NCBI GenBank assembly: GCA_003523055.1
Contig: DPHC01000002.1
Coordinates: 282,041-346,040 of the forward strand
Source: Dehalococcoidia bacterium
GTDB lineage: Bacteria > Chloroflexota > Dehalococcoidia > Lucifugimonadales > UBA3495
Direction of reading: 5' to 3'
Length of the DNA: 64,000 bases
Part shown: piece by piece, positions 1 through 64,000 of the stretch
Numbering within the stretch: the stretch's first letter is position 1
Layout: every line of letters begins with the position of its first letter
The notes under the pieces: generated by a model
What the model saw: only the letters and a program-made list of their open reading frames with translations
The model's database searches: none
What the model was told of the DNA's origin: nothing
Program-made: the position numbers and the translations under genes

Positions 1-49
1 AAGTGGTCTCTATTCCATATGGTTTGCCCATGTCTTACTAGATATATTT

Positions 50-1315
50 TCACTCGATAACTCTTAAATCTTCGATTTCTATCTTATCCAGCTTAACTCC
101 AATTAAAGAGTTCACAGTTAATCTGATGTCGTTGATTTCTACAAATTCAGCTACTTTAGGGATTCGTCCTAATTCTTTTAATATCAAGCCTGCAACAGTT
201 TGATATTCTCCTTCCGGCAAGTGGGTGCCTAATTCTTCATTAGTATCAACAATAGTCTTATTACCGTCTATTAAATATCTATCTTTACTTAAGGAAACAA
301 AATCTTTACCCGAATCTCCTTCTTCTTCTTTAGTTTCACCTACAATAACTTCTATCAATTCTTTCAAACTGGCTATTCCGGATATACCTCCGAATTCATC
401 TACTGTTAAAACTATTGAGTACCCATGGTGCTTCATTTCGCTAAATGTGGTCCCAATTGTTTTCGTTTCTGGGACAAAAAAAGCTTCCCGCAAGTTTTCT
501 GTAATATCTTGTTCCAATAGCAATTTCTTAGTGCTCTCTTGATAAAGTATATCTTTTACCGTAAGTATCCCGATCACATTTTCTATAGTCCCTTCATACA
601 CCGGGAATCTTGAATGATTGTGTGCATTATATACGGCCAAAAAATCCTTGTACGAGGTCCCTTTAGCTATCCAAATTATTCCAGTTCTAGGAGTCATTAC
701 ATCTGAAATATGACTATCTCCGAATCTAAATATGTTTTCTAATAAATCAGCTTCTGAGGCATCTACCGATCCTTCTTGTTCGCCAATCCCAATCATCATA
801 CGTAACTCGCCTTCAGAAACAGAAATTCCTTGAGTGTCATCAATTTTGAATATATGTTTGATCATTCTTGGAACTAATGTGAACAAGAAAATCAAGAATG
901 TTTCCAAAAACATAACTGTTGCTATGGGTCGGGCTATAAATAAAGACCATTTTTCAGAGAATATAACACCAAACGTTTTTGGCGTTATTTCTCCAAAAAT
1001 GACGACTAAAATTGTCATGATAGCAGGGGCTATGAGGACAGATAAACTATTGCCGCCTAATGTTTTAATTGCTAAAGCAGTGCCGGCTGAAGAAGCAAAT
1101 ATGATGAAAGCATTCTCTGTAAGCAAAATAGTAGAGAAAAATTTCTCATGCTTTGACATAACTTTATTAAGAATTTTAGCAGACTTATTACCTTGTTCCT
1201 CTAAGTATCTGGTTCGAAATTTATTCACTGACATCATAGCTGCTTCCGCACTAGTAAATATTGCTACCATACCGATACTTAGAAGTATGAGAACTATTTG
1301 AAGTCCCATATTCAT
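50..1315 (-). CDS. CNNM / HlyC-CorC family transporter (DUF21 membrane domain + CBS pair + CorC_HlyC domain)
   Basis: Track ORF 50..1384. It has N-terminal TM helices, a CBS-like region (DVMTPRT, IGILTVKDIL) and a C-terminal transporter-associated domain (TVAGLILKELGRIP). I prefer the ATG at 1315 (MNMGLQIV) because GAGGTAGG lies about 8 nt upstream. The 1384 start has no SD. Confidence 0.85.
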   Translation of the reverse strand: MNMGLQIVLILLSIGMVAIFTSAEAAMMSVNKFRTRYLEEQGNKSAKILNKVMSKHEKFFSTILLTENAFIIFASSAGTALAIKTLGGNSLSVLIAPAIMTILVVIFGEITPKTFGVIFSEKWSLFIARPIATVMFLETFLIFLFTLVPRMIKHIFKIDDTQGISVSEGELRMMIGIGEQEGSVDASEADLLENIFRFGDSHISDVMTPRTGIIWIAKGTSYKDFLAVYNAHNHSRFPVYEGTIENVIGILTVKDILYQESTKKLLLEQDITENLREAFFVPETKTIGTTFSEMKHHGYSIVLTVDEFGGISGIASLKELIEVIVGETKEEEGDSGKDFVSLSKDRYLIDGNKTIVDTNEELGTHLPEGEYQTVAGLILKELGRIPKVAEFVEINDIRLTVNSLIGVKLDKIEIEDLRVIE

Positions 1316-1475
1316 TGAACCTACCTCTACCGAGGTACCAGAAGCATTCAACACCACAAATAACACTGAAAAATCACCTTTCATTAATAATTACAACAAA
1401 TATACCATATATACATTTTACTCATACATAAGTTAGAATTTAATTAACCATTAAATTCATAAAAGGCTAACAACA

Positions 1476-2519
1476 GTGAGTACAACCATATTAGGTATTG
1501 AAACCTCCTGTGACGACACAGCGGTATCAATCGTTCAAGACGGGAACTTAATAAAATCAAATATTATCGCTTCACAATCCGACTTACATGCACAGCATGG
1601 TGGAATAGTGCCAGAATTGGCATCGAGACAACACATCAGAGACATAATGCCTGTAATAGAAATAGCTCTTAAAGAATCCGATTTGGGACTCGATGAATTA
1701 GATATCATTGCATCAACATATGGACCCGGATTAGCTGGTTCTTTAATTACTGGGCTAAACGTAGGTAAAACACTTGCGATGTCACTTGGAAAACCATTCT
1801 ATGGAGTCAATCACTTAGAAGGACATGTATATGCTGCTTGGTTAGACAAAGAAATCGGCCCCGACCAAGAACTAGGATTCCCAATATTGTCTCTCATAGC
1901 TTCAGGAGGACACACAGACCTAGTTTTGATGACCAAACACGGTGAATACTTATTGATAGGCAACACTTTAGATGACGCTGCTGGAGAATGCTTTGATAAA
2001 GCTGCAAGGATTTTGGGGCTGGGATTTCCTGGAGGTCCGGAAATCCAGAAAATATCAGGAGATCATATAAGTGAATTAATTCTACCGAGAGCATGGCTAC
2101 GAGATACATTTAATTTTAGTTTCAGTGGTTTAAAAACTGCTGTCCTAAAAATGGCTATAGACAAACTTGTATACCCTTTCGACCAGGATTCTCTGACAGA
2201 ATTAGAACGAGGCATCCTTGTGAAAGAAATAGCATCTGCATTCCAAGAATCCGTAGTAGATATTTTGTCACAAAAAGTTCGAGATGCCGCGAAGGCATAT
2301 TCTGCGAAAGGGATTATATTAGGAGGAGGAGTGGCTGCTAATCTACCTCTTCGCCAGAGAGTTACCGATATAGCTACAGTGCCTGTATACATTCCTGAAC
2401 CAAAACTATGCACAGACAATGGCGCTATGATAGCAGCTTGTGCTTACTTCCAGCAACAACGAGAGGAACCTTGGAGTTTAACTACCGACATATTCCCAGG
2501 TTTAAAAATACATAAATAA
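1476..2519 (+). CDS. tsaD: tRNA N6-adenosine threonylcarbamoyltransferase TsaD (Kae1/Gcp family)
   Basis: 347 aa with a GTG start. Family hallmarks are GIETSCDDTAV, GVNHLEGH and SGGHT, plus a C-terminal TDNGAMIA. Confidence 0.95.
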   Translation: MSTTILGIETSCDDTAVSIVQDGNLIKSNIIASQSDLHAQHGGIVPELASRQHIRDIMPVIEIALKESDLGLDELDIIASTYGPGLAGSLITGLNVGKTLAMSLGKPFYGVNHLEGHVYAAWLDKEIGPDQELGFPILSLIASGGHTDLVLMTKHGEYLLIGNTLDDAAGECFDKAARILGLGFPGGPEIQKISGDHISELILPRAWLRDTFNFSFSGLKTAVLKMAIDKLVYPFDQDSLTELERGILVKEIASAFQESVVDILSQKVRDAAKAYSAKGIILGGGVAANLPLRQRVTDIATVPVYIPEPKLCTDNGAMIAACAYFQQQREEPWSLTTDIFPGLKIHK

Positions 2520-2530
2520 GATAGATAAAA

Positions 2531-3058
2531 TTAACTCAACAGGTTAACAACTTTATGTAAATCGTGATAATGCTTACTCCGACAAACAAAAGTATAAACT
2601 ACAGCGCCCGCATTGATTTTTAAAAGTACCTGATCTTTTTTTAAAAAATTAGAAAACACCAAACCTAAAGACACTGACAATCCAATAAGTAATAGCAAAG
2701 GACCCAGTTCCATATTTATACCAGGCAGATAAGTAGTGCTAGCAGTTTCTGTCACCCACAACGAAGCTCCTATATAAACGATCAAGGTCATTACTAGCAC
2801 AGCTAATAAACTTACTAGAGGAAACGCTTTTATCATTTTATTAATTGTTATTGCAGATATATGTTTTTTTAGCACAATATCTGTCTTTTCCACGTTGCTA
2901 CTGAATAATAATAACCGTTCTGTAGTAACAGCAATTAAAGCATTCTTACTTGTCGGTTCATTACAAATGCCTTTCTCAGCGTCACACATCAAAATAATTT
3001 CTTCAGAATTTGCTACCTGAATATTTTTTATTTTTGTTAGATATGACATTCCAGTCAT
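2531..3058 (-). CDS. hypothetical membrane protein (soluble N-terminal domain, two central TM helices)
   Basis: 175-aa ORF that fills the gap between tsaD and the ilvB leader. Hydrophobic segments are FPLVSLLAVLVMTLIVYIGA and LGPLLLLIGLSVSLGLVF. I recognise no family. Confidence 0.45.
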   Translation of the reverse strand: MTGMSYLTKIKNIQVANSEEIILMCDAEKGICNEPTSKNALIAVTTERLLLFSSNVEKTDIVLKKHISAITINKMIKAFPLVSLLAVLVMTLIVYIGASLWVTETASTTYLPGINMELGPLLLLIGLSVSLGLVFSNFLKKDQVLLKINAGAVVYTFVCRSKHYHDLHKVVNLLS

Positions 3059-3094
3059 TTTACCATTTGTCTAATATAAGTCCATATATAAACA

Positions 3095-3124
3095 TTGACA
3101 CACATTTACGCAACATGTTATCGT
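3095..3124 (+). promoter_or_regulatory. candidate sigma-70 promoter for the ilvB T-box leader
   Basis: TTGACA (3095-3100), an 18-nt spacer, then TATCGT (3119-3124). It lies just upstream of T-box Stem I. Motif match only. Confidence 0.35.
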
Positions 3125-3130
3125 TTATCT

Positions 3131-3389
3131 AAACGCGTCGAAAGAGACGAGTAGCAAGCGATATGAGTTAAGCGAGTCTGGTATGGTGTAAGCAGACACT
3201 ACAATCCTTGCGAATATCACTCTGGAGCGGCCTGCTGAAATCACAAAAGTAAGCTAGGACGGGAATCGTAATCCGTAAAATATTACGCGGCATGATAGTG
3301 TCGTTATGAAGAGGCTTTGCATAAATGCAAAGCAATTAGGGTGGTACCGCGGGAAAATCCCGTCCCTTGTATTAGGGGCGGGATTTTTT
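3131..3389 (+). promoter_or_regulatory. T-box riboswitch leader (probable Ile specifier AUC) controlling ilvB
   Basis: The conserved T-box sequence AATTAGGGTGGTACCGCG is at 3334-3351. Stem I elements are AGAGA (3143-47), AGTA (3150-53) and a distal GGTATGGTGTAA loop. Stem III is GCTTTGCA/TGCAAAGC (3314-3333). A terminator follows at 3354-3389. In my hand fold, helices GCAAG/CTTGC and AGAG/CTCT flank a specifier loop whose 3' side reads GAA-T-ATC-A. Confidence 0.85.
3354..3389 (+). terminator. intrinsic terminator of the T-box expression platform
   Basis: AAAATCCCGTCCC (3354-66) pairs with GGGGCGGGATTTT (3375-87), with one G-U pair. A T6 run follows. The 5' arm overlaps the T-box antiterminator region. 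Confidence 0.85.
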
Positions 3390-3418
3390 AATTCAAATTT
3401 GCCTCTCTGGAGATAGAA

Positions 3419-5116
3419 GTGAAACTTAAGGGCGCGGAAATAGTTTGTGAAAGTTTGATAAAAGAGGGAGTCGATGTCTTATTTGGACATCCCGGGGGAG
3501 CAATTCTTCCATTTTATGACGCTTTATGGAGTTATCCACAGCTTAAACACATTTTAGTTAGGCACGAACAATCGGCAGCTCATGCAGCTGACGGATATGC
3601 TCGCATCACTGGCAAACCAGGCGTTTGCGTAGCAACATCAGGTCCTGGAGCGACCAATCTAGTAACAGGAATAATGGGAGCAAAAGCAGATTCTGTCCCT
3701 TTAGTCGCGATTACCGGCCAAGTTGCAAGATCAGCATTGGGCTCTGAAGCATTCCAAGAATGCGATATATGTTCCATAGCAGCAGCCTGCACCAAACGAA
3801 CTTTTCTAGTTATGTCAACTGACGACCTGGCGGAAACCATACACGAAGCTTTCCAAGTTGCCCAAGAAGGCAGGCCCGGGCCTGTATTAATCGATATTCC
3901 ACGCGATGTGCAGCTAGAATTAGCAGAATTTGTTTACCCTGAAATCAAACCAGTTCAAATCCCAACAGTCAGCGCTGAAACTAAAATGAAATTACCTGAC
4001 GCAGCGCGGCTGATCAATCAAGCTGAGCGACCTGTTATTATAGCTGGACATGGCGTATTGATTTCCAAGGCAGACGAAGAACTAATACAATTATCTGACA
4101 AAACCGGCATCCCAGTAATAAATACCCTCCTAGGGTTAAGCAACTTTCCAAGAAACCATAGCATGTCATTGGGAATGCTTGGCATGCATGGAATGTACTG
4201 GTCCAATATGGCTACAGACCAAGCAGATGTAATATTTGGAGTAGGAATGCGATTCGACGACAGAGTAACAGGGAATACAGCTGCTTTCGCTCCTCATGCA
4301 AGAATTATACATCTTGATGTAGAACCCTCTCAAATTGGCAGAAATGTACCAACTGAAGTTGGATTACCTGGGGATGCTAAAGCTGTGTTAAAAGAATTAC
4401 TTCCTCTGTTAGAACAAAAAAACCACATTGAATGGGTAGAATCCATAAATAGAATAAAAGAAGAACATCCTTCGTTAGCTATTCCAAAAACAGACAAACT
4501 ACTGGCACAACATGTTTTAAAAGACTTAAATGAAATAATACAAAAAAACCCAAACACTAATGTAGTTACAGGAGTTGGACAGCATCAAATGTGGGCTGCT
4601 CAATTCTTGTTTTTAGACAAATTCAACACGTTTATATCTTCTGGAGGATTAGGAGCTATGGGGTTTGAAATACCAGCCGCATTGGGAGCACAAGTTGCTG
4701 CTCCGGATTCTACTGTGTGGACTATAGCGGGAGATGGAGGATTCCAAATGACATTACAAGAGCTCATGGTTCTTGCACATGAGAATCTCCCAGTAAAAAT
4801 AGTATTATTGAACAATGGTGTACTTGGTATGGTAAAACAATGGCAAGAGATGTATTTCGATGGTCATTTAAATCAAATACCTATGCCTGGCCCGAATTAC
4901 GTAAAACTTGCTGAATCTTACGGTATCCCTGCAGTTCGTGTAACTGAACAAGAAGACGTTTACCAGGCGTTGTTACAAGCTGAACAGCACGATGGGCCAT
5001 ATTTAGTAGAATGCGTTATAGATCCATCAGTAAACGTCTTCCCGATGGTTCCTCCTGGTGGATCTTTACCTGATACATTAGAAGATCCATTAACTAGTGC
5101 AACTTCACCTAATTAA
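3419..5116 (+). CDS. ilvB: acetolactate synthase (acetohydroxyacid synthase) large/catalytic subunit, ThDP-dependent
   Basis: 565 aa with a GTG start. N-terminus is KGAEIVCESLIKEGVDVLFGHPGGAILPFYDAL. The ThDP motif is GDGGFQMTLQEL...NNGVLGMV. It lies downstream of a branched-chain-type T-box. Confidence 0.92.
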   Translation: MKLKGAEIVCESLIKEGVDVLFGHPGGAILPFYDALWSYPQLKHILVRHEQSAAHAADGYARITGKPGVCVATSGPGATNLVTGIMGAKADSVPLVAITGQVARSALGSEAFQECDICSIAAACTKRTFLVMSTDDLAETIHEAFQVAQEGRPGPVLIDIPRDVQLELAEFVYPEIKPVQIPTVSAETKMKLPDAARLINQAERPVIIAGHGVLISKADEELIQLSDKTGIPVINTLLGLSNFPRNHSMSLGMLGMHGMYWSNMATDQADVIFGVGMRFDDRVTGNTAAFAPHARIIHLDVEPSQIGRNVPTEVGLPGDAKAVLKELLPLLEQKNHIEWVESINRIKEEHPSLAIPKTDKLLAQHVLKDLNEIIQKNPNTNVVTGVGQHQMWAAQFLFLDKFNTFISSGGLGAMGFEIPAALGAQVAAPDSTVWTIAGDGGFQMTLQELMVLAHENLPVKIVLLNNGVLGMVKQWQEMYFDGHLNQIPMPGPNYVKLAESYGIPAVRVTEQEDVYQALLQAEQHDGPYLVECVIDPSVNVFPMVPPGGSLPDTLEDPLTSATSPN

Positions 5117-5155
5117 AGTTAATATGTAGAAAATAACATTGAACTAAAAGAGGAT

Positions 5156-5599
5156 ATGATGGCAGAAATAGTCAGCATACAAGATGCGTCCAGGCTACTT
5201 AATGTTTCAAAGAGAGTGATCAGACAATACATAAGAGACGGCAAGTTGAAAGGATTCAGGCAAGAAAATGAACTTGGTAGAAGTTCATGGGTAGTAGAAA
5301 TTCCTGAAGGTGAATGGATAGACGAATACCGTGAGCACATATATACAGTAGGCGCACAAACCACTCCTTGGTGGAAACAGACGCTGGGTGATTCAGGCGT
5401 AGTGCACTATGTAGCTAGTATAGGTATTGAAGAAGTGTACCCTCTTTTTTTATGTGGCGAATATGGCAGAGACCTATATCCTGCAACCGGCCACACAGAA
5501 TCTGACAGATGCGAACTATGTTTAAAAACTGCAGTCGAAAGGAAGTTACCTTTAGAATTTATGAGTCCCGAATCTTATAGCTCCGATAGACTAGGTTAA
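5156..5599 (+). CDS. hypothetical protein with N-terminal excisionase/MerR-like HTH and a Cys/His-containing C-terminal region
   Basis: 147 aa with an AGAGGA SD before ATGATG. The HTH-like segment is VSIQDASRLLNVSKRVIRQYIRDGKL. The C-terminal part has CGEY...H-x5-C-x2-C. No family assignment beyond the HTH. Confidence 0.5.
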   Translation: MMAEIVSIQDASRLLNVSKRVIRQYIRDGKLKGFRQENELGRSSWVVEIPEGEWIDEYREHIYTVGAQTTPWWKQTLGDSGVVHYVASIGIEEVYPLFLCGEYGRDLYPATGHTESDRCELCLKTAVERKLPLEFMSPESYSSDRLG

Positions 5600-5626
5600 T
5601 TCAACTTGAAAGAGCCCTATTAAAAA

Positions 5627-6754
5627 ATGCAACATGAACTAGAAATAATTGGCATGATTGGTACACAAAAAGAAGAAAATAGCCAATCAGGTGCTTCTCT
5701 CAGTGTATTTGGTGGAGTTATCAATCCTGGCAGTGAGATACCTGTTGGATTGGATAAGTCTTATATATCAGAATTTTCAAAAGCTCATGAGACAAGCGGT
5801 TTCGATAAAGTTTTAATAGGTTATTCAGCCGTTACCCCTGATGGATTCGCAGTAGCATCTTACGCAGCTTCTGAAACAACAACGTTGGGCTTTTTAATAG
5901 CACATAGATCTGGGTTTGTAGCACCAACATTAGCAGCCAGGTTAACCGCTACTCTAGATCAACTCACAGACGGAAGAATAGCGTTACATGTTATTTCCGG
6001 TGGTAGTGATGCTGACCAACATAGAGACGGAGATTGGCTTAGCCACGACGAACGTTACAAAAGAACATCTGAGTATATACAAATATTGAAAAACACCTGG
6101 ACATCTAAAACTCCATTCAACTTTAACGGTGAATTTTATACAATAGAAAACGGATATAGTGAAATCAAACCTTATCACACTACGTCTATTCCCCTATACT
6201 TCGGAGGAGCCTCTTCTATAGCAAATACTATTGGAGGCCTATATGCAGATGTATATGCTTTATGGGGAGAACCACTGGAATCAATAAAAGAGCAAATACA
6301 AACAATTACTGCTATAGGATCCAACCGGGCTACTAAAATACAATTCAGCCTATCAGTGAGACCTATAATAGCAAAAACAGAAAAACTGGCGTGGGAAAAA
6401 GCCAACAGCATCTTAGAAAAAGTCAAACAAACTCTTGGGAATACATTAAAGTCAGGAGAATCTTCTCGCCCACAATCCATGGGATCACGCCGAGTTTTAG
6501 ACCATGCATTATCTCAGGATACTTACGACTCTCGTCTTTGGATGCCAATTGCCTTAGCAAGTGGGGCGTCAGGTAGTACTACAGCTTTAGTAGGTACCTC
6601 TGAACAAGTAGTAGACTCATTAATTGAATACTACAAGCTTGGTTGTTCGAAATTTATAATCAGGGGGTTTGATCCTCTGTCTGATACCATAGAATACGGC
6701 CATGAATTAATTCCTATGCTAAAAGAAAAAGTTTCTTTATTAAGTGAGTTGTGA
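5627..6754 (+). CDS. LLM-class (luciferase-like) flavin-dependent monooxygenase/oxidoreductase
   Basis: 375 aa. Luciferase-like features (SsuD-like size class) are TLDQLTDGRIALHVISG and YFGGAS, plus a C-terminal TIM-barrel-type region. Confidence 0.85.
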   Translation: MQHELEIIGMIGTQKEENSQSGASLSVFGGVINPGSEIPVGLDKSYISEFSKAHETSGFDKVLIGYSAVTPDGFAVASYAASETTTLGFLIAHRSGFVAPTLAARLTATLDQLTDGRIALHVISGGSDADQHRDGDWLSHDERYKRTSEYIQILKNTWTSKTPFNFNGEFYTIENGYSEIKPYHTTSIPLYFGGASSIANTIGGLYADVYALWGEPLESIKEQIQTITAIGSNRATKIQFSLSVRPIIAKTEKLAWEKANSILEKVKQTLGNTLKSGESSRPQSMGSRRVLDHALSQDTYDSRLWMPIALASGASGSTTALVGTSEQVVDSLIEYYKLGCSKFIIRGFDPLSDTIEYGHELIPMLKEKVSLLSEL

Positions 6755-6755
6755 T

Positions 6756-8168
6756 TTAACCACCGCCACCTGAAACTTCCAAACTAGGTTTGGTCATTTC
6801 TTCAGGATTCAATAGTTCATTAAGCTTTTCATCAGTAAGGTCAGTTTTTAATTTAGCAATTTCTCTGATAGTAGCGCCTTCTTTAGCAGCCGTCTTAGCT
6901 ATATCAGCGGCCATATCATATCCGATTTCTGGAGCCAAGGCAGTTCCTAACATCAACCCTCGTTCTACCATATCAGGTCCTGTTGTTGTACTTTCGATTC
7001 CATCAACACACTGAACAGCAAAATTGTTAGCTGACGAGGACAATAACGATATACTCTGTAAAAGGTTAAACGCCACTACTGGCATCATAGTATTTAATTC
7101 GAAATACCCACCTTGTCCCGAAACTGCAATAGTTGTGTCATTCCCATACACTTGCGCTACTACTTGTATTACAGATTCAGATATTACAGGGTTTATCTTA
7201 CCTGGCATAATGGAGCTTCCTGGCTGTACTTCTGGTAAAGTAATTTCTCCTATTCCTGATCGAGGGCCACAAGCCATAAATCGTATATCGTTTGCAATTT
7301 TATGAAAACTAGTGGCTATAGATCTGAGAATTCCACTAGCCTCCACAGCAGCATCTAATGCCGCTTGGGCTTGGAAATGATTGTCCGTCTCACGTACTTC
7401 TATTCCAGCTACGTCTGATATTATTTTACAGACTCTACTTGAGAATTCTGGGTGAGTGTTAACTCCTGTGCCAACTGCCGTACCTCCCAGCGCAACTTCA
7501 CTCAAAGCTTGTTGTATTCGCCCTATTCTTACTAAGGCATTTGAAGCTTGGCCAGCAAATCCTAAAAATTCTTGTCCTAATCTTATTGGTGTAGCATCTT
7601 GCAAATGCGTCCTTCCTGTCTTAATCACATCCCAAAATTCTTCAGATTTTTTTGATAACGATCTGTTAAGAGTGTCAATTCCTGGCACAAGCTTTTCTTT
7701 AATGGCTATGAGTGACGAAACATGGATTGCAGTCGGGATAACGTCATTAGAAGATTGTCCTAGATTAACATGGTCATTTGGGTGAACTATTTTAGAGCCT
7801 AATTCTCCTCCTAAAATTTGTGAAGCTCTATTAGCTATCACTTCATTGGCATTAGTGTTCGTTGATGTTCCTGAGCCTGTTTGGAAAATATCTAAAACAA
7901 AATGATCATCTAATTTACCATCTATGACTTCTTGCGCTGCTTCAACGATAGCATTACCTATTCTAGAGTCCAAAAAGGTCAGTGCCATATTGGCTTTAGC
8001 AGCTGATTGCTTTATCAATCCTAACGCTAAGACAAAATCTCTAGAGAACTTCAAATCGCTAATTGGGAAGTTTAACACCGCGCGCATTGTAGATGCTCCA
8101 TACAATGCATTAATCGGTACCTCCATTTCTCCCATTGAATCTTTTTCTATTCTAATTTCATTACTCAT
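6756..8168 (-). CDS. aspA: aspartate ammonia-lyase / class II fumarase superfamily lyase (aspartase-like)
   Basis: 470 aa. The SS-loop signature is GSSIMPGKINPV. It also has TGRTHLQDATPIRLGQEF and GQSSNDVIPTA. The N-terminus (MSNEIRIEKD...NFPIS) and NPVISE resemble aspartases more than FumC, but the call between aspartase and fumarase is not secure. Confidence 0.6.
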   Translation of the reverse strand: MSNEIRIEKDSMGEMEVPINALYGASTMRAVLNFPISDLKFSRDFVLALGLIKQSAAKANMALTFLDSRIGNAIVEAAQEVIDGKLDDHFVLDIFQTGSGTSTNTNANEVIANRASQILGGELGSKIVHPNDHVNLGQSSNDVIPTAIHVSSLIAIKEKLVPGIDTLNRSLSKKSEEFWDVIKTGRTHLQDATPIRLGQEFLGFAGQASNALVRIGRIQQALSEVALGGTAVGTGVNTHPEFSSRVCKIISDVAGIEVRETDNHFQAQAALDAAVEASGILRSIATSFHKIANDIRFMACGPRSGIGEITLPEVQPGSSIMPGKINPVISESVIQVVAQVYGNDTTIAVSGQGGYFELNTMMPVVAFNLLQSISLLSSSANNFAVQCVDGIESTTTGPDMVERGLMLGTALAPEIGYDMAADIAKTAAKEGATIREIAKLKTDLTDEKLNELLNPEEMTKPSLEVSGGGG

Positions 8169-8185
8169 TTCAAATACCTATCATA

Positions 8186-9736
8186 TTATTTTTTGTTTTT
8201 AATCCAATCTGAAACCTTTTCTGCAATCATCATTGTAGTGGCGTTAGTGTTAGCTCGAATTACATCTGGCATTACCGACGCATCCACAACTCTTAGGTTT
8301 TCCATTCCATGAACTCTACAATATTGATCCACTACAGCGGTGCCATCTTCTTTTGGTCCCATTTTACATGTACCTGATGAGTGATGTTGTGTGTATACAT
8401 TTTTCATTAACCATTCATTTTGCGTGTCTTCATCTTTCAAATCGTTATCCGTAGGGCTTAATATATCCAAAATGTGGCTTTTCAATGGTTCACTTTTTAG
8501 AATATCTAGCACTATACCTAAACCTTCTCTCATGCGGGCTTTATCATAATCTTCATTTAAATAATTATAATTGATATTTGGCTGTACTGATGGGTCAGAT
8601 GAATTCAACGTTAATTCTCCAAATCCGATAGCGTTTTGTAAAGCAAAGCTTATACCGAAATGATAATCATCTGTTTCAATTTTTACACTAGACGGTGCAT
8701 GTTCGCTTGACATCAAGATAGGTGCTATCTGCAAATCAGCTCTAGTGTCAGAATTCGCAGGGCTGCATCGTAAACCTACCTGTATGTTGGGTGTATCAGT
8801 ATCTAAAAGTGGGCCATCTCCTTTTAGCAACACAAATGCTGCAGGATGATCTCTTAAATTTTTCCCTACTCCTGGGATTTCTTTTATGATATCAATGCCT
8901 TGCTTCGACAATACGTCTGCTGGACCAACTCCAGAAAGCATCAACAGCTGAGGTGACGCAATAGCTCCACTTGAAACAATTATCTCTTCTCCATTTAACG
9001 TGAATATTTCTCCATCGCTTTCTGCATCTATACCTATAGCTCTAACGCCATCAAAGTTAATACGCCTAACTAATACATTACCTCTAACAGTCAGATTAGG
9101 CCTATGTCTAGACAAACTTAAATAGGTGAAAGCAGTACTCATTCTCACTCCGTCGATGTTATTCAAAGCTCTCATTCCAATTCCTTCTGATTCAGGAGAA
9201 TTTTGGTCATTATCTTCAGAGAAACCAACAGAAGCGCATGATTCATAAAATTTACTGAACGATGGTAGTAAATCCTTTTTTTTATATCTACGTACTGGTA
9301 TTGGCCCATCATTACCATGTATGTCACTTGAGTCAAAATCCAAGTCATTTTCTAATTTTCTAAAATAAGGCAGTACTTTATTAAAAGACCATTCGGAATT
9401 ACCCCACTCTGCCCAGTTGTCGTAATCTTCAGGGACTCCTCTAAATACTACCTGTCCATTAATAGAACTTGACCCACCTGTAACTTTACCTCTAGGAATA
9501 ATAATAGGTTCTGTTTGCTGAGGGGTCGCCGTAGCCAAATAACCCCAACTGTGTGGCCCATACGCTGATCTCCACATATTATTACCCAATTTTACATCGT
9601 CTGGAACCGTATCAAAATTGGGGTAATCAGGACCAGCTTCAAGCAGCAAAACTGATACATCTGGATCCTCTGTTAATCTGGTTGCTAACACACAACCTGC
9701 AGAACCCGCGCCTATAATTATAAAGTCGTATTTCAT
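8186..9736 (-). CDS. GMC family FAD-dependent oxidoreductase (choline/alcohol dehydrogenase-like), downstream copy
   Basis: 516 aa. The FAD fold is IIIGAGSAGCVLA, followed by GGSSSINGQV. The C-terminal active-site region is HHSSGTCKMG. Its start overlaps the stop of the upstream paralog (TAATG). Confidence 0.9.
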   Translation of the reverse strand: MKYDFIIIGAGSAGCVLATRLTEDPDVSVLLLEAGPDYPNFDTVPDDVKLGNNMWRSAYGPHSWGYLATATPQQTEPIIIPRGKVTGGSSSINGQVVFRGVPEDYDNWAEWGNSEWSFNKVLPYFRKLENDLDFDSSDIHGNDGPIPVRRYKKKDLLPSFSKFYESCASVGFSEDNDQNSPESEGIGMRALNNIDGVRMSTAFTYLSLSRHRPNLTVRGNVLVRRINFDGVRAIGIDAESDGEIFTLNGEEIIVSSGAIASPQLLMLSGVGPADVLSKQGIDIIKEIPGVGKNLRDHPAAFVLLKGDGPLLDTDTPNIQVGLRCSPANSDTRADLQIAPILMSSEHAPSSVKIETDDYHFGISFALQNAIGFGELTLNSSDPSVQPNINYNYLNEDYDKARMREGLGIVLDILKSEPLKSHILDILSPTDNDLKDEDTQNEWLMKNVYTQHHSSGTCKMGPKEDGTAVVDQYCRVHGMENLRVVDASVMPDVIRANTNATTMMIAEKVSDWIKNKK

Positions 9737-11310
9737 TATTCTCCTAAATTCTTATCTTTCTTCAACCAATCAGAAACTTTTTCTGCCATCATAATAACTG
9801 TTGCATTAGTATTAGATCTGACTACGTCTGGCATCACAGATGCGTCTACGATTTTCAAATTATGTAAGCCGTAAACATCACAAAATTGATTTACTACAGC
9901 CATAGTATCAGCCACAGGACCCATCTTACATGTTCCAGAAGAATGGTGATCAGTATACACGTTATCTAACAACCAATCATTTTGGGATGTCTCATCAATC
10001 AAGTCTTCATCAGTCGGGCTCACTCTACAAGTCACGTGGCTTTTAAGCGGTTCTTCTTCTATTATATTCAATACCATTTTCAACGCATCTCTCATACGTT
10101 TCAGGTCATAATCTTCAGATAAATAATTATAATGTATGTACGGATAGTCATGAGGGTCAGATGAATTCAAGGTTAATTCACCAAAACCAATGGCATTCTG
10201 CAATGCAAAACTGATACCGAAATGAAAGTCTTCAGATTCAATCTGTACGCTTCTAGGGGCATGTTCGCTTGACATCAAAATAGGGCAAATCTTCAAGTCA
10301 GATCTTGTGTCCGAGCTGTCAGGACTACAAGTTAATCCTACTTGAATACTGGGAGCATCTGCTCCCAGAAGAGGTGTATCTCCCTGCAATAGCACAAAAG
10401 CTGCAGGATGATCTCTTAAATTTTTCCCAATCCCTGGCAATTCATGAAGTAGCTTGATATCGTGCTTTTCGATGACATCTCTCGGTCCAATTCCAGACAG
10501 CATCATTAGTTGAGGGGTTGCTATGGCTCCACAAGATATTATTATTTGTTCACCGTACAAATTGTAATTCTCGCCTTGACTCTCTACTCTAACTCCAATT
10601 GCTTTATTCTCATTTAAGATAATATTTTTTACTAAAACGGCACTTCGTATAGTCAAGTTCACACGATGCCTACAAATATTTAAATAGGTTAACGTAGTGC
10701 TCATTCGCATTCCGTCAATATTATTCAAAGCTCTCATTCCAATACCATCAGATTCAGGGGCATTTTGGTCATTATCCTCCGAGTAACCCATAGATAAACA
10801 AGACTGATAAAATTTAGCAAAAGACGGTAGTAGTTCGTCTTTTTTATATCTCCGAACTGGTATAGGGCCATCATTTCCATGTATATCGCTAGATTCAAAA
10901 TCTAAGTCATTCTCAAATTTCCTGAAATAAGGTAAAACTTTATCAAATGCCCATTCTGTGTTGCCCCAACTAGCCCAGTTATCATAGTCTTCTGGAACTC
11001 CTCGGCATATTACTTGCCCATTTATAGAGCTAGAGCCTCCAACAACTTTACCTCTTGGAATTATTATAGGATCTTTCCTGTCTTTTCTTGCTATAGCAGG
11101 GTACCCCCAACTATGTGGGCCATATGCTGATCGCCACATATTGTTGCCCAATTTGATATCATCTGGGATCGTATCAAAATTGGGGTAATCAGGGCCAGCT
11201 TCTAAAAGTAAAACAGAAACATTTGGATTTTCTGACAATCTTGCAGCCAGAACACATCCTGCAGAACCGGCTCCGACAATAATATAGTCATATGTCATAG
11301 GTGTATCCAT
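9736..11310 (-). CDS. GMC family FAD-dependent oxidoreductase, upstream copy of a tandem pair
   Basis: 524 aa with the same motifs (IIVGAGSAGCVLA, GGSSSINGQV, HHSSGTCKMG). It is collinear with 8186..9736 over its full length and shares long identical nucleotide runs. Confidence 0.9.
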   Translation of the reverse strand: MDTPMTYDYIIVGAGSAGCVLAARLSENPNVSVLLLEAGPDYPNFDTIPDDIKLGNNMWRSAYGPHSWGYPAIARKDRKDPIIIPRGKVVGGSSSINGQVICRGVPEDYDNWASWGNTEWAFDKVLPYFRKFENDLDFESSDIHGNDGPIPVRRYKKDELLPSFAKFYQSCLSMGYSEDNDQNAPESDGIGMRALNNIDGMRMSTTLTYLNICRHRVNLTIRSAVLVKNIILNENKAIGVRVESQGENYNLYGEQIIISCGAIATPQLMMLSGIGPRDVIEKHDIKLLHELPGIGKNLRDHPAAFVLLQGDTPLLGADAPSIQVGLTCSPDSSDTRSDLKICPILMSSEHAPRSVQIESEDFHFGISFALQNAIGFGELTLNSSDPHDYPYIHYNYLSEDYDLKRMRDALKMVLNIIEEEPLKSHVTCRVSPTDEDLIDETSQNDWLLDNVYTDHHSSGTCKMGPVADTMAVVNQFCDVYGLHNLKIVDASVMPDVVRSNTNATVIMMAEKVSDWLKKDKNLGE

Positions 11311-12510
11311 TCACAAGACGCTACTCAGTAAATCTACAATTTCTGAAGGGTTTGTGACTTTTCTTACATTGCTATGAATTGGAAAATCTTCCATAGAATC
11401 GGTTGCTATAGTTTCAATGTCATCTCTAGTAATTCCTACTTCATTCAATTTAACTGGCATGTTGATATCATTGAACAATCCGGTTATCCAATCCGAGATT
11501 TCCAGAGTGCTATTCACTTTTGGTGTCAAAGCCCCAAAGTCTATTAAAGTATCAAAAACTCTTTTCATTCCAGATTTATTAGCAACAGCATTAAATTTGA
11601 TTCCTGGTGCAGTAATGATTGAATATGCAGCACCATGGCTACATTGTGGAAATCTTGTGTCTATAGAATGTGAGATAGCACTAACTATACCTAGGGAGCT
11701 TCCTCCTACGCCTCCATCGCAAGCTCGATTGTACAAAAAAGAGGCAGCACATAGGTTTAACCTAGGATCTGCACTATGGGAATCTGTTAAAACCAACGGT
11801 AAATTTACAAGTAACAACTTTAAAGCGCCATGCAAATCATTGAATGACAATGGATTTAACACAGATTTTGTCATCAAGCCAGCTAACACACCAGTAAGTA
11901 ATGAGCTAGAAGCACTAATTATTAATTCAGAGGTAGCAGTCAACAAAGCTTCTGAGTCCCAAATTACAGCCTCTGGTCTAGTTTTAGGATCAAACAATTC
12001 TAATCGAGTTCTTGTTTCTGGATCCATTAATGCAGTACCTCCTCTATTAGTAGCAGTAGTTGGAGTAGTAACCACGGAAATAGAAGGTATTTTCGGGGCA
12101 TTTAATCTCGGACTAAGAGGAGGTGAATTAAGAGGGTATTGGGTGCACAATTCAAAAGCTGATTTATTTTCGGCCAATAGAATTATAATACCTCTAGTAG
12201 TAACAATAGAACTCCCTCCACCGACAGATATAATGCAATCAATATTTAATCCTTTCGCCATCTGTACACCTTTAACGATAGATGGCAATGGAGAACTAGC
12301 TTCTGCTTCATCAAACACAGCTACTATTCTAGTGCTTGGATCTACAATGGCTTTTATTCTTTGGATCAAATTTGTCTTTGTAGCAATAGAGTTTCCACAA
12401 ACAATCATTACTCGTTTTGCCTTTAATCGATTCAATTCTGTATTTATACGGCTTAAGCTGTTATCCCCAGCATGGATTCTTACAGGGTATCCTACGTATC
12501 TTAAATCCAT
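11311..12510 (-). CDS. iron-containing alcohol dehydrogenase family protein (maleylacetate-reductase-like)
   Basis: Fe-ADH fold features are KRVMIVCG and VGGGSSIVTTRG. The track ORF starts at TTG 12528. I prefer ATG 12510 (MDLRY) because GAGGT sits just upstream. It abuts the GMC gene with no gap. Confidence 0.78.
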   Translation of the reverse strand: MDLRYVGYPVRIHAGDNSLSRINTELNRLKAKRVMIVCGNSIATKTNLIQRIKAIVDPSTRIVAVFDEAEASSPLPSIVKGVQMAKGLNIDCIISVGGGSSIVTTRGIIILLAENKSAFELCTQYPLNSPPLSPRLNAPKIPSISVVTTPTTATNRGGTALMDPETRTRLELFDPKTRPEAVIWDSEALLTATSELIISASSSLLTGVLAGLMTKSVLNPLSFNDLHGALKLLLVNLPLVLTDSHSADPRLNLCAASFLYNRACDGGVGGSSLGIVSAISHSIDTRFPQCSHGAAYSIITAPGIKFNAVANKSGMKRVFDTLIDFGALTPKVNSTLEISDWITGLFNDINMPVKLNEVGITRDDIETIATDSMEDFPIHSNVRKVTNPSEIVDLLSSVL

Positions 12511-12626
12511 ATGACCTCGCTTTTGCAAAATAGTAGATTCAACACTAACAGTTTAACAAAGTAAATCAAGCGGCGCCTCAACATGGTAAAATCAAAACAA
12601 TCAATTAATTTAAATTTAGGAAACTA

Positions 12627-13877
12627 ATGAATCCACACGTATTTATAAAAACTCATGGCTGTAAATTGAACCAAGCTGATAGCATTCAAATTACCGATGA
12701 GTTCTCCAATCAAGGTTTTAACATAACTGCACAAGAAAGCGACGCTCAAGTAGTGATCCTAAACACCTGCACTGTAACAGCAACAGCCGACTCTAAAGCC
12801 CGACAATACATAAATAGAATTAAACGAACCAACCCTGATGCCTTGGTCGTAGTAACTGGATGCTATGCAGAACTAAGCCCAGAAACAATAAAACAGGAGC
12901 ACCCTGACTGTTTAGTATTAGGTAACAAGAGTAAGAAAATTCTTGTATCGGAAGTTAAAAACCACTTTCAACATAATATACAGTTGGGACAAATAACAAG
13001 TACACCCATGTTAAAGACTAGAGCAATGCTGAAAATACAAGAAGGATGTAACCAAGTGTGCGCATACTGCATAGTGCCAAAAGTTAGAGGAAGAGAAAAA
13101 AGCATTCCATCAACGCTTATTACAAACCAGATAAATAACTTCCATAAGAATGGTTATCAAGAAGTAGTACTAACAGGAACTCAGTTAGGAACCTATGGAT
13201 TCGACTTACAAGACGAAAATTTAGTGACTTTGATCAGCACGATTCTTAGAGACACTTCAGTCCCTAGAATACGCATATCCTCTCTACAAGCACATGAGAT
13301 CAGCACTGAATTGTTATCACTATGGAGTAACCACCGTCTATTAAATCACTTACATATACCATTACAAAGTGGAGATGATAGCATATTAGAGTCAATGAGG
13401 CGGAGATACACCACATCTGTTTTCTCGGATTCAGTGGAATTGGCACGAAATCTAATACCTAATGTAAGTATAACTACCGACTGGATTGTTGGATTTCCAG
13501 GAGAAACTAATGATCAATTCGAAAAGTCCACTAAATTCGTAAAGTCGATGGGATTTTCAGACATCCATGCTTTCCCTTATTCCATAAGGCCTGGCACATC
13601 CGCAGCTCATTTTAAAAATCAAATTACTCCTGAAACAAAAAAAATCCGCATGATTGAAGCTTTAGCACAAAAATCAGATAGTTCTGAAAGATACAAACAA
13701 TCAATGATAGGAAAATCATTCGATGTACTCTGGGAAAGCACATCTTCAACAACGTATAATTATGGACTTACTTCAAACTACATCAAGGTCAAAAAAATGT
13801 CTGACGAAACTGTCTCAAACTCCATAACGAATGAAACGCTTCTAAAATTAGATGGGAAAGAAATATTAACTAAATAG
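12627..13877 (+). CDS. mtaB: radical-SAM methylthiotransferase, MiaB/MtaB family (MtaB-like)
   Basis: 416 aa. UPF0004 N-terminal cysteines are HGCKLNQ, NTCTV and TGCY. The radical-SAM motif is CNQVCAYC. The C-terminal segment is TRAM-like. Confidence 0.8.
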   Translation: MNPHVFIKTHGCKLNQADSIQITDEFSNQGFNITAQESDAQVVILNTCTVTATADSKARQYINRIKRTNPDALVVVTGCYAELSPETIKQEHPDCLVLGNKSKKILVSEVKNHFQHNIQLGQITSTPMLKTRAMLKIQEGCNQVCAYCIVPKVRGREKSIPSTLITNQINNFHKNGYQEVVLTGTQLGTYGFDLQDENLVTLISTILRDTSVPRIRISSLQAHEISTELLSLWSNHRLLNHLHIPLQSGDDSILESMRRRYTTSVFSDSVELARNLIPNVSITTDWIVGFPGETNDQFEKSTKFVKSMGFSDIHAFPYSIRPGTSAAHFKNQITPETKKIRMIEALAQKSDSSERYKQSMIGKSFDVLWESTSSTTYNYGLTSNYIKVKKMSDETVSNSITNETLLKLDGKEILTK

Positions 13878-13904
13878 GCATCTATTCAATTAACAAATAA
13901 TTGC

Positions 13905-14738
13905 CTATTCGAAATTAATAGGCCGTAAATAAGTAGTAGAATTCCTTTTTTCCAAGTATCCCGCCTTAGTATCATGGCCGTGTGAAAAAACAAGTAACCA
14001 GCCCTGTTTTTCTGCTTCTTCCAATATAAATCGTTTTTGTTCCAAGGTCTTTTCTGGTGAATGGTCAAATGCCGATATCACTCCTAAATTTAAGTGATGA
14101 TGCGTTGGAATCAAATCTCCTAAAAATACTATTCGCTCTCCTCCATGATTAAACAATACCACTTGGTGCCCATCAGCACATCCGTCTGTTCTTATAACGT
14201 TTATTCCGGGCATTATCTCGCTGTCGCCATCTATCATTTCAAGTTGCCCTTTTTCAAATAGCGGCAAGTAGTCATCCACGTCATGTTTATCAATGTTTCG
14301 TTCATTCAGATTAGTTGCGGAGTCCCAACATTGCCGTTGCACATAATAGTCGGCTTTAGGGAACGTAGCTACCAGGTTGCCTGCTCTGTCCATTCGAGTG
14401 CATCCTCCGGAATGATCAAATTGCAAGTCAGTTAATATGACTTTATTAATATCTTTTGGCCTAACACCAAGGTTTCTAAGTCCTTTTAGAAGCCTACTAG
14501 GAACTAACCCAAGAACTTCTTTGTTTTTTTCATGGTCTTTAGGGCCTACACCTGTGTCAACTAAAATGTTTTTTCCACCAATTTGTAAAAGTAGGCAATT
14601 AAGGCCTAAAGTAATTCTATTTTTGCGATCAGTTGGGACTGTACCTTCCCAAGACAATTTAGGCATAGACCCAAACATAGATCCGCCATCCATTTTCATG
14701 TTTCCATCACTAAGTATTTTAATCTCTGTAGACAACAT
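13905..14738 (-). CDS. MBL-fold metallo-hydrolase
   Basis: 277 aa. The beta-lactamase-fold region reads ILVDTG...LTDLQFDHSGG...DGH...GD...H. GGAGGAGGTG lies upstream of the ATG. Confidence 0.78.
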   Translation of the reverse strand: MLSTEIKILSDGNMKMDGGSMFGSMPKLSWEGTVPTDRKNRITLGLNCLLLQIGGKNILVDTGVGPKDHEKNKEVLGLVPSRLLKGLRNLGVRPKDINKVILTDLQFDHSGGCTRMDRAGNLVATFPKADYYVQRQCWDSATNLNERNIDKHDVDDYLPLFEKGQLEMIDGDSEIMPGINVIRTDGCADGHQVVLFNHGGERIVFLGDLIPTHHHLNLGVISAFDHSPEKTLEQKRFILEEAEKQGWLLVFSHGHDTKAGYLEKRNSTTYLRPINFE

Positions 14739-14972
14739 TCGCGATCACCTCCTCCAAGACTTCCCTATTATTCAATTTGCCATAAACGTGAATAATTCAT
14801 TTTGTTTTGCCCTTTGTATTATCGTCAATCTACTACCCGTATACTAACGATTGTCAAGGTACTATCTAATCATTTTATTTATATAATTTTAAGAAAAATA
14901 TCAAAAATGTCAAATACCAAGTTACAGCAAACAACTAGCAAACACATTACACATAATCAAATAAAGGCTTTT

Positions 14973-16436
14973 CTAATTAATTTTAAACAAATCTAACGCA
15001 GCATCAATTCTAAGTAGTGTCACATTCTTTCCTAAAATTTCTATCACATCAAATAAAGGAGGTGTTGCTGATTTTCCTGTTAATACATTTCTCAGTAATC
15101 CAAAGTATTTTCTCGGAGAGGACTCCAATCTAGTGCAAATATCTCTTAAATCAACTTCCAATATACTTTTATTAAAATTAGACGATTCAAGGAAATACTG
15201 TCGGCTCATAAATAGTGCATTGTAAATTTCTTCGTCATCCATTCCCACAGTAGATATCAAATCTTTATTCATATCGATTTCCTGTGTGAAAAAATATTCG
15301 ATCATTTCTGGAGCATCCATTAAGTTCTTTAACCTAGGTGCTATAAGAGGAGTTATTTTAGCTAATATTTCGTCATCCAGAAGAATCCCTCTACCTTTGT
15401 AAGCGTCTATGCACACATTTTTGACCGCTACAAGCAGGTCATTATTATCTAAACTCCTGATGTACATACCATTCATCCAATTTAATTTATCAATGTCAAA
15501 GACTGCCGCAGGTTTACCTACTCGTTTTAAATCGAATGAAGCAACCATATCTTCAACAGATATAATCTCAGTATGATCATCTATAGACCATCCGAGTAAT
15601 ACCATAAAATTTATTACTGCTGATGGTAAGTACCCTAAATCGCGATATTCTAAAATTGATGTAGCGCCATGTCGTTTAGATAATTTAGAACGGTCTGGGC
15701 CCAAAATCATTGGGAGGTGCCCAAATTTAGGCATTTCGTAACCTAAAGACTGGTATAACAAGACATGCCTAGGGGTACTTGGAAGCCATTCTTCGGCTCT
15801 CAAGACGTGACTGATTTTCATTGCATGATCATCAATCACATTTGCTAAATGGTAAGTAGGATAACCATCAGATTTAACAAGAACGAAATCATCAAGAAAA
15901 TCTGTATTCCATTCAACTTGGCCTCTAACAATGTCATCTATAACTACAATTTCACTAGACGGAACTCTATATCTCACTACATAGGTGTCTCCAGAATTGA
16001 TATGTTCCTTGATCTGGGTACTTGTCAATGACAGACAATGCCTATCATATTTGATGTCTGCTTTACTATCTGTTTGCTCTTTTCTTAATTTAGTCAATCT
16101 ATCTCTTGTACAAAAACACTTATATGCATGACCGGAGTTCAACAAAACTTCTACATTTGCGTCATATATTTTCAGTCTTTCTGATTGCATGTACGGACTA
16201 TAAGGACCTCCTATATCAGGGCCCTCATCCCAATCTATGCCCAACCATTTCAGCGCATCAAATATTCCTTCATAGGCTCCTTCAACTAATCGTTCTTGGT
16301 CTGTGTCTTCCATTCTAACTATAAATTTACCGCCATTATTTCTAGCATACAACCAATTAAAAAAAGCGGTGCGTACATTACCTATATGAGGTTGGCCAGT
16401 GGGACTAGGCGCATATCTTACTCGAACTTCAGTCAT
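14973..16436 (-). CDS. gltX: glutamate--tRNA ligase
   Basis: 487 aa. The HIGH-type motif is SPTGQPHIGNVRTA and the KMSKS-type motif is KLSKRHG. Confidence 0.95.
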   Translation of the reverse strand: MTEVRVRYAPSPTGQPHIGNVRTAFFNWLYARNNGGKFIVRMEDTDQERLVEGAYEGIFDALKWLGIDWDEGPDIGGPYSPYMQSERLKIYDANVEVLLNSGHAYKCFCTRDRLTKLRKEQTDSKADIKYDRHCLSLTSTQIKEHINSGDTYVVRYRVPSSEIVVIDDIVRGQVEWNTDFLDDFVLVKSDGYPTYHLANVIDDHAMKISHVLRAEEWLPSTPRHVLLYQSLGYEMPKFGHLPMILGPDRSKLSKRHGATSILEYRDLGYLPSAVINFMVLLGWSIDDHTEIISVEDMVASFDLKRVGKPAAVFDIDKLNWMNGMYIRSLDNNDLLVAVKNVCIDAYKGRGILLDDEILAKITPLIAPRLKNLMDAPEMIEYFFTQEIDMNKDLISTVGMDDEEIYNALFMSRQYFLESSNFNKSILEVDLRDICTRLESSPRKYFGLLRNVLTGKSATPPLFDVIEILGKNVTLLRIDAALDLFKIN

Positions 16437-16448
16437 ATATTTCCTTGA

Positions 16449-18098
16449 TTAATTTTGATTTCGTTTACCCCAGGAATCTCTTAAACTAACGGTTTGATTG
16501 AATATTATAGTTCCATCCTGTGAATCATATATATCTCGACAATAATATCCTAACCGTTCAAATTGAAAAACTTGGCCCGCAACGCTGTTTGCCAAAGATT
16601 CTTCAAGTAAGCATTCGGTAAAAATTGTTTCAGATTCAATTTCGTCAGTTTCCGAGTTCTTAAGCAGATAATCAAAATGTTTTACAATTCCTTTTACTGC
16701 ATGAGAGGCTGAAACCCAATGGACTGTGCCTCTGATGCGTCTCCCATCGGACGGCATACCACCTCGAGATTCAAAATCAATGTCGCAATGGATTTCAGAT
16801 ACTACATTAGTAACAGGGTCTACTGTATATGAAGTGCATTTCGCTATATATGCATATCTAAGCCTAACTTCATTACCCGGAGCAAATCTATAGAATTTGT
16901 TTTCAGGATATTCTTGAAAGTCTGAGTTTTCTATAAATAAATATTTGCTGAAAGGCAGTCTACGAGTACCGTCTTCCAATTTTTCAGGATTATTAGCGGC
17001 ATCGAAAAATTCTACCTTGCCTTCTGGATAATTATCAATAACCAATTTAAGGGGATTAATTACTCCTAAAACCCTCTTAGCAGAAGCATTAAGATCTTCT
17101 CTCAAACAATGTTCTAAAAGTTGTATTTCTATAACGCTATCGCGTTTGCTTAATCCTACTTTAGAGCAAAATTCTCTTATGGCACTGGGTGTATATCCTC
17201 TACGTCTCATCCCAGATAAAGTTGGCATTCTAGGATCATCCCAGCCATTAACTTTAGAATCTTCTACGAAGGATAATAGATTTCTTTTACTCAAAACTGT
17301 GTGGGTTATGTTCAGGCGTGGGAATTCTATTTGCCTGGGATGAAACAAGTCTAAACTATCAAGGATCCAGTCATACAAAGGTCTATGATCTTCAAATTCT
17401 AAAGTGCATATTGAATGTGTTATTTGCTCTATTGAATCAGAAACACAATGAGCAAAATCATACATAGGGTAGATGCACCATTTAGAACCAGTTCTATAAT
17501 GTGATACGTGTCGTATTCGATATAGGGTAGGATCTCTCATATTCAAATTAGGTGAAGCCATATCAATTTTGGCTCTTAATACTTTATCACCTTCAGGGAT
17601 CAATCCATTTTTCATGTTGCTAAATAACTCTAGGTTTTCTTTTACAGTTCTATTTCTGTATGGGCTGTTTTCACCCGGAGTAGTTAAAGTTCCTCTTAAT
17701 TTCCGTATATCTTCAAAATTCAAATCACAGACATATGCTTTACCTAGTTCTATGAGTGTGACGGCATGCTCATAAAATTGATCAAAATAGTCAGATGCGT
17801 AAAATAAATTATTACCCCAGTCAAAACCAAGCCAAGATACATTTTCTTTAATCGCCTCTACAAATTCATTACTCTCTTTTGAAGGATTAGTATCATCGAG
17901 TCGTAAGTGGCATTTAGCATTTTCATATTGTTCAACTATACCGAAATTGAGGCATATAGATTTAGCATGTCCGATATGCAGGTATCCATTGGGCTCTGGA
18001 GGGAATCGTGTAACAATATTTTTTGAAAATCGGCCCTCATCAATATCGTCATTGATAGCTTGGTATATAAAATTTATAGGTTTTTCGATATCTTCCAT
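16449..18098 (-). CDS. glnS: glutamine--tRNA ligase
   Basis: Motifs RFPPEPNGYLHIGHAKS and VLSKRNL, with GlnRS-type C-terminal beta-barrel domains. The track ORF begins at GTG 18128. ATG 18098 (MEDIEKPINFIYQ) aligns with the usual GlnRS N-terminus. Confidence 0.92.
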   Translation of the reverse strand: MEDIEKPINFIYQAINDDIDEGRFSKNIVTRFPPEPNGYLHIGHAKSICLNFGIVEQYENAKCHLRLDDTNPSKESNEFVEAIKENVSWLGFDWGNNLFYASDYFDQFYEHAVTLIELGKAYVCDLNFEDIRKLRGTLTTPGENSPYRNRTVKENLELFSNMKNGLIPEGDKVLRAKIDMASPNLNMRDPTLYRIRHVSHYRTGSKWCIYPMYDFAHCVSDSIEQITHSICTLEFEDHRPLYDWILDSLDLFHPRQIEFPRLNITHTVLSKRNLLSFVEDSKVNGWDDPRMPTLSGMRRRGYTPSAIREFCSKVGLSKRDSVIEIQLLEHCLREDLNASAKRVLGVINPLKLVIDNYPEGKVEFFDAANNPEKLEDGTRRLPFSKYLFIENSDFQEYPENKFYRFAPGNEVRLRYAYIAKCTSYTVDPVTNVVSEIHCDIDFESRGGMPSDGRRIRGTVHWVSASHAVKGIVKHFDYLLKNSETDEIESETIFTECLLEESLANSVAGQVFQFERLGYYCRDIYDSQDGTIIFNQTVSLRDSWGKRNQN

Positions 18099-18186
18099 TA
18101 CGCTCGGCCCGTATGTTATTAGAAACACAATTTTAGCATGCCTGATAACATATTGCAGGAATTAATGGATCAAATTAAGAAGTAAT

Positions 18187-19119
18187 TTAAGATAACGATG
18201 CATCAAACCCTAATTCTTTTAACACGCTATCTAAAGATTCTGGTAATACACTCTGAAAAACCATAGGTTCCAATGTAACAGGATGGGTAAAACCAAGGGA
18301 TCTTGCATGCAAAAATTGTCTTTCAAGACCTGTGAACTTAACTCCATAAACTGAATCTCCTACCATCTTGCACCCTTTATAGGCCATGTGAACCCTTATT
18401 TGATGGGTTCTTCCAGTGTGTAATATTATTTTCAACAACGTAAGTCCATTTCCACGTTGTAAAACTGAGTATTCAGTTTTAGCATATCTACCAGTATCTA
18501 TCACAGCCATTTTTTTTCTATCTTTAGGGTGTCGGCCTATTGGCGCTTCAATGAATCCATGGTTATCTCTCAAATCACCTTGAACAAGCGTGATGTATTC
18601 TTTAAAAACTTGCCGAGATTTCATTTGCTCAGATAAACTAATCAAAGCTCCGTTAGATTTAGCTACTACAATCAATCCCGAGGTGTCTTTGTCCAATCTA
18701 TGAACTATACCTGGGCGAATTTCGTCACCTATCCCCTGTAAATCAGGACATAAGTAGAGTAGTCCGTTAACTAGAGTATCATCTTCATGTCCAGGACCTG
18801 GATGGACTGGTACCCCTGCGTCTTTATCAATAACTAATAGGCTTTCATCTTGGAAAATAATGTTCAATGGGATTTTTCTGGCTATAACTTTTGATTGTTT
18901 AATTTCAGGAGTAGATATAGTGATTTCATCTTTAGAATATAGTCGTTGAGAAACTTTACAGTCATTTCCGTTCAATTTTATAAAGCCTTCAACGATCAAG
19001 TGCTTAATTCTGCTTCTGGTTAACTCTAATGGCTGCTGGAATAGATAGGTGTCAATACGTGGGTGGTCTTCTAATACTGTCACTTTTACGAGCCCACGAT
19101 TTGTTACATTATAATTCAT
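18187..19119 (-). CDS. rluD: RluA/RluD family 23S rRNA pseudouridine synthase
   Basis: 310 aa. It has an N-terminal S4-like domain, the catalytic motif HRLDKDTSG, and GRTHQIRVH. Confidence 0.9.
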   Translation of the reverse strand: MNYNVTNRGLVKVTVLEDHPRIDTYLFQQPLELTRSRIKHLIVEGFIKLNGNDCKVSQRLYSKDEITISTPEIKQSKVIARKIPLNIIFQDESLLVIDKDAGVPVHPGPGHEDDTLVNGLLYLCPDLQGIGDEIRPGIVHRLDKDTSGLIVVAKSNGALISLSEQMKSRQVFKEYITLVQGDLRDNHGFIEAPIGRHPKDRKKMAVIDTGRYAKTEYSVLQRGNGLTLLKIILHTGRTHQIRVHMAYKGCKMVGDSVYGVKFTGLERQFLHARSLGFTHPVTLEPMVFQSVLPESLDSVLKELGFDASLS

Positions 19120-19164
19120 TTTCAGACCTGTTGTTCATTGTATTAATGCCAACCAATAATTATA

Positions 19165-19650
19165 TTAGCTTGAAGATTCACCTTTTTCTGTTAATACTAA
19201 AAAACCTAATATAAATAATCCAACTACTATACTGGAATCTGCGATGTTAAATACTGGCCATATTCCTATGTCAATAAAATCTGTGACATGACCTAACCAG
19301 ATTCTATCGGACAAATTACCTAAAGCTCCGCCTAATTGCAACCCTAAAGACAATTTTATCAATGTACCCTTATTGGAGTAAGATTTATAAATCCAAATCA
19401 ACAAACCCACGGCTAAAACCGATGCAAGAATCAAAGGAAAATTATATCCCTGAAATATTCCAAACAAACTTCCAGTGTTGTATACATGCGTAAACCTGAA
19501 AAAACCTGTGGCAGGAATAGATTGGCCAAATACCAATAAATCTCTGATCAAAAATTTAGACAATTGATCTGTTAATAAAACTACTGCTATTACCGCGAGC
19601 AACATAACAGGAACGGTACGTTTTTTATTATTTAGTACGGGAGACAACAT
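19165..19650 (-). CDS. lspA: lipoprotein signal peptidase (signal peptidase II)
   Basis: 161 aa with four TM segments. Motifs NTGSLFG and FNIADS are present. The lspA-rluD order is the conserved one. Confidence 0.9.
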   Translation of the reverse strand: MLSPVLNNKKRTVPVMLLAVIAVVLLTDQLSKFLIRDLLVFGQSIPATGFFRFTHVYNTGSLFGIFQGYNFPLILASVLAVGLLIWIYKSYSNKGTLIKLSLGLQLGGALGNLSDRIWLGHVTDFIDIGIWPVFNIADSSIVVGLFILGFLVLTEKGESSS

Positions 19651-19653
19651 AAA

Positions 19654-20292
19654 TCATTGCACCAAGTTTACCATGAAGTTCCTTATAGCATCACGCAATT
19701 CAATTTCTTTCCCTGTCCAAAAATGGTCTGCCCCTTCAATTATCTTCAAAGTTGTCGGTTCCTTTCTCCCTTCAAAGAATTGGGACAATTGTTCAGAGTC
19801 ACAAACATGATCATTGGATCCCGTTACAACCAATATGGGGACGGTTCTGTTAATCACATTCGATTCAATTAAAGCCTGAGTTTGAGGGGATATCAAAACG
19901 ATTCCTGCTATAGATTCAACTACACATTCTTGACTCAATATTACACGCGACCCAAATGAATATCCGAGCAGGGAAGTTTTATCAGAGTTGGTGTTATCCA
20001 AGTTCTTTACAAAATTTAGAGCTCCCAGAATTTCCTGGTATTCCTGGGTACCGTTTGTAAAATGGCCTTCACTGTTGCCTACTCCTCTAAAATTAAACCT
20101 TAGGGTCACAAATCCCACATCGCACAAATCTAAAGCTGTAGAACTTATAACATTATTGTCCATATTTCCCCCGTTTTGTGGGTGAGGGTGGCACATAACT
20201 ATTGAGGGATGATTATTTAAATCTTCAGGCATAGATAATATACCTTCAAAATTCAAATTATTTGCTGGAAATTTTATGTGGCTGTGTTTCAT
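19654..20292 (-). CDS. alpha/beta hydrolase (dienelactone-hydrolase-like)
   Basis: 212 aa. The nucleophile elbow is GYSFGS. A C-terminal D...H (GADHF) completes the triad. Confidence 0.75.
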   Translation of the reverse strand: MKHSHIKFPANNLNFEGILSMPEDLNNHPSIVMCHPHPQNGGNMDNNVISSTALDLCDVGFVTLRFNFRGVGNSEGHFTNGTQEYQEILGALNFVKNLDNTNSDKTSLLGYSFGSRVILSQECVVESIAGIVLISPQTQALIESNVINRTVPILVVTGSNDHVCDSEQLSQFFEGRKEPTTLKIIEGADHFWTGKEIELRDAIRNFMVNLVQ

Positions 20293-20415
20293 GATGGTTG
20301 CACCTCTTGTGAAATCAAAATAGATATTTTACGATGTAGACTCATAATATCTTATTTAATTTACTAAAACTATCAACATTACTATAGAAATTTAAATCGT
20401 AACAAAGAGGGCAAT

Positions 20416-21486
20416 ATGAAAATAATAGACCTACGAAGCGATACACAGACTCAACCAACAGAACAAATGCGCAAAGCTATGTACGCCGCTGAAGTGGGAG
20501 ACGATGTAGCAGGCGAAGATAAAAGCATGAATGCGTTAGAAGAAAAGGCTGCACGTTTAATCGGGAAAGAATCTGCAATGTTCGTTACTAGTGGCACTCA
20601 AGGTAATTTAGTCGCTATATTAAGTCATTGCTCAAAAGCTGATGAAATATTAGTTGGCAGTGAATCGCATATATTTTGGAATGAAAACGCTGCTGTTTCA
20701 TCTTTGGTCGGGGCTCAGACAAGAATGGTAAATAATGAAACAGATGGAACATTAAATATAGAACATTTGGCAACTTCATTTCGACCTTCTTCTGGACCTC
20801 AATTCCCGTACACTACGCTAGTGTGCCTAGAAAACACTCACAATCGGTGCAATGGCGCTGCTATATCACCTGAACACACATCTGCAGTCGCTAAAATTAC
20901 TCATGACAATGGTGCAGCACTCCACATAGATGGAGCCAGAATTTTCAATGCAGCAATAGCCCTTGAAACAGATGCTTCATACATAGTGAGAGATGCCGAC
21001 AGTGTAACTTTTTGTTTATCAAAAGGACTCAGTGGTCCTGTAGGATCTCTACTTTGTGGATCAAAAGAGTTCATAGAAACTGCACGGAAATGGCGGAGAA
21101 TGCTAGGAGCAGGAATGAGGCAAGCGGGGTCATTAGCTGCAGCAGGTATTGTAGCATTAGATGAAATGATAGATCGATTGTCGATAGATCATGACAACGC
21201 AAAAATTTTAGCAAACAATATATCCAACATACCTGGTATCACTATTGATGCGGCCAACATCCAAACAAACATAGTAATATTTGAAGTGGATAACAAACTA
21301 ACCAACACCGCAATAGTGGTCAATCGTCTAAAAGAAAAAGGAGTGTTAGTGTCTACTTATTTCGGAGTCATATCCGGAGGCGGGTCATTTATCAGGATGG
21401 TAACTCATAGACACATTAACAGAAATGACATTGATGAAGCATCCAAAATTTTACGTTCTGTAATGGCAGATTTACGACAAACCTAG
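20416..21486 (+). CDS. ltaE: low-specificity L-threonine aldolase (PLP-dependent beta-eliminating lyase family)
   Basis: 356 aa. Motifs are DLRSDTQTQPT, TSGTQGN and the PLP-lysine context CLSKGLSGPVGS. Confidence 0.85.
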   Translation: MKIIDLRSDTQTQPTEQMRKAMYAAEVGDDVAGEDKSMNALEEKAARLIGKESAMFVTSGTQGNLVAILSHCSKADEILVGSESHIFWNENAAVSSLVGAQTRMVNNETDGTLNIEHLATSFRPSSGPQFPYTTLVCLENTHNRCNGAAISPEHTSAVAKITHDNGAALHIDGARIFNAAIALETDASYIVRDADSVTFCLSKGLSGPVGSLLCGSKEFIETARKWRRMLGAGMRQAGSLAAAGIVALDEMIDRLSIDHDNAKILANNISNIPGITIDAANIQTNIVIFEVDNKLTNTAIVVNRLKEKGVLVSTYFGVISGGGSFIRMVTHRHINRNDIDEASKILRSVMADLRQT

Positions 21487-21492
21487 TTATAT

Positions 21493-22185
21493 CTACTTAT
21501 TAACTCTGAAAGCTGTAATCTGGTGGTAAACCGTTTCTTCTATATCTCCAAGTCCAATAAACCATTCAGTTTTCTCTATTTGTATGAGAGACCCTTTGTG
21601 TTCTAATGCCTCTACTTTGTTTTTGAATCCTAATTCATAATAGGCATTTTTATTAATACTGAATATAATAATCCCGTCTGTTTTACAAATTCTGATTATT
21701 TCATCGAGGCTACTCGGTTTTGCATGGCCTAAGGCAAAAACACCCACTAAAGATACAGCATCAAATGTGCTGTCGGAAAAGTCCAAGCGTTCTCCTAATT
21801 TCATTTTTCTAACATCTTTATAAACGTTTTTGGCCCTAGCCATGTCTAGCATTTTTTCTGAAAGATCTATCGCTGTTAAGTTTTTAAAGCCTGCTCGATG
21901 GATTTCTTCTCCGAATAAACCAGTCCCTGCTCCGGCGTCCAATATCACAGCACTAGCGTTTAAATGCTTAGCTAAGATCTCAGCAGTTTTCATAGGTAGC
22001 AGGTATGTAATACCTCCAAGATCTGAATCATAATCTCCAGACCACGTGTCATATTTGGATTCTATTTCCAAATCATCAGTGGACGCGTACACATCGCCAA
22101 TTTTGTCATCTAAATTTGCCATAATAACCGCTTCTCCATATTTTGCATTAATAATTAATCTTTGTTTTTTTACTGGGTTAAACAT
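21493..22185 (-). CDS. class I SAM-dependent methyltransferase
   Basis: 230 aa. The SAM-binding motif is ILDAGAGTGLFG, followed by AIDLS. The true start could be the internal ATG (MANLDDK). Confidence 0.78.
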   Translation of the reverse strand: MFNPVKKQRLIINAKYGEAVIMANLDDKIGDVYASTDDLEIESKYDTWSGDYDSDLGGITYLLPMKTAEILAKHLNASAVILDAGAGTGLFGEEIHRAGFKNLTAIDLSEKMLDMARAKNVYKDVRKMKLGERLDFSDSTFDAVSLVGVFALGHAKPSSLDEIIRICKTDGIIIFSINKNAYYELGFKNKVEALEHKGSLIQIEKTEWFIGLGDIEETVYHQITAFRVNK

Positions 22186-22358
22186 TCAACATAATTTATA
22201 CTAAAAAAGGATTATACATGTTACAATATAAAAAAGAATTTTAAATCAAATAAGACAATCCACAGAAACCTATCTTCCCGATTGCGCATTTTTAAATTCT
22301 AAAAATAAGATCGGGCTAAGGCAGTTACTTGGCTCCATAAATACAAGGAGTCCCTACA

Positions 22359-24179
22359 GTGGATTTTAAACAATTTAACCTCTCTCATGCAATTTTAGCT
22401 GGGATTGAAGGCCTCGGATTCGTAACACCAACACCTATTCAAGAACAATCCATTTCAGACATAACAGCAGGACATGATTTCTTAGGTCTTGCCCAGACAG
22501 GCACTGGCAAGACTGCGGCTTTCATGATACCTACGTTAGAAAATTTGTCTAAAGAGCCAAATAAATCAGTTACTGGTCTAATATTAGTTCCCACCAGAGA
22601 ACTAGCAGAACAAGTGTTTCAAGATGCTAGAGCATTAGGTAAACATACTCATGTTAAAACAATGTCTATATACGGAGGCGTAGGTAAGTGGCCTCAGACA
22701 AAGAAACTCAGACAAGGTGTTAGCCTAGTTATAGGTACTCCTGGAAGAGTATTAGACCATATTAGAGACGGCAATCTAATACTTGATAAAGTTCAAATGG
22801 TAGTTCTGGACGAAGCTGACACTATGTGCGACATGGGATTCTTACCAGACGTAAGCACAATATTACAAGAAACTCCAAATAGCCGCCAGACACTACTTTT
22901 TTCAGCAACCATGGCAAAAGAAATTCGCCAGTTAGCATCTAAATTCATGCGTGAACCAGTGACTGTTCAACTGGGTGCATTAAATGCAGCTCCAAGCATA
23001 TCTCACGTAATGTTTCCCATTTCTAGCAGCTTAAAAAAACCACTGCTATTGGACATAATAAAAGAAACAGCAACCGGTAAAATTCTTATATTTACGAGAA
23101 CAAAACATAAAGCAAAGCAACTGGCTGACGACTTATATCAAGAAGGATACAAAGTTACTTCGTTACAAGGTAATTTGTCACAAGCTCAGAGACAAAGAGC
23201 TATGGAAGGATTTAGACTCAATAAATTCGATATCTTAGTTGCAACAGATATTGCTGCGCATGGAATAGATGTTGCAGAAGTCACTCATGTTATTAATTAC
23301 GACATGCCTCATGGAGTTGACGACTATACTCACAGAGTAGGACGTACAGGAAGAGCTCAAAAAATAGGAGAAGCCTTCTCTTTGCTCACACCTGAAGATA
23401 AAAATGTTCTTTTCTCAATTGAAAAAAGCTTAAATGAACCTATCGAATATCGTACTTCTAAAACCTTCGATTATGGAGTATTCAGACCAGAAACCATCTT
23501 AAGATCTTCAAACCGCAATGATCAATATAGTGACCGAAGGCCAGCTGTGAAATCTTTTAAAACTAGGCGCCCAAATTCACAATTCCAAGAACATACTAGA
23601 AACAACTCTAGAAGTTCGGCATCTCCTGATAAAAACATTAATCGGTATCCTTCAGATAAACCGTTTAATTCTAGACGTCCAAATTCAAAATTCCAAGAAC
23701 ATACTAGAAACAACTCTAGAAGTTCGGCATCCCCTGATAATAATAGTAACCGATATCCTTCAGATAAAACGTTTAGAGAAATGATTGATGTTCAATGCGC
23801 CCAATGTGGTAAGGACGCTCAAGTCCCGTTTAAACCTCGTGGTGATAGGCCCGTCTTTTGCAATAACTGTTTCAGAAGTTCCGATTTAATTGATAAAAAG
23901 GACAACAAGTATACTTCTGATAAATATACTAGTTCTAAACGTCCAAATTCAAAATTCCAAGAACATACTAGAACTGGAACTTCAAACTCTCGGCTTCAAA
24001 GGCGTCCTGGAGAAAATGCCAAGGACTCTAAAAGCCAAGACAGACCCACTAATGGATATTCTTCTAACAAACAAAGTAATCAAAAATCAACTGCTTTTAG
24101 AAAGAACCCCAAGTTTCAAACATCTGGTGCAACGAGAAGTAAAAGACAGCGTTCAAAGTTTAATGGGCCGCCTCGCTAA
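22359..24179 (+). CDS. DEAD-box ATP-dependent RNA helicase with repetitive basic C-terminal tail and a CxxC-x17-CxxC zinc ribbon
   Basis: 606 aa with a GTG start. The Q motif region is FVTPTPIQ. Helicase motifs AQTGTGKT, DEAD, SAT and HRVGRTGR are all present. The tail holds RPNS(K/Q)FQEHTR repeats and CAQCGKDAQVPFKPRGDRPVFCNNC. Confidence 0.92.
   Translation: MDFKQFNLSHAILAGIEGLGFVTPTPIQEQSISDITAGHDFLGLAQTGTGKTAAFMIPTLENLSKEPNKSVTGLILVPTRELAEQVFQDARALGKHTHVKTMSIYGGVGKWPQTKKLRQGVSLVIGTPGRVLDHIRDGNLILDKVQMVVLDEADTMCDMGFLPDVSTILQETPNSRQTLLFSATMAKEIRQLASKFMREPVTVQLGALNAAPSISHVMFPISSSLKKPLLLDIIKETATGKILIFTRTKHKAKQLADDLYQEGYKVTSLQGNLSQAQRQRAMEGFRLNKFDILVATDIAAHGIDVAEVTHVINYDMPHGVDDYTHRVGRTGRAQKIGEAFSLLTPEDKNVLFSIEKSLNEPIEYRTSKTFDYGVFRPETILRSSNRNDQYSDRRPAVKSFKTRRPNSQFQEHTRNNSRSSASPDKNINRYPSDKPFNSRRPNSKFQEHTRNNSRSSASPDNNSNRYPSDKTFREMIDVQCAQCGKDAQVPFKPRGDRPVFCNNCFRSSDLIDKKDNKYTSDKYTSSKRPNSKFQEHTRTGTSNSRLQRRPGENAKDSKSQDRPTNGYSSNKQSNQKSTAFRKNPKFQTSGATRSKRQRSKFNGPPR
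23563..23778 (+). repeat. two tandem 108-bp (36-codon) in-frame repeats inside the helicase tail; a third partial copy lies at 23935..23973
   Basis: Copy 1 (23563-23670) and copy 2 (23671-23778) differ at about a dozen positions by hand alignment. They encode RRPNS(Q/K)FQEHTRNNSRSSASPD-N-NRYPSDK. The partial copy is CTAAACGTCCAAATTCAAAATTCCAAGAACATACTAGAA. Confidence 0.9.
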
Positions 24180-24226
24180 CCGCTCAACTAAACTCTCGTA
24201 AAGGGCATTGACTAACGCTGGGATAT

Positions 24227-25285
24227 TTACTCTTTGATCATGGGGAGCACTTCTTCTACAAAGAGTCTCATAGAAGATCTAACTTGAGTGTCTGTAAGCA
24301 GTCCACCGATGTTAAACCACCCCATTAATTGTTGAAAATCGAATTTTTCTTTAAACCGGTTAATTTGATCGACACATTCTTGAGGTGTTCCAAATATTGA
24401 ATACTCACTGTGTACATCTGAAAATTTAATTGAGTTATACCTATCCAAAGATTTAGCAATGCCAGCATTTTTAATAGAGGCTCGTTTGGCAGCGGGAGAC
24501 GTATATATTTTTTTTAAAGTATTGACGTAATTAGACCAGGACTTTTTTATAGGTTCTAGCCCACCAGAGTCATTCTCATTATAAACATAAATCGGAGCAT
24601 TTACTGTCACATCATGAGACGTACCATTAACATTTTTATTAGATTTATGATTTCTATAAAATTCCAGTCCTTCTAAAACTTTATCTGTAGAAATAATCAT
24701 CGGAGTAACTAATATATTATAGTCAAATTTGCTGGCATACTCAAAAGAATCTTGACTGTTAGCTGCTATATATATTTCCGGGTGTGGTCGCTGTGTAGGT
24801 TTTGGAACTACATTGACGTCAACTATATCGTAGAAGTTACCCTTATAATTTACGTTACTGTCTGACCATGATTGCAATATTATTTCCATGGATTCTTCAA
24901 ATTTATGCCTAGTTTCCTCAGAATTTATTCCAAAACCTTCTAAGTGAGCCGGCATCGAACCTCTACCTGCTCCAAAAACTGCTCTGCCATTTGAAATAAC
25001 ATCTAGGGTTGCTATTTCTTCAGCTAAACGTATTGGGTGATGCAGAGGAATTAAATTAACTGCATTACCAATTTTAATATTTTCAGTTTTTTGTGCTATC
25101 GCCGCAGCAATTAACAACGGGGCAGACATAACTGAAAACTCTGATTGAAAATGCAATTCTGCTAACCACGCATGATCAAATCCTAATGAATCAGCGTACA
25201 CCACTTGATCAATAGTTTCCTGTATTCTAGCCGGAGCGTTTTGGAACTCTGCACACGGTAATTGATAAAAAACACCTGTTTTCAT
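24227..25285 (-). CDS. LLM-class (luciferase-like) flavin-dependent oxidoreductase
   Basis: 352 aa. Luciferase-like features are GFDHAWLAELHF, LDVISNGRAVFGAGRG and a C-terminal barrel. Confidence 0.85.
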   Translation of the reverse strand: MKTGVFYQLPCAEFQNAPARIQETIDQVVYADSLGFDHAWLAELHFQSEFSVMSAPLLIAAAIAQKTENIKIGNAVNLIPLHHPIRLAEEIATLDVISNGRAVFGAGRGSMPAHLEGFGINSEETRHKFEESMEIILQSWSDSNVNYKGNFYDIVDVNVVPKPTQRPHPEIYIAANSQDSFEYASKFDYNILVTPMIISTDKVLEGLEFYRNHKSNKNVNGTSHDVTVNAPIYVYNENDSGGLEPIKKSWSNYVNTLKKIYTSPAAKRASIKNAGIAKSLDRYNSIKFSDVHSEYSIFGTPQECVDQINRFKEKFDFQQLMGWFNIGGLLTDTQVRSSMRLFVEEVLPMIKE

Positions 25286-25294
25286 TAATACTCT

Positions 25295-26860
25295 CTATAG
25301 CGGAATATTACCGTGTTTCTTGAAAGGTAATTCATCCGATTTATTTTTCAACATTTCTAAGGCTTCAATAATTTTAAATCTCGTATTCTTTGGATCAATC
25401 ACATCATCCAAGAAACCTTTTTCAGCCGTTACATAGGGATTAGTTATTTTCTCCGAATAACTGTCGATTAATTCTTTTCTAACTTGTTCAATTTTATCTC
25501 CCGCGTTATTGATCTGGTCTCTGTGTATTATATTGACCGCTCCCTCAGGTCCCATCACTGCTATTTCTGCAGAAGGCCATGCCAAATTTATATCCGCTTT
25601 TAAATGTTTACTACCCATCACTATATAAGCTCCACCGTAAGCCTTTCGAATGACCACACTAATTTTTGGCACTGTAGCTTCTGCGTAAGCATATATTAGT
25701 TTGGCTCCATGCCGTATGATGCCACCGTATTCTTGATCCACTCCGGGCAAAAACCCAGGCACGTCTATAAGTGTTACCAGCGGTATATTAAAGCAATCAC
25801 AAAACCTCACAAATCTCGCGGCTTTCGTTGATGCATCAATATCTAAAACTCCAGCCAGATGATTGGGCTGGTTTGCAACTATCCCAACTGTTTGTCCATT
25901 CATTCTAGAAAATCCGATTATGATATTTTTAGCAAATGAATTTTGCACCTCCAAAAACTCATCATCTACTAGTTCGTATATCACATTTTTCATATCATAC
26001 GGAATTTTAGGGGAGCCAGGGACTATGTTCCGTAATCCATCATTAGTGTCAGGTTTCATAGGAGCATACATTTTCGATCCAGCAACCGATCTATTATTAA
26101 CAGGTAAGAAGCTTATTAGCCTTCGTACTTCAGTAAGTGTTTCTTCTTCGTTTTCACCGATAAAGTGTGCTACTCCACTTTTAGTGGAATGGGGGGAAAA
26201 GCCTCCTAGAGTTTCATGGTCTACATCCACGCCTGTAACAGTTTTTACCACATCAGGACCTGTAATATACATCTGTCCTGTTTCTTTAACCATAAAAATA
26301 AAGTCAGTAATAGCTGGTGAATACACAGCTCCTCCAGCTGCAGGACCCATGATTACTGAAATCTGAGGGATAACACCGGAATACATAGTGTTTTTTAAAA
26401 ATATGTCCCCGTATGCAGCCAAACTAAGAGTACCTTCTTGAATCCGAGCCCCACCCGAATCATTAATCCCTATGATAGGGCATCCCGTTTTAGCTGCCAA
26501 ATCCATAACTTTACATATTTTTTTGCCAACTGCTTCTGAAAGTGATCCTCCAAAAACTGTGAAATCTTGAGAAAATGCAAAAACTTGCTTGCCATCAATC
26601 AAGCCATACCCTGTAACGACGGCATCTCCTAAAATTCTTTTTTCGTCCATTCCAAAATCTACAGCACGATGAACTACAAAGGGATCTAATTCTGTAAATT
26701 TCCCATCGTCCATAAGTAGCTCTAATCGCTCTCTGGCTGTTAATTTACCTTTCTTGTGTTGTTGCTCAATTCGTAGCTCACCGCCACCTAATTTGGATTC
26801 TTGGCGCTTGGCCTCTAAAATTTTCAAGTTTTTTTCTATGGGAGTCCCATCTTGTTCCAC
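25295..26860 (-). CDS. acyl-CoA carboxylase carboxyltransferase (beta) subunit, propionyl-CoA/methylmalonyl-CoA carboxyltransferase family
   Basis: Motifs KGKLTARERLELL, DSGGARIQEG and RKAYGGAY. The track ORF runs to ATG 26905. GTG 26860 (VEQDG) is preceded by GAGGTG and gives the usual length of about 520 aa. Confidence 0.9.
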   Translation of the reverse strand: MEQDGTPIEKNLKILEAKRQESKLGGGELRIEQQHKKGKLTARERLELLMDDGKFTELDPFVVHRAVDFGMDEKRILGDAVVTGYGLIDGKQVFAFSQDFTVFGGSLSEAVGKKICKVMDLAAKTGCPIIGINDSGGARIQEGTLSLAAYGDIFLKNTMYSGVIPQISVIMGPAAGGAVYSPAITDFIFMVKETGQMYITGPDVVKTVTGVDVDHETLGGFSPHSTKSGVAHFIGENEEETLTEVRRLISFLPVNNRSVAGSKMYAPMKPDTNDGLRNIVPGSPKIPYDMKNVIYELVDDEFLEVQNSFAKNIIIGFSRMNGQTVGIVANQPNHLAGVLDIDASTKAARFVRFCDCFNIPLVTLIDVPGFLPGVDQEYGGIIRHGAKLIYAYAEATVPKISVVIRKAYGGAYIVMGSKHLKADINLAWPSAEIAVMGPEGAVNIIHRDQINNAGDKIEQVRKELIDSYSEKITNPYVTAEKGFLDDVIDPKNTRFKIIEALEMLKNKSDELPFKKHGNIPL

Positions 26861-26964
26861 TTTACACCTCACGATTAAATTACATACTAGCAGAGCCAAA
26901 TACAAGTCGCAATCAGCTCTAAAATGTTAAAATTCAAAAAACACTTCAGATTTAAGGTATTACA

Positions 26965-27816
26965 ATGAAACTTAACGAACTAACAGTATCAAATAACGAA
27001 AAAATTGTATGGGGTAAAAGAACTTATCTTATGGGTATTATAAATATAACACCCGACTCTTTTTCCGGAGATGGAATTTTCGAAGACATTATTGGTGCTA
27101 CAAAACAAGCTAAATTGTTTGAGAGTCAGGGAGTTGATTTTATAGACATTGGGGCCGAATCAACTCGCCCTCTACACCATCCTGTTGGTATGGATGAGGA
27201 ATTATCGAGGATTGTGCCTGTAGTTGAAGCTATCACTAAAGCAGTGTCCATTCCGATTAGTATAGACACTACAAAAGCAAAAGTTGCAGAAGAATGTTTA
27301 AAAGTAGGGGCCCATTTAATCAATGATATCTCTGGCTTAAACGCAGATCCAAACATGGCTAAAGTTGTATCATCTGCAAATTGTCCTATAATAATCATGC
27401 ATAATAAAAAGAAACCAGTATATACAGACCTATTACTAGAAATAAAAAATAAGCTACAAGAAAATATAAAAATAGCCGTAAAGAACTGTATTGATCCTTC
27501 AAATATAATCATAGATCCAGGTTTTGGGTTCGGTAAAACCCCAGACGACAATTTACAAATTTTAAATAATCTAGAAATGATTAACCCCGGAGAATTTCCA
27601 ATACTTCTTGGAACATCTAGGAAATCCACAATTGGGCATATACTAGATTCACCAGTAGAATCTCGGATTGAAGGAACTTCTGCTACTGTATCAATCGGAA
27701 TAAGTAGAGGAGCTGATATAGTAAGAGTACATGATGTATATCAAATGAAACAAATAAGTATGATGACTGACGCTATAGTTAGAGGTTGGAGGCCTGAACA
27801 TTGGAACAACCCATAA
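26965..27816 (+). CDS. folP: dihydropteroate synthase
   Basis: 283 aa. The pterin-binding domain shows GIINITPDSFSGDG, DIGAESTRP, INDISG and a C-terminal RVHDV. Confidence 0.93.
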   Translation: MKLNELTVSNNEKIVWGKRTYLMGIINITPDSFSGDGIFEDIIGATKQAKLFESQGVDFIDIGAESTRPLHHPVGMDEELSRIVPVVEAITKAVSIPISIDTTKAKVAEECLKVGAHLINDISGLNADPNMAKVVSSANCPIIIMHNKKKPVYTDLLLEIKNKLQENIKIAVKNCIDPSNIIIDPGFGFGKTPDDNLQILNNLEMINPGEFPILLGTSRKSTIGHILDSPVESRIEGTSATVSIGISRGADIVRVHDVYQMKQISMMTDAIVRGWRPEHWNNP

Positions 27817-28304
27817 CAGTATTCTTAGGTCTTGGATCCAATTTAGGTGACAAATCAGCTAATATCCAAGCAGCATGTGCAGCGTTATCCACACAAGTTG
27901 GCCCAATCCAATCAATGTCATCAGTTTATGAAACGCAACCTTGGGGTAACCTCAATCAGGACGTGTTCTTAAATCTAGCACTGGAAATATGTACTGTTTT
28001 AGCTCCGATAAATCTTTTAAAAACAATAAAACAAATAGAAACAGATCTTGGAAGAATTAATTCTTCAAATATATACGGGCCTAGAATGATTGATATCGAC
28101 ATATTATTTTACGGAACAAGTATAATACGAATACAAAATCCTGATTTATCAATACCTCATTTGTTATTACCATACAGGCACTTTGTTTTATCACCATTGA
28201 ATGAAATAGCTAGTTCATTGGTTCATCCAGTGTTAAAATTATCAGTAAAAGAAATGGCTGAAATATTACCAGAAGAACAAAAAATGCCCAAAAAATATTT
28301 GTAA
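27801..28304 (+). CDS. folK: 2-amino-4-hydroxy-6-hydroxymethyldihydropterin pyrophosphokinase (HPPK)
   Basis: 167 aa with a TTG start that overlaps the folP end by 16 nt. Motifs are FLGLGSNLGD, PRMIDIDIL and HFVLSPLNE. Confidence 0.88.
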   Translation: MEQPITVFLGLGSNLGDKSANIQAACAALSTQVGPIQSMSSVYETQPWGNLNQDVFLNLALEICTVLAPINLLKTIKQIETDLGRINSSNIYGPRMIDIDILFYGTSIIRIQNPDLSIPHLLLPYRHFVLSPLNEIASSLVHPVLKLSVKEMAEILPEEQKMPKKYL

Positions 28305-28334
28305 ATAAATGTTAGCAGAACAAAACACAACTGG

Positions 28335-28363
28335 TTGACATTTCAAATAAACTAAAGCATATT
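28335..28363 (+). promoter_or_regulatory. candidate sigma-70 promoter for groL
   Basis: TTGACA (28335-40), a 17-nt spacer, then CATATT (28358-63). Motif match only. No CIRCE inverted repeat is present. Confidence 0.3.
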
Positions 28364-28411
28364 AAAACAGCTTGAATTCCTGTGGAGTTCTATAAGAAAA
28401 GGAGCATTTAA

Positions 28412-30037
<1,626 letters not shown>

Positions 30038-30084
30038 TACTATATGGGGTATACCGACGTATATTATCATTTTGTCAATGCATT

Positions 30085-30609
30085 ATGTTAAGCGGAGTAT
30101 TGGCTAAGGAATCTATATTAGAATATATGCAGTTGCATCCTCCATTAATTGAAGAATTTTTAGATTTAAATACTCAAATACAACCTAATGGATTTGACCT
30201 AACTTTAAAGTCAATCCAGTCTTTATCTGGTACTGCGCAATTAGGGAAAACCAATGAATCCCGTATATTACCAGAAACAGCAGAGTTAATTTTAGACAAT
30301 GACGATTACTACAATATACTGCCTGGGTCGTATATTGTGACTATCAACGAAGTAGTGAATTTACCAAATCACATCATGTGCCTCGCTAGGCCACGGTCCA
30401 GCTTATTACGCAGTGGTATATCTGTGGAAACAGCCGTATGGGACGCAGGTTATACAGGGCGTTCACAATGCTTACTTATAAACACTACGAATACTCCATA
30501 CCGATTACAAAAAAACAGTAGGATAATACAAATGGTTTTTTTCTTTTTGGACCAAAGTGTTCAAGAAGGGTACTCTGGAGTTTATCAAAACGAAAATCTA
30601 AGTAAATAG
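30085..30609 (+). CDS. dUTPase / dCTP deaminase superfamily protein (archaeal-type dUTP diphosphatase-like)
   Basis: 174 aa. Motifs typical of the trimeric DCD/DUT fold are IQPNGFDLTL, ARPRSSLLRSG, VWDAGYTG and RIIQMVFF. Confidence 0.75.
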   Translation: MLSGVLAKESILEYMQLHPPLIEEFLDLNTQIQPNGFDLTLKSIQSLSGTAQLGKTNESRILPETAELILDNDDYYNILPGSYIVTINEVVNLPNHIMCLARPRSSLLRSGISVETAVWDAGYTGRSQCLLINTTNTPYRLQKNSRIIQMVFFFLDQSVQEGYSGVYQNENLSK

Positions 30610-30624
30610 TAAGTAATTTTAGAA

Positions 30625-31737
30625 ATGGAAATCTCCACTGCAACAATCAAAACTTTAGCTAAAACACATGGATTCGACTTAGTCGGAATTACTGACAATC
30701 TAGATTTTTCCGAATCTAGATCTCTAGCAATTGAACACATAAATAAAAAAAACATGGTCGGACTTGACTGGTACACAAGTTCTAGAGTAGTCAGAGGTAC
30801 TTCTCCAGCCGAATTGTTACCTGAAGTAAAATCTATAATCAGCCTTGGAGTAAATTATTACAAAAACAGCCACCATAACAAATCAATGTCGGGCAGCGTA
30901 GCTCTATATGCGCAAGATAAAGATTATCATAGAGTTCTAAAAAAAATGATGCGGAACTTAGTATTGGATATTAACGATAATATTAATACAGACATAATAG
31001 CTAAATGGTATGTGGATGACGGCCCTATGTTAGACAAATCAGTAGCGTTCAAAAGTGGCATAGGATGGTATGGCAAAAACTCAAACATTTTAACCAAATC
31101 ATATGGTTCATGGGTTTTACTAGGACAAATTCTAACTAATTTAGAATTAAAACCTGATATACCGATCAAAACCAACTGCGGCACTTGTACTTTGTGCATA
31201 GACCATTGCCCTACGAACGCAATTATAGAACCTTACATTGTAAAAAACTCTTTGTGTATTTCTTATTTAACAATAGAACACAAAGGGCCCATACCTATAG
31301 AGATGCGTAAAGACATGGGGAACTGGATCTTTGGATGTGATGTCTGTCAAGAAGTATGTCCCGTCAACAAGTTTGCAAAGCCTGCTACGGCTACAGGATT
31401 AAAGTTGTCAACATTTTCCAACTTAGATTTATCAGAAATTTTACTTATGAATGAAAGCAGCTTTAAAATAAAATTTGCCGGCACTCCTATCATGAGAACT
31501 AAATTATCAGGGTTAAAGCGAAATACATGCATAGTTATAGGCAATCGCCGTTTGTTTTCTTGCATACCTTCACTAGAAAAATCTATTCGAGATAAGGATC
31601 CTGTAGTGAGGAGCCATTCTGCATGGGCTCTTGGCCAATTCGAATCTCGTCTCACTAATAATATCTTAAAATCAGCTTTAAACAAGGAAGATGAAGATTC
31701 CGTAAAAAATGAAATACGATTAGCCATTAGTAAATAA
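30625..31737 (+). CDS. queG: tRNA epoxyqueuosine(34) reductase
   Basis: 370 aa. It has two ferredoxin-type clusters (CGTCTLCIDHCPTNA and CDVCQEVCP), the GWYGKN motif, and a C-terminal HEAT-like repeat (DPVVRSHSAWALG). Confidence 0.9.
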   Translation: MEISTATIKTLAKTHGFDLVGITDNLDFSESRSLAIEHINKKNMVGLDWYTSSRVVRGTSPAELLPEVKSIISLGVNYYKNSHHNKSMSGSVALYAQDKDYHRVLKKMMRNLVLDINDNINTDIIAKWYVDDGPMLDKSVAFKSGIGWYGKNSNILTKSYGSWVLLGQILTNLELKPDIPIKTNCGTCTLCIDHCPTNAIIEPYIVKNSLCISYLTIEHKGPIPIEMRKDMGNWIFGCDVCQEVCPVNKFAKPATATGLKLSTFSNLDLSEILLMNESSFKIKFAGTPIMRTKLSGLKRNTCIVIGNRRLFSCIPSLEKSIRDKDPVVRSHSAWALGQFESRLTNNILKSALNKEDEDSVKNEIRLAISK

Positions 31738-31743
31738 GAAGTA

Positions 31744-32241
31744 CTATTTGGATCTTTGGATTTTTTTCATCTCTTCTTCAAGTAAATAAAAGTCGGCTTT
31801 AGGTAATAAATGCAAATTGCCTTGAAAAGCTAACGGCCAATCTTCTGGAGCCCATCTTTTGACATATTCTAATCTAGGGGCAATTTGATAGGCGTCAATA
31901 TATTCATGTTCTTGAAGTAAAACTTCAGATCTAACCCCTATTTCATACGTCCATCTATTAGTTAATTGCCAAGGCCATGAGCCTTTGGCAATTTCTCTAT
32001 ACGAAGATGTAACGAACCCTGTGGCAGAAAATTTCTTGCTACTTTCAACGTAAAACAATATTCGATCTCCAGATTCTATCCGTTGGATTTTACGCCTATG
32101 TTCTTCTCTTAAAGGATAATTTTCAAAACCATGGTCTTTTGTACCATTAAAACTTTCAATGTCTGATACCACCATCCAAAAGTTTCGAGGCGCATTAGAT
32201 TCCTTTTTAGTCTTCGCTCTTTGATTATTCATATTCATCAA
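31744..32241 (-). CDS. hypothetical protein, PUA-like / EVE-domain-like
   Basis: 165 aa. FWMVVSD...GDRILFYV...ATGFVTS resembles the EVE/PUA-like beta-barrel pattern. Assigned by eye only. Confidence 0.45.
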   Translation of the reverse strand: MMNMNNQRAKTKKESNAPRNFWMVVSDIESFNGTKDHGFENYPLREEHRRKIQRIESGDRILFYVESSKKFSATGFVTSSYREIAKGSWPWQLTNRWTYEIGVRSEVLLQEHEYIDAYQIAPRLEYVKRWAPEDWPLAFQGNLHLLPKADFYLLEEEMKKIQRSK

Positions 32242-32355
32242 CCAATTCTTTGATAGGCCTATTTTACAACAGAAATATTGTTCTATAAATATATTTGTTT
32301 GAAATTTTAATTTAGTGTAGTATTTGAGACAACTTCTATACAGCAGGAATATATT

Positions 32356-33525
32356 ATGACTCCTAACAAAGAACGAATCGCAGCCATAGTCGGAGTAGCC
32401 GAATCAGATGAAATAGGGAGAGTTCCTAATAAATCTTCTCTCCAACATCATGCCGAAGCAGCCTATAATGCGCTTGAAGATGCCGGGTTAAAAATATCTG
32501 ACATAGATGGCCTATTCACAGCAGGGTTTTCTACCCTTCTGACAGCGGAATACTTAGGAATAGAACCTACTTATACAGATAATACGTCTGTCGGAGGGTC
32601 ATCATTTGTCATTCATGTAGCGCACGCTGTTGCAGCTATTCAGGCTGGTTACTGTAGCGTAGCCCTTATAACCCACGGCCAAGCAGGAAGGTCCACTAGA
32701 GCTCGAATACCGGTCGATCCAAATCTCCCAATTGCGCAATATGAAACTCCTTATGGATTTATTGGGCAACCTATAAATTATGCTTTAGCCTGCTCTAGAT
32801 ATATGGATAAATATGGTGAATCTCTTACAAGAGAAGGAATGGCTGAAATAGCAGTCTCCACGAGAAAATGGGCTAATCTAAACCCTAAAGCCTTAATGTA
32901 TGAAACACCTATGGATTTTGACGAATATCACAATTCCAGATGGATTTCATGGCCATTCCACCTACCTGATTGTTGCCTACAAACTGACTCTGGAGCAGCA
33001 ATCATTGTCACATCAGCAGAAGTGGCAAACAGATTAAAGAAAAAACCTATTTGGGTTTTAGGAGCCTCAGAATCACATGACCACAACATGATTAGCATGA
33101 TGCCTGATATGACTTCTACCGTATCAAGAATTACCGGACCATTAGCGCTAGCAAAAGCTGGAATAACCCATAGCGAAATAGACCTGACTATGATTTATGA
33201 TTCTTTTACTTACACAGTAATGGCATCTTTAGAAGGTTTAGGATTTTGTAAACCTGGCGAAGCCGCTGATTTCGTAAAAGGTCAAAGAACTGCTCCTGGG
33301 GGTGATTTTGCTTTAAATACTAATGGAGGAGGCTTATCATACAGCCATCCTGGAATGTACGGTAGTTTTCTGCTTGTAGAAGCTGTAAGACAATTACGAG
33401 GAGAAGCTGGCTCAAGGCAAATAAAATCTAAGCACAGGAATTCCAAAGACCCTCAAATTTCATTAGTGAACGGTACAGGCGGATCTCTATCTTCCACCGG
33501 AACTGTCATATTAGCCAGAGATTAA
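32356..33525 (+). CDS. thiolase-fold protein (SCP-x / lipid-transfer-type acetyl-CoA acetyltransferase-like)
   Basis: 389 aa. The layout is thiolase-like, with IVGVAES, a C-terminal NTNGGGLS...HPG, and a GTG..S tail. Confidence 0.78.
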   Translation: MTPNKERIAAIVGVAESDEIGRVPNKSSLQHHAEAAYNALEDAGLKISDIDGLFTAGFSTLLTAEYLGIEPTYTDNTSVGGSSFVIHVAHAVAAIQAGYCSVALITHGQAGRSTRARIPVDPNLPIAQYETPYGFIGQPINYALACSRYMDKYGESLTREGMAEIAVSTRKWANLNPKALMYETPMDFDEYHNSRWISWPFHLPDCCLQTDSGAAIIVTSAEVANRLKKKPIWVLGASESHDHNMISMMPDMTSTVSRITGPLALAKAGITHSEIDLTMIYDSFTYTVMASLEGLGFCKPGEAADFVKGQRTAPGGDFALNTNGGGLSYSHPGMYGSFLLVEAVRQLRGEAGSRQIKSKHRNSKDPQISLVNGTGGSLSSTGTVILARD

Positions 33526-33528
33526 GAA

Positions 33529-34611
33529 ATGGAAATAGTCATTATTGGATTACCCCAAAGTGGTAAAAGCTGCCTTTTTGATGCACTCACGCAAGGTGTT
33601 TCAGCAAGTTCCGGTATTGGAAATGGGATAGAAATGCGCATAGGAACAGCTAAAGTTCCAGATTATCGCCTAGATGAATTAGCAAATATTTACAATCCTC
33701 AAAAAATTATACAAGCTGAAATAAAGTACTGGGATCCACCCGGGATGGAAAGTGGAGTGTCTACCGAGCAGGTCTCCGGCAGATATCGTAATATCTTACA
33801 ATCCGCAGACGCACTGCTGGTCTGCATACGAGCATTCGAAAGCCCTTATATACCACATATTAAGGGAACAGTAGACCCCGTTAGAGATATAAATACAATA
33901 TTAGAAGAATTAATGTATTCAGACTTAGAAATGGCAGAAAATGCCATCACCAGATTGTCCGATAGTATTAAAAAAGCTAAACCAGAAGAACGGCAAAGTA
34001 TAGAACGCCAACAGGAAACCATGATGCAAATCAAAGATGGCATAGAAAAAGGCGATCCTGTATTATCTCTGATGTCATCTTTTTCTGATGTCAATTTTCT
34101 ATCTAATTATCAATTTTTAACCAACAAACCAATCATAGTTGTATACAATATAAATGAATCAGACCCATCAATCTCATCCATCAACAAAATTCAGTCTTAT
34201 TCCGGAAACTTGATTGAAATTTCAATACCGGCTCGAACTGAATCTGAACTAGCCCAAATGCCTGAAGAGGAAGAAAAAGAGTTCCGAGAAGATTTGGGAC
34301 TAACAGAATCAGCTTGTGATCAAATAATACAAGCTACATACAAAGGCTTGAGCCTCATTTCGTTTTTGACAGTAGGAGAAGACGAAGTCCGAGCATGGCC
34401 TATTAAATCCAGTTTCAATGCACCCGAGGCGGCTGGAGCCATTCATACAGATTTTATAAAAGGTTTTGTTAAAGCTGAGGTCGTATCGTACGAAAATTTG
34501 TTAAAGTGTAAATCATGGGCTCAAACTAAAAAAGAAGGATTATGTAAATCTGAAGGTAAAACCTACATCGTCCAAGATGGGGACATTATAAATTTCCTGA
34601 TAAACCAATAG
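33529..34611 (+). CDS. ychF: redox-regulated ATPase YchF (Obg-like ATPase)
   Basis: 360 aa. The P-loop is GLPQSGKS. The C-terminal YchF/TGS-like domain reads FLTVGEDEVRAWPI...AAGAIHTDF..GF..AEV. Confidence 0.92.
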   Translation: MEIVIIGLPQSGKSCLFDALTQGVSASSGIGNGIEMRIGTAKVPDYRLDELANIYNPQKIIQAEIKYWDPPGMESGVSTEQVSGRYRNILQSADALLVCIRAFESPYIPHIKGTVDPVRDINTILEELMYSDLEMAENAITRLSDSIKKAKPEERQSIERQQETMMQIKDGIEKGDPVLSLMSSFSDVNFLSNYQFLTNKPIIVVYNINESDPSISSINKIQSYSGNLIEISIPARTESELAQMPEEEEKEFREDLGLTESACDQIIQATYKGLSLISFLTVGEDEVRAWPIKSSFNAPEAAGAIHTDFIKGFVKAEVVSYENLLKCKSWAQTKKEGLCKSEGKTYIVQDGDIINFLINQ

Positions 34612-34625
34612 TTTTTGCTGCACCA

Positions 34626-35165
34626 ATGCATGACATAAATACTTTTACAATACGATCATATATAGAAAACGATCATCCAAAAGTATGTTCCATTTTTAAA
34701 AATGGTTTATTAAATTTAAATTATCCTGAAGGCTTTGATATCGAGCCCTATATAGAAGAATCTCTTGCTACTGATTTAAAAAACATTGAAACTGTATATA
34801 TGTTGGAATCCGGTTCTCACTTCTGGTGCGCAGTCAATGACTCAGACATTGCCGGAATAGTAGCTATAAAAAAGATTACTGATGAAGTAGCAGAATTAAG
34901 ACGAATGAGCGTGTCAGATGAGTTTCGACACCATGGAGTCGCAACAAAACTTCTAAAAACGGCAGAAACATTCTGTGTAGAAAATAATTATACCAAGATC
35001 AAACTTACAACTACCAATATGCAAATTCCTGCTGTGAATTTATATAAAAAATTCGGGTTTATTAAGTATCATAAAGAAGCATACTCTTTAATAACAGCAT
35101 ATCATTTCCAAAAACTTCTAACCGATATTCCTTTAGACAAATCAGATAGGTTTAGCCAAACTTAA
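34626..35165 (+). CDS. GNAT family N-acetyltransferase
   Basis: 179 aa. The acetyl-CoA motif is LRRMSVSDEFRHHGVATKLL, and the C-terminal region has YKKFGF. Confidence 0.8.
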   Translation: MHDINTFTIRSYIENDHPKVCSIFKNGLLNLNYPEGFDIEPYIEESLATDLKNIETVYMLESGSHFWCAVNDSDIAGIVAIKKITDEVAELRRMSVSDEFRHHGVATKLLKTAETFCVENNYTKIKLTTTNMQIPAVNLYKKFGFIKYHKEAYSLITAYHFQKLLTDIPLDKSDRFSQT

Positions 35166-35492
35166 ATGATGTCCATCCGGATCTCTAAGATGAATATATC
35201 TTTCGTTCCAAATTGCATTTTGAGGTTTGTTCTCAATGAAAATCTTTGCAGAAATTAATCTGTCATAGATTTCATCAACATCCCCAACATGAATGATAAA
35301 CCTACCCCAATTAGTGTTAATAGAATCATTAGTCTCATTCAGATTGAGATAAGAATTAGACAACTTCAATGTAGAGAATTGTGATTCAGCTCCGCCGAAA
35401 ATTACAGGTAATCCGAGTATGTCCGCATAAAACCCCAATGATATTGCCATATCCTGGATGTTCAACGTAACAGCATTTATATCGTTGAGCAT
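35142..35492 (-). CDS. VOC family protein (glyoxalase/bleomycin-resistance fold)
   Basis: 116 aa with FYADILGL near the N-terminus and LRDPDGHHLSL near the C-terminus. It overlaps the 3' end of the GNAT gene in convergent orientation. Confidence 0.78.
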   Translation of the reverse strand: MLNDINAVTLNIQDMAISLGFYADILGLPVIFGGAESQFSTLKLSNSYLNLNETNDSINTNWGRFIIHVGDVDEIYDRLISAKIFIENKPQNAIWNERYIHLRDPDGHHLSLAKPI

Positions 35493-35495
35493 GGA

Positions 35496-35942
35496 TTAGG
35501 GAGATATTATGGTTTTTTTGGACTTTAAAATACCGTACATAGTACCCAGAGCACTCATACTGCCAACATACAAAGGTCCAATGAATATAGCAATCCACAA
35601 CAATGATTGAGTTCTACGTTCCAGATCCATAATTTGGCTTAACACAAGAGCACTAATCACGATAGTAACAGCTGCCAAAACACCCATTATAAGACCAAAT
35701 TTTAAACCAAAGGATCCAGTTGCTTCGATTAATCCGTGCCTTTTTTTTGCTATGATATAACTTCCAACAAACGGACTCAATGGTATAACAAACAATATTG
35801 CAAAATGCACAACTGGCACCGGCAAAAGTATGAAAGACAATGCAGACAGAATAAGCATTATTCCATAAGACATAAAAACAGATTTCAACATATTATTTTT
35901 TTGCTCCTGTGCACCAATATTACTACTTACAAATAATACCAT
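35496..35942 (-). CDS. hypothetical integral membrane protein (about 4 TM)
   Basis: 148-aa hydrophobic ORF directly upstream of the VOC gene. No recognisable family. The start may be an internal Met. Confidence 0.45.
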   Translation of the reverse strand: MVLFVSSNIGAQEQKNNMLKSVFMSYGIMLILSALSFILLPVPVVHFAILFVIPLSPFVGSYIIAKKRHGLIEATGSFGLKFGLIMGVLAAVTIVISALVLSQIMDLERRTQSLLWIAIFIGPLYVGSMSALGTMYGILKSKKTIISP

Positions 35943-36009
35943 ACCCCAATAAAGAGATTTTATAACCTTGCCCCGACGAACATTAATCGAAAGTACAGCT
36001 AATCAGTGT

Positions 36010-36038
36010 TTGACAATTATATTTAACATTATTAAACT
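36010..36038 (+). promoter_or_regulatory. candidate sigma-70 promoter for the moeB-like leader
   Basis: TTGACA (36010-15), a 17-nt spacer, then TAAACT (36033-38). The predicted start would fall at or next to the leader ATG (36045), which implies a leaderless or very short-leader transcript. Confidence 0.35.
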
Positions 36039-36044
36039 GGATAT

Positions 36045-36092
36045 ATGGAAAATAAATTAAACGCCTGTCATTGTATGTATCCTCCTAAATGA
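36045..36092 (+). CDS. candidate 15-codon leader peptide MENKLNACHCMYPPK (two Cys codons)
   Basis: The reading is ATG..TGT CAT TGT ATG..TGA. The stop codon directly abuts GAGGGT (36093-98), which copies the terminator 3' arm. No SD is visible. It has the same architecture as the leader at 37022. Confidence 0.4.
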   Translation: MENKLNACHCMYPPK

Positions 36093-36118
36093 GAGGGTAG
36101 TTACCGTTCGAATTGATT

Positions 36119-36156
36119 AAACACCCTCCTTAACACAAGAGAGGGTGTTTCATTTT
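36119..36156 (+). terminator. intrinsic terminator in the 5' leader of the moeB-like gene
   Basis: AAACACCCTC (36119-28) pairs with GAGGGTGTTT (36141-50), a 10-bp perfect stem. The trailing U-tract TTTCATTTT is interrupted. It lies 33 nt before the ATG at 36189. Confidence 0.65.
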
Positions 36157-36188
36157 AAACCCTAAACAACATATAAAAGGAATAATAA

Positions 36189-37022
36189 ATGAGCCAAAAA
36201 CCAATAGCACTTACTCCTGCCCAAGTTAAAAGATATTCTAGGCACCTCATAATGAACGATGTTGGCAGCGTAGGACAACGAAAACTTTTAGACGCAAAGG
36301 TTTTGATTCTGGGAGCTGGAGGACTAGGCTCGCCTTCTGCAATATATTTAGCACTGGCAGGTGTTGGAACCATTGGGTTAGTTGATTTTGATGTCGTAGA
36401 TTTATCCAATTTACAACGCCAAGTCTTACATCACACTGCAGATGTTGGAAGGCCAAAGCTACAGTCAGCCAAAGATAATATTTTATCGTACAACCCTGAT
36501 ATTAATGTAGTTTTACACGAAACTCGGCTTGAATCTGACAATGCTATGGATATAATTTCAAATTATGACATGGTAATAAACGGAGCCGATAATTTTGCTA
36601 CCCGATATTTGGTAAATGATGCGTGCTACCTATTAGGAAAACCCTTAGTAGATGGAAGTATCTTAATATTCGATGGCCAATCAACATTATTCACACCAGG
36701 CAATGGATGTTATAGGTGCTTATTTCCATCACCTCCTCCTCCTGGTATGGTTCCAAACTGCGCTGAAGCTGGAGTATTAGGGGCCCTAACAGGACTAGTA
36801 GGGAGCATCCAAGCAACTGAAGCATTGAAGTACATTTTGGGTATAGGCCAAAGCTTAGAATCTAGATTATTAATCATAGATGCCTTAAGTATGACATTTA
36901 GAGAATTCAAACTGAGGCGAAACCCTAATTGCCCACTTTGTGGAGACAAGCCTACTGTCACAGAATTAATCGACTACGAAATTTTCTGCGGTATAACTGC
37001 AGACAGCCCTACGATGTCTTAA
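36189..37022 (+). CDS. MoeB/ThiF/HesA family sulfur-carrier-protein adenylyltransferase (E1-like), no rhodanese domain
   Basis: 277 aa. Motifs are RYSRHL, ILGAGGLGSPSAIYLALAGVG, DLSNLQRQ, and the Zn cysteines CYRC and CPLCG. Confidence 0.88.
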   Translation: MSQKPIALTPAQVKRYSRHLIMNDVGSVGQRKLLDAKVLILGAGGLGSPSAIYLALAGVGTIGLVDFDVVDLSNLQRQVLHHTADVGRPKLQSAKDNILSYNPDINVVLHETRLESDNAMDIISNYDMVINGADNFATRYLVNDACYLLGKPLVDGSILIFDGQSTLFTPGNGCYRCLFPSPPPPGMVPNCAEAGVLGALTGLVGSIQATEALKYILGIGQSLESRLLIIDALSMTFREFKLRRNPNCPLCGDKPTVTELIDYEIFCGITADSPTMS

Positions 37023-37090
37023 TGTTGATCCAACAAACACTCTCACATACCTGTTTCGACTGTTGTTGTTGCCACTGTTGTTCTCCGTAA
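37022..37090 (+). CDS. candidate 22-codon Cys-rich leader peptide MLIQQTLSHTCFDCCCCHCCSP
   Basis: The ATG overlaps the moeB-like stop (TAATG). Seven of the last 12 sense codons are TGT/TGC. The TAA stop (37088-90) sits 2 nt before AAGAGGGA, the antiterminator strand. Confidence 0.6.
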   Translation: MLIQQTLSHTCFDCCCCHCCSP

Positions 37091-37119
37091 ACAAGAGGGA
37101 TACATCAACGCATGATTTC

Positions 37120-37154
37120 AAACTCCCTCTTAATAGCAAGAGGGAGTTTTTTTT
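37120..37154 (+). terminator. intrinsic terminator between the moeB-like gene and the cysteine synthase gene
   Basis: AAACTCCCTCTT (37120-31) pairs with AAGAGGGAGTTT (37138-49), a 12-bp perfect stem with a 6-nt loop. The T run extends to 37154. It lies 25 nt before the ATG at 37179. Confidence 0.85.
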
Positions 37155-37178
37155 ACACCAACATCAAGGAATATAAAT

Positions 37179-38141
37179 ATGACTAAAACATTCATTCACA
37201 ACTCGGTTCAGGATAGCATTCTTGATACTATAGGTAATACTCCGATAGTTAAATTAAATCATTGTAGTCCCAATCCTAACGTTGATATTTATGTGAAATT
37301 AGAAGGGCAAAATCCTACTGGATCCGTAAAAGATAGAATAGCACTGAAAATGATTAATGAAGCGGAATTCCATGGAGAAATATCTACCACTCGTACTATT
37401 CTGGAACCCACTAGTGGCAACACTGGAATCTCAATCGCATTAGTAGGGAAACTAAAAGGTTTCAAAGTAAAAGTGGTTATGCCTAGCAATGTAAGTTCAG
37501 AACGTACACAACTCTTAACGGCTTATGGCGCAGACATAGTGTATTCTGAGGGAGAAAAAGGCAGCAACGGTTCAATTGAACTAGCCCAAGATATTCTAAG
37601 TAAAAATCCTGAAGACTATTACATGCCTTACCAGTACGGTAATCAAGCTAATCCACGAGCTCATTATGAAGGAACAGGACCAGAAATTTTAGCAGCAGTC
37701 CCAGACCTAGATGTTTTCATTGCGGGATTAGGGACAGGTGGTACTTTAACAGGTACAGGGCAATATTTAAAAGATAACAACCCTGAAGTAAAAATTGTAG
37801 CGGTTGCTCCAGAGCCAGATGATTTAATATCGGGGTTGCGTAGATTAGAAGATGGATTTATACCTCCAATTTTGGATATAAATGTTTTAGACTCGAGACT
37901 TCTAATAAGCAGCTTTGATGCGTTTAAAACAACAAAAATATTACTAGAAAAAGAAGGTATATTCGCAGGTATTTCTTGTGGTTCAGTGGTATATGGAGCA
38001 ATCAAACAAGCAGAAAGGATGAAATCTGGCAAAATAGTTTGCTTATTGGCCGACGGGGGTTGGAAATACCTAAGTACTAGTCTTTGGACAAAAGACTATC
38101 CCCAACTGGCAGAAGAATCCAAGGGCAAAATTTGGTGGTAA
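37179..38141 (+). CDS. cysteine synthase (PLP-dependent O-acetylserine/O-phosphoserine sulfhydrylase, CysK/CysM family)
   Basis: 320 aa. The PLP lysine is in NPTGSVKDR. It also has TSGNTGISIA and GTGGTLTG. I cannot separate CysK from CysM by eye. Confidence 0.9.
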   Translation: MTKTFIHNSVQDSILDTIGNTPIVKLNHCSPNPNVDIYVKLEGQNPTGSVKDRIALKMINEAEFHGEISTTRTILEPTSGNTGISIALVGKLKGFKVKVVMPSNVSSERTQLLTAYGADIVYSEGEKGSNGSIELAQDILSKNPEDYYMPYQYGNQANPRAHYEGTGPEILAAVPDLDVFIAGLGTGGTLTGTGQYLKDNNPEVKIVAVAPEPDDLISGLRRLEDGFIPPILDINVLDSRLLISSFDAFKTTKILLEKEGIFAGISCGSVVYGAIKQAERMKSGKIVCLLADGGWKYLSTSLWTKDYPQLAEESKGKIWW

Positions 38142-38164
38142 TACAAATCAAATCCTAACCTCGG

Positions 38165-38193
38165 TTGAAACTATGCCTACTAGATGCTAGAAT
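38165..38193 (+). promoter_or_regulatory. candidate sigma-70 promoter for nusA-infB-rbfA-truB
   Basis: TTGAAA (38165-70), a 17-nt spacer, then TAGAAT (38188-93). Confidence 0.45.
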
Positions 38194-38202
38194 TGTACCA
38201 AA

Positions 38203-38226
38203 GGCGGGGTTAACCCGCTTTCTTGC
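38203..38226 (+). terminator. short GC hairpin plus weak U-tract in the nusA leader (cysteine synthase terminator and/or nusA attenuator)
   Basis: GCGGG (38204-08) pairs with CCCGC (38214-18) around loop GTTAA. TTTCTTG follows. It lies downstream of the candidate promoter and 47 nt before the nusA ATG. Confidence 0.4.
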
Positions 38227-38272
38227 TGATTAGCGTACAAATAAAAACGTAATAGATGGGGGTACAAGGTCG

Positions 38273-39811
38273 ATGAAAAGTGATTTCTTTATCGCATTAA
38301 CTCAGTTGGCCTCCGAGCGCCATCTACCAAAAGAACAAGTGCTAGACGCAATTGAAGTAGCTTTAGCATCGGCATTTAAGAAAGATTACCCAGATTCCGC
38401 TGAAAACATCTCTGTGACTTTAGACCCGAACAGCGGGGACATCAATGTTTATGCAAAAAAAACAGTTGTAGAAGAAGTCTCCGATACAACTTCAGAAATC
38501 CAATATTCAGAAGCAATAAAGATTAAACCTGATAGTAATATTGGAGACGAAATATACACCAAAGAGCCTCTTTCGCATAACGCAAGTCGGATTGCAGCAC
38601 AAACTGCCAAGCAAGTAGTACTACAGAAACTTAGAGAAGCCGAAAGAGAACGATTATACGAAGAATTTTATCAACATAAAGACACTGTAATATCAGGTGT
38701 CATAGAGCAGGTAGATCCTGGAAAAGCTGTAATAGTCGAACTTGGTAGAGCACAAGCTGTCATGCCTAATGACGAGCAAGTGTATATTGAACGCTATCGC
38801 AAAGGACAACGAACAAAAGTATTTGTTGTGGATGTTAGGAATTCAGCAAAAGGTCCTGCAATTATTGTGTCTCGGAGCCATCCAGACCTCTTAAAACGAC
38901 TATTCGAACTTGAAGTGCCAGAGATAAATGGTGGTGCTGTTTCTATACAGGCAGTAGCAAGAGAAGCAGGGTCCAGGAGTAAAATAGCTGTAAGCACCAA
39001 TCAGGATGGAATTGACCCTGTTGGCTCATGTATTGGGGTACGGGGTAATAGAATTCAAAGTATTGTTAACGAGCTTCAAGGCGAAAAGATCGACGTAGTC
39101 CAATGGGACACAGACCCTAAGGTTTTTATATCTAGATCTATCAGCCCATCTGAAGTATTACATGTAGAATTGTCTCCTACTGAACCAACTGCAATAGTAG
39201 TAGTTCCAGACAAACAGTTATCCCTTGCTATCGGTAAAGATGGCCAAAATGCTAGATTAGCAGCCAGATTGACCGGATGGAAACTAGACATCAAAGGCAA
39301 TCTAGAATGGGAAGAGAAAAGAAAAGAATTAGAAGCGATAGCACAAAAGAAACGTGAAGAACTAGCCGCAGCAGAGGTATTGGTTCCAACAAAAGAACCT
39401 ATAGCGGAGGAGAAACCTGAAGAGGTTTTAGTCGCGCAACAAACGTCATTGGTAGATGAACAACCTGAGCCGGTTGTAGTTGAGCCAGCCGAAACTATAA
39501 CTCCAACCATATCCAAAGAAGATGAAGAGGCTATATTACAGGCTCTAATCCTTGAAGAAGAAGCCTCAGTACCAGAAATGCAAGAAGAGGCTGTTGAAGA
39601 AGGATTATCAATAGAATCATTGGACGGATTCATTCTAGAAGATATTGGAGATGATGATGATTCGGGACCAAGCATAGATTTTCCTCAACTGGGCCAAAAT
39701 TCAGGATTAATCAGATTCGCTGAAGATATTGTCGCAGATGATGAAAGATCAGGTCCTAGAAGACGTGGTGGCAACAGGCCAAATAACCAACCAAAGCGAA
39801 CACGCAGGTAG
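38273..39811 (+). CDS. nusA: transcription termination/antitermination factor NusA with long acidic low-complexity C-terminal extension
   Basis: 512 aa. It has the N-terminal domain, an S1 domain (ISGVIEQVD) and KH domains (GVRGNRIQSIVNEL, AIGKDGQNARLAARLTGWKLDI). The tail is E/P/V-rich and ends RRRGGNRPNNQPKRTRR. Confidence 0.95.
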   Translation: MKSDFFIALTQLASERHLPKEQVLDAIEVALASAFKKDYPDSAENISVTLDPNSGDINVYAKKTVVEEVSDTTSEIQYSEAIKIKPDSNIGDEIYTKEPLSHNASRIAAQTAKQVVLQKLREAERERLYEEFYQHKDTVISGVIEQVDPGKAVIVELGRAQAVMPNDEQVYIERYRKGQRTKVFVVDVRNSAKGPAIIVSRSHPDLLKRLFELEVPEINGGAVSIQAVAREAGSRSKIAVSTNQDGIDPVGSCIGVRGNRIQSIVNELQGEKIDVVQWDTDPKVFISRSISPSEVLHVELSPTEPTAIVVVPDKQLSLAIGKDGQNARLAARLTGWKLDIKGNLEWEEKRKELEAIAQKKREELAAAEVLVPTKEPIAEEKPEEVLVAQQTSLVDEQPEPVVVEPAETITPTISKEDEEAILQALILEEEASVPEMQEEAVEEGLSIESLDGFILEDIGDDDDSGPSIDFPQLGQNSGLIRFAEDIVADDERSGPRRRGGNRPNNQPKRTRR

Positions 39812-39911
39812 TTAGTTAGACACAGGACACAACCATGAACCCGAAATATGTGTGTCTCTGAGCAAATATACCCGTAATTTAGCTATATATTCTTAAAAGT
39901 TATGGAGAATC

Positions 39912-41669
39912 ATGAATTCAAATGACACTGAAAATAAGAAACTTACTAGGACTTTAATCTTACCTGAAACCATCTCAGTTAAAAACTTAGCTGATCTGAT
40001 AGATGAAGATCCCATAGACGTGATAAAACAGCTGATGAGAAACGGTATAATGGCAGGTATGAACCAAGTGGTTGATCATCAAGTAGCCAGATTGATAACT
40101 AATGTTTACGGTATTTCTGCAAGATATGTAGAACCTAAAACGTCAGAACTAAAAATTACATCTGCAACTAGTAGTAACACAGAATTACCAGTTCGACCTC
40201 CAGTTGTGACTATTTTAGGACACGTCGATCATGGCAAAACATCTTTGTTAGATAAAATTCGCGAAAGCCATATCGCCGACAAAGAACTTGGAGGTATCAC
40301 GCAACACATCGGCGCTTACCAAGTATCATATGAAAGTAAAACTATAACTTTCCTAGATACTCCTGGCCATGCAGCATTCACTTCAATAAGATCTCGTGGA
40401 GTTAGATTAACTGACATAGCAGTACTTGTAGTTGCAGCAGATGACGGGATAATGCCTCAAACGATTGAAGCAATTAACCATGCTAAAGCCGCAGACGTGC
40501 CATTGATTGTAGCAATGAATAAAATCGATACTCCTGGTGCAGACACTGACAAAATAAAACGTCAATTAAGTGAAGAAGAATTACTAGTGGAAGAATGGGG
40601 TGGAGAAGTTATAGCGGTTCCTGTATCTGCTATGACAGGAGAAGGAATAGAGAATCTTCTAGAAAACATACTGCTAGTATCTGAAATCTTAGAACTTCGC
40701 GCAAACCCAGATTCTCTCGCTACTGGTGTTGTCATAGAAGCAAAATTAGATAAACAAAAAGGGCCAACTGCAACTGTCTTGATACAAGAAGGGTCATTGA
40801 AAATTGGCGACTATATATTTGCCGGTAACGTCTGGGGAAGAGTCAAAGCCCTTAGTAACCATCTTAATGAATCTATGACTTCGGCTACCCCAGGCACGCC
40901 TGTGGAAATATTAGGGTTCAATGGAGTGCCTGAGGCCGGAGTACTTATGAAAGTAGCATCTTCAGAAAAAGAAGTTAAGGCACTTATAACAAAATCCAAT
41001 GATAATCATAATAGTTTAGCATCCAAAACTCTAACGTTAAACGAAGTAGCGAAAAAGATAGATTCCGGTGAATTAAAAACTTTAAATCTTGTATTGAAAG
41101 CTGATGTCCAAGGCAGTTTGGAAGCGGTATCACAGTCAATTCAATCGCTAGAATCTGAGCAAGTACAAATCCAAGTAATCCATTCCGCAAGTGGCGCTAT
41201 AAATGAATCTGACATATTATTGGCCGGGGCGTCAGACGCAGTCATTTTAGGTTTCTCATTACCAGAAGACCCCAATATGCTTAAAATAGCAGAACGAGCG
41301 GGGATAGAGATCCGATATTACAATATAATCTACCAACTATTAGAAGACATGCAAAAAGCAGTAGATGGAATGATAGAACTAGAAGTAGAAGAAATATACT
41401 TAGGCAAAGTAGAAATCAGAGAAATATTCCCTGGCAAGAAAAACACGGCCATAGCCGGTTGCAGGGTGATTGACGGCAAAATAGTCAAAAATGCCATGGC
41501 CCGAATATTAAGAGCCGAGCAAGTCATTGATGATTGTCCTATTATAAGCCTCAGGCATTTTAGAGATGAAGTAAATGAAATAACAACAGGAATGGAATGT
41601 GGGATCCAGTTAGGTAACTTCAATGACTATGCAGAAGGCGACATATTAGAAATTCATCGCCAGAAATAG
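39912..41669 (+). CDS. infB: translation initiation factor IF-2 (short form)
   Basis: 585 aa. G-domain motifs are [17 protein letters not shown] and NKID, followed by C-terminal IF-2 domains. Confidence 0.96.
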
Positions 41670-41698
41670 CTCCTCAATAACGAGAAAAGATAGATGTT

Positions 41699-42046
41699 AT
41701 GAATAGAAGATTAGAACGAATCAATGAGACCATCAGAACTGAATTGGGAAACCTTCTACTAAAAGACGTCAGCGATCCAAGGTTGTCTGGCATAATCACA
41801 ATAACTGAAGTAAATACGTCTCCAGATCTTAGAAATGCGCAAGTGTTCTTGAGCGTTTTGGGCGATGAAACTCTCCAAAACGAAGCCTTAGAAGGAATGA
41901 AATCCGCAGCAAGTTATTTGAGGCGATCTTTAAGGGATCGGTTACTACTAAGAAATACCCCGTTTTTAACATTCAAACTTGATCATTCCGCAGCGGTTGG
42001 AGATAAGTTGTTAAAATTGATCAAAAAGGCGAATTCACATAATTAA
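41699..42046 (+). CDS. rbfA: ribosome-binding factor A
   Basis: 115 aa. It begins RRLERINETIRTELGNLL and has the VFLSVLGD pattern. Its position between infB and truB is the conserved one. Confidence 0.93.
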   Translation: MNRRLERINETIRTELGNLLLKDVSDPRLSGIITITEVNTSPDLRNAQVFLSVLGDETLQNEALEGMKSAASYLRRSLRDRLLLRNTPFLTFKLDHSAAVGDKLLKLIKKANSHN

Positions 42047-42077
42047 ATTAATTACGCAAGTTCCTTAATTAATAGAT

Positions 42078-42983
42078 ATGATTAATGGATTCATAAATAT
42101 TTACAAACCAACTGGCATAACTTCAATGGACGTCATCCGGCAAGTCAAACGGCCTTACGGGAAAAACAACATAAAAGTCGGACACTGTGGCACTTTAGAT
42201 CCTTTAGCTGAGGGAGTCTTACCTTTGGCAATTGGCAATGCATCTAGGCTGGCCGAATACGTAGTGAATGGAGAAAAAACGTATTTCGCAGAGATAACTT
42301 TAGGAGGAGAAACTGCTACATACGACGCAGAATCCCCGATCTTAAACAAAAAACCAACAGATCACATTAATGCCGAAATGATAAGTTCAGTATTATCAGA
42401 ATTTGTAGGAGATATATATCAGAAACCTCCTATTTATAGCGCTTTAAAATACCAGGGTAAAAGATTATATGATTTTGCAAGAAAAAACATTGATGTGGAT
42501 ATACCTTCTCGCAAAGTCACGGTCTCAGCGATAGAATTACTTTCCTACGATTGTTCCAAGTTAGAACTCAGAGTGACTTGCGGCAAAGGAACATATATAA
42601 GGTCTATCGCACACGATTTAGGAACCTTATTGGGATGTGGAGCATATCTCCAAAAATTAATCAGAGAATCTTGTTCCAATTTCACTCACTTAGACGCTAT
42701 TCACCTGGCAGATTTAACCAAAATGTTAATAATTGATCCTGATTCGTTAGCTCAACATCTAATCCCCATAGACACCGCGATGAAACATTTTCCCAAAATA
42801 TGTGTCCCTGAAGTGATTGCCAAAAGATTCAAAAACGGAATGGAAATAGATCTAACTCACATACTAACTCAATTTGACCACAATGCGATATTTAGAACAT
42901 ATGATCCTCATGGTTCATTTTGTGCGGTTTCAACTCTTAATCCACTTTCTGGGAAGTTGAAACCAGTAAAAGTTTTTCTTTAA
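42078..42983 (+). CDS. truB: tRNA pseudouridine(55) synthase
   Basis: 301 aa. The catalytic motif is HCGTLDPLAEGVLPL. It also has GTYIRS. Confidence 0.94.
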   Translation: MINGFINIYKPTGITSMDVIRQVKRPYGKNNIKVGHCGTLDPLAEGVLPLAIGNASRLAEYVVNGEKTYFAEITLGGETATYDAESPILNKKPTDHINAEMISSVLSEFVGDIYQKPPIYSALKYQGKRLYDFARKNIDVDIPSRKVTVSAIELLSYDCSKLELRVTCGKGTYIRSIAHDLGTLLGCGAYLQKLIRESCSNFTHLDAIHLADLTKMLIIDPDSLAQHLIPIDTAMKHFPKICVPEVIAKRFKNGMEIDLTHILTQFDHNAIFRTYDPHGSFCAVSTLNPLSGKLKPVKVFL

Positions 42984-43153
42984 TAACTATATTTGTTCAA
43001 AAAAATCACGAAATGACACTTTGTAGTTGATTAACTTGTGCTCATTTCGTAACATATGCTCCATAGTGGTATCGTGTTTTTTCAGAGGCTCTGATTCTAT
43101 GATACCTTACTATGTCGGAAACATTCAGAAAATAATACCTACAAGGAGGAGAA

Positions 43154-43297
43154 ATGGAAGCATACTGTTTTAAATGCAGGGAAAAAAAAGAAATCCAAAA
43201 TCCTACTGCTGTAACATTAAAAAACGGCCGACCAGCAACTCAGGGAACTTGCGGTGTCTGTAGCACCAAATTGTTCAGAATAGGTAAATCTTCGTAA
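43154..43297 (+). CDS. small zinc-ribbon protein, DUF5679-like (47 aa; below the ORF-track cutoff)
   Basis: The product is MEAYCFKCREKKEIQNPTAVTLKNGRPATQGTCGVCSTKLFRIGKSS, with a strong AAGGAGGAG SD 4 nt upstream. The CxxC...CxxC pattern with a LKNGRPA core matches my memory of DUF5679 proteins. Confidence 0.75.
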   Translation: MEAYCFKCREKKEIQNPTAVTLKNGRPATQGTCGVCSTKLFRIGKSS

Positions 43298-43345
43298 GTA
43301 GGAACATTATTTACGGGATAACTAATATCCCGTAAATAATGCGAT

Positions 43346-43699
43346 ATGTTTTCAAATCCAACCATGAAAGATAGTGAATTGTGTTTGAAATGCTCCAAAT
43401 CCTTGCACAACAAACCCAAATTCATCGTACTAAATAAAACACTTACCATAGAAACAATGAAATCCATAAGCTTTCTATGTACCATTTGTTATATAACTAA
43501 CAAGAACCTATTGAAGCGCAGTGTAATAGTGGCCACAGTTGTTGGTACTATATTAAATTTACTTAATTATGGTAATTCTATAGGCACAATTACCATAACT
43601 TTATTTTTAGTTGTCAAAATGTCATTAAATTACTTTGTACCGTTCTTAGTCTCTTTTACTACTAGTTTTATGGCTAGCCGCAGTAAAAGTCCTGATTAG
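43346..43699 (+). CDS. small membrane protein, NrtS-like C-terminal TM domain with N-terminal CxxC-x27-CxxC ribbon
   Basis: 117 aa. The ribbon cysteines are CLKC...CTIC. RSVIVATVVGTILNLLNYG...LNYFVPFLVS resembles the putative nitrate/nitrite transporter NrtS family. Its 3' end overlaps lexA by 4 nt in convergent orientation. Confidence 0.5.
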   Translation: MFSNPTMKDSELCLKCSKSLHNKPKFIVLNKTLTIETMKSISFLCTICYITNKNLLKRSVIVATVVGTILNLLNYGNSIGTITITLFLVVKMSLNYFVPFLVSFTTSFMASRSKSPD

Positions 43700-44346
43700 G
43701 TATATTGCCTTACAACGCTTACAACTGTACCTCTGATGCTAATATTATCTGCTGCGACAAATATTGGTGCCATCGTACTATTTGAAGGTTGTAACCGAAT
43801 TACACCATGCGGGTGAAAGTAAATCTTTTTAAGAGTAGCTTCTTCTTCCTGGACTAACCAAGCAACGACTGTCTGACCATTTTCTGCTTGTGGTCCAGAT
43901 TTTACAATTACAACATCACCATCGTCGATACAAGAATCTATCATAGATGTACCTTCAACTCGTAATCCGTATAATAAATCTTGGTGTTGTTGACCTGGTG
44001 GTAAATCTATATACTCTGCAGATTCAACATCAGCCAAAACGTCTCCAAAAACTGGTAATGGAGATCCTGCAGCAATTTTACCCAATACTGGAATTCTAGT
44101 TGTCTTAAAGGAATTACTCGCATCTTTACCATCAAGTAACTCTATGCCTCTTGCTATATCCTTGCGTCTGCTTATAAACCCGCGTTTTTCTAATATTTTT
44201 AAATTGTAGTCTACAACTGAAGTAGAACTAATGTTGCAAATTTTTTGTATATCCCTAACAGTCGGGGGGAAATCATTTTCTTTCGCAAACGAACCTATAC
44301 CATCAAGGATATCTGTTTGTTTCTTAGATAACGAAGTTGCTACCAT
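43696..44346 (-). CDS. lexA: LexA repressor (S24 peptidase)
   Basis: 216 aa. It has an N-terminal winged HTH (PPTVRDIQKICNISSTSVVDYNLKILEKRGFI), a cleavage-site region (AAG) and the catalytic VEGTSM plus a downstream Lys. AAGGTGG is the SD. Confidence 0.93.
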   Translation of the reverse strand: MVATSLSKKQTDILDGIGSFAKENDFPPTVRDIQKICNISSTSVVDYNLKILEKRGFISRRKDIARGIELLDGKDASNSFKTTRIPVLGKIAAGSPLPVFGDVLADVESAEYIDLPPGQQHQDLLYGLRVEGTSMIDSCIDDGDVVIVKSGPQAENGQTVVAWLVQEEEATLKKIYFHPHGVIRLQPSNSTMAPIFVAADNISIRGTVVSVVRQYT

Positions 44347-44362
44347 ATTTTACCACCTTTAT

Positions 44363-44376
44363 AAAACATATGTTCT
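44363..44376 (-). promoter_or_regulatory. SOS (LexA) box upstream of lexA
   Basis: The minus strand reads AGAACATATGTTTT (GAAC-N4-GTTT), a Gram-positive/Cheo-type box. It lies immediately upstream of the lexA SD. Confidence 0.7.
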
Positions 44377-44444
44377 AATTAGTGTACCACATAAATGAAG
44401 AGGCTACATCTGTAGTAGGTGTTAAAACAAGTAGTGAAAGTTGT

Positions 44445-44705
44445 TTATATGGACTTTGAGGAGGCGATCAATCGAGACTTAGTTCTTGCAGCAGTGTTCT
44501 TATGTATAAGTTTTTTTCCTGCTATTTTATCAAGTTGTTTCACGGCCTTTGCTACTAATAAATCCACGTCTTCTTTTGAATCGTTATTAGTTATTGCTTT
44601 TTTTGCAGCACCAATTACAGTTCTTGTCTCACTAATGATACTGTGGTTACGGACCTGCTTTACTCTAGATCGTTTATTTGCTTTCTCAGCGGACATATTA
44701 GTCAC
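44445..44705 (-). CDS. rpsT: 30S ribosomal protein S20
   Basis: 86 aa, basic. KANKRSRVKQVRNHSIISETRT...KKLIHKNTAARTKSRL is typical of S20. Confidence 0.92.
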   Translation of the reverse strand: MTNMSAEKANKRSRVKQVRNHSIISETRTVIGAAKKAITNNDSKEDVDLLVAKAVKQLDKIAGKKLIHKNTAARTKSRLIASSKSI

Positions 44706-44762
44706 CTTTTTCTAAACTGCTATAAGTATACAGTAAATTTCAATATACTGCATTGCATGCCC

Positions 44763-46700
<1,938 letters not shown>

Positions 46701-46815
46701 TCAACGGCTGGGTTGTTAAATTTCCTATTCACGTGTTTTCCCAAATGAGGAACAACCATATATAATTCTATCAAAAATACCACCAATACAGTGGAACTTA
46801 TTGTCACTTGTAAAC

Positions 46816-47259
46816 TCAGTATTCTTGATTTGGGGAAGAATCCCAAAAATAAATGCCTTCTATGTATGATTTTATAGCGTATTGTATTGGCATAAACAAA
46901 GGCTTTGGCAGTTTATCCAAATCAAACCACCCATATTGATAAAATTTCTCAGGTTCCTTTATTTGTGGTTTTTGATCTTTCGGTAATTGACACATAAATT
47001 CTATATCTACATAGTGGACATCATAATCAATAACATTAGACACACATAAATAATGCAAGTTACTTAACGTGAGACCAAATTCTTCATTAGCTTCTCTAAT
47101 CGCGCATTCCTTAAAACTTTCACCAAATTCAAGGTGCCCTCCTGTAGAACCCCAATATCCGTCAGCATGAGACGCCTTTCTTTTTGCTAAAAATATTTTA
47201 TCTTTTGAAAAAATTAAAGTGCCGACTCCAACACGAACATCTGCCATCATTAGATTCAC
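46816..47259 (-). CDS. NUDIX hydrolase
   Basis: 147 aa. The Nudix box is GGHLEFGESFKECAIREANEEFGL. Confidence 0.85.
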   Translation of the reverse strand: MNLMMADVRVGVGTLIFSKDKIFLAKRKASHADGYWGSTGGHLEFGESFKECAIREANEEFGLTLSNLHYLCVSNVIDYDVHYVDIEFMCQLPKDQKPQIKEPEKFYQYGWFDLDKLPKPLFMPIQYAIKSYIEGIYFWDSSPNQEY

Positions 47260-47455
47260 CTATTTGATTATTTTAGTGTTATTATAAGATGTCTGAGTGT
47301 GTAATGTTGCAAGTTAATCACTCTATTGAAATCGAAACTGTAAGAATGAATGAATCACTTTATAAAGTTCAATAACATAGGCTGTTTTAAATGCAACCTA
47401 CACATCCAATCAAACATTTAAGATATTTATAAAACTAAATCAATGTGCAAATATT

Positions 47456-48460
47456 ATGAAGCAAAGAATATTAACAGGTATACGACCAACTGGAAAATTG
47501 CATTTAGGTCATTATGTTGGCGCTCTTGAAAATTGGATACGCTTACAAAGTGAATATGACTGTTATTTCCTCATAGCTGATTATCAAGCTCTTGGTGATC
47601 ATATTGATGAAATGGACAACATTAAGCTTGCAGTTAGAGATGTAGTGTTAGATTGGTTAAGTGTTGGATTGGATCCTCAAATATCCACATTTATAGTACA
47701 AAGCTATGTGCCGGAGCATGCAGAACTAGCCATGCTCCTTTCAATGTTAACTCCATTGGGCATGCTTGATAGGAACCCTACATTGAAATCGGAGAGAGAG
47801 AGGATTTCTACCACCAGTTTATCTGTAGGATTCTATACATATCCTGTAAGCCAAGTAGCAGATATATTACTACCCAAGGCAAATTTGGTACCAGTAGGAG
47901 AAGATCAATTACCGCATATTGAAATGACTAGAGAGATAGCCAGAAGATTTAATAACCGCTATGGAGAGGTCTTCCCTGAACCCGATAGCTTAGTAGGCCG
48001 AGTAGCCCGGTTACTAGGAACTGATGGGCAATCTAAAATGAGCAAAAGCATCGGCAATGTCATCTATTTGTCTGATGATTCAGAGACAGTGACAAAAAAA
48101 ATTATGTCTATGTACACTGATCCAACCAGGTTACGGGCTACTGATCCAGGGCACGTTGAAGGTAACCCTGTTTTCCAATACCATGACGCATTTAATGCAA
48201 ATGCCGAGGAAGTGAGCGATCTCAAAGAACGATACCTATTAGGGAAAGTTGGAGATGTTGAGGTCAAACAAAAGTTAGTACTAGCAATAAATAGTTTCTT
48301 AGATCCTATTCGAGATATCAGGCACAAATATGAAAGCAATAATAATTTTGTTAATGAATGTATAAATTCAGGTTCAGAAAAGGCTCGAGAAACAGCTCAG
48401 GAAACAATGAAAGAAGTTAGAGAAAAAATGGGGTTGAAATATGATTCTCCATCTATTTAA
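47456..48460 (+). CDS. trpS: tryptophan--tRNA ligase
   Basis: 334 aa. Motifs are GIRPTGKLHLGHYVG (HIGH-type), GEDQLPH and KMSKS. Confidence 0.95.
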   Translation: MKQRILTGIRPTGKLHLGHYVGALENWIRLQSEYDCYFLIADYQALGDHIDEMDNIKLAVRDVVLDWLSVGLDPQISTFIVQSYVPEHAELAMLLSMLTPLGMLDRNPTLKSERERISTTSLSVGFYTYPVSQVADILLPKANLVPVGEDQLPHIEMTREIARRFNNRYGEVFPEPDSLVGRVARLLGTDGQSKMSKSIGNVIYLSDDSETVTKKIMSMYTDPTRLRATDPGHVEGNPVFQYHDAFNANAEEVSDLKERYLLGKVGDVEVKQKLVLAINSFLDPIRDIRHKYESNNNFVNECINSGSEKARETAQETMKEVREKMGLKYDSPSI

Positions 48461-48496
48461 CCAATTCAAAATACCAATGATTCAGAACAAAGAATC

Positions 48497-49327
48497 ATGA
48501 ACATTCCTCTTTCTAAAACCAACAAATCTGCACTCGAGGTCGCCAAAATAATAGCCACTCTATCAGGTGACATTATTTTAAAAAAATTCAATACTGAATT
48601 GGATATTAGCTTCAAAGGAAGAACTGATGTAGTAACTGACGCTGACCGGGAATCAGAAGAATCGGCAATTCAATGCATCCAGTCAGAATACCCAGATCAT
48701 AATATTTTATCAGAAGAATCAGACCCTTTTAATCAAGGCTCTCAATACACTTGGATTGTAGATCCAATTGACGGTACAAAAAATTACGCCTCCGGTATTC
48801 CCCATTTTTGTATAGTAGTAGCTTTAGGAAAAACTGACCCCATTAGCCAAACCATTGAAATAATAACGGCTGTCACATATGATCCAATACGTAAAGAAAT
48901 GTTTCATGCAGAAAAAGGACAAGGCGCTTTTTTAAATGGGCAACCATTAAACATTTCAAAAAAAACCAAGGTCATGGATTCAATACTGGGATTTGATTTG
49001 GGATACGTTGATGATAAGGCAACAACAGCACTTGAAATGATTACCAACGATTTGTGGCCAAATCTACAAGGATTCAGGCTTATGGGATCATCAGCGTTGG
49101 GGCTGGCATATGTAGCAAGCAATCGAATAGATCTTTATTTTCATCATTCATTATCTGCTTGGGATGTGGCTTCTGGTTTACTACTTATTAGAGAATCAGG
49201 TGGAGATATAGTAGATAAATTAGGCAATACAGCCAATATTTTCAGCGGAAGTATTATTGCTTCAAACAAAGCCATTCTAGAGGATTTCAGTAATATAACA
49301 AACAAATCTCCATGGAGGTTTGCTTAA
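48497..49327 (+). CDS. inositol monophosphatase family protein (SuhB/ImpA-like)
   Basis: 276 aa. Motifs are LSEES, WIVDPIDGTKNY and a C-terminal WDVASGLL. Confidence 0.88.
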   Translation: MNIPLSKTNKSALEVAKIIATLSGDIILKKFNTELDISFKGRTDVVTDADRESEESAIQCIQSEYPDHNILSEESDPFNQGSQYTWIVDPIDGTKNYASGIPHFCIVVALGKTDPISQTIEIITAVTYDPIRKEMFHAEKGQGAFLNGQPLNISKKTKVMDSILGFDLGYVDDKATTALEMITNDLWPNLQGFRLMGSSALGLAYVASNRIDLYFHHSLSAWDVASGLLLIRESGGDIVDKLGNTANIFSGSIIASNKAILEDFSNITNKSPWRFA

Positions 49328-49360
49328 GTTTCATACAATAACTAATAGCACTGAAAATTT

Positions 49361-49984
49361 ATGAATTTAACCACTCAATTAATAACTTATATTATCTTGT
49401 CATGTGCAACTGCATACCTGATGGGATGCATACCAACAGCCTATTTGATTGCAAAACGTAACGGGTTAGATATATTTGCTATAGGAACCAAATCTGCCGG
49501 CACAGCAAATGTGTATCGTAATATCAGTAGAAGCCAAGGCTTATTAGTTTTTGTGATTGATGTAACAAAGGGCGCACTCTCACTAGCGTTACCTTTGATT
49601 CTGGCTCTCCCAGAATTTACTTTGTTTTTGGCAGCTTTCTTTTCAGTAGCAGGCCATTGGAACTCCGTATTTACTGGCTTCAAGGGTGGCGACAGCATGG
49701 CAAGTATGCTTGGTATTATATTGGTGCTAATTCCAGGTGTTTCTGTGCTAGCAATTTTAATCGGATGTTTGTTTGTATTTATATGTAAGCGCTATAAGTA
49801 TCGTTCCTCCATCGGCCTCTTAATATGTTGCGGAATTTTGTTAACTCTAGCATTTTTCTCCGAAGGGAACATGTTTATTGCTTTCGGATTATTTCTGTTA
49901 TGCAATATAGTCATAGCTCACAATATATACAAAGGAATGAAGCTCAATTCAGTATTGCCAGTATCTAAAACTTTAGACCTTTAA
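49361..49984 (+). CDS. plsY: PlsY family glycerol-3-phosphate acyltransferase (divergent motif 1)
   Basis: 207 aa, polytopic. It has GCIPTAYLI, GTKSAGTANV in place of the usual GSGN-GATN, and AGHWNSVFTGFKGGDS (the H..P.F..FKGGKG-type motif). Confidence 0.75.
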   Translation: MNLTTQLITYIILSCATAYLMGCIPTAYLIAKRNGLDIFAIGTKSAGTANVYRNISRSQGLLVFVIDVTKGALSLALPLILALPEFTLFLAAFFSVAGHWNSVFTGFKGGDSMASMLGIILVLIPGVSVLAILIGCLFVFICKRYKYRSSIGLLICCGILLTLAFFSEGNMFIAFGLFLLCNIVIAHNIYKGMKLNSVLPVSKTLDL

Positions 49985-50025
49985 AGAGAAACTCCTCATA
50001 TTTTTTGAAAAACCCAAAAATATTA

Positions 50026-50062
50026 ACTCAAAAATAGTACCTAATTACTCAAAAAGTAGTAC
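50026..50062 (+). repeat. direct repeat ACTCAAAAA(G)TAGTAC x2 overlapping the promoter region of the glutaredoxin-like gene
   Basis: Copy 1 (50026-50040) is ACTCAAAAATAGTAC. Copy 2 (50047-50062) is ACTCAAAAAGTAGTAC. They repeat with a 21-nt period. A perfect TATAAT lies at 50067-50072. Confidence 0.5.
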
Positions 50063-50102
50063 TCTTTATAATTAAGAAGAATGAACTTTCCAAGGAGTTA
50101 TT

Positions 50103-50330
50103 ATGGCTGAACAAGTTGATGAGATTATTATCTACACACACCCAGACTGCGCATTTTCTGCTGCTGCCAAGGCAGATTATCGAAGAAGCAAAACCGAGTA
50201 CACAGAAGTGGACCTAGCTAAAGAACCGGACAAGATTCCTGATCTTACTTCTTTAACATCCGGAGAGCGCATTACCCCTGTTATTGTAAAAAATGGAGAA
50301 GTAACTATAGGCTACAAAGGCGGATATTGA
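50103..50330 (+). CDS. glutaredoxin/NrdH-like thioredoxin-fold protein with single active-site Cys (CAFS)
   Basis: 75 aa with an AAGGAG SD. IIIYTHPDCAFSAAAK...TPVIV..G....G matches the glutaredoxin fold. The second Cys of CxxC is replaced by Ser. Confidence 0.7.
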   Translation: MAEQVDEIIIYTHPDCAFSAAAKADYRRSKTEYTEVDLAKEPDKIPDLTSLTSGERITPVIVKNGEVTIGYKGGY

Positions 50331-50359
50331 GACTTCTAACGACTCAAGTTTGAGTCATA

Positions 50360-50373
50360 AAAACATCTGTTCT
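50360..50373 (+). promoter_or_regulatory. SOS (LexA) box 1 upstream of recA
   Basis: AAAACATCTGTTCT, which on the opposite strand reads AGAACAGATGTTTT (GAAC-N4-GTTT). The half-sites are the same as in the lexA box. Confidence 0.65.
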
Positions 50374-50392
50374 AGTAGGCTATTTACAAAAT

Positions 50393-50406
50393 AGAACATT
50401 TGTACT
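50393..50406 (+). promoter_or_regulatory. SOS (LexA) box 2 upstream of recA
   Basis: AGAACATTTGTACT (GAAC-N4-GTAC). It lies in the spacer of a possible TTTACA (50383-88)-17-TATCCT promoter. Confidence 0.55.
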
Positions 50407-50441
50407 ATCCTGTTACCAATACATATAAATAAGGTGTAATT

Positions 50442-51524
50442 ATGAAAGAAAAACCGTCGGATACAGAACTTAACCAATCGGCTCTTGACATAGCAATCTC
50501 TAGTATAGAAAAGGATCATGGCAAAGGCGCCATTATGAAATTGGGAGATAAAGCAAATAAAATTCAAACCCAAAGCATCCCGACTGGATCATTAACTCTA
50601 GATTTTGCGTTAGGTGTTGGTGGATTACCTAGAGGTAGAGTCACCGAAATCTACGGGGCTGAATCTGCTGGTAAATCAACGCTTGCAATCCATTTCATGG
50701 CAGAAACCCAAAGGGCAGGAGGAGTAGCCGCATATATAGACGCCGAACATGCCTTCGATCCAGCTTACGCAACAAAGTGCGGATTGGACGCCAAGAATTT
50801 ATTGATATCACAACCAGATAGCGGTGAGCAAGCATTAGACATTACAGAACAACTAGTCAGGAGTGGTGCAATAGACAGTCTAGTCATCGACAGCGTGGCC
50901 GCGTTGGTTCCGCAAGCTGAAATAGACGGTGACATTGGGGACACTCACGTAGGCCTGCAGGCGAGGCTGATGTCTCAAGCTTTAAGAAAATTAACCAGTC
51001 AAATCAACAAATCTCGCACTGCTGTTGTATTTATTAACCAGTTACGAGAAAAAATCGGTGTTTATTATGGCAGTCCAGAAGTCACTCCAGGTGGTAGAGC
51101 TTTAAAATTTTATAGCTCCGTTAGAATTGATCTGAGAAGAGCAGAATCTATAAAACAGGGCTCAGAAATAATTGGCAACAGAGTAAGAGCTCGTGTCGTT
51201 AAAAACAAAGTGGCAGCTCCATTTAAAGTTGCAGAATTCGACATAATGTTTGGGTCAGGTATAAGCAAGACTGGAGATTTGATTGAATTAGGAGTTACAG
51301 AAGGATTAATAAAAAAGTCCGGAGCATTTTACTCTTACCAAGAAACTAAACTAGGGCAAGGCAGAGAGGCTGCAAAATCTTTCTTGGAAGAAAATTCCTC
51401 GGTCATGTCAGAAATAGAAGGCCTTTTAAGAACAAAGCAAAATCGACAGGATGAGCCAATTGAACAATCGTCTGAAGTGACAAAACTAGAAGACGATTTA
51501 AAACTTTTAACTAATAACGAATAG
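50442..51524 (+). CDS. recA: recombinase RecA
   Basis: 360 aa. Features are [22 protein letters not shown], the Walker [26 protein letters not shown] and [11 protein letters not shown]. Confidence 0.97.
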
Positions 51525-51529
51525 GGCAA

Positions 51530-52030
51530 TTATTGCAATTTATATTTGGCTATAAGGATTCCACATCCTATTCCTGCGATAGTATAAATAGATAAAAAGG
51601 TTGAATCGAATATAAGTATCCCTACTAAGCTCAAAACGAGACTTAGAGATACGGTACCAAACAATAGATTCGACCTTTTTTGTCTTATTATTGCATTAAT
51701 TGCCATGGTAAGGGCCCACCCCATAAATACAGGATATATCAAATGCGTGATGTAATAGCTACCTCTAGAATACCCAAACAAATCAACAATCAGAACTGTA
51801 AGGCTAATCCAAAAAACTACCAAAACTGGAATGGCTGCCACACAAATACTAATAGCAATGATCTGGTGTCCAATGGGTATATTATATATCGGGTTTTTAA
51901 ATACGGTAATGCATTCTTTACATTTTATCCCTATGCTGTCATCGCCAACACAAGATAAGCAAATGGGCTTCGAGCACTTACCACAAAACATTGAGGTTTC
52001 AATTTTCAAATGTATAAAACAATGATTCAT
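51530..52030 (-). CDS. hypothetical membrane protein with N-terminal Cys-rich (B-box-like) zinc finger
   Basis: 166 aa. The N-terminus CFIH...CGKCSKPICLSCV...CKEC is followed by about four TM helices. It overlaps the stop of the upstream PlsY-like gene by 4 nt. Confidence 0.5.
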   Translation of the reverse strand: MNHCFIHLKIETSMFCGKCSKPICLSCVGDDSIGIKCKECITVFKNPIYNIPIGHQIIAISICVAAIPVLVVFWISLTVLIVDLFGYSRGSYYITHLIYPVFMGWALTMAINAIIRQKRSNLLFGTVSLSLVLSLVGILIFDSTFLSIYTIAGIGCGILIAKYKLQ

Positions 52031-52659
52031 ACATTGTCTCTATCAAATAACAATCTATTAAATAACAATCGCGTGTTCATTTGGGGTAATTTCAAGATTT
52101 GATTGGCCGTGACACGTTTACTTAACATGATGCAAACCAATAGGCCTAATAAAGCTTGTGTCGTCAAATCACCATATCCCATTATAGGCAGAAGAATTAA
52201 TGCAAGTGCCACAAATGGTGCAGTATCTTCATCCATCAACATACTACAAAGAGGAATTGTAACTACAAACATCCATACGATAGGATTCCAAAACACTAAA
52301 GACAAATACAATATCAAAACGCTTCTGCCGCCTTTCATTTTTGTAAAAATCGACCAAGCATTACCGGTTACCACACAAATAATAGTCAATAATTTTACTA
52401 TTTCACCATCACCGATATCTATCTTAGATATCACAATGTTACTTACAACCATTGGGATCAAAACTTTTATAATAAACTCTGAGAATAGTAATAGTATTCC
52501 CGCTGTTTTTCCTACATTTTTAAACGTATATGTGAATCCAAAGTTGCCGGTTGTTAGTGGTTTTTTGTTCCAGATAGTGCAAATCAAGAATGCTGTGGGT
52601 ATAGATCCCAATAACCAACATGATACCAAAAACAACATAATAATGAGAGTTAAAGGCAA
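52027..52659 (-). CDS. PlsY-family-like membrane protein (highly divergent second paralog)
   Basis: 210 aa. It has LGSIPTAFLI and GNAWSIFTKMKGGRSV, which is the FKGGKG-type motif with the usual His replaced by Asn. The protein is polytopic. Confidence 0.55.
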   Translation of the reverse strand: MPLTLIIMLFLVSCWLLGSIPTAFLICTIWNKKPLTTGNFGFTYTFKNVGKTAGILLLFSEFIIKVLIPMVVSNIVISKIDIGDGEIVKLLTIICVVTGNAWSIFTKMKGGRSVLILYLSLVFWNPIVWMFVVTIPLCSMLMDEDTAPFVALALILLPIMGYGDLTTQALLGLLVCIMLSKRVTANQILKLPQMNTRLLFNRLLFDRDNV

Positions 52660-52663
52660 TGAA

Positions 52664-53482
52664 CTATCTCTTAGTTAATTTTTCCACACTACTCATCGGT
52701 GGGCCAATATGTCCTGGCAAGGTCTCTCCAGTGTTTCCCAACCCATGATAATCACTGCCTCCACAAGGAATTAAATCAAATTTTTGGCTAAGTCGTAGTA
52801 AATTATTAACGATGGTTTCGTCGTAGCCAGGGTAAAATATTTCAATTCCATCTAATCCGTGATTTTTTAGTGATTCTATGTGGTTTGCTTTATTAGATAG
52901 TTCATTGGGGTGAGCCAAAACTGCCTTACCTCCTACTGATTTTATCAGTTCTATTCCTTCAAATGGTGTCATTTTGGGGACTTCAACGTATGCTAAGCCT
53001 GTACGATTGAGATGGTTCTTAAAAGCCTGTTTAGGTTCAGTGAAATATCCTTTCTCAACAAGAGCCAATGCTAGATGAGGCCGACCTATAGTACCTTCTC
53101 CTGCTATTTCTTTCACTCTGTTCCAGGTGATGTGCATACCTAATTCTGATAATTTTTGGATCATTAATTGGGCCCGATCCACTCTACCAGCACGAAATTC
53201 TAGTAATTTATTTTGGAACTGTTGGTTTTTATAATCAATATAATAGCCTAATATATGAATTTCATCGTCAGGTATGTCTGTGCTTAGTTCAATGCCTGGT
53301 ATTAAAGTTAATGAGGGATGTTGTTTGATTATAGTAAAGGCTTGGTCCAACCCATTAGTAGTGTCATGGTCTGTGATAGATATAACTTTAAGCTTGGTAG
53401 TACTGATAAATTCAATAAGCTGATGCACTGACATTCTGCCGTCGGATTCTCTCGTATGAAGGTGTAAATCAACTAAAGACAT
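52664..53482 (-). CDS. PHP-domain metal-dependent phosphoesterase (TrpH/YciV-like)
   Basis: 272 aa. Motifs are VDLHLHTRESDG, ISITDHD, LAHP and GGSDYHG. Confidence 0.85.
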   Translation of the reverse strand: MSLVDLHLHTRESDGRMSVHQLIEFISTTKLKVISITDHDTTNGLDQAFTIIKQHPSLTLIPGIELSTDIPDDEIHILGYYIDYKNQQFQNKLLEFRAGRVDRAQLMIQKLSELGMHITWNRVKEIAGEGTIGRPHLALALVEKGYFTEPKQAFKNHLNRTGLAYVEVPKMTPFEGIELIKSVGGKAVLAHPNELSNKANHIESLKNHGLDGIEIFYPGYDETIVNNLLRLSQKFDLIPCGGSDYHGLGNTGETLPGHIGPPMSSVEKLTKR

Positions 53483-53544
53483 TGCCTTTACCTTAATTAG
53501 TTATCAAATTCTTCAAACCGGGAAGGAGTACATTCACAAACAAA

Positions 53545-55077
53545 TTATTGAGCGTACTCCGTATTCCTTGTTTCTCTGATTACTGTAACTTTAATTTGAC
53601 CGGGGTATATGAGCTCTTTTTCAACTTTACTGGCTATATTCCGCGCCAAGTCGGCTGACATTACATCATCAATATCATCGGGTTTCACCAATACTCTAAC
53701 TTCTCTGCCTGCTTGTATGGCAAAAGCTCTTTCTACACCTTCAAAGCTGGTAGCTGCTATTTCTAAATCTTGTAAGCGTTGTACGTACAATTCAGTAGAT
53801 TCTTTCCTAGCTCCTGGTCTAGCAGCGCTCAAAGTGTCTGCAGCTGAAACTAAAAAGGATTCATCGGTATTGTGGTGATCATCATGATGTTCTGATATAG
53901 CCATGCATACTCTTTGATTAATTCCATATCTTTCAACCAATTCGGCTCCAATTTGTGCATGAGGGCCTGGGACCTCATGGGTTAGAGCTTTCCCTATGTC
54001 ATGCAACAAACCTCCGAGTTTTGCTTCTTCTATATTAGCTCCAATTTCCGCTGCCATTATTCCTGACATCAGTCCGACTTCCAAACAATGCTTCAGTACA
54101 TTTTCTCCATAACTGAACCTGAATTTCAATCTGCCTAGATGTCGTATTATTTCTGGATCAAGTCCACTTATCCCGATGTCAAAAACGGCTTGTTCACCAG
54201 CTTTCCAAATAGTTTGCTCAACATCTTCAGTTGCACGATGAACAGTTTCTTCAATACGAGTCGGCTGTATTCTTCCATCTGATATAAGCTTCTCAAGAGA
54301 TAGTTTAGCAATTTCTCTTCTTATAGGGTCAAAACATGAGACTGTTACCACACCCGGAGTATCATCAATCATCACATCCACTCCAGTAAGTGATTCTAGG
54401 GTCCTTATGTTCCGTCCTTCGCGTCCAATGAGACGACCTTTCATGTCATCACTTGGTAGGTGCACTACAGATGTAGTACCTTCAGAAACTACATCTGTGG
54501 ACAATCTATTAATCGCTAACGTCAATACATTACGAGCCACAACATCGGCTTGAGATTTAAACTCTCGCTCGATACGAACATTTCTTTTTGCTAACTCATA
54601 TTTAGTGTCTTCTTCCGCTTTAGCCAAAATTTGGCTTCTAGCCTCTTCTGATGAAAGGGAAGCTATTTGTTCTAAATCTAGCAAAACCTTTTCTTTGGTT
54701 TCATCTAGATCTTTTTGAGAAGATTCCAGCTGTTCTCTTTCTTCAGATAATTCGTTCTCTTTACTTTCTAGATCTACAGATTTTTGTTCTATAGCTTCTT
54801 CTCGTTGTAAGTAACGACTTTCCAACCTATTTAATTCTTGACGTTGTGCTTTTAATTCGTTCTCATTTTCAGTACGTACTTGAAGAGCTTGCTCCTGGGC
54901 CTCAAGCACCAGTCGCCGTTTCTCTTCTTCGGCTTGGTTAAGTACATTAGCTGAGTATTGCTTTGCATTCTCAACTATTTTACCGTCTGATTTCAATTTT
55001 AGATAAAACCAAACTACAAAAACGGTTCCAGCTACACCTATAACCGCTAGGACGGAAATTAGAATAGTATCTAACAC
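53545..55077 (-). CDS. rny: ribonuclease Y
   Basis: 510 aa with a GTG start after AAGGAAGG. It has an N-terminal TM anchor, a coiled-coil region, a KH domain (GRLIGREGRNIRTLE) and an HD domain (LLHDIGK). Confidence 0.94.
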   Translation of the reverse strand: MLDTILISVLAVIGVAGTVFVVWFYLKLKSDGKIVENAKQYSANVLNQAEEEKRRLVLEAQEQALQVRTENENELKAQRQELNRLESRYLQREEAIEQKSVDLESKENELSEEREQLESSQKDLDETKEKVLLDLEQIASLSSEEARSQILAKAEEDTKYELAKRNVRIEREFKSQADVVARNVLTLAINRLSTDVVSEGTTSVVHLPSDDMKGRLIGREGRNIRTLESLTGVDVMIDDTPGVVTVSCFDPIRREIAKLSLEKLISDGRIQPTRIEETVHRATEDVEQTIWKAGEQAVFDIGISGLDPEIIRHLGRLKFRFSYGENVLKHCLEVGLMSGIMAAEIGANIEEAKLGGLLHDIGKALTHEVPGPHAQIGAELVERYGINQRVCMAISEHHDDHHNTDESFLVSAADTLSAARPGARKESTELYVQRLQDLEIAATSFEGVERAFAIQAGREVRVLVKPDDIDDVMSADLARNIASKVEKELIYPGQIKVTVIRETRNTEYAQ

Positions 55078-55184
55078 TATTATCCTTCCTTATTCCGTCA
55101 ATTTATTTGCGTATTACTAATTCAATCCTACCCAACCAATTTTCTAGTGTCAAGGTATTTATTAATGAAATTGATGGTATTCTC

Positions 55185-55213
55185 TTGAGTGGAGTGTCCC
55201 CATCACTTATAAT
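55185..55213 (+). promoter_or_regulatory. candidate sigma-70 promoter for dnaJ-prmA operon
   Basis: TTGAGT (55185-90), a 17-nt spacer, then a perfect TATAAT (55208-13). It lies 32 nt upstream of the dnaJ ATG. Confidence 0.5.
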
Positions 55214-55244
55214 CTTTATAGTAAGTAGACAATTAGAGGAAAAT

Positions 55245-56408
55245 ATGCCTGAAGATTATTATCAAACACTTGGAGTTTCACGATCAGACAGCACTGAAGA
55301 CATTCGTAAAGGTTTCCGACAGAAAGCAATGGAATATCATCCAGACAGGAATAAAACTGAAGGTGCATCAGACAAATTCAAGGAAATAAATGAAGCATAT
55401 CAAGTGCTTTCTGACCCTAAAAAGAAAGCACAATACGATCAATTTGGTCATGCTGGCGTAAATGGGAATAGGTCAGGAGGATCACCATTCGATGGCTTTG
55501 ATGGATTCGGAGGCTTTGGTGACATTTTTGATTCATTTTTTGGAGGATCTTCTAGAAGAAACGCAAACCAACCTACTCAAGGACAAGATATCTACGTATC
55601 TCTCGAACTAGACTTTGAAGAATCAGTGTTCGGAGTTGATAAGACCATCAGTATAAATAGACTAGAAGTGTGCGACACTTGTGATGGATCTCGGGCTAAA
55701 AACGGATCTACACCATTAATTTGCTCTACTTGCAACGGCCAGGGCCAAGTACGTAGAAGCCAAAAAAGTGTCTTTGGACAATTCACACAAGTAGTAGGAT
55801 GCTCTGCCTGCCAAGCGACCGGTAAAATTATTGATGACCCGTGCACAGATTGCAAAGGTAATGGAATCGTAAATATTACCCGTAACACCACCATAGAAAT
55901 TCCTCAAGGAATCGAAAATGGAATGCAAGTCAGAATGACTGGGTGGGGTAACCACGGTACTAACGGCGGCCCATCAGGAAATTTATATGTAGAAACGCTA
56001 GTATCTACACACAAAACTTTCACTAGACGGAAATTTGATTTAATTTACCAATTGCCCTTAAATATTGCAGAAGCATCCATTGGAGCAAGCGTAATAGTAC
56101 CGACTTTAGAAGATGATGGACATATTTTGAAAATCCCAGCAGGCACTCAGTTTGGTGACGTTCTAACTATTAAAGGAAAAGGTGTGCCACATTTACGAGG
56201 CAATGGCAGAGGGGACATAAAAGTGATAACCAATGTTAATGTACCTAAAAAACTGTCTAAATACCAAAAAGAGTTATTGGCTAAATTAAGCCAAAGCCTG
56301 AACGGCACAGCAGACACCTCAGAAACTGCTTACGATCATGGCAGTGTAGACAGCGACTTTGAGGACGATAAAGGCCTAATTAATAAAATTAAAGACATTT
56401 TAACGTGA
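55245..56408 (+). CDS. dnaJ: molecular chaperone DnaJ (type I, with Zn-finger domain)
   Basis: The J domain starts at MPEDYYQTLGV...YHPD. A G/F region follows, then four CxxCxGxG repeats (CDTCDGSR, CSTCNGQG, CSACQATG, CTDCKGNG). The track ORF begins at 55107, but AGAGGA precedes the ATG at 55245. Confidence 0.94.
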   Translation: MPEDYYQTLGVSRSDSTEDIRKGFRQKAMEYHPDRNKTEGASDKFKEINEAYQVLSDPKKKAQYDQFGHAGVNGNRSGGSPFDGFDGFGGFGDIFDSFFGGSSRRNANQPTQGQDIYVSLELDFEESVFGVDKTISINRLEVCDTCDGSRAKNGSTPLICSTCNGQGQVRRSQKSVFGQFTQVVGCSACQATGKIIDDPCTDCKGNGIVNITRNTTIEIPQGIENGMQVRMTGWGNHGTNGGPSGNLYVETLVSTHKTFTRRKFDLIYQLPLNIAEASIGASVIVPTLEDDGHILKIPAGTQFGDVLTIKGKGVPHLRGNGRGDIKVITNVNVPKKLSKYQKELLAKLSQSLNGTADTSETAYDHGSVDSDFEDDKGLINKIKDILT

Positions 56409-56489
56409 TTTAGACAAAGTTATCGCATGATATTATAATCCAAACACCAGTATTAACCACTGGAATCTGAAGTTTAATTAAAGTTATAT

Positions 56490-57353
56490 ATGGCTTGGCA
56501 ACAAATAAGCATAAACGTACCTCATGAATTTGTAGAACCTATTTCATATGTGTTCGAAAGGTATGGTCATGGCGTTGGCATACAATCACTAGGTCCGGAT
56601 ACAGCAGCTATTACAACTTTCCTTCCTACCGAATCCCAATCTAGAATGGCTAGGATTGAAATAGGAGTTAATCTGGCTAAGTCCATAGCTCCTTTAGGTG
56701 ACTTGAACATAACCCTGCTAGACAGTGACACCGATTGGAGAAATGCTTGGAAGCAACATTTTTCTGTATTGAAAATCACTGATTCGATTATTATAAAACC
56801 TTCATGGTTAGACTATGAGCCTAAAAGTTCTGACATAGTAATCGAACTAGATCCGGGCTTTGCTTTTGGCACTGGATACCACCCAACAACTCATAGTTGT
56901 TTGATTTTATTGGAAAAATATCTCACTGAACATTCCTCAGTTCTAGACTTTGGTACAGGATCTGGAATTCTCTCCATAGCTGCAGCTAAACTTGCTTCAA
57001 GTCAGATATCTGCAATTGATATTGACCCAATGTGCATAAAATCAGCCAAAAAAAATTCATCTAGATGTGGCACAACTGAGTTAATCAATTTTTACACAGG
57101 TACTCTACCTCATAAAAATATTCACAATTCTGAATATGACTACGTAGTTGCTAACATTTCTGCTAGGATAGGTATAGAAAAATCCTCGGAAATGTTAGAT
57201 GCCTTAAAATCAGGAGGAATTTTGATACTTTCTGGTATTATAAACAACCAAGCTATTGAAACAAAGAAACATTTTCAAACCAAATCTCAAATTGTTGAAG
57301 AGTACTGGAAAGAAGATTGGGTTACATTTGTGATTAAAAAGTTCAATGAATAA
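56490..57353 (+). CDS. prmA: ribosomal protein L11 methyltransferase
   Basis: 287 aa. Motifs are IELDPGFAFGTGYHPTT and VLDFGTGSGILSI. Its position after dnaJ is the conserved one. Confidence 0.9.
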   Translation: MAWQQISINVPHEFVEPISYVFERYGHGVGIQSLGPDTAAITTFLPTESQSRMARIEIGVNLAKSIAPLGDLNITLLDSDTDWRNAWKQHFSVLKITDSIIIKPSWLDYEPKSSDIVIELDPGFAFGTGYHPTTHSCLILLEKYLTEHSSVLDFGTGSGILSIAAAKLASSQISAIDIDPMCIKSAKKNSSRCGTTELINFYTGTLPHKNIHNSEYDYVVANISARIGIEKSSEMLDALKSGGILILSGIINNQAIETKKHFQTKSQIVEEYWKEDWVTFVIKKFNE

Positions 57354-58362
57354 TCTAGATTTAAACAAATATACTAAGACACGTATATTAGGGAATGGCG
57401 CTGACTATGAAGTTAGTTTGGGCGAGAATGAAGAAACACATAAAAGCATAGTATTTAAAAGACCCAATCCTCATGTTATCTTGAAAAACTTGCATGCATC
57501 GACTGAAAATAGAACAAAAAACATGTTAGATTTCCATGCACTGATTGGTAATAAAGTCCGGGGAATTTCTCCTATAATTGGATCTGCCAATAACTCAGAT
57601 ACCAATATGCATTTTTATGAAGATGAGCTGCATAATGATTATACAGTAATTGCGCAAAAACGAGCACCCGGATTTCCATTAAATGCAGATGTACGAGCTA
57701 GAATATTGAAAGTCCCCACAGGAATTGGTCAGACCATGTTTTCATTATTCCCAATTGGTCTATCTCAGGCATTGGATATATTCACGGTTCCCAAACAAAT
57801 AATGGCTATCCAAACAGCAGTATTTGAACAAGGTTTCATTATTTTAGATTTAAATCCTCAAAATGTATTTTACTCTCCTTTGCTGGATACCATAAATATC
57901 ATAGACACTGCTGATATTTATAATCTAAACGGAGAGAACGACAACAAATTATCCAATAAATCAATCTTCGATTATTACATCGAATTTATACGATATTACA
58001 TTGCATCTGAAGATATACCTAAGCAAATAGAAGGTTATACGGAGCCTAGAGGTACTCGCCCTTATTTTGATATTAATATAGAAATAAATGAATTGAAAGA
58101 AACATTTTTAAACAGTGGAATTACCGAAAAAATGTCAATGATTGATATTTTAGACAAAATACAATTAAAAGCATATTCTTCAATACATGAATTTAATAGA
58201 GACATAAATGCATACTTTGAAACAATAAGACAAAGATGGGTTCATATGGACGATTTAAGCACTCTACAATCTGTTTGGCTAGAATGTTTGGATTTTTTCA
58301 AGATTCCTCATTGGAATAAATACGATTTTAATCACGAAACCGAATTGAAAAAGTTTTTGTGA
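57346..58362 (+). CDS. hypothetical protein with divergent protein-kinase-like motifs
   Basis: 338 aa. It has a G-loop-like LGNGADYEV, a Lys in IVFKRP, a catalytic-loop-like ILDLNPQNVFY and a DFG-like IIDTAD. The ATG overlaps the prmA stop (ATGAATAA). Confidence 0.5.
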   Translation: MNNLDLNKYTKTRILGNGADYEVSLGENEETHKSIVFKRPNPHVILKNLHASTENRTKNMLDFHALIGNKVRGISPIIGSANNSDTNMHFYEDELHNDYTVIAQKRAPGFPLNADVRARILKVPTGIGQTMFSLFPIGLSQALDIFTVPKQIMAIQTAVFEQGFIILDLNPQNVFYSPLLDTINIIDTADIYNLNGENDNKLSNKSIFDYYIEFIRYYIASEDIPKQIEGYTEPRGTRPYFDINIEINELKETFLNSGITEKMSMIDILDKIQLKAYSSIHEFNRDINAYFETIRQRWVHMDDLSTLQSVWLECLDFFKIPHWNKYDFNHETELKKFL

Positions 58363-58385
58363 ACTTCAACATCAAGGAGAGAGAG

Positions 58386-59057
58386 ATGAACAGCGAGGTT
58401 TCCATACAACAGAATAATTCAGTCCATGGCGATGATTCTTATTATTCCAACTCTGACAATCCAGAGTTGATAATAGATGCTGTCATGGATGGAGTCACAG
58501 ACCATGGCGGAGCAGAAGCAAGCTCTACCTTATCCAAAAAACTAGAAACAGAAAACGTTCAGTCAATGGACGATGTAAACGAGATTTTACTAAATCTTAA
58601 TGAAGAATTTTTTAGGATAGGAGCTGGAAGATTCCTATTAACCACAGCCTCTATAGCAATAACAACTGATAATACACTTACCATTTCAACTGTGGGAGAT
58701 AGTCCAGTATATTTAATTCATGACAACGAATTTCAACAAATATCAGGAAGAGTAGGCGGGCTGTTAAAATTGAATACTTCTTCAGCCATAGGGGCTAAGG
58801 AACAACTTAACATCTTTAAATTCCAAACTGTCATATCATCAGGCGATAAATTGCTGATAGTGTCTGATGGCATAAGCGACAACTTAACGCTTTCTGAAAT
58901 TAACGAAGCTATGGTTAACAACGACCATCCTGATACTCTGAGTAGTTATTTAGAACAAACCTCATCTGAACGAACCCAACGAGGCGGCACACCTCCGGCT
59001 ATGCGAGGAAGAGTTCGAACTGACGATAAGACAATAATCACTAGATATTACCAATAA
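58386..59057 (+). CDS. PP2C-family (PPM) protein phosphatase-like protein
   Basis: Motifs are GDDSY, VMDGVTDHGGAEAS, VGDSPVYL, LLIVSDGISDNL and TDDKTII. The track ORF starts at GTG 58359. ATG 58386 follows AAGGAG with 6-nt spacing. Confidence 0.7.
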   Translation: MNSEVSIQQNNSVHGDDSYYSNSDNPELIIDAVMDGVTDHGGAEASSTLSKKLETENVQSMDDVNEILLNLNEEFFRIGAGRFLLTTASIAITTDNTLTISTVGDSPVYLIHDNEFQQISGRVGGLLKLNTSSAIGAKEQLNIFKFQTVISSGDKLLIVSDGISDNLTLSEINEAMVNNDHPDTLSSYLEQTSSERTQRGGTPPAMRGRVRTDDKTIITRYYQ

Positions 59058-59141
59058 AACTGTTTCTTTTAAGTAAGGTTGTTGTTTAAAAAAACGGTAA
59101 CTGTTAAAATTTTTATTTAGTATTACAAAAGGGAGACAATT

Positions 59142-60212
59142 TTGGGAAGAATTAAAGTCGCGATAATAGGTGTTGGCAATTGTGCCTCTTCATTAGTACA
59201 AGGCCTGCATCAATATCCCGAAACACCAGACAATGGAAAAGTTCCGGGAATAATGCATAATTTGATTGGTGATTACAAAATAGAAGACATCGAAATTGTA
59301 GCAGCATTCGATATAGACGGAAATAAAGTAGGCAAAGATCTTTCTGAAGCTATATTTACAGAACCTAACAATACTCTGAAATTTGCTGAAGTACCTCAAA
59401 CGCATGTGAAAGTTCAAATGGGAGTTCAAAACGACAGTATTGGCCAATATATTGAACACTTAATAAAACCGTCCACCGAAGCTCCTGTAAACATATCTGA
59501 AGTGCTGAAAGAACGAAACGTAGATGTAGTAATAAATTATCTACCTGTAGGCAGTGAAATAGCTACAAAATGGTACGCCGATCAAATATTAGACGCCAAA
59601 TGCGGTATGGTTAACTGCATACCTGTATTTATAGCAAAAAATGAACACTGGAGTAATAAATTCAAAGAAGCCGGAGTACCGATAGTAGGAGATGATATCA
59701 AATCTCAAGTAGGCGCGACCATCTTGCATAGAGTCTTAACCCGTTTGTTTGAAGACAGAGGAGTCACTGTTGATAATACTTATCAACTAAACTTTGGAGG
59801 TAACACTGATTTCTTGAACATGCTAGAGAGAGAGCGTTTGGTCTCGAAGAAGATTTCCAAAACATCAGCAGTCACATCTCAAATGGACAATGAAGTCGAT
59901 CCAAATACAGTGCATATAGGACCGAGTGACCACGTACCGTGGCTTAACGACCGTAAATGGGCCTATATTCGTATGGAGGGTAAATTATTTGGAGAGGCTC
60001 CCATAAATGTTGAAGTAAAGTTAGAAGTATGGGATAGCCCAAATTCTGCAGGAGTAGTGGTCGATGCAATTAGGTGTGTAAAATTGGCTTTAGACCGAGG
60101 TATCAGCGGACCGATAGATAGTGCGAGTGCTTATTACATGAAGTCTCCACCCATACAATATACCGATGACGAAGCTAGACAACTATTAGAAGAATTTATA
60201 CTACCTAAATAA
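59142..60212 (+). CDS. ino1: myo-inositol-1-phosphate synthase (inositol-3-phosphate synthase)
   Basis: 356 aa with a TTG start after [21 protein letters not shown] is the typical bacterial/archaeal MIPS N-terminus. It also has [11 protein letters not shown] and NFGGNTDF. Confidence 0.88.
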
Positions 60213-60221
60213 ATTTCCATC

Positions 60222-61343
60222 ATGAAACAATTGAAGATAGCGATGATATCCCCCTATGACATGTCATATCCAAGTGGAGTTAATAGTCATGCAGTAAATT
60301 TATGTAGAGCATTAGAGAACAGAGGGCATATTACTACTTTGATTGCTCCATCTACCAAAAAGCCATATCTAGCCAATATCAATTTCATAAGCATTGGCAA
60401 AACTGTACCTATCCGGTTATTTAACACCCAAGTTCGGTTGTCGTTAAATCCATTGAATGTATTCAAATTAAGAACAATTCTTCATAGTAAAACTTTCGAC
60501 ATAGTTCATATACATGAGCCCTTTTTACCTTTGACTTCTCTTTTTTCACTGATGTTTTCTAAATCAGCTACAGTCACCACATTCCATGCATTCAATGAAG
60601 GCCGGAATATATATAAATACATACGTGTCCTATTAACGCCATTTCTAAAGTTGCTTCAAAATAATATAGCAGTATCTAGTTTGGCAAAATCCCATCTGTT
60701 GAAACATATAACCATTGATGAAAATAAATTGACAGTCATAGCCAACGGTGTAAATTTAAATGTGTTTTCTTTCGTTGACGACCAACCAACCTGTGGAATT
60801 TTCAAGATCGCATTTATTGGAAGAGATGAACCTCGAAAAGGATTACTATATTTACTACAGGCCTTTGAAGAACTTCGAAAAGAGTTTCAAAACATCAAAC
60901 TTATCTTAATTGGTCCAGCAAACCTGAAACAATATACAACTCAATTCTCAGACCTATTAACTTCAGATGTAATTGAGTTAATTCCAGCTTTAAGCAATGA
61001 CAATTTATTGTTAAAACTGTCTTCAATAGATATTCTATGCTTACCATCTATTGGTGGTGAGAGTTTCGGCATTACTTTTTTAGAAGGCATGGCATCAAAA
61101 ACTCCTGTAGTAGCCACTAACATTGCAGCTTACCAATTACTAGTATGTGGGTATGAATACCCTTTGATTCCGATCAAAAATTCTAATGCAATAAAAAACT
61201 ATATAAAAATGCTAATTAAAGACGAAAATTACCGGAGACAAATCAGTGATCTAGGCTTTAAAATTGTCCAAAACTACGATTGGAAAGAAATTAGTGAAAA
61301 GGTAGAATCAATATATTTTGATGCCTTGAAGAATGATTCATGA
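60222..61343 (+). CDS. GT4 family glycosyltransferase (PimA-like candidate)
   Basis: 373 aa, GT-B fold. The E-x7-E motif is ESFGITFLE. FIGRDEPRKG is also present. It overlaps the next gene by 4 nt. Confidence 0.82.
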   Translation: MKQLKIAMISPYDMSYPSGVNSHAVNLCRALENRGHITTLIAPSTKKPYLANINFISIGKTVPIRLFNTQVRLSLNPLNVFKLRTILHSKTFDIVHIHEPFLPLTSLFSLMFSKSATVTTFHAFNEGRNIYKYIRVLLTPFLKLLQNNIAVSSLAKSHLLKHITIDENKLTVIANGVNLNVFSFVDDQPTCGIFKIAFIGRDEPRKGLLYLLQAFEELRKEFQNIKLILIGPANLKQYTTQFSDLLTSDVIELIPALSNDNLLLKLSSIDILCLPSIGGESFGITFLEGMASKTPVVATNIAAYQLLVCGYEYPLIPIKNSNAIKNYIKMLIKDENYRRQISDLGFKIVQNYDWKEISEKVESIYFDALKNDS

Positions 61344-61957
61344 TTAGAGATAAAATCAGAGCTCCAATTACTAAATTTATAGAAATACCTATCGCCCAAT
61401 TATTCAACAATATTGGTGTAACACCAACTCAAATAACCATAATATCATTATTGATTTCTATTTCAGGAGGAGTATTCGTAATATATGACAATCTTCTTTT
61501 AGGAGGTCTATTATTCTTATTTGGATCCAGTTTAGATTTATTAGATGGCACTCTATCCAGGTTGACTAACAATTCTACTCAAACAGGCGCTCTCTTAGAT
61601 TCTGTATTTGACAGATTAGGAGAAGCTTTTATGATGCTTTCATTAATAATTTTATCTCTCAGTAACTTAGAAGAAGTATTAACTCCTACTAATATTACTC
61701 AATCTTCTGATTCGATATTAATAGTGTTAACGGTGGTGGCATTAATAAGTTCTCAAACTGTAAGTTACGTGCGTGCGCGTGGTGAATCTCTCAATGTTGA
61801 CATGAAGTCTGGCCTGATTACTAGGCCAGAAAGAGTGTTGTTAATAAGCTTAGGATTGGTAACCAACTATATAACTCTAGCTGTAGCCATTGTCGCACTA
61901 TTTTCTATTGTGACATTAATCCAAAGATTAGTTAATATAATCAAAGCACTGAAATAA
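61340..61957 (+). CDS. CDP-alcohol phosphatidyltransferase (phosphatidylinositol-phosphate synthase-like)
   Basis: 205 aa, polytopic. DLLDGTLSR-x7-TGALLDSVFDR matches the signature D-G-x2-(A/S)-R-x7,8-G-x3-D-x3-D. Confidence 0.85.
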   Translation: MIRDKIRAPITKFIEIPIAQLFNNIGVTPTQITIISLLISISGGVFVIYDNLLLGGLLFLFGSSLDLLDGTLSRLTNNSTQTGALLDSVFDRLGEAFMMLSLIILSLSNLEEVLTPTNITQSSDSILIVLTVVALISSQTVSYVRARGESLNVDMKSGLITRPERVLLISLGLVTNYITLAVAIVALFSIVTLIQRLVNIIKALK

Positions 61958-62020
61958 ACTGGATTATCGCACTAACCGATAGTAGAATAGTCTTAACACT
62001 CTAAATTGTAAGAGGTAAAT

Positions 62021-62494
62021 TTGTATAATGAAATAATTGGTAGCCACGACGGTTCAGGACTAAAAATTAGTATAGTAGTTGCGCGTTTCAATGAATTTAT
62101 AACCAAACAATTGTTAGAAGGAGCTTTAGAGACATTGAAGCATTCTGGCATAAAAGATTCTGATATTACTCTCGTTTGGGTCCCAGGCGCTTTTGAATTA
62201 CCTGTGGTAGCAAAAAACTTGGTCCAAAATACAGATTGTGATGCTGTAATTTGCCTTGGGGCAGTTATTAAAGGAGAAACTGACCATTACGACTTAGTTG
62301 CTAGCAATGCAGCAAGTGGAATATTAACTGCGTCCCTTTCTACTACAAAACCTGTAATGTTTGGAGTTCTAACAACGGACACATTGGATCAAGCAATTAA
62401 CAGAGCAGGTGGCAAATTAGGTAATACAGGTCGCAATGCAGCAGAAGCCGCGATTGAAACTGCTAAAGTAATTAAACAAATAAATAACGGTTAA
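62021..62494 (+). CDS. ribH: 6,7-dimethyl-8-ribityllumazine synthase
   Basis: 157 aa with a TTG start after AGAGG. Motifs are IVVARFNEFIT, WVPGAFELP, GAVIKGETDHYD and FGVLT. Confidence 0.93.
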   Translation: MYNEIIGSHDGSGLKISIVVARFNEFITKQLLEGALETLKHSGIKDSDITLVWVPGAFELPVVAKNLVQNTDCDAVICLGAVIKGETDHYDLVASNAASGILTASLSTTKPVMFGVLTTDTLDQAINRAGGKLGNTGRNAAEAAIETAKVIKQINNG

Positions 62495-62499
62495 CACAA

Positions 62500-63396
62500 A
62501 TGAAATTCGGAATTACTGTTCCAAATAATTGGGGAATATCAGACGCTGTAGAAGTCTTAAACACTGGGCCTTTTTTCGAAGAATTAGGCTATGATTCTTT
62601 ATGGACTATGGACCATTTGTTCAATATAGGGTACATAGGTAAAAGACTCGATAACCAACCATATTATCACCCTTTAGCCACGTTATCCGCAATATCAACT
62701 ATAACTAAAACAATACAGCTAGGAACCTCAATAATAGTTTTGCCCTATCATAACCCAATTGAATTAGCAAAATATGCAGCTACATTGGACCATTTCTCAA
62801 AAGGTCGTCTTATATTAGGATTAGGGGTAGGATCGATGGTTGAAGAATTTGCCGCTCTAGGTATACCTATGTCTCAACGAGGCAAATTGACTAATGAGAA
62901 TATAGCTATAATGAAAGAGCTTTGGGCAAATGAATATCCGACCTTTAAAAGTTCAACATGGAGCTTTGAAAACGTACGATTTTCTCCCAAGCCTTACCTA
63001 AAAAGTTCAATACCTTTATGGATTGGCGGGGCAAGTACTGGAGCATTAACACGAGTTGCCAAGTTAGGCACTGGTTGGCATCCTTCAGGTATATTGCCAG
63101 AACAATACACCTCAGGAAAAGAACAAATCAATCGTATAATGGAAAAACTAGATAAAGATACTTCTGAAATCCAGTATTCTATTCGGCTTGATGTTTCTCC
63201 AAAAAGTGAGTCTTCCAATGCAAGGCACACTCTGTCTTTAAATGGATCTGATCCAGATCAAATAACCACAAAATTAATGGAGTACCAACGTGTTGGAGCC
63301 GATCATGTAATATTCGCAATCAGCTCTTCTAATATTACAGAAATAAAAACAATAGCAGAGACTATTAGTAATAAAGTTTTTCCTAGATTCAATTAG
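62500..63396 (+). CDS. LLM-class (luciferase-like, possibly F420-dependent) oxidoreductase
   Basis: 298 aa. It has GYDSLWTMDH and LDHFSKGRLILGLGVG, and its size is typical of the short LLM subclass. Cofactor not determinable by eye. Confidence 0.82.
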   Translation: MKFGITVPNNWGISDAVEVLNTGPFFEELGYDSLWTMDHLFNIGYIGKRLDNQPYYHPLATLSAISTITKTIQLGTSIIVLPYHNPIELAKYAATLDHFSKGRLILGLGVGSMVEEFAALGIPMSQRGKLTNENIAIMKELWANEYPTFKSSTWSFENVRFSPKPYLKSSIPLWIGGASTGALTRVAKLGTGWHPSGILPEQYTSGKEQINRIMEKLDKDTSEIQYSIRLDVSPKSESSNARHTLSLNGSDPDQITTKLMEYQRVGADHVIFAISSSNITEIKTIAETISNKVFPRFN

Positions 63397-63404
63397 CAAT
63401 AGTC

Positions 63405-64000
63405 TTACAAAACTATCTCTTTTACATCTTTTAATACTTCAAAATCAAATTGTTCTGCTGGATTACTCATGAAACTAAACACTATAACCAATCCAGTAGA
63501 TATGATAACAGCCCCAGCGAAGCTAGCCAAAAGACTGCCAGAGGCTAGCACATGCCAAATTTCTGTTAACCCTTGAATTTCCCACCATCCTGACAAGTCT
63601 GGCCTCGGGAAGAATAATGCACCAAATATAATTCCGGATATGGTACTAACAAAGCATCCGATACCATTCAATTTATTAGAATACATTCCAAAAAACACAG
63701 GAACAACTGCAGCAGCGCAAACAAGATCAGCAATCAAAAACAAGTAAAGTACACTTTGAAAAGCCCACCCCACAAACATTGCAGGAATCACCAAGCCGAT
63801 AGTTATAAATCTGGAATACCTTAGTAAAGCAGTGGTATTAAAAGACGGATATATTTTAAGTAAATCACTAGTAAAAATACTAGTTATTCCATTAATGAGA
63901 GAGTCTATGCTGCTCATAACTAACATCAATGCTAATATACTTAATATAATCAAAATACTAGTAGGTAATATATCTTGAGCTAGAACAAACAGTGATATTG
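63405..64000 (-). CDS. sodium:solute symporter family transporter, C-terminal part (5' end runs off the window)
   Basis: The frame stays open from 63405 to the window edge; the track's TTG at 63953 is internal. It is polytopic, and SSIDSLINGITSIFTSDL is typical of SSS transporters. Confidence 0.75.
   Translation of the reverse strand, partial: ISLFVLAQDILPTSILIILSILALMLVMSSIDSLINGITSIFTSDLLKIYPSFNTTALLRYSRFITIGLVIPAMFVGWAFQSVLYLFLIADLVCAAAVVPVFFGMYSNKLNGIGCFVSTISGIIFGALFFPRPDLSGWWEIQGLTEIWHVLASGSLLASFAGAVIISTGLVIVFSFMSNPAEQFDFEVLKDVKEIVL

Follow-up and report, generated by a model that had tools for sequence, protein, structure and literature searches.

A short leader upstream of a MoeB/ThiF-family gene in the window (the whole 64 kb stretch of DNA that was analysed; 37% GC) is most probably a ribosome-mediated, cysteine-responsive transcription attenuator, as judged from its sequence and its orthologs. 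The regulatory fit follows from four pairing segments that lie in order and form successive helices with predicted energies of −8.2, −9.6 and −16.5 kcal/mol; the geometry fits the classical model. The names of the homologues of the MoeB protein (gene at 36189-37022) place it in the marine SAR202/Dehalococcoidia, phylum Chloroflexota. Gene regulation is almost unknown in SAR202 and the rest of the Dehalococcoidia, which are abundant in the ocean and uncultured. The leader provides a concrete cis-regulatory element for this group, and the covariance model built from its orthologs (R1, see below) can find more.

Leader ORF and promoter

The 5' part of the leader unit contains the following features:

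36010-36038, plus strand: sigma-70-type promoter, TTGACA (36010-15), 17-nt spacer and TAAACT (36033-38), matching the consensus at 10/12 positions
36045-36092, plus strand: leader ORF MENKLNACHCMYPPK followed by TGA, 15 codons, with the ATG 6 nt past the −10 box
36066-36074, plus strand: regulatory codons TGT-CAT-TGT (TGT at 36066-68 and 36072-74), kept in orthologs

The ORF reads ATG GAA AAT AAA TTA AAC GCC TGT CAT TGT ATG TAT CCT CCT AAA TGA; the stop codon occupies 36090-92, with GAGGGT (36093-98) immediately 3' of it. An earlier reading of this DNA, made from the sequence only, had claimed a 15-codon ORF with TGT-CAT-TGT and a TGA directly adjoining GAGGGT, and both are present, the ORF translating as MENKLNACHCMYPPK. 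Two Cys per 14 codons are expected by chance in about 6% of cases at the base composition of the window (our own estimate). This number by itself is unremarkable; it is the conservation in orthologous loci that shows the leader to be real. The presence of only two Cys codons, listed in the sequence-only reading as a weak point, holds for the window leader, but the sister strains have three (MENKLNACHCMCPPK) and the family two to four, with a single Cys in two members (L010 and L042).

The leader ORF has no Shine-Dalgarno (SD) sequence ahead of it, and in 3/3 low-GC variants 6 nt separate the −10 box from the ATG. The leader mRNA is probably leaderless, as predicted from this spacing, and leaderless initiation would explain the missing SD. 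Since the distance between −10 box and ATG is constant at 6 nt despite a differing spacer, leaderless initiation appears to be selected and not a defect. The sequence-only reading had listed the missing SD and a nearly leaderless start as weak points; the constant spacing in the three low-GC variants speaks against counting them as a weakness. Chloroflexi are predicted to have few leaderless genes (~5% of genes, 4/12 genomes; PMC3160421). Consensus scans for promoters and terminators yielded sites no more numerous than in shuffled sequence, and the terminator scan did not call the leader's terminator in the window.

Putatively regulated genes and operon context

Two genes would be controlled by the leader:

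36189-37022, plus strand: MoeB/ThiF-family adenylyltransferase, first regulated gene, 277 aa, without rhodanese domain (PF00899, E 1.2e-82; NF004281, 288.6 bits vs a cut-off of 266)
37179-38141, plus strand: cysteine synthase (CysK/CysM subfamily), last gene of the unit (PF00291; TIGR01136, 346.6 bits vs a cut-off of 344.15)

An SD-like AAGGA of moeB is located at ~36177-81, 20-30 nt past the leader structure; in the predicted fold it is unpaired with the leader and not sequestered. The cysteine synthase gene is followed 3' by nusA. The gene upstream of the leader promoter is divergent, so the leader hairpin cannot be the terminator of that gene; it sits between a promoter and the gene which that promoter serves. 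The divergent strand holds two genes (window 35142-35942, minus strand), one a 148-aa ORF without Pfam or NCBIfam match and the other a glyoxalase/FosB-like protein of a thiol-transferase fold family; both neighbours are syntenic in low-GC relatives.

In related Dehalococcoidia, a ThiS-family ORF of ~100 codons lies between moeB and cysM (L026, L032, L033, L035, L039, L043, L047-L049 and L080). These ORFs contain ...LPALAGG, at times with extra residues after it, and the gene looks like a CysO-type sulfur carrier. The presence of this carrier gene between the two indicates, by analogy with Mycobacterium, a MoeZ/CysO/CysM-type sulfur-carrier path to cysteine. A ThiS/CysO-like ORF ending in GG was sought across the 64 kb window and none was found; as the carrier gene is absent from the window and the SAR202 loci, it must sit elsewhere in those genomes. 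The leader would tie the MoeB/ThiF gene to cysteine synthesis (CysO-type pathway) and not to molybdopterin or thiamine, which improves the annotation.

Four segments and alternative helices

The four segments of the leader RNA are:

36078-36085, plus strand: segment 1, TATCCTCC, within the last ORF codons; pairs with segment 2 in a hairpin of −8.2 kcal/mol
36091-36102, plus strand: segment 2, GAGAGGGTAGTT, begins within the stop codon; pairs with segment 1 or, as antiterminator, with segment 3
36119-36131, plus strand: segment 3, AAACACCCTCCTT, terminator 5' arm, of which 36120-28 alternatively pairs with segment 2
36137-36156, plus strand: segment 4, AAGAGAGGGTGTTT, terminator 3' arm plus U-tract TTTCATTTT (36148-56); terminator of −16.5 kcal/mol

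On folding, helix 1:2 joined 36078-85 to 36091-99. This helix was absent from the sequence-only reading and completes the classical four-segment design. Helix 2:3, the antiterminator, joined 36093-102 to 36120-28 (−9.6 kcal/mol) by pairing of GAGGGT (36093-98) with ACCCTC (36123-28) and of GTT (36100-02) with AAC (36120-22). The GAGGGT/ACCCTC pairing had been proposed before and is borne out by the energies of the hairpin and of the segment 2/segment 3 duplex; the latter, −12.1 kcal/mol, is equalled or bettered by 0.14% of the window's own 14-mers. Helix 3:4, the terminator, joined 36119-31 to 36137-50 in a 13-bp stem, which is followed by TTTCATTTT. GAGGGT had also been described as a copy of part of the terminator 3' arm, and the repeat proved to be longer: the 8-mer GAGAGGGT at 36091-98 recurs exactly at 36139-46. 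Both strands of the 64 kb window together contain it 3 times, vs ~1 expected. The leader stop codon overlaps segment 2.

The U-tract TTTCATTTT is interrupted, and close relatives have only four U past the stem; relatives range from UUUU to U8, and this weak point of the sequence-only reading remains a real one. Equilibrium folding with segment 1 masked still favoured the terminator over the antiterminator, in the window as well as in close relatives, so the switch needs kinetic, co-transcriptional folding. Known attenuators likewise favour the terminator at equilibrium.

Proposed mechanism

The attenuator would sense charged tRNA-Cys and control moeB and, further on, cysK/M. Transcription would start at or beside the A of the ATG at 36045, and the ribosome would initiate on the leaderless 5' AUG. 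When cysteine is plentiful, the ribosome would reach the TGA at 36090-92, where its footprint would cover segment 2 (36091-102); segments 3 and 4 would then form the terminator and RNA polymerase would stop at ~36150-56. When Cys-tRNA is scarce, the ribosome would stall with TGT 36072-74 (or the sister-strain codon at 36078-80) in the A site. The stalled ribosome would cover segment 1 (36078-85) and leave segment 2 free to capture segment 3 before segment 4 is made, so that no terminator forms and moeB is transcribed. The Cys codons are not adjacent (C-H-C in the window leader), and a stall at the first of them (36066) would leave segment 1 free. In the absence of a ribosome, helices 1:2 and 3:4 would both form, resulting in termination.

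Orthologous leaders

Species-representative genomes, when scanned, gave 80 moeB loci. The moeB-cysM synteny is maintained across Dehalococcoidia, and the leader unit was found upstream of moeB-cysM in ~30 SAR202/Dehalococcoidia loci with GC contents of 37-64% (3 low-GC variants plus ~27 high-GC leaders). Absence of the ORF and of the alternative pairing from orthologous leaders had been named as evidence against the attenuator; both are present in these ~30 loci. In each, the stop codon lies 0-2 nt ahead of a G-rich segment with which the terminator 5' arm is able to pair. The ORF is 14-19 codons long in all loci except L090 (29 codons), and TTGACA is invariant in 21/21 aligned orthologous leaders (37-64% GC). 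The N-terminal two thirds of the leader peptide are unconserved.

The low-GC variants were obtained by exact-protein look-ups only, which gave three leader types besides that of the window:

MKQISVICACMNLQT: low-GC leader, MoeB 91% identical
MKQIIVNCACTKLHM: low-GC leader, MoeB 91% identical
MENKLNACHCMCPPK: sister-strain leader, MoeB ~100% identical

A metagenome scan for closer relatives gave none above 84% identity. In every low-GC relative the ORF has 15 codons, with C-x-C at residues 8 and 10, and 0-2 nt separate its stop from (G)GAGGGT; the terminator arms are ACACCCTCC and GGAGGGTGTTT. The codon TAT at 36078-80 is TGT in the sister strains, adding the third Cys codon. The Cys codons of this lineage lie outside every helix yet are conserved.

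The conserved unit upstream of moeB in L001-L019 and L022 (44-64% GC) starts with a promoter of TTGACA, 17 nt and TA[GC]ACT, and the start codon follows 7-11 nt on (16 in L001). The ORF ends in C-x-C(-x-C)-P-x-T-TAG (~27 high-GC leaders), and 3' of it lie GGGGGCAGGC and GCCTGCGCCC, then an inner hairpin and, past it, GGGCGCAGG followed by a T-run. In addition to L001-L019 and L022, metagenomes yielded nine such leaders. The N-terminal residues vary, but the frame, the start position and the Cys codons are retained. The L110 leader has TCHCTCPPT, close to CHCM[Y/C]PPK of the window lineage; in fact, the sister-strain tail CHCMCPPK nearly equals CHCTCPPT of L110. The leaders of L081 and L087 have no Pro. 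Among other Dehalococcoidia, L029 and L041 have variant leaders that contain ...C-T-C-T-R-R... and are followed by terminators. The leader unit is absent from L020, L021 and L034.

A few loci deviate in ways of their own. The frame of L009 (2784-2826) is broken by a gap of 2 nt in the first Cys codon, which could be an assembly error or decay, and L010 (2857-2877) has C-T-S in place of C-T-C; both retain the RNA segments. On a 42% GC Dehalococcoidia contig (L044, 3850-4020), the moeB-cysM interval, and not the region upstream of moeB, holds the promoter, the Cys leader MFLMCRCTNS and the terminator; the unit seems to have shifted its place in the cluster. Of two contigs with 32% GC, one of which is TMED70, L038 (~2830-2960) has TATAAT, 6 nt, an ATG...NICCCRRSVEL ORF and a terminator upstream of moeB, and L042 (~2830-2960) has MKRFKDDLFHLCSSLP, with a single Cys and related to MRFEDDLFHLCNCSKK of L022.

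Covariation and covariance model

Pairing was counted in 20 high-GC sequences. In helix 1:2, 89.8% of the cells were paired and 1 pair had changed on both sides; the corresponding values were 93.8% and 3 pairs for helix 2:3, and 87.5% and 6 pairs for helix 3:4. Slid controls gave 31-54% pairing overall and 31-48% for helix 2:3. Between lineages the four segments changed together with complementarity kept, being CCUGUCCCC, GGGGGCAGG, CCUGCGCCC and GGGCGCAGG in one and CCUCC, GGAGGGU, ACCCUCC and GGAGGGUG in the other. The stem and T-run of the terminator are retained in orthologs. An automated test of the segment 2/segment 3 duplex, with a crude definition of the arms, gave a median z of −2.0, with 18/31 leaders reaching 5% of shuffles or less, which favours the pairing but does not settle it.

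The first Cys codon of the high-GC leaders has an unpaired third base, which in the alignment varies between T and C only, a synonymous change. Judged by the alignments, the Cys codons behave as coding and not as RNA features. The second Cys and the Pro codons of the high-GC group fall in helix 1:2, and their conservation in this group could be due largely to the RNA helix.

R1, the covariance model, draws on 20 high-GC orthologous leaders and contains no low-GC sequence. Its top match in the window was 36062-36155, full length and with both hairpins in register, at 17.4 bits (E 1.8e-5 in 5 kb, filters off); L174 scored 18.6 bits and L081 10.8 bits. With default filters over 455 kb the window leader was not reported, which indicates that its sequence-level homology to the high-GC family is modest. 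Part of the case for its homology comes from synteny and from the match in the sister strains.

A second Cys leader

A second instance of the design, ~1 kb away, had been claimed in the sequence-only reading, and a poly-Cys leader with a strong terminator is indeed found before cysK/M:

37022-37157, plus strand: second Cys leader MLIQQTLSHTCFDCCCCHCCSP (37022-37090) plus terminator (37120-49 plus U8); its start overlaps the moeB stop as TAATG

The leader has seven Cys codons, and its terminator has a 12-bp stem and U8. Only the low-GC lineage has this leader; in high-GC relatives, moeB and cysM are separated by a short, plain spacer. Its relatives have TAAATG with MDIYKTYTSNATCCCLCTPL or MISASLSGCNLICCCLCSPL. 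The position of the start within the moeB stop (TAATG, or TAAATG in relatives) suggests reinitiation after termination. R1 matched the second leader weakly (8.0 bits). A scan for more units of Cys sORF plus terminator in the 64 kb window returned the two known leaders only, other matches lying inside coding regions.

It is possible, though on balance doubtful, that Cys-codon ORFs, leaderless or nearly so, together with intrinsic terminators form a lineage-wide cysteine 'ribulon' in Dehalococcoidia/SAR202 that governs the MoeB-CysO-CysM-type route, with two stacked attenuators of differing sensitivity in the low-GC lineage. The low-GC marine lineage would then stack a leaderless leader with 2-3 Cys codons and a leader with 4-7 Cys codons, the latter translated by termination-reinitiation at the moeB stop, which would give a graded response with two thresholds. 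Taken with the mycobacterial system discussed below, leaderless cysteine sensing would be an old Terrabacteria trait and not a mycobacterial peculiarity.

Alternative explanations

In principle, the leader RNA could bind a metabolite or protein and switch independently of translation, the ORF being incidental. The four pairing segments are the best-conserved bases of the leader, and the second Cys and Pro codons of the high-GC group, lying inside helix 1:2, may be conserved as RNA. We nevertheless regard such a switch as improbable: no loop, junction or aptamer-like core is conserved besides the alternative helices, the spacers vary freely, and no Rfam family, T-box included, matches. The start codon, moreover, is always found 6-11 nt (once 16 nt) past the −10 box and in frame with the Cys codons, and the stop codon always adjoins segment 2. 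In the low-GC leaders no helix includes the Cys codons, which are conserved all the same, and the third base of the first Cys codon, itself unpaired, is restricted to T and C. There is also little chance that the ORF senses cysteine with another output, be it termination by Rho or, as with the mycobacterial Cys sORFs, control of moeB translation. In its favour, low-GC leaders have a weak or interrupted U-tract, the mycobacterial precedent is translational (10.1101/834739) and actinobacterial Cys leaders lack terminators (PMC1262725). However, a GC-rich stem followed by a T-run is present in every ortholog, with 6 compensatory pairs, and the AAGGA of moeB (~36177-81) lies 20-30 nt past the structure and is unsequestered in the predicted fold.

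The conservation of the C-x-C(-x-C)-P motif across lineages at the peptide level would suit a functional Cys-rich micropeptide (metal- or redox-active, or a precursor), with the hairpin merely its terminator. We consider this very unlikely, as the N-terminal two thirds of the peptide are unconserved and L081 and L087 have no Pro. The stop is always fused to segment 2 and the terminator 5' arm always complements that segment, neither of which a plain terminator needs, and the unit is always ahead of Cys-synthesis genes even where its position varies (L044, between moeB and cysM). Pro-Pro stalling or a metal-binding peptide was considered separately and rejected, since helix 1:2 takes in the Pro codons, which L081 and L087 lack. 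The frequency of two Cys in 14 codons (~6% expected by our estimate) and the promoter and terminator scans, no richer than shuffled sequence, would even allow a chance ORF beside an ordinary hairpin; conservation in ~30 loci across 37-64% GC, covariation and the R1 match effectively refute this, and it is hardly credible.

Comparison with known systems

As a candidate cysteine attenuator, the leader has no counterpart in Rfam 15: no family reached its gathering score at the leader locus or at 10 orthologous loci, searches of the leader locus at E up to 10 gave sub-threshold noise only, and for annotation neither the 15-codon ORF nor the leader RNA matches any family. A Cys attenuator in Chloroflexota did not turn up in full-text searches of the literature.

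With the classical attenuators (trp, his, leu, thr, pheA and ilv of Proteobacteria; trp and ilvB of Actinobacteria), the window leader shares a short promoter-proximal ORF rich in codons for the product, the segments 1:2, 2:3 and 3:4, a stop beside segment 2 and an intrinsic terminator before the first structural gene. It differs in that it would sense cysteine and belongs to Chloroflexota, in that it has only 2-3 regulatory codons, which alternate (C-x-C-x-C) and do not form a run, and in its ORF, which lacks an SD and by prediction is leaderless. Neither sequence nor Rfam relates it to these attenuators (Phe_leader scored 20.6 bits vs a gathering score of 55).

Cys T-box and S-box leaders of Firmicutes are likewise terminator/antiterminator switches before cysteine or sulfur genes, but the leader locus has neither structure, and the proposed sensor is a translating ribosome and not an RNA-tRNA or RNA-SAM contact. 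A full-length T-box is present elsewhere in the window (3129-3370, plus strand, 131.5 bits), upstream of an ORF (3419-5116) for a TPP-dependent enzyme of the acetolactate-synthase type. In this genome, then, a T-box seems to serve a branched-chain amino-acid gene, with leader peptides taking that role for cysteine.

In Actinobacteria, Cys leader peptides lacking a terminator have been predicted (Seliverstov et al. 2005, PMC1262725), and in M. smegmatis leaderless poly-Cys sORFs unmask a downstream SD (Canestrari et al. 2020, 10.1101/834739). The mycobacterial 'Cys ribulon' resembles the window in its Cys-codon short ORFs upstream of cysteine-metabolism operons; its ORFs are leaderless, as is predicted for the window leader, and a stall at Cys codons relieves repression, as is proposed for it. 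The ribulon occupies several loci per genome that respond independently, and the window has two leaders in tandem. The mycobacterial case is, however, translational (SD unmasking) and without terminators, whereas the window leader has a conserved terminator/antiterminator pair. Furthermore, the mycobacterial class has at least 2 consecutive Cys codons, whereas the window leader has C-H-C (although the leader at 37022 has CCCC), and it has an SD-sequestering duplex, whereas AAGGA of moeB is unpaired with the leader and a terminator is found instead. The phylum is another one and there is no sequence similarity shown between the two. The window leader is not a member of the mycobacterial class, since its Cys codons are not consecutive and a terminator takes the place of SD sequestration.

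The predicted Cys-codon attenuator uORFC-8-2, upstream of cysS in Rhodobacterales (Brewer et al. 2021, PMC8632094), also ends in a terminator, and is like the window leader in its conserved AUG, two conserved Cys codons, stems and terminal U-run. It is alphaproteobacterial, regulates cysteinyl-tRNA synthetase and not cysteine synthesis, and has its Cys codons in tandem at positions 14-15, inside the first stem.

Overall, the proposed attenuator is of an ordinary type with a textbook mechanism, previously unrecorded for SAR202 (Chloroflexota). The classical terminator mechanism that is missing from the actinobacterial cases is found in the SAR202 leader, and Chloroflexota would join Actinobacteria and Rhodobacterales as a group with ribosome-based cysteine sensing.

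Follow-up and report, generated by a model that had tools for sequence, protein, structure and literature searches.

Leader-peptide attenuation is a textbook mechanism whose recorded cases concern chiefly Trp, His, Leu, Thr, Ile/Val and Phe and come chiefly from Proteobacteria, Actinobacteria and some Firmicutes (PMC2965389). As far as cysteine is concerned, Seliverstov and coworkers described in 2005 candidate Cys leader peptides upstream of the cys/cbs operons of Actinobacteria (PMC1262725), and Brewer and coworkers presented in 2021 the uORFC-8-2 motif, located upstream of the Rhodobacterales cysS gene, as a ribosome-mediated transcription attenuator, in this case by prediction only (PMC8632094). 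Canestrari and coworkers reported in 2020 that, in mycobacteria, ribosome stalling on the Cys codons of sORFs regulates cysteine genes, and these authors noted at the time that no earlier description existed of cysteine attenuation mediated by uORFs (10.1101/834739). A preliminary description of the locus treated here had mentioned cysteine leaders only as sparse computational predictions; Cys leader ORFs are on record in mycobacteria, where the evidence is experimental, in other Actinobacteria and for Rhodobacterales cysS.

The window analysed here, that is, the whole stretch of 64,000 nucleotides, comes from the MAG of an uncultured marine member of the Dehalococcoidia (Chloroflexota) and belongs to a low-GC clade. 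It contains a gene for a ThiF-family protein followed by one for a cysteine synthase, and the following features of this gene pair will be referred to below:

36189 to 37022, forward strand: gene for a ThiF/MoeB/MoeZ-type E1-like adenylyltransferase (thiF), 277 aa, without a rhodanese domain
37022 to 37090, forward strand: putative leader sORF2, MLIQQTLSHTCFDCCCCHCCSP, 22 codons, with its stop TAA at 37088-90
37090 to 37110, forward strand: region 2 of the intercistronic RNA, with its core AAGAGGGA at 37093-37100
37120 to 37154, forward strand: predicted intrinsic terminator, with a 12-bp stem, a 6-nt loop and a T8 tract
37166 to 38141, forward strand: SD (AAGGAA, 37166-71) and gene for a cysM-type cysteine synthase, ATG at 37179, 320 aa

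The product of the first gene, which activates a sulfur carrier, matches Pfam PF00899 (E = 1e-82) and the MoeB, MoeZ and UbaA models of NCBIfam, and its C-terminal part gives weak, sub-threshold matches to TOMM docking and cyclodehydratase models. That of the second gene matches Pfam PALP and NCBIfam cysKM, and its best solved relatives are 3dki, 3dwg and 3dwi (E = 5e-83, full-length alignment), which are entries for M. tuberculosis CysM / O-phosphoserine sulfhydrylase. The two genes are adjacent in every relative sampled, and the genes around sORF2 encode, besides the canonical MoeB/MoeZ-type ThiF and CysM, NusA, a protein of the glyoxalase family and a membrane protein. A search of the window for a CysO/ThiS-like carrier gene among ORFs of 55-130 aa ending in GG, with ATG starts only, yielded no candidate. 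The distance between the T tract of the intercistronic terminator and the cysM ATG is only about 24-25 nt. Because 24 nt cannot hold a promoter, cysM relies on readthrough; a promoter of its own was considered and rejected, as these 24 nt are all that lies 3' of the terminator and they lack conserved -10/-35 hexamers. The cysM gene, whose product makes cysteine, is most likely the gene regulated by the intercistronic element.

The ATG of sORF2 (37022-24) overlaps the thiF stop codon (TAA, 37020-22) in the arrangement TAATG, and seven of its last 12 sense codons are Cys codons (37052-54, 37061-72 and 37076-81). No GGAGG-like SD sequence is found upstream of this ATG, and in place of the classical leader, which has its own ribosome-binding site in the 5' UTR of an operon, the locus displays an intercistronic frame that adjoins the end of thiF. 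Such a density of Cys codons is exceptional, since windows of 12 codons with at least six Cys codons occur once in the 64 kb (six frames), compared to 0.01 expected from 100 dinucleotide shuffles. The only other CCCC stretch of the window (around 49054, minus strand) was discarded because it lies antisense inside a 276-aa gene, and an ORF at 37112-37186 (24 aa, starting 11 nt after GAGGGA) was rejected as a second reading frame, having a counterpart only in L001. On the minus strand, an ORF ending in ...SSRCCWK precedes a separate but weak hairpin (2404-2434, -7.5 kcal/mol).

The segment that follows the stop of sORF2 can enter into two structures. The core of region 2 may pair either with the Cys run itself (37061-37082), which doubles as region 1, or with UCCCUCUU at 37124-31 to form an antiterminator. 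The terminator is composed of region 3 (AAACUCCCUCUU, 37120-31), the loop (37132-37), region 4 (AAGAGGGAGUUU, 37138-49) and the T8 tract (37147-54), and a direct check of the sequence located TCCCTCTT at 37124-31 and AAGAGGGAGTTT at 37138-49. Since antiterminator and terminator share the 5' arm of the latter (37093-37100 pairing with 37124-37131), they are mutually exclusive. The 22-codon ORF with its seven Cys codons, the overlapping ATG devoid of an SD, the post-stop octamer copying the 3' arm of the terminator and able to pair with 37124-31, and the textbook hairpin (37120-37149) followed by eight T had all been noticed in the preliminary description, and every one of them was found in place. 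That account had missed the pairing of the Cys run with the post-stop segment (1:2), which completes the four-region architecture. These elements are statistically unusual within the window: three of the four matches to AAGAGGGA on both strands fall within the intercistronic element, and only two of 64 terminator-like hairpins have an 8-nt upstream copy of their own 3' arm.

What was computed here, namely the features of the sequence, how far they are conserved and the alternative structures predicted for them, leads us to infer a chain of reinitiation, stalling, termination and response to cysteine, in which the intercistronic element would work as a ribosome-mediated attenuator of transcription, using its leader peptide to sense charged tRNA-Cys and controlling the passage of the polymerase from thiF into cysM. 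We assign to this reading a probability of roughly three in four. Briefly, the ribosome ending thiF is assumed to reinitiate, without an SD, at the overlapping AUG of the 22-codon sORF2. When cysteine is plentiful, it would pass the seven Cys codons and reach the UAA, where its footprint would cover AAGAGGGA (37093-37100) or, after its departure, the Cys run would pair with region 2 (1:2), and the terminator at 37120-37149 would form, so that RNA polymerase would stop at T8 and cysM would remain untranscribed. When Cys-tRNA is scarce, the ribosome would stall in the Cys run (37052-37081), occupying region 1 and freeing region 2, which would pair with UCCCUCUU as soon as this is made; no terminator would then form and the polymerase would enter cysM. 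It must be considered that Cys starvation would slow the translation of thiF as well, because thiF itself has several Cys codons in its reading frame, and the sensing ribosome could in this way lose its coupling to the polymerase.

The behaviour of the predicted folds is consistent with such a switch. The ribosome was simulated as masked bases extending 13 nt from the A-site codon, a generally assumed footprint size. In transcripts ending before region 4, masking at any Cys codon of the run yielded the 2:3 hairpin (-10.7 to -15.9 kcal/mol in the four lineages described below), whereas masking at the stop codon left 0 to -1.4 kcal/mol, and the full-length transcript without ribosome adopted the 1:2 hairpin plus the terminator in all four. 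The segment containing the 1:2 hairpin folds at -16.3 kcal/mol and the isolated terminator hairpin of the window (37120-37149) at -17.0 kcal/mol, within a 151-nt region whose folding z-score is -3.4. Across lineages, the terminators range from -13.8 to -17.0 kcal/mol, each with a tract of 6-8 T. At equilibrium, the antiterminator does not exceed the terminator in stability in the window or in L002; in L001 and L003, with terminators of -13.8 and -16.5 kcal/mol versus antiterminators of -14.2 to -15.9 kcal/mol, the terminator is slightly less stable. Therefore, the switch has to be kinetic. In the latter two lineages the truncated transcript already favours 2:3 without any ribosome, and the 1:2 hairpin is not uniformly decisive.

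A leader of this kind might also work on translation, through SD sequestration or translational coupling, as do the mycobacterial polycysteine sORFs, and in fact the only Cys sORF dissected experimentally, Ms5788A, is translational. However, neither of the alternative hairpins includes the SD of cysM (37166-71), the partner of the Cys tract being region 2 instead, and every lineage has a canonical intrinsic terminator hairpin with its T tract. In addition, the same genome carries a T-box upstream of ilvB that is likewise followed by a terminator-like hairpin and a T tract. Control of translation is an extremely unlikely explanation for the element.

The notion of attenuation by transcription termination on Cys codons, in the manner of the trp operon, receives further support from the relatives of this genome, in each lineage of which the constrained folds reproduce the switch. 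The low-GC clade was sampled as four lineages (the window, L001, L002 and L003), represented by nine sequences including the window, seven of them distinct, with CysM identities of 84-100%. The search in homologous loci that had been suggested beforehand recovered the short ORF with its run of Cys codons, as well as the alternative stems, in all four lineages available. The orthologues of sORF2 are MISASLSGCNLICCCLCSPL, MIVSACKLICCRCTSM and MDICKTYTYKATCCCLCTPL, and every one of them starts at a thiF TAATG or TAAATG. The ORF has 16-22 codons, of which 4-7 are Cys codons (seven in the window, 4-5 in the other lineages), and in all four cases a CC(C)xC run is placed 2-4 codons before the stop, as CCCCHCC in the window and with CCC or CC in the orthologues. 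The N-terminal half is unconserved, and Ser/Thr-Pro follows the Cys run in three lineages. Region 2 begins 5-6 nt past the first base of the stop in the four lineages, a position that is within the footprint of a terminating ribosome.

The stems of the terminator vary by lineage (AAGCCCUCU/AGAGGGCUU and others), and regions 2, 3 and 4 change in concert. For instance, the position 5' of the CCCUCU core of region 3 is U in the window and G elsewhere, and region 4 matches it with A or C, respectively; the counterpart in region 2 is A in the window and C in L001 and L003, and region 2 of L002 stops short of this position. These substitutions fit the pattern expected of two alternative pairings. 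The covariation rests on few independent events, because the only four lineages carrying the element are related. The invariant CCCTCT and AGAGGG cores served as anchors for the script that counted the pairs; a MAFFT alignment of the intercistronic region was left unused for this purpose, as it misaligned the terminator arms between lineages.

The same comparison bears on the possibility that the hairpin is simply a constitutive, perhaps leaky, terminator of thiF, the Cys ORF and the copy of the terminator arm being incidental to a TGT-rich stretch of low complexity. The run TGTTGTTGTTGCCACTGTTGTT is indeed repeat-like and would give runs of Val or Leu in other frames, and thermodynamics invariably favour the terminator when region 4 is present. 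Nevertheless, in all four lineages it is the Cys frame that the ATG at the thiF stop opens, and the Cys run, the position of the stop and the spacing of region 2 are kept amid diverging sequence, with region 2 mirroring the changes of the terminator. An efficient constitutive terminator would, moreover, silence the essential biosynthetic cysM gene, which has no room for its own promoter, and thiF is itself preceded by a second element that is built alike and likewise contains Cys codons (see below). We consequently regard a constitutive terminator as unlikely.

Alternatively, as the preliminary description had contemplated, sORF2 might encode a functional Cys-rich micropeptide, involved in metal or Fe-S binding or in redox reactions, or acting as a precursor modified by the E1-like enzyme, in which case the hairpin would be an operon-internal terminator. 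The CC(C)xC motifs are typical of metal ligands, the ORF adjoins an E1-like gene of the ThiF family with the sub-threshold TOMM matches mentioned above, and the mycobacterial study could not exclude a peptide function either (10.1101/834739). This proposal gained no support from the comparison, as conservation is confined to the Cys run and the RNA-pairing segments: apart from that run, and from Ser/Thr-Pro in three lineages, the peptide is conserved neither in sequence nor in length (16-22 aa), even though CysM is about 85% identical. The conserved leader/core peptide and the dedicated maturation enzymes that characterize RiPPs and other modified-peptide precursors were not found, and no gene for a YcaO protein, cyclodehydratase, protease or exporter lies near thiF-cysM. 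Furthermore, the thiF-cysM pair is kept without the peptide in all seven GC-rich relatives sampled, in which 41-220 nt separate both genes and neither a Cys sORF nor a terminator is present between them. A peptide function would leave unexplained the kept distance between stop and region 2 as well as the 1:2 and 2:3 pairings, all of which are properties of the RNA. A micropeptide is, in our opinion, a very unlikely account of sORF2, and attenuation is the reading followed from here on.

A candidate second Cys attenuator, with the same four-region design and overlooked in the preliminary description, was recognized upstream of thiF (36010-36156). Its components are:

36010 to 36038, forward strand: predicted sigma-70-type promoter, TTGACA, 17-nt spacer, TAAACT, scored 10 of 12
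36045 to 36092, forward strand: putative leader sORF1, MENKLNACHCMYPPK, with Cys codons at 36066-68 and 36072-74
36091 to 36156, forward strand: candidate attenuator 1 RNA, with region 2 (GAGAGGGU, 36091-98) overlapping the TGA stop

The gap between the -10 hexamer and the sORF1 ATG measures exactly 6 nt, and the transcript is therefore predicted to start at or next to the sORF1 AUG, that is, to be leaderless. The four low-GC lineages share these hexamers, the spacer of 17 nt and the length of the gap, although the sequence of the gap differs. GC-rich relatives have a TTGACA-17-TAGACT promoter and a gap of 10-11 nt. The final codons of sORF1 (CCUCCU, 36081-86) constitute region 1, region 3 is ACCCUC (36123-28), and the terminator hairpin (36119-36150) is followed by UUUCAUUUU. 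The C-x-C motif of sORF1 is kept in its orthologues MKQIIVNCACTKLHM, MKQINVICACMSLCT and MKQISVICACMNLQT; in the GC-rich relatives, sORF1 ends in C-x-C-P-x-T in five of six cases, and the sixth (L007) has a single Cys (ending in VCTSPRS). With the ribosome stalled at the Cys codons, the 2:3 pairing amounts to -9.6 to -10.9 kcal/mol in all lineages, versus 0 to -1.3 kcal/mol with the ribosome at the stop, and the terminator to -16.5 to -20.8 kcal/mol. Attenuator 1 is kept in relatives down to 70% CysM identity, those rich in GC having been examined by RNAalifold and pair counts.

Both elements could be integrated in a model with two Cys checkpoints, in which a 2-codon checkpoint would act on thiF and cysM and a 7-codon checkpoint on cysM alone. 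The model may be extended to a protein-free, two-tier sensing of cysteine, of Chloroflexota-wide extent, for the CysO-type (ThiF plus CysM) pathway. Its first tier would be the near-leaderless C-x-C leader at the 5' end of the operon, ranging from GC-rich SAR202-like to low-GC marine Dehalococcoidia; the second would be restricted to the low-GC group, of higher gain, intercistronic and loaded by reinitiation rather than through an SD or a pause site. We see the chances of this extended proposal as evenly balanced. If it is true, it would represent the first family of leader-peptide attenuators in Chloroflexota, a cysteine-biosynthesis gene would for the first time be seen under a Cys attenuator of the terminator type, and the intercistronic element would be a rare case of ribosome-mediated attenuation within an operon. 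A search of the literature, with many subscription papers outside its coverage, found no leader-peptide attenuator from Chloroflexota or Dehalococcoidia, and a terminator-type Cys attenuator only as the prediction for cysS (PMC8632094).

The terminator/antiterminator switch proposed here for an uncultured marine lineage of Chloroflexota would be compact and conserved, with two tiers that differ in the number of regulatory codons, and the locus would display two unusual routes for loading the sensing ribosome, namely a predicted leaderless start and a predicted reinitiation at an upstream stop. The attenuator reading also provides an explanation for the placement of cysM 24 nt behind a strong terminator, and annotation would gain two unannotated sORFs and two RNA elements to be modelled. 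None of these RNAs corresponds to an Rfam family: the Rfam models, among them those of the His, Leu, Thr, Trp and Phe leaders, the T-box and the SAM riboswitches, gave no match at the gathering score for the window region or for nine related loci, and a permissive scan of positions 35900-37300 (E up to 10) produced chance-level matches only, such as PyrG_leader with 23.6 bits versus a gathering score of 65.

With respect to protein-based regulation, control by Rrf2-family (CymR/IscR-like) proteins addresses the same class of targets, but by means of a protein repressor and not of an RNA switch. Six of the seven GC-rich relatives sampled have an Rrf2 gene immediately in front of thiF-cysM (the contig of the seventh, L009, starts at thiF), and such a gene is absent from the window and from the low-GC locus flanks examined. 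This suggests that the RNA switch was added in a low-GC lineage in which the Rrf2 regulator gene is no longer seen beside the operon.

Among leader-peptide systems, the design proposed here is that of the classical attenuators of E. coli and Salmonella (trpL, hisL, leuL, thrL, ilvL and pheL), which share with it a short ORF rich in codons for the end product, four segments with exclusive 1:2, 2:3 and 3:4 pairings, the last being an intrinsic terminator, and a logic in which the ribosome at the stop blocks the antiterminator and the stalled ribosome frees it. It departs from them in its Cys codons, its intercistronic site, the lack of an SD, the AUG overlapping an upstream stop and its occurrence in Chloroflexota. 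The mycobacterial polycysteine sORFs (Ms5788A and others) are similar in being unannotated, in carrying a C-terminal Cys run upstream of cysteine-metabolism genes, in using pausing on Cys codons as the sensor and in being several per genome, and sORF1 is, like them, predicted to be leaderless. However, Ms5788A controls translation via SD unmasking and has no terminator, whereas a terminator/antiterminator pair is present here; sORF2, in contrast to the mycobacterial leaderless sORFs, is coupled to thiF, and the phylum is unrelated, with no detectable homology. The uORFC-8-2 motif resembles the present elements in its tandem Cys codons within the first stem and its terminal intrinsic terminator, and differs in its target, a cysteinyl-tRNA synthetase instead of a biosynthetic enzyme, in its location in a 5' UTR, in having two Cys codons and in belonging to Alphaproteobacteria. 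The actinobacterial cys/cbs leaders are also short ORFs with Cys-codon runs near the stop, upstream of cysteine genes; no terminator or alternative hairpins were found for them, whereas here both are present and conserved. Cys-codon leader ORFs were already known, and what would be new at this locus is a terminator-type Cys switch of a cysteine-biosynthesis gene, its site within an operon and its occurrence in Chloroflexota.

The intercistronic DNA between the thiF and cysM genes carries an element, at 37022-37154, that we take, with a probability of roughly three in four, to act as a cysteine-responsive transcription attenuator, a reading based on sequence comparison and modelled RNA folds. 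In the following list, regions 1 to 4 are RNA segments whose pairing would give the 1:2 hairpin, the 2:3 antiterminator or the 3:4 terminator.

36189-37022, + strand, ThiF-family gene, stop TAA at 37020-22
37022-37090, + strand, sORF2, a 22-codon cysteine-rich ORF (MLIQQTLSHTCFDCCCCHCCSP), ATG 37022-24, TAA 37088-90
37093-37100, + strand, core of region 2, AAGAGGGA, a repeat of the terminator's 3'-arm core (37138-49)
37124-31, + strand, region 3 segment TCCCTCTT, complementary to AAGAGGGA
37120-31 paired with 37138-49, + strand, terminator with a perfect 12-bp stem and a 6-nt loop
37147-54, + strand, T8 tract at the 3' end of the terminator
Start 37179, SD at 37166-71, + strand, cysM-type gene, cysteine synthase

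The ATG of sORF2 begins on the A of the thiF stop codon (37022), no Shine-Dalgarno-like sequence lies upstream of this ATG, and Cys codons at 37052-54, 37061-72 and 37076-81 make up seven of the last 12 sense codons. The preliminary description had read the short ORF in exactly this way, and it was equally right that AAGAGGGA duplicates the 3'-arm core and can pair with 37124-31, and that the structure at 37120-37154 (12-bp perfect stem, 6-nt loop, T run) is a "textbook" terminator. Folded alone, the hairpin (37120-37149) has an energy of -17.0 kcal/mol, and the cysM start codon lies only about 24 nt beyond the T tract. The features of the element are not due to chance: a 12-codon stretch with at least six Cys codons occurs once in the six frames of the 64 kb (0.01 expected from dinucleotide shuffles), three of the four matches to AAGAGGGA on both strands of the window fall within the element, and an 8-nt upstream copy of the hairpin's own 3' arm accompanies only two of the 64 terminator-like hairpins in the window.

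CysM queries in one genome scan and one metagenome scan yielded eight low-GC marine loci (84-98% CysM identity), which together with the window form four sequence lineages. In all four, a short ORF opens at the thiF stop (TAATG or TAAATG), a Cys cluster lies 2-4 codons ahead of its stop, a segment able to pair with the 5' arm of the terminator begins 5-6 nt past the first base of the stop, and the terminator T tract follows 53-60 nt after the stop. Comparing related thiF-cysM intergenic regions, a check that the preliminary description had proposed, thus found the short ORF, the Cys run and the alternative stems to be kept throughout.

Leader peptides and terminator stems of the low-GC lineages
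Window and L014, peptide: MLIQQTLSHTCF(D/N)CCCCHCCSP
L001 and L011, peptide: MISASLSGCNLICCCLCSPL
L002 and L013, peptide: MIVSACKLICCRCTSM
L003, L010 and L012, peptide: MDI(C/Y)KTYT(Y/S)(K/N)ATCCCLCTPL
Window, stem: AAACUCCCUCUU/AAGAGGGAGUUU
Other three lineages, stems: AAGCCCUCU/AGAGGGCUU; AAAGCCCUCUUG/UAAGAGGGCUUU; GAGCCCUCU/AGAGGGCUU

The N-terminal halves of sORF2 are unrelated in sequence and variable in length between lineages, and what is kept is that the ORF opens at the thiF stop, carries the CC(C)xC run and preserves both reading frame and stop position. The proposal that sORF2 encodes a functional Cys-rich peptide or a modified-peptide precursor is therefore unsupported, given that the remainder of the peptide is not conserved, that no maturation genes were found near the locus and that the conserved features are RNA pairings. 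A further 24-codon ORF (MISNSLLIARGSFFYTNIKEYKYD, 37112-37186) starts 11 nt past GAGGGA, traverses the terminator and overlaps the cysM start; it is probably incidental, because it has a counterpart only in L001 and none in L002 or L003.

Immediately 5' of the invariant CCCUCU core of region 3, the window has U and the other lineages have G; the region 4 partner is correspondingly A or C, and region 2 carries A in the window as against C in both L001 and L003 (the position is not reached in L002). A switch between two helices is expected to leave such substitutions, matched in the partners of both, and this covariation is supportive but not statistically decisive, because four related lineages offer few independent events. 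It is improbable that the element is a plain thiF terminator preceded by an incidental TGT repeat, since this would account neither for the conservation of frame, stop position and region 2 spacing nor for the mirrored substitutions, and would leave cysM promoterless.

Folding pointed to the attenuator as well. Without a ribosome, the Cys-codon run of the full leader pairs with the segment following the stop (1:2, -11 to -16 kcal/mol for this stretch alone) and the terminator forms, in all four lineages; this 1:2 pairing, overlooked in the preliminary description, completes the classical four-region architecture. The moment at which RNA polymerase must decide was represented by transcripts ending just before region 4, and a ribosome was taken to hide the mRNA as far as 13 nt beyond the first nucleotide of its A-site codon. 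Whichever Cys codon of the run the ribosome occupied, the minimum free energy (MFE) structure of each lineage was the 2:3 antiterminator (-10.7 kcal/mol for the window, -12.0 to -15.9 for the other three). Moving the ribosome to the stop codon made the antiterminator impossible (0 to -1.4), as the switch logic of the preliminary description had anticipated. When region 4 is included, the terminator is the predicted MFE structure, so the switch must be kinetic, a property shared with classical leader-peptide attenuators. In L001 and L003, the antiterminator taken by itself roughly equals the terminator in stability, and 2:3 is already favoured in the truncated transcript without a ribosome; the logic that holds uniformly is thus that region 2 is hidden once the ribosome reaches the stop and stays free while it is on the Cys run. 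Translational control, as in mycobacteria, is unlikely, considering that none of the alternative hairpins includes the cysM SD and that every lineage has a canonical terminator hairpin.

The same design was found in the 250 nt upstream of thiF, beyond the stretch initially described, as an element (attenuator 1, 36010-36156) at the 5' end of the operon.

36010-36038, + strand, predicted promoter, strong match: TTGACA 36010-15, 17 nt, TAAACT 36033-38
ATG at 36045, + strand, sORF1, 15 codons: MENKLNACHCMYPPK in the window; MKQIIVNCACTKLHM, MKQINVICACMSLCT and MKQISVICACMNLQT in the others

Exactly 6 nt separate TAAACT from the sORF1 ATG, a gap that is invariant in the four low-GC lineages even though its six bases differ; transcription is therefore predicted to start at or next to the AUG, and sORF1 to be leaderless. 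Its C-x-C pair is kept in all four lineages. Its final codons (CCUCC) pair with a GGAGGGU-type segment at or just past the stop, a copy of the terminator 3' arm whose alternative partner is ACCCUCC. The latter forms the 5' arm of the hairpin at 36119-36150 (-16.5 to -20.8 kcal/mol), and a short U tract comes after the hairpin. In constrained folds, a ribosome at the Cys codons gives the antiterminator (-9.6 to -10.9) and one at the stop gives none. The switching segments (36081-36098 and 36120-36131) resemble an SD/anti-SD pair, region 2 being GGAGGGU-like and region 3 of the window, ACACCCUCCUUA, close to the 16S rRNA 3' end.

Attenuator 1 is found well outside the low-GC clade. Six GC-rich relatives (54-56% GC, 70-75% CysM identity) carry TTGACA-17-TAGACT, 10-11 nt from an ATG, upstream of thiF; five have a 17-codon sORF ending in C-x-C-P-x-T, and one (L007) has a single Cys. 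The 1:2 hairpin, an alternative 2:3 pairing and a GC-rich terminator ending in a T tract are present in all six. RNAalifold on these sequences recovered 1:2 and the terminator, one pair of which is A-U in three and G-C in three, and 96% of cells were paired in the 2:3 helix, against 28-57% with the partner slid by 1-3 columns. No Rfam family matched these elements in the window or any of nine related loci.

Between thiF and cysM (41-220 nt), none of seven GC-rich relatives has a Cys sORF or a terminator. An Rrf2-family regulator gene lies directly upstream of the operon in six of them, and the seventh contig begins at thiF.

Rrf2 genes in the GC-rich loci
L004, 1279-1707
L007, 1343-1810
L015, 617-1036
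L017, 825-1253
L018, 34-465
L019, 791-1219

No Rrf2 homologue was detectable in the 64-kb window or in the available flanks of the low-GC loci. The simplest reading would be an ancestral 5' attenuator, with gain of a Cys-richer intercistronic one and loss of the adjacent Rrf2 gene in the low-GC marine clade, as judged from presence and absence within limited flanks. This suggests a changed regulatory strategy in the loci with the intercistronic attenuator. The place of Rrf2 and other genes of the GC-rich relatives is held in the window by a gene (35496-35942, - strand), divergent from the thiF promoter, for a predicted 148-residue membrane protein without a Pfam match.

The source is an uncultured marine Dehalococcoidia bacterium of low GC content (37.5%), and the ThiF-CysM-NusA order is kept in every sampled relative whose contig reaches that far. 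The downstream protein is a CysM-type cysteine synthase, whose best solved relatives, aligned over the full length, are M. tuberculosis CysM/O-phosphoserine sulfhydrylase structures (3dki, 3dwg, 3dwi). The upstream protein is an E1 adenylyltransferase similar to MoeB, MoeZ and UbaA, a type that may have several sulfur carriers as clients. In M. tuberculosis, an E1 of the MoeB/MoeZ type activates the sulfur carrier CysO, used by CysM. The ThiF-CysM pair implies such a carrier; a filter of the window's ATG-initiated ORFs of 55-130 aa for CysO/ThiS/MoaD-like ones with a terminal GG returned none, so its gene presumably lies elsewhere in the genome. A bona fide T-box leader (3129-3370; Rfam RF00230, 131.5 bits) upstream of ilvB (acetolactate synthase large subunit, 3419-5116), followed by a terminator-like hairpin, AATCCCGTCCC...GGGGCGGGATTTTTT, with a T tract (3129-3390 overall), supports the view that terminator-based RNA control operates in this organism.

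Comparative and folding evidence thus support the attenuator originally proposed and add a second one, and the following mechanism can be put forward. Briefly, transcription would begin at about 36045, and attenuator 1, with its two Cys codons, would determine polymerase entry into thiF. The ribosome ending thiF would reinitiate at the overlapping AUG of sORF2, as suggested by the conserved TAATG/TAAATG junction and the absent SD. With ample Cys-tRNA, it would reach the UAA at 37088 and cover AAGAGGGA; upon its release, 1:2 and then the terminator would form, and cysM would not be transcribed. With scarce Cys-tRNA, it would stall within 37052-37081, and region 2 would pair with 37124-31, allowing readthrough. 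One may speculate that a sensing ribosome supplied by the upstream gene makes a synchronising polymerase pause site unnecessary. The two-tier layout would allow readier expression of thiF than of cysM.

Cysteine-codon sensing by leader ORFs has precedents. In Actinobacteria, a 2005 study predicted candidate Cys leaders that lacked terminators (PMC1262725). In M. smegmatis, experiments showed that polycysteine leaderless sORFs attenuate cysteine operons by a translational mechanism (10.1101/834739), and a motif with two Cys codons and a terminator (uORFC-8-2) was predicted upstream of Rhodobacterales cysS (PMC8632094). Our literature search, whose incomplete coverage makes absence weak evidence, found no account of leader-peptide attenuators in Chloroflexota, of cysteine-biosynthesis genes under a terminator-type Cys attenuator, or of one coupled to the stop of an upstream gene. 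The intercistronic element follows the logic of the classical leader-peptide transcription attenuators and displays all of their structural features open to testing, except that these use a 5'-UTR ORF with its own ribosome-binding site, and sORF2 does not.
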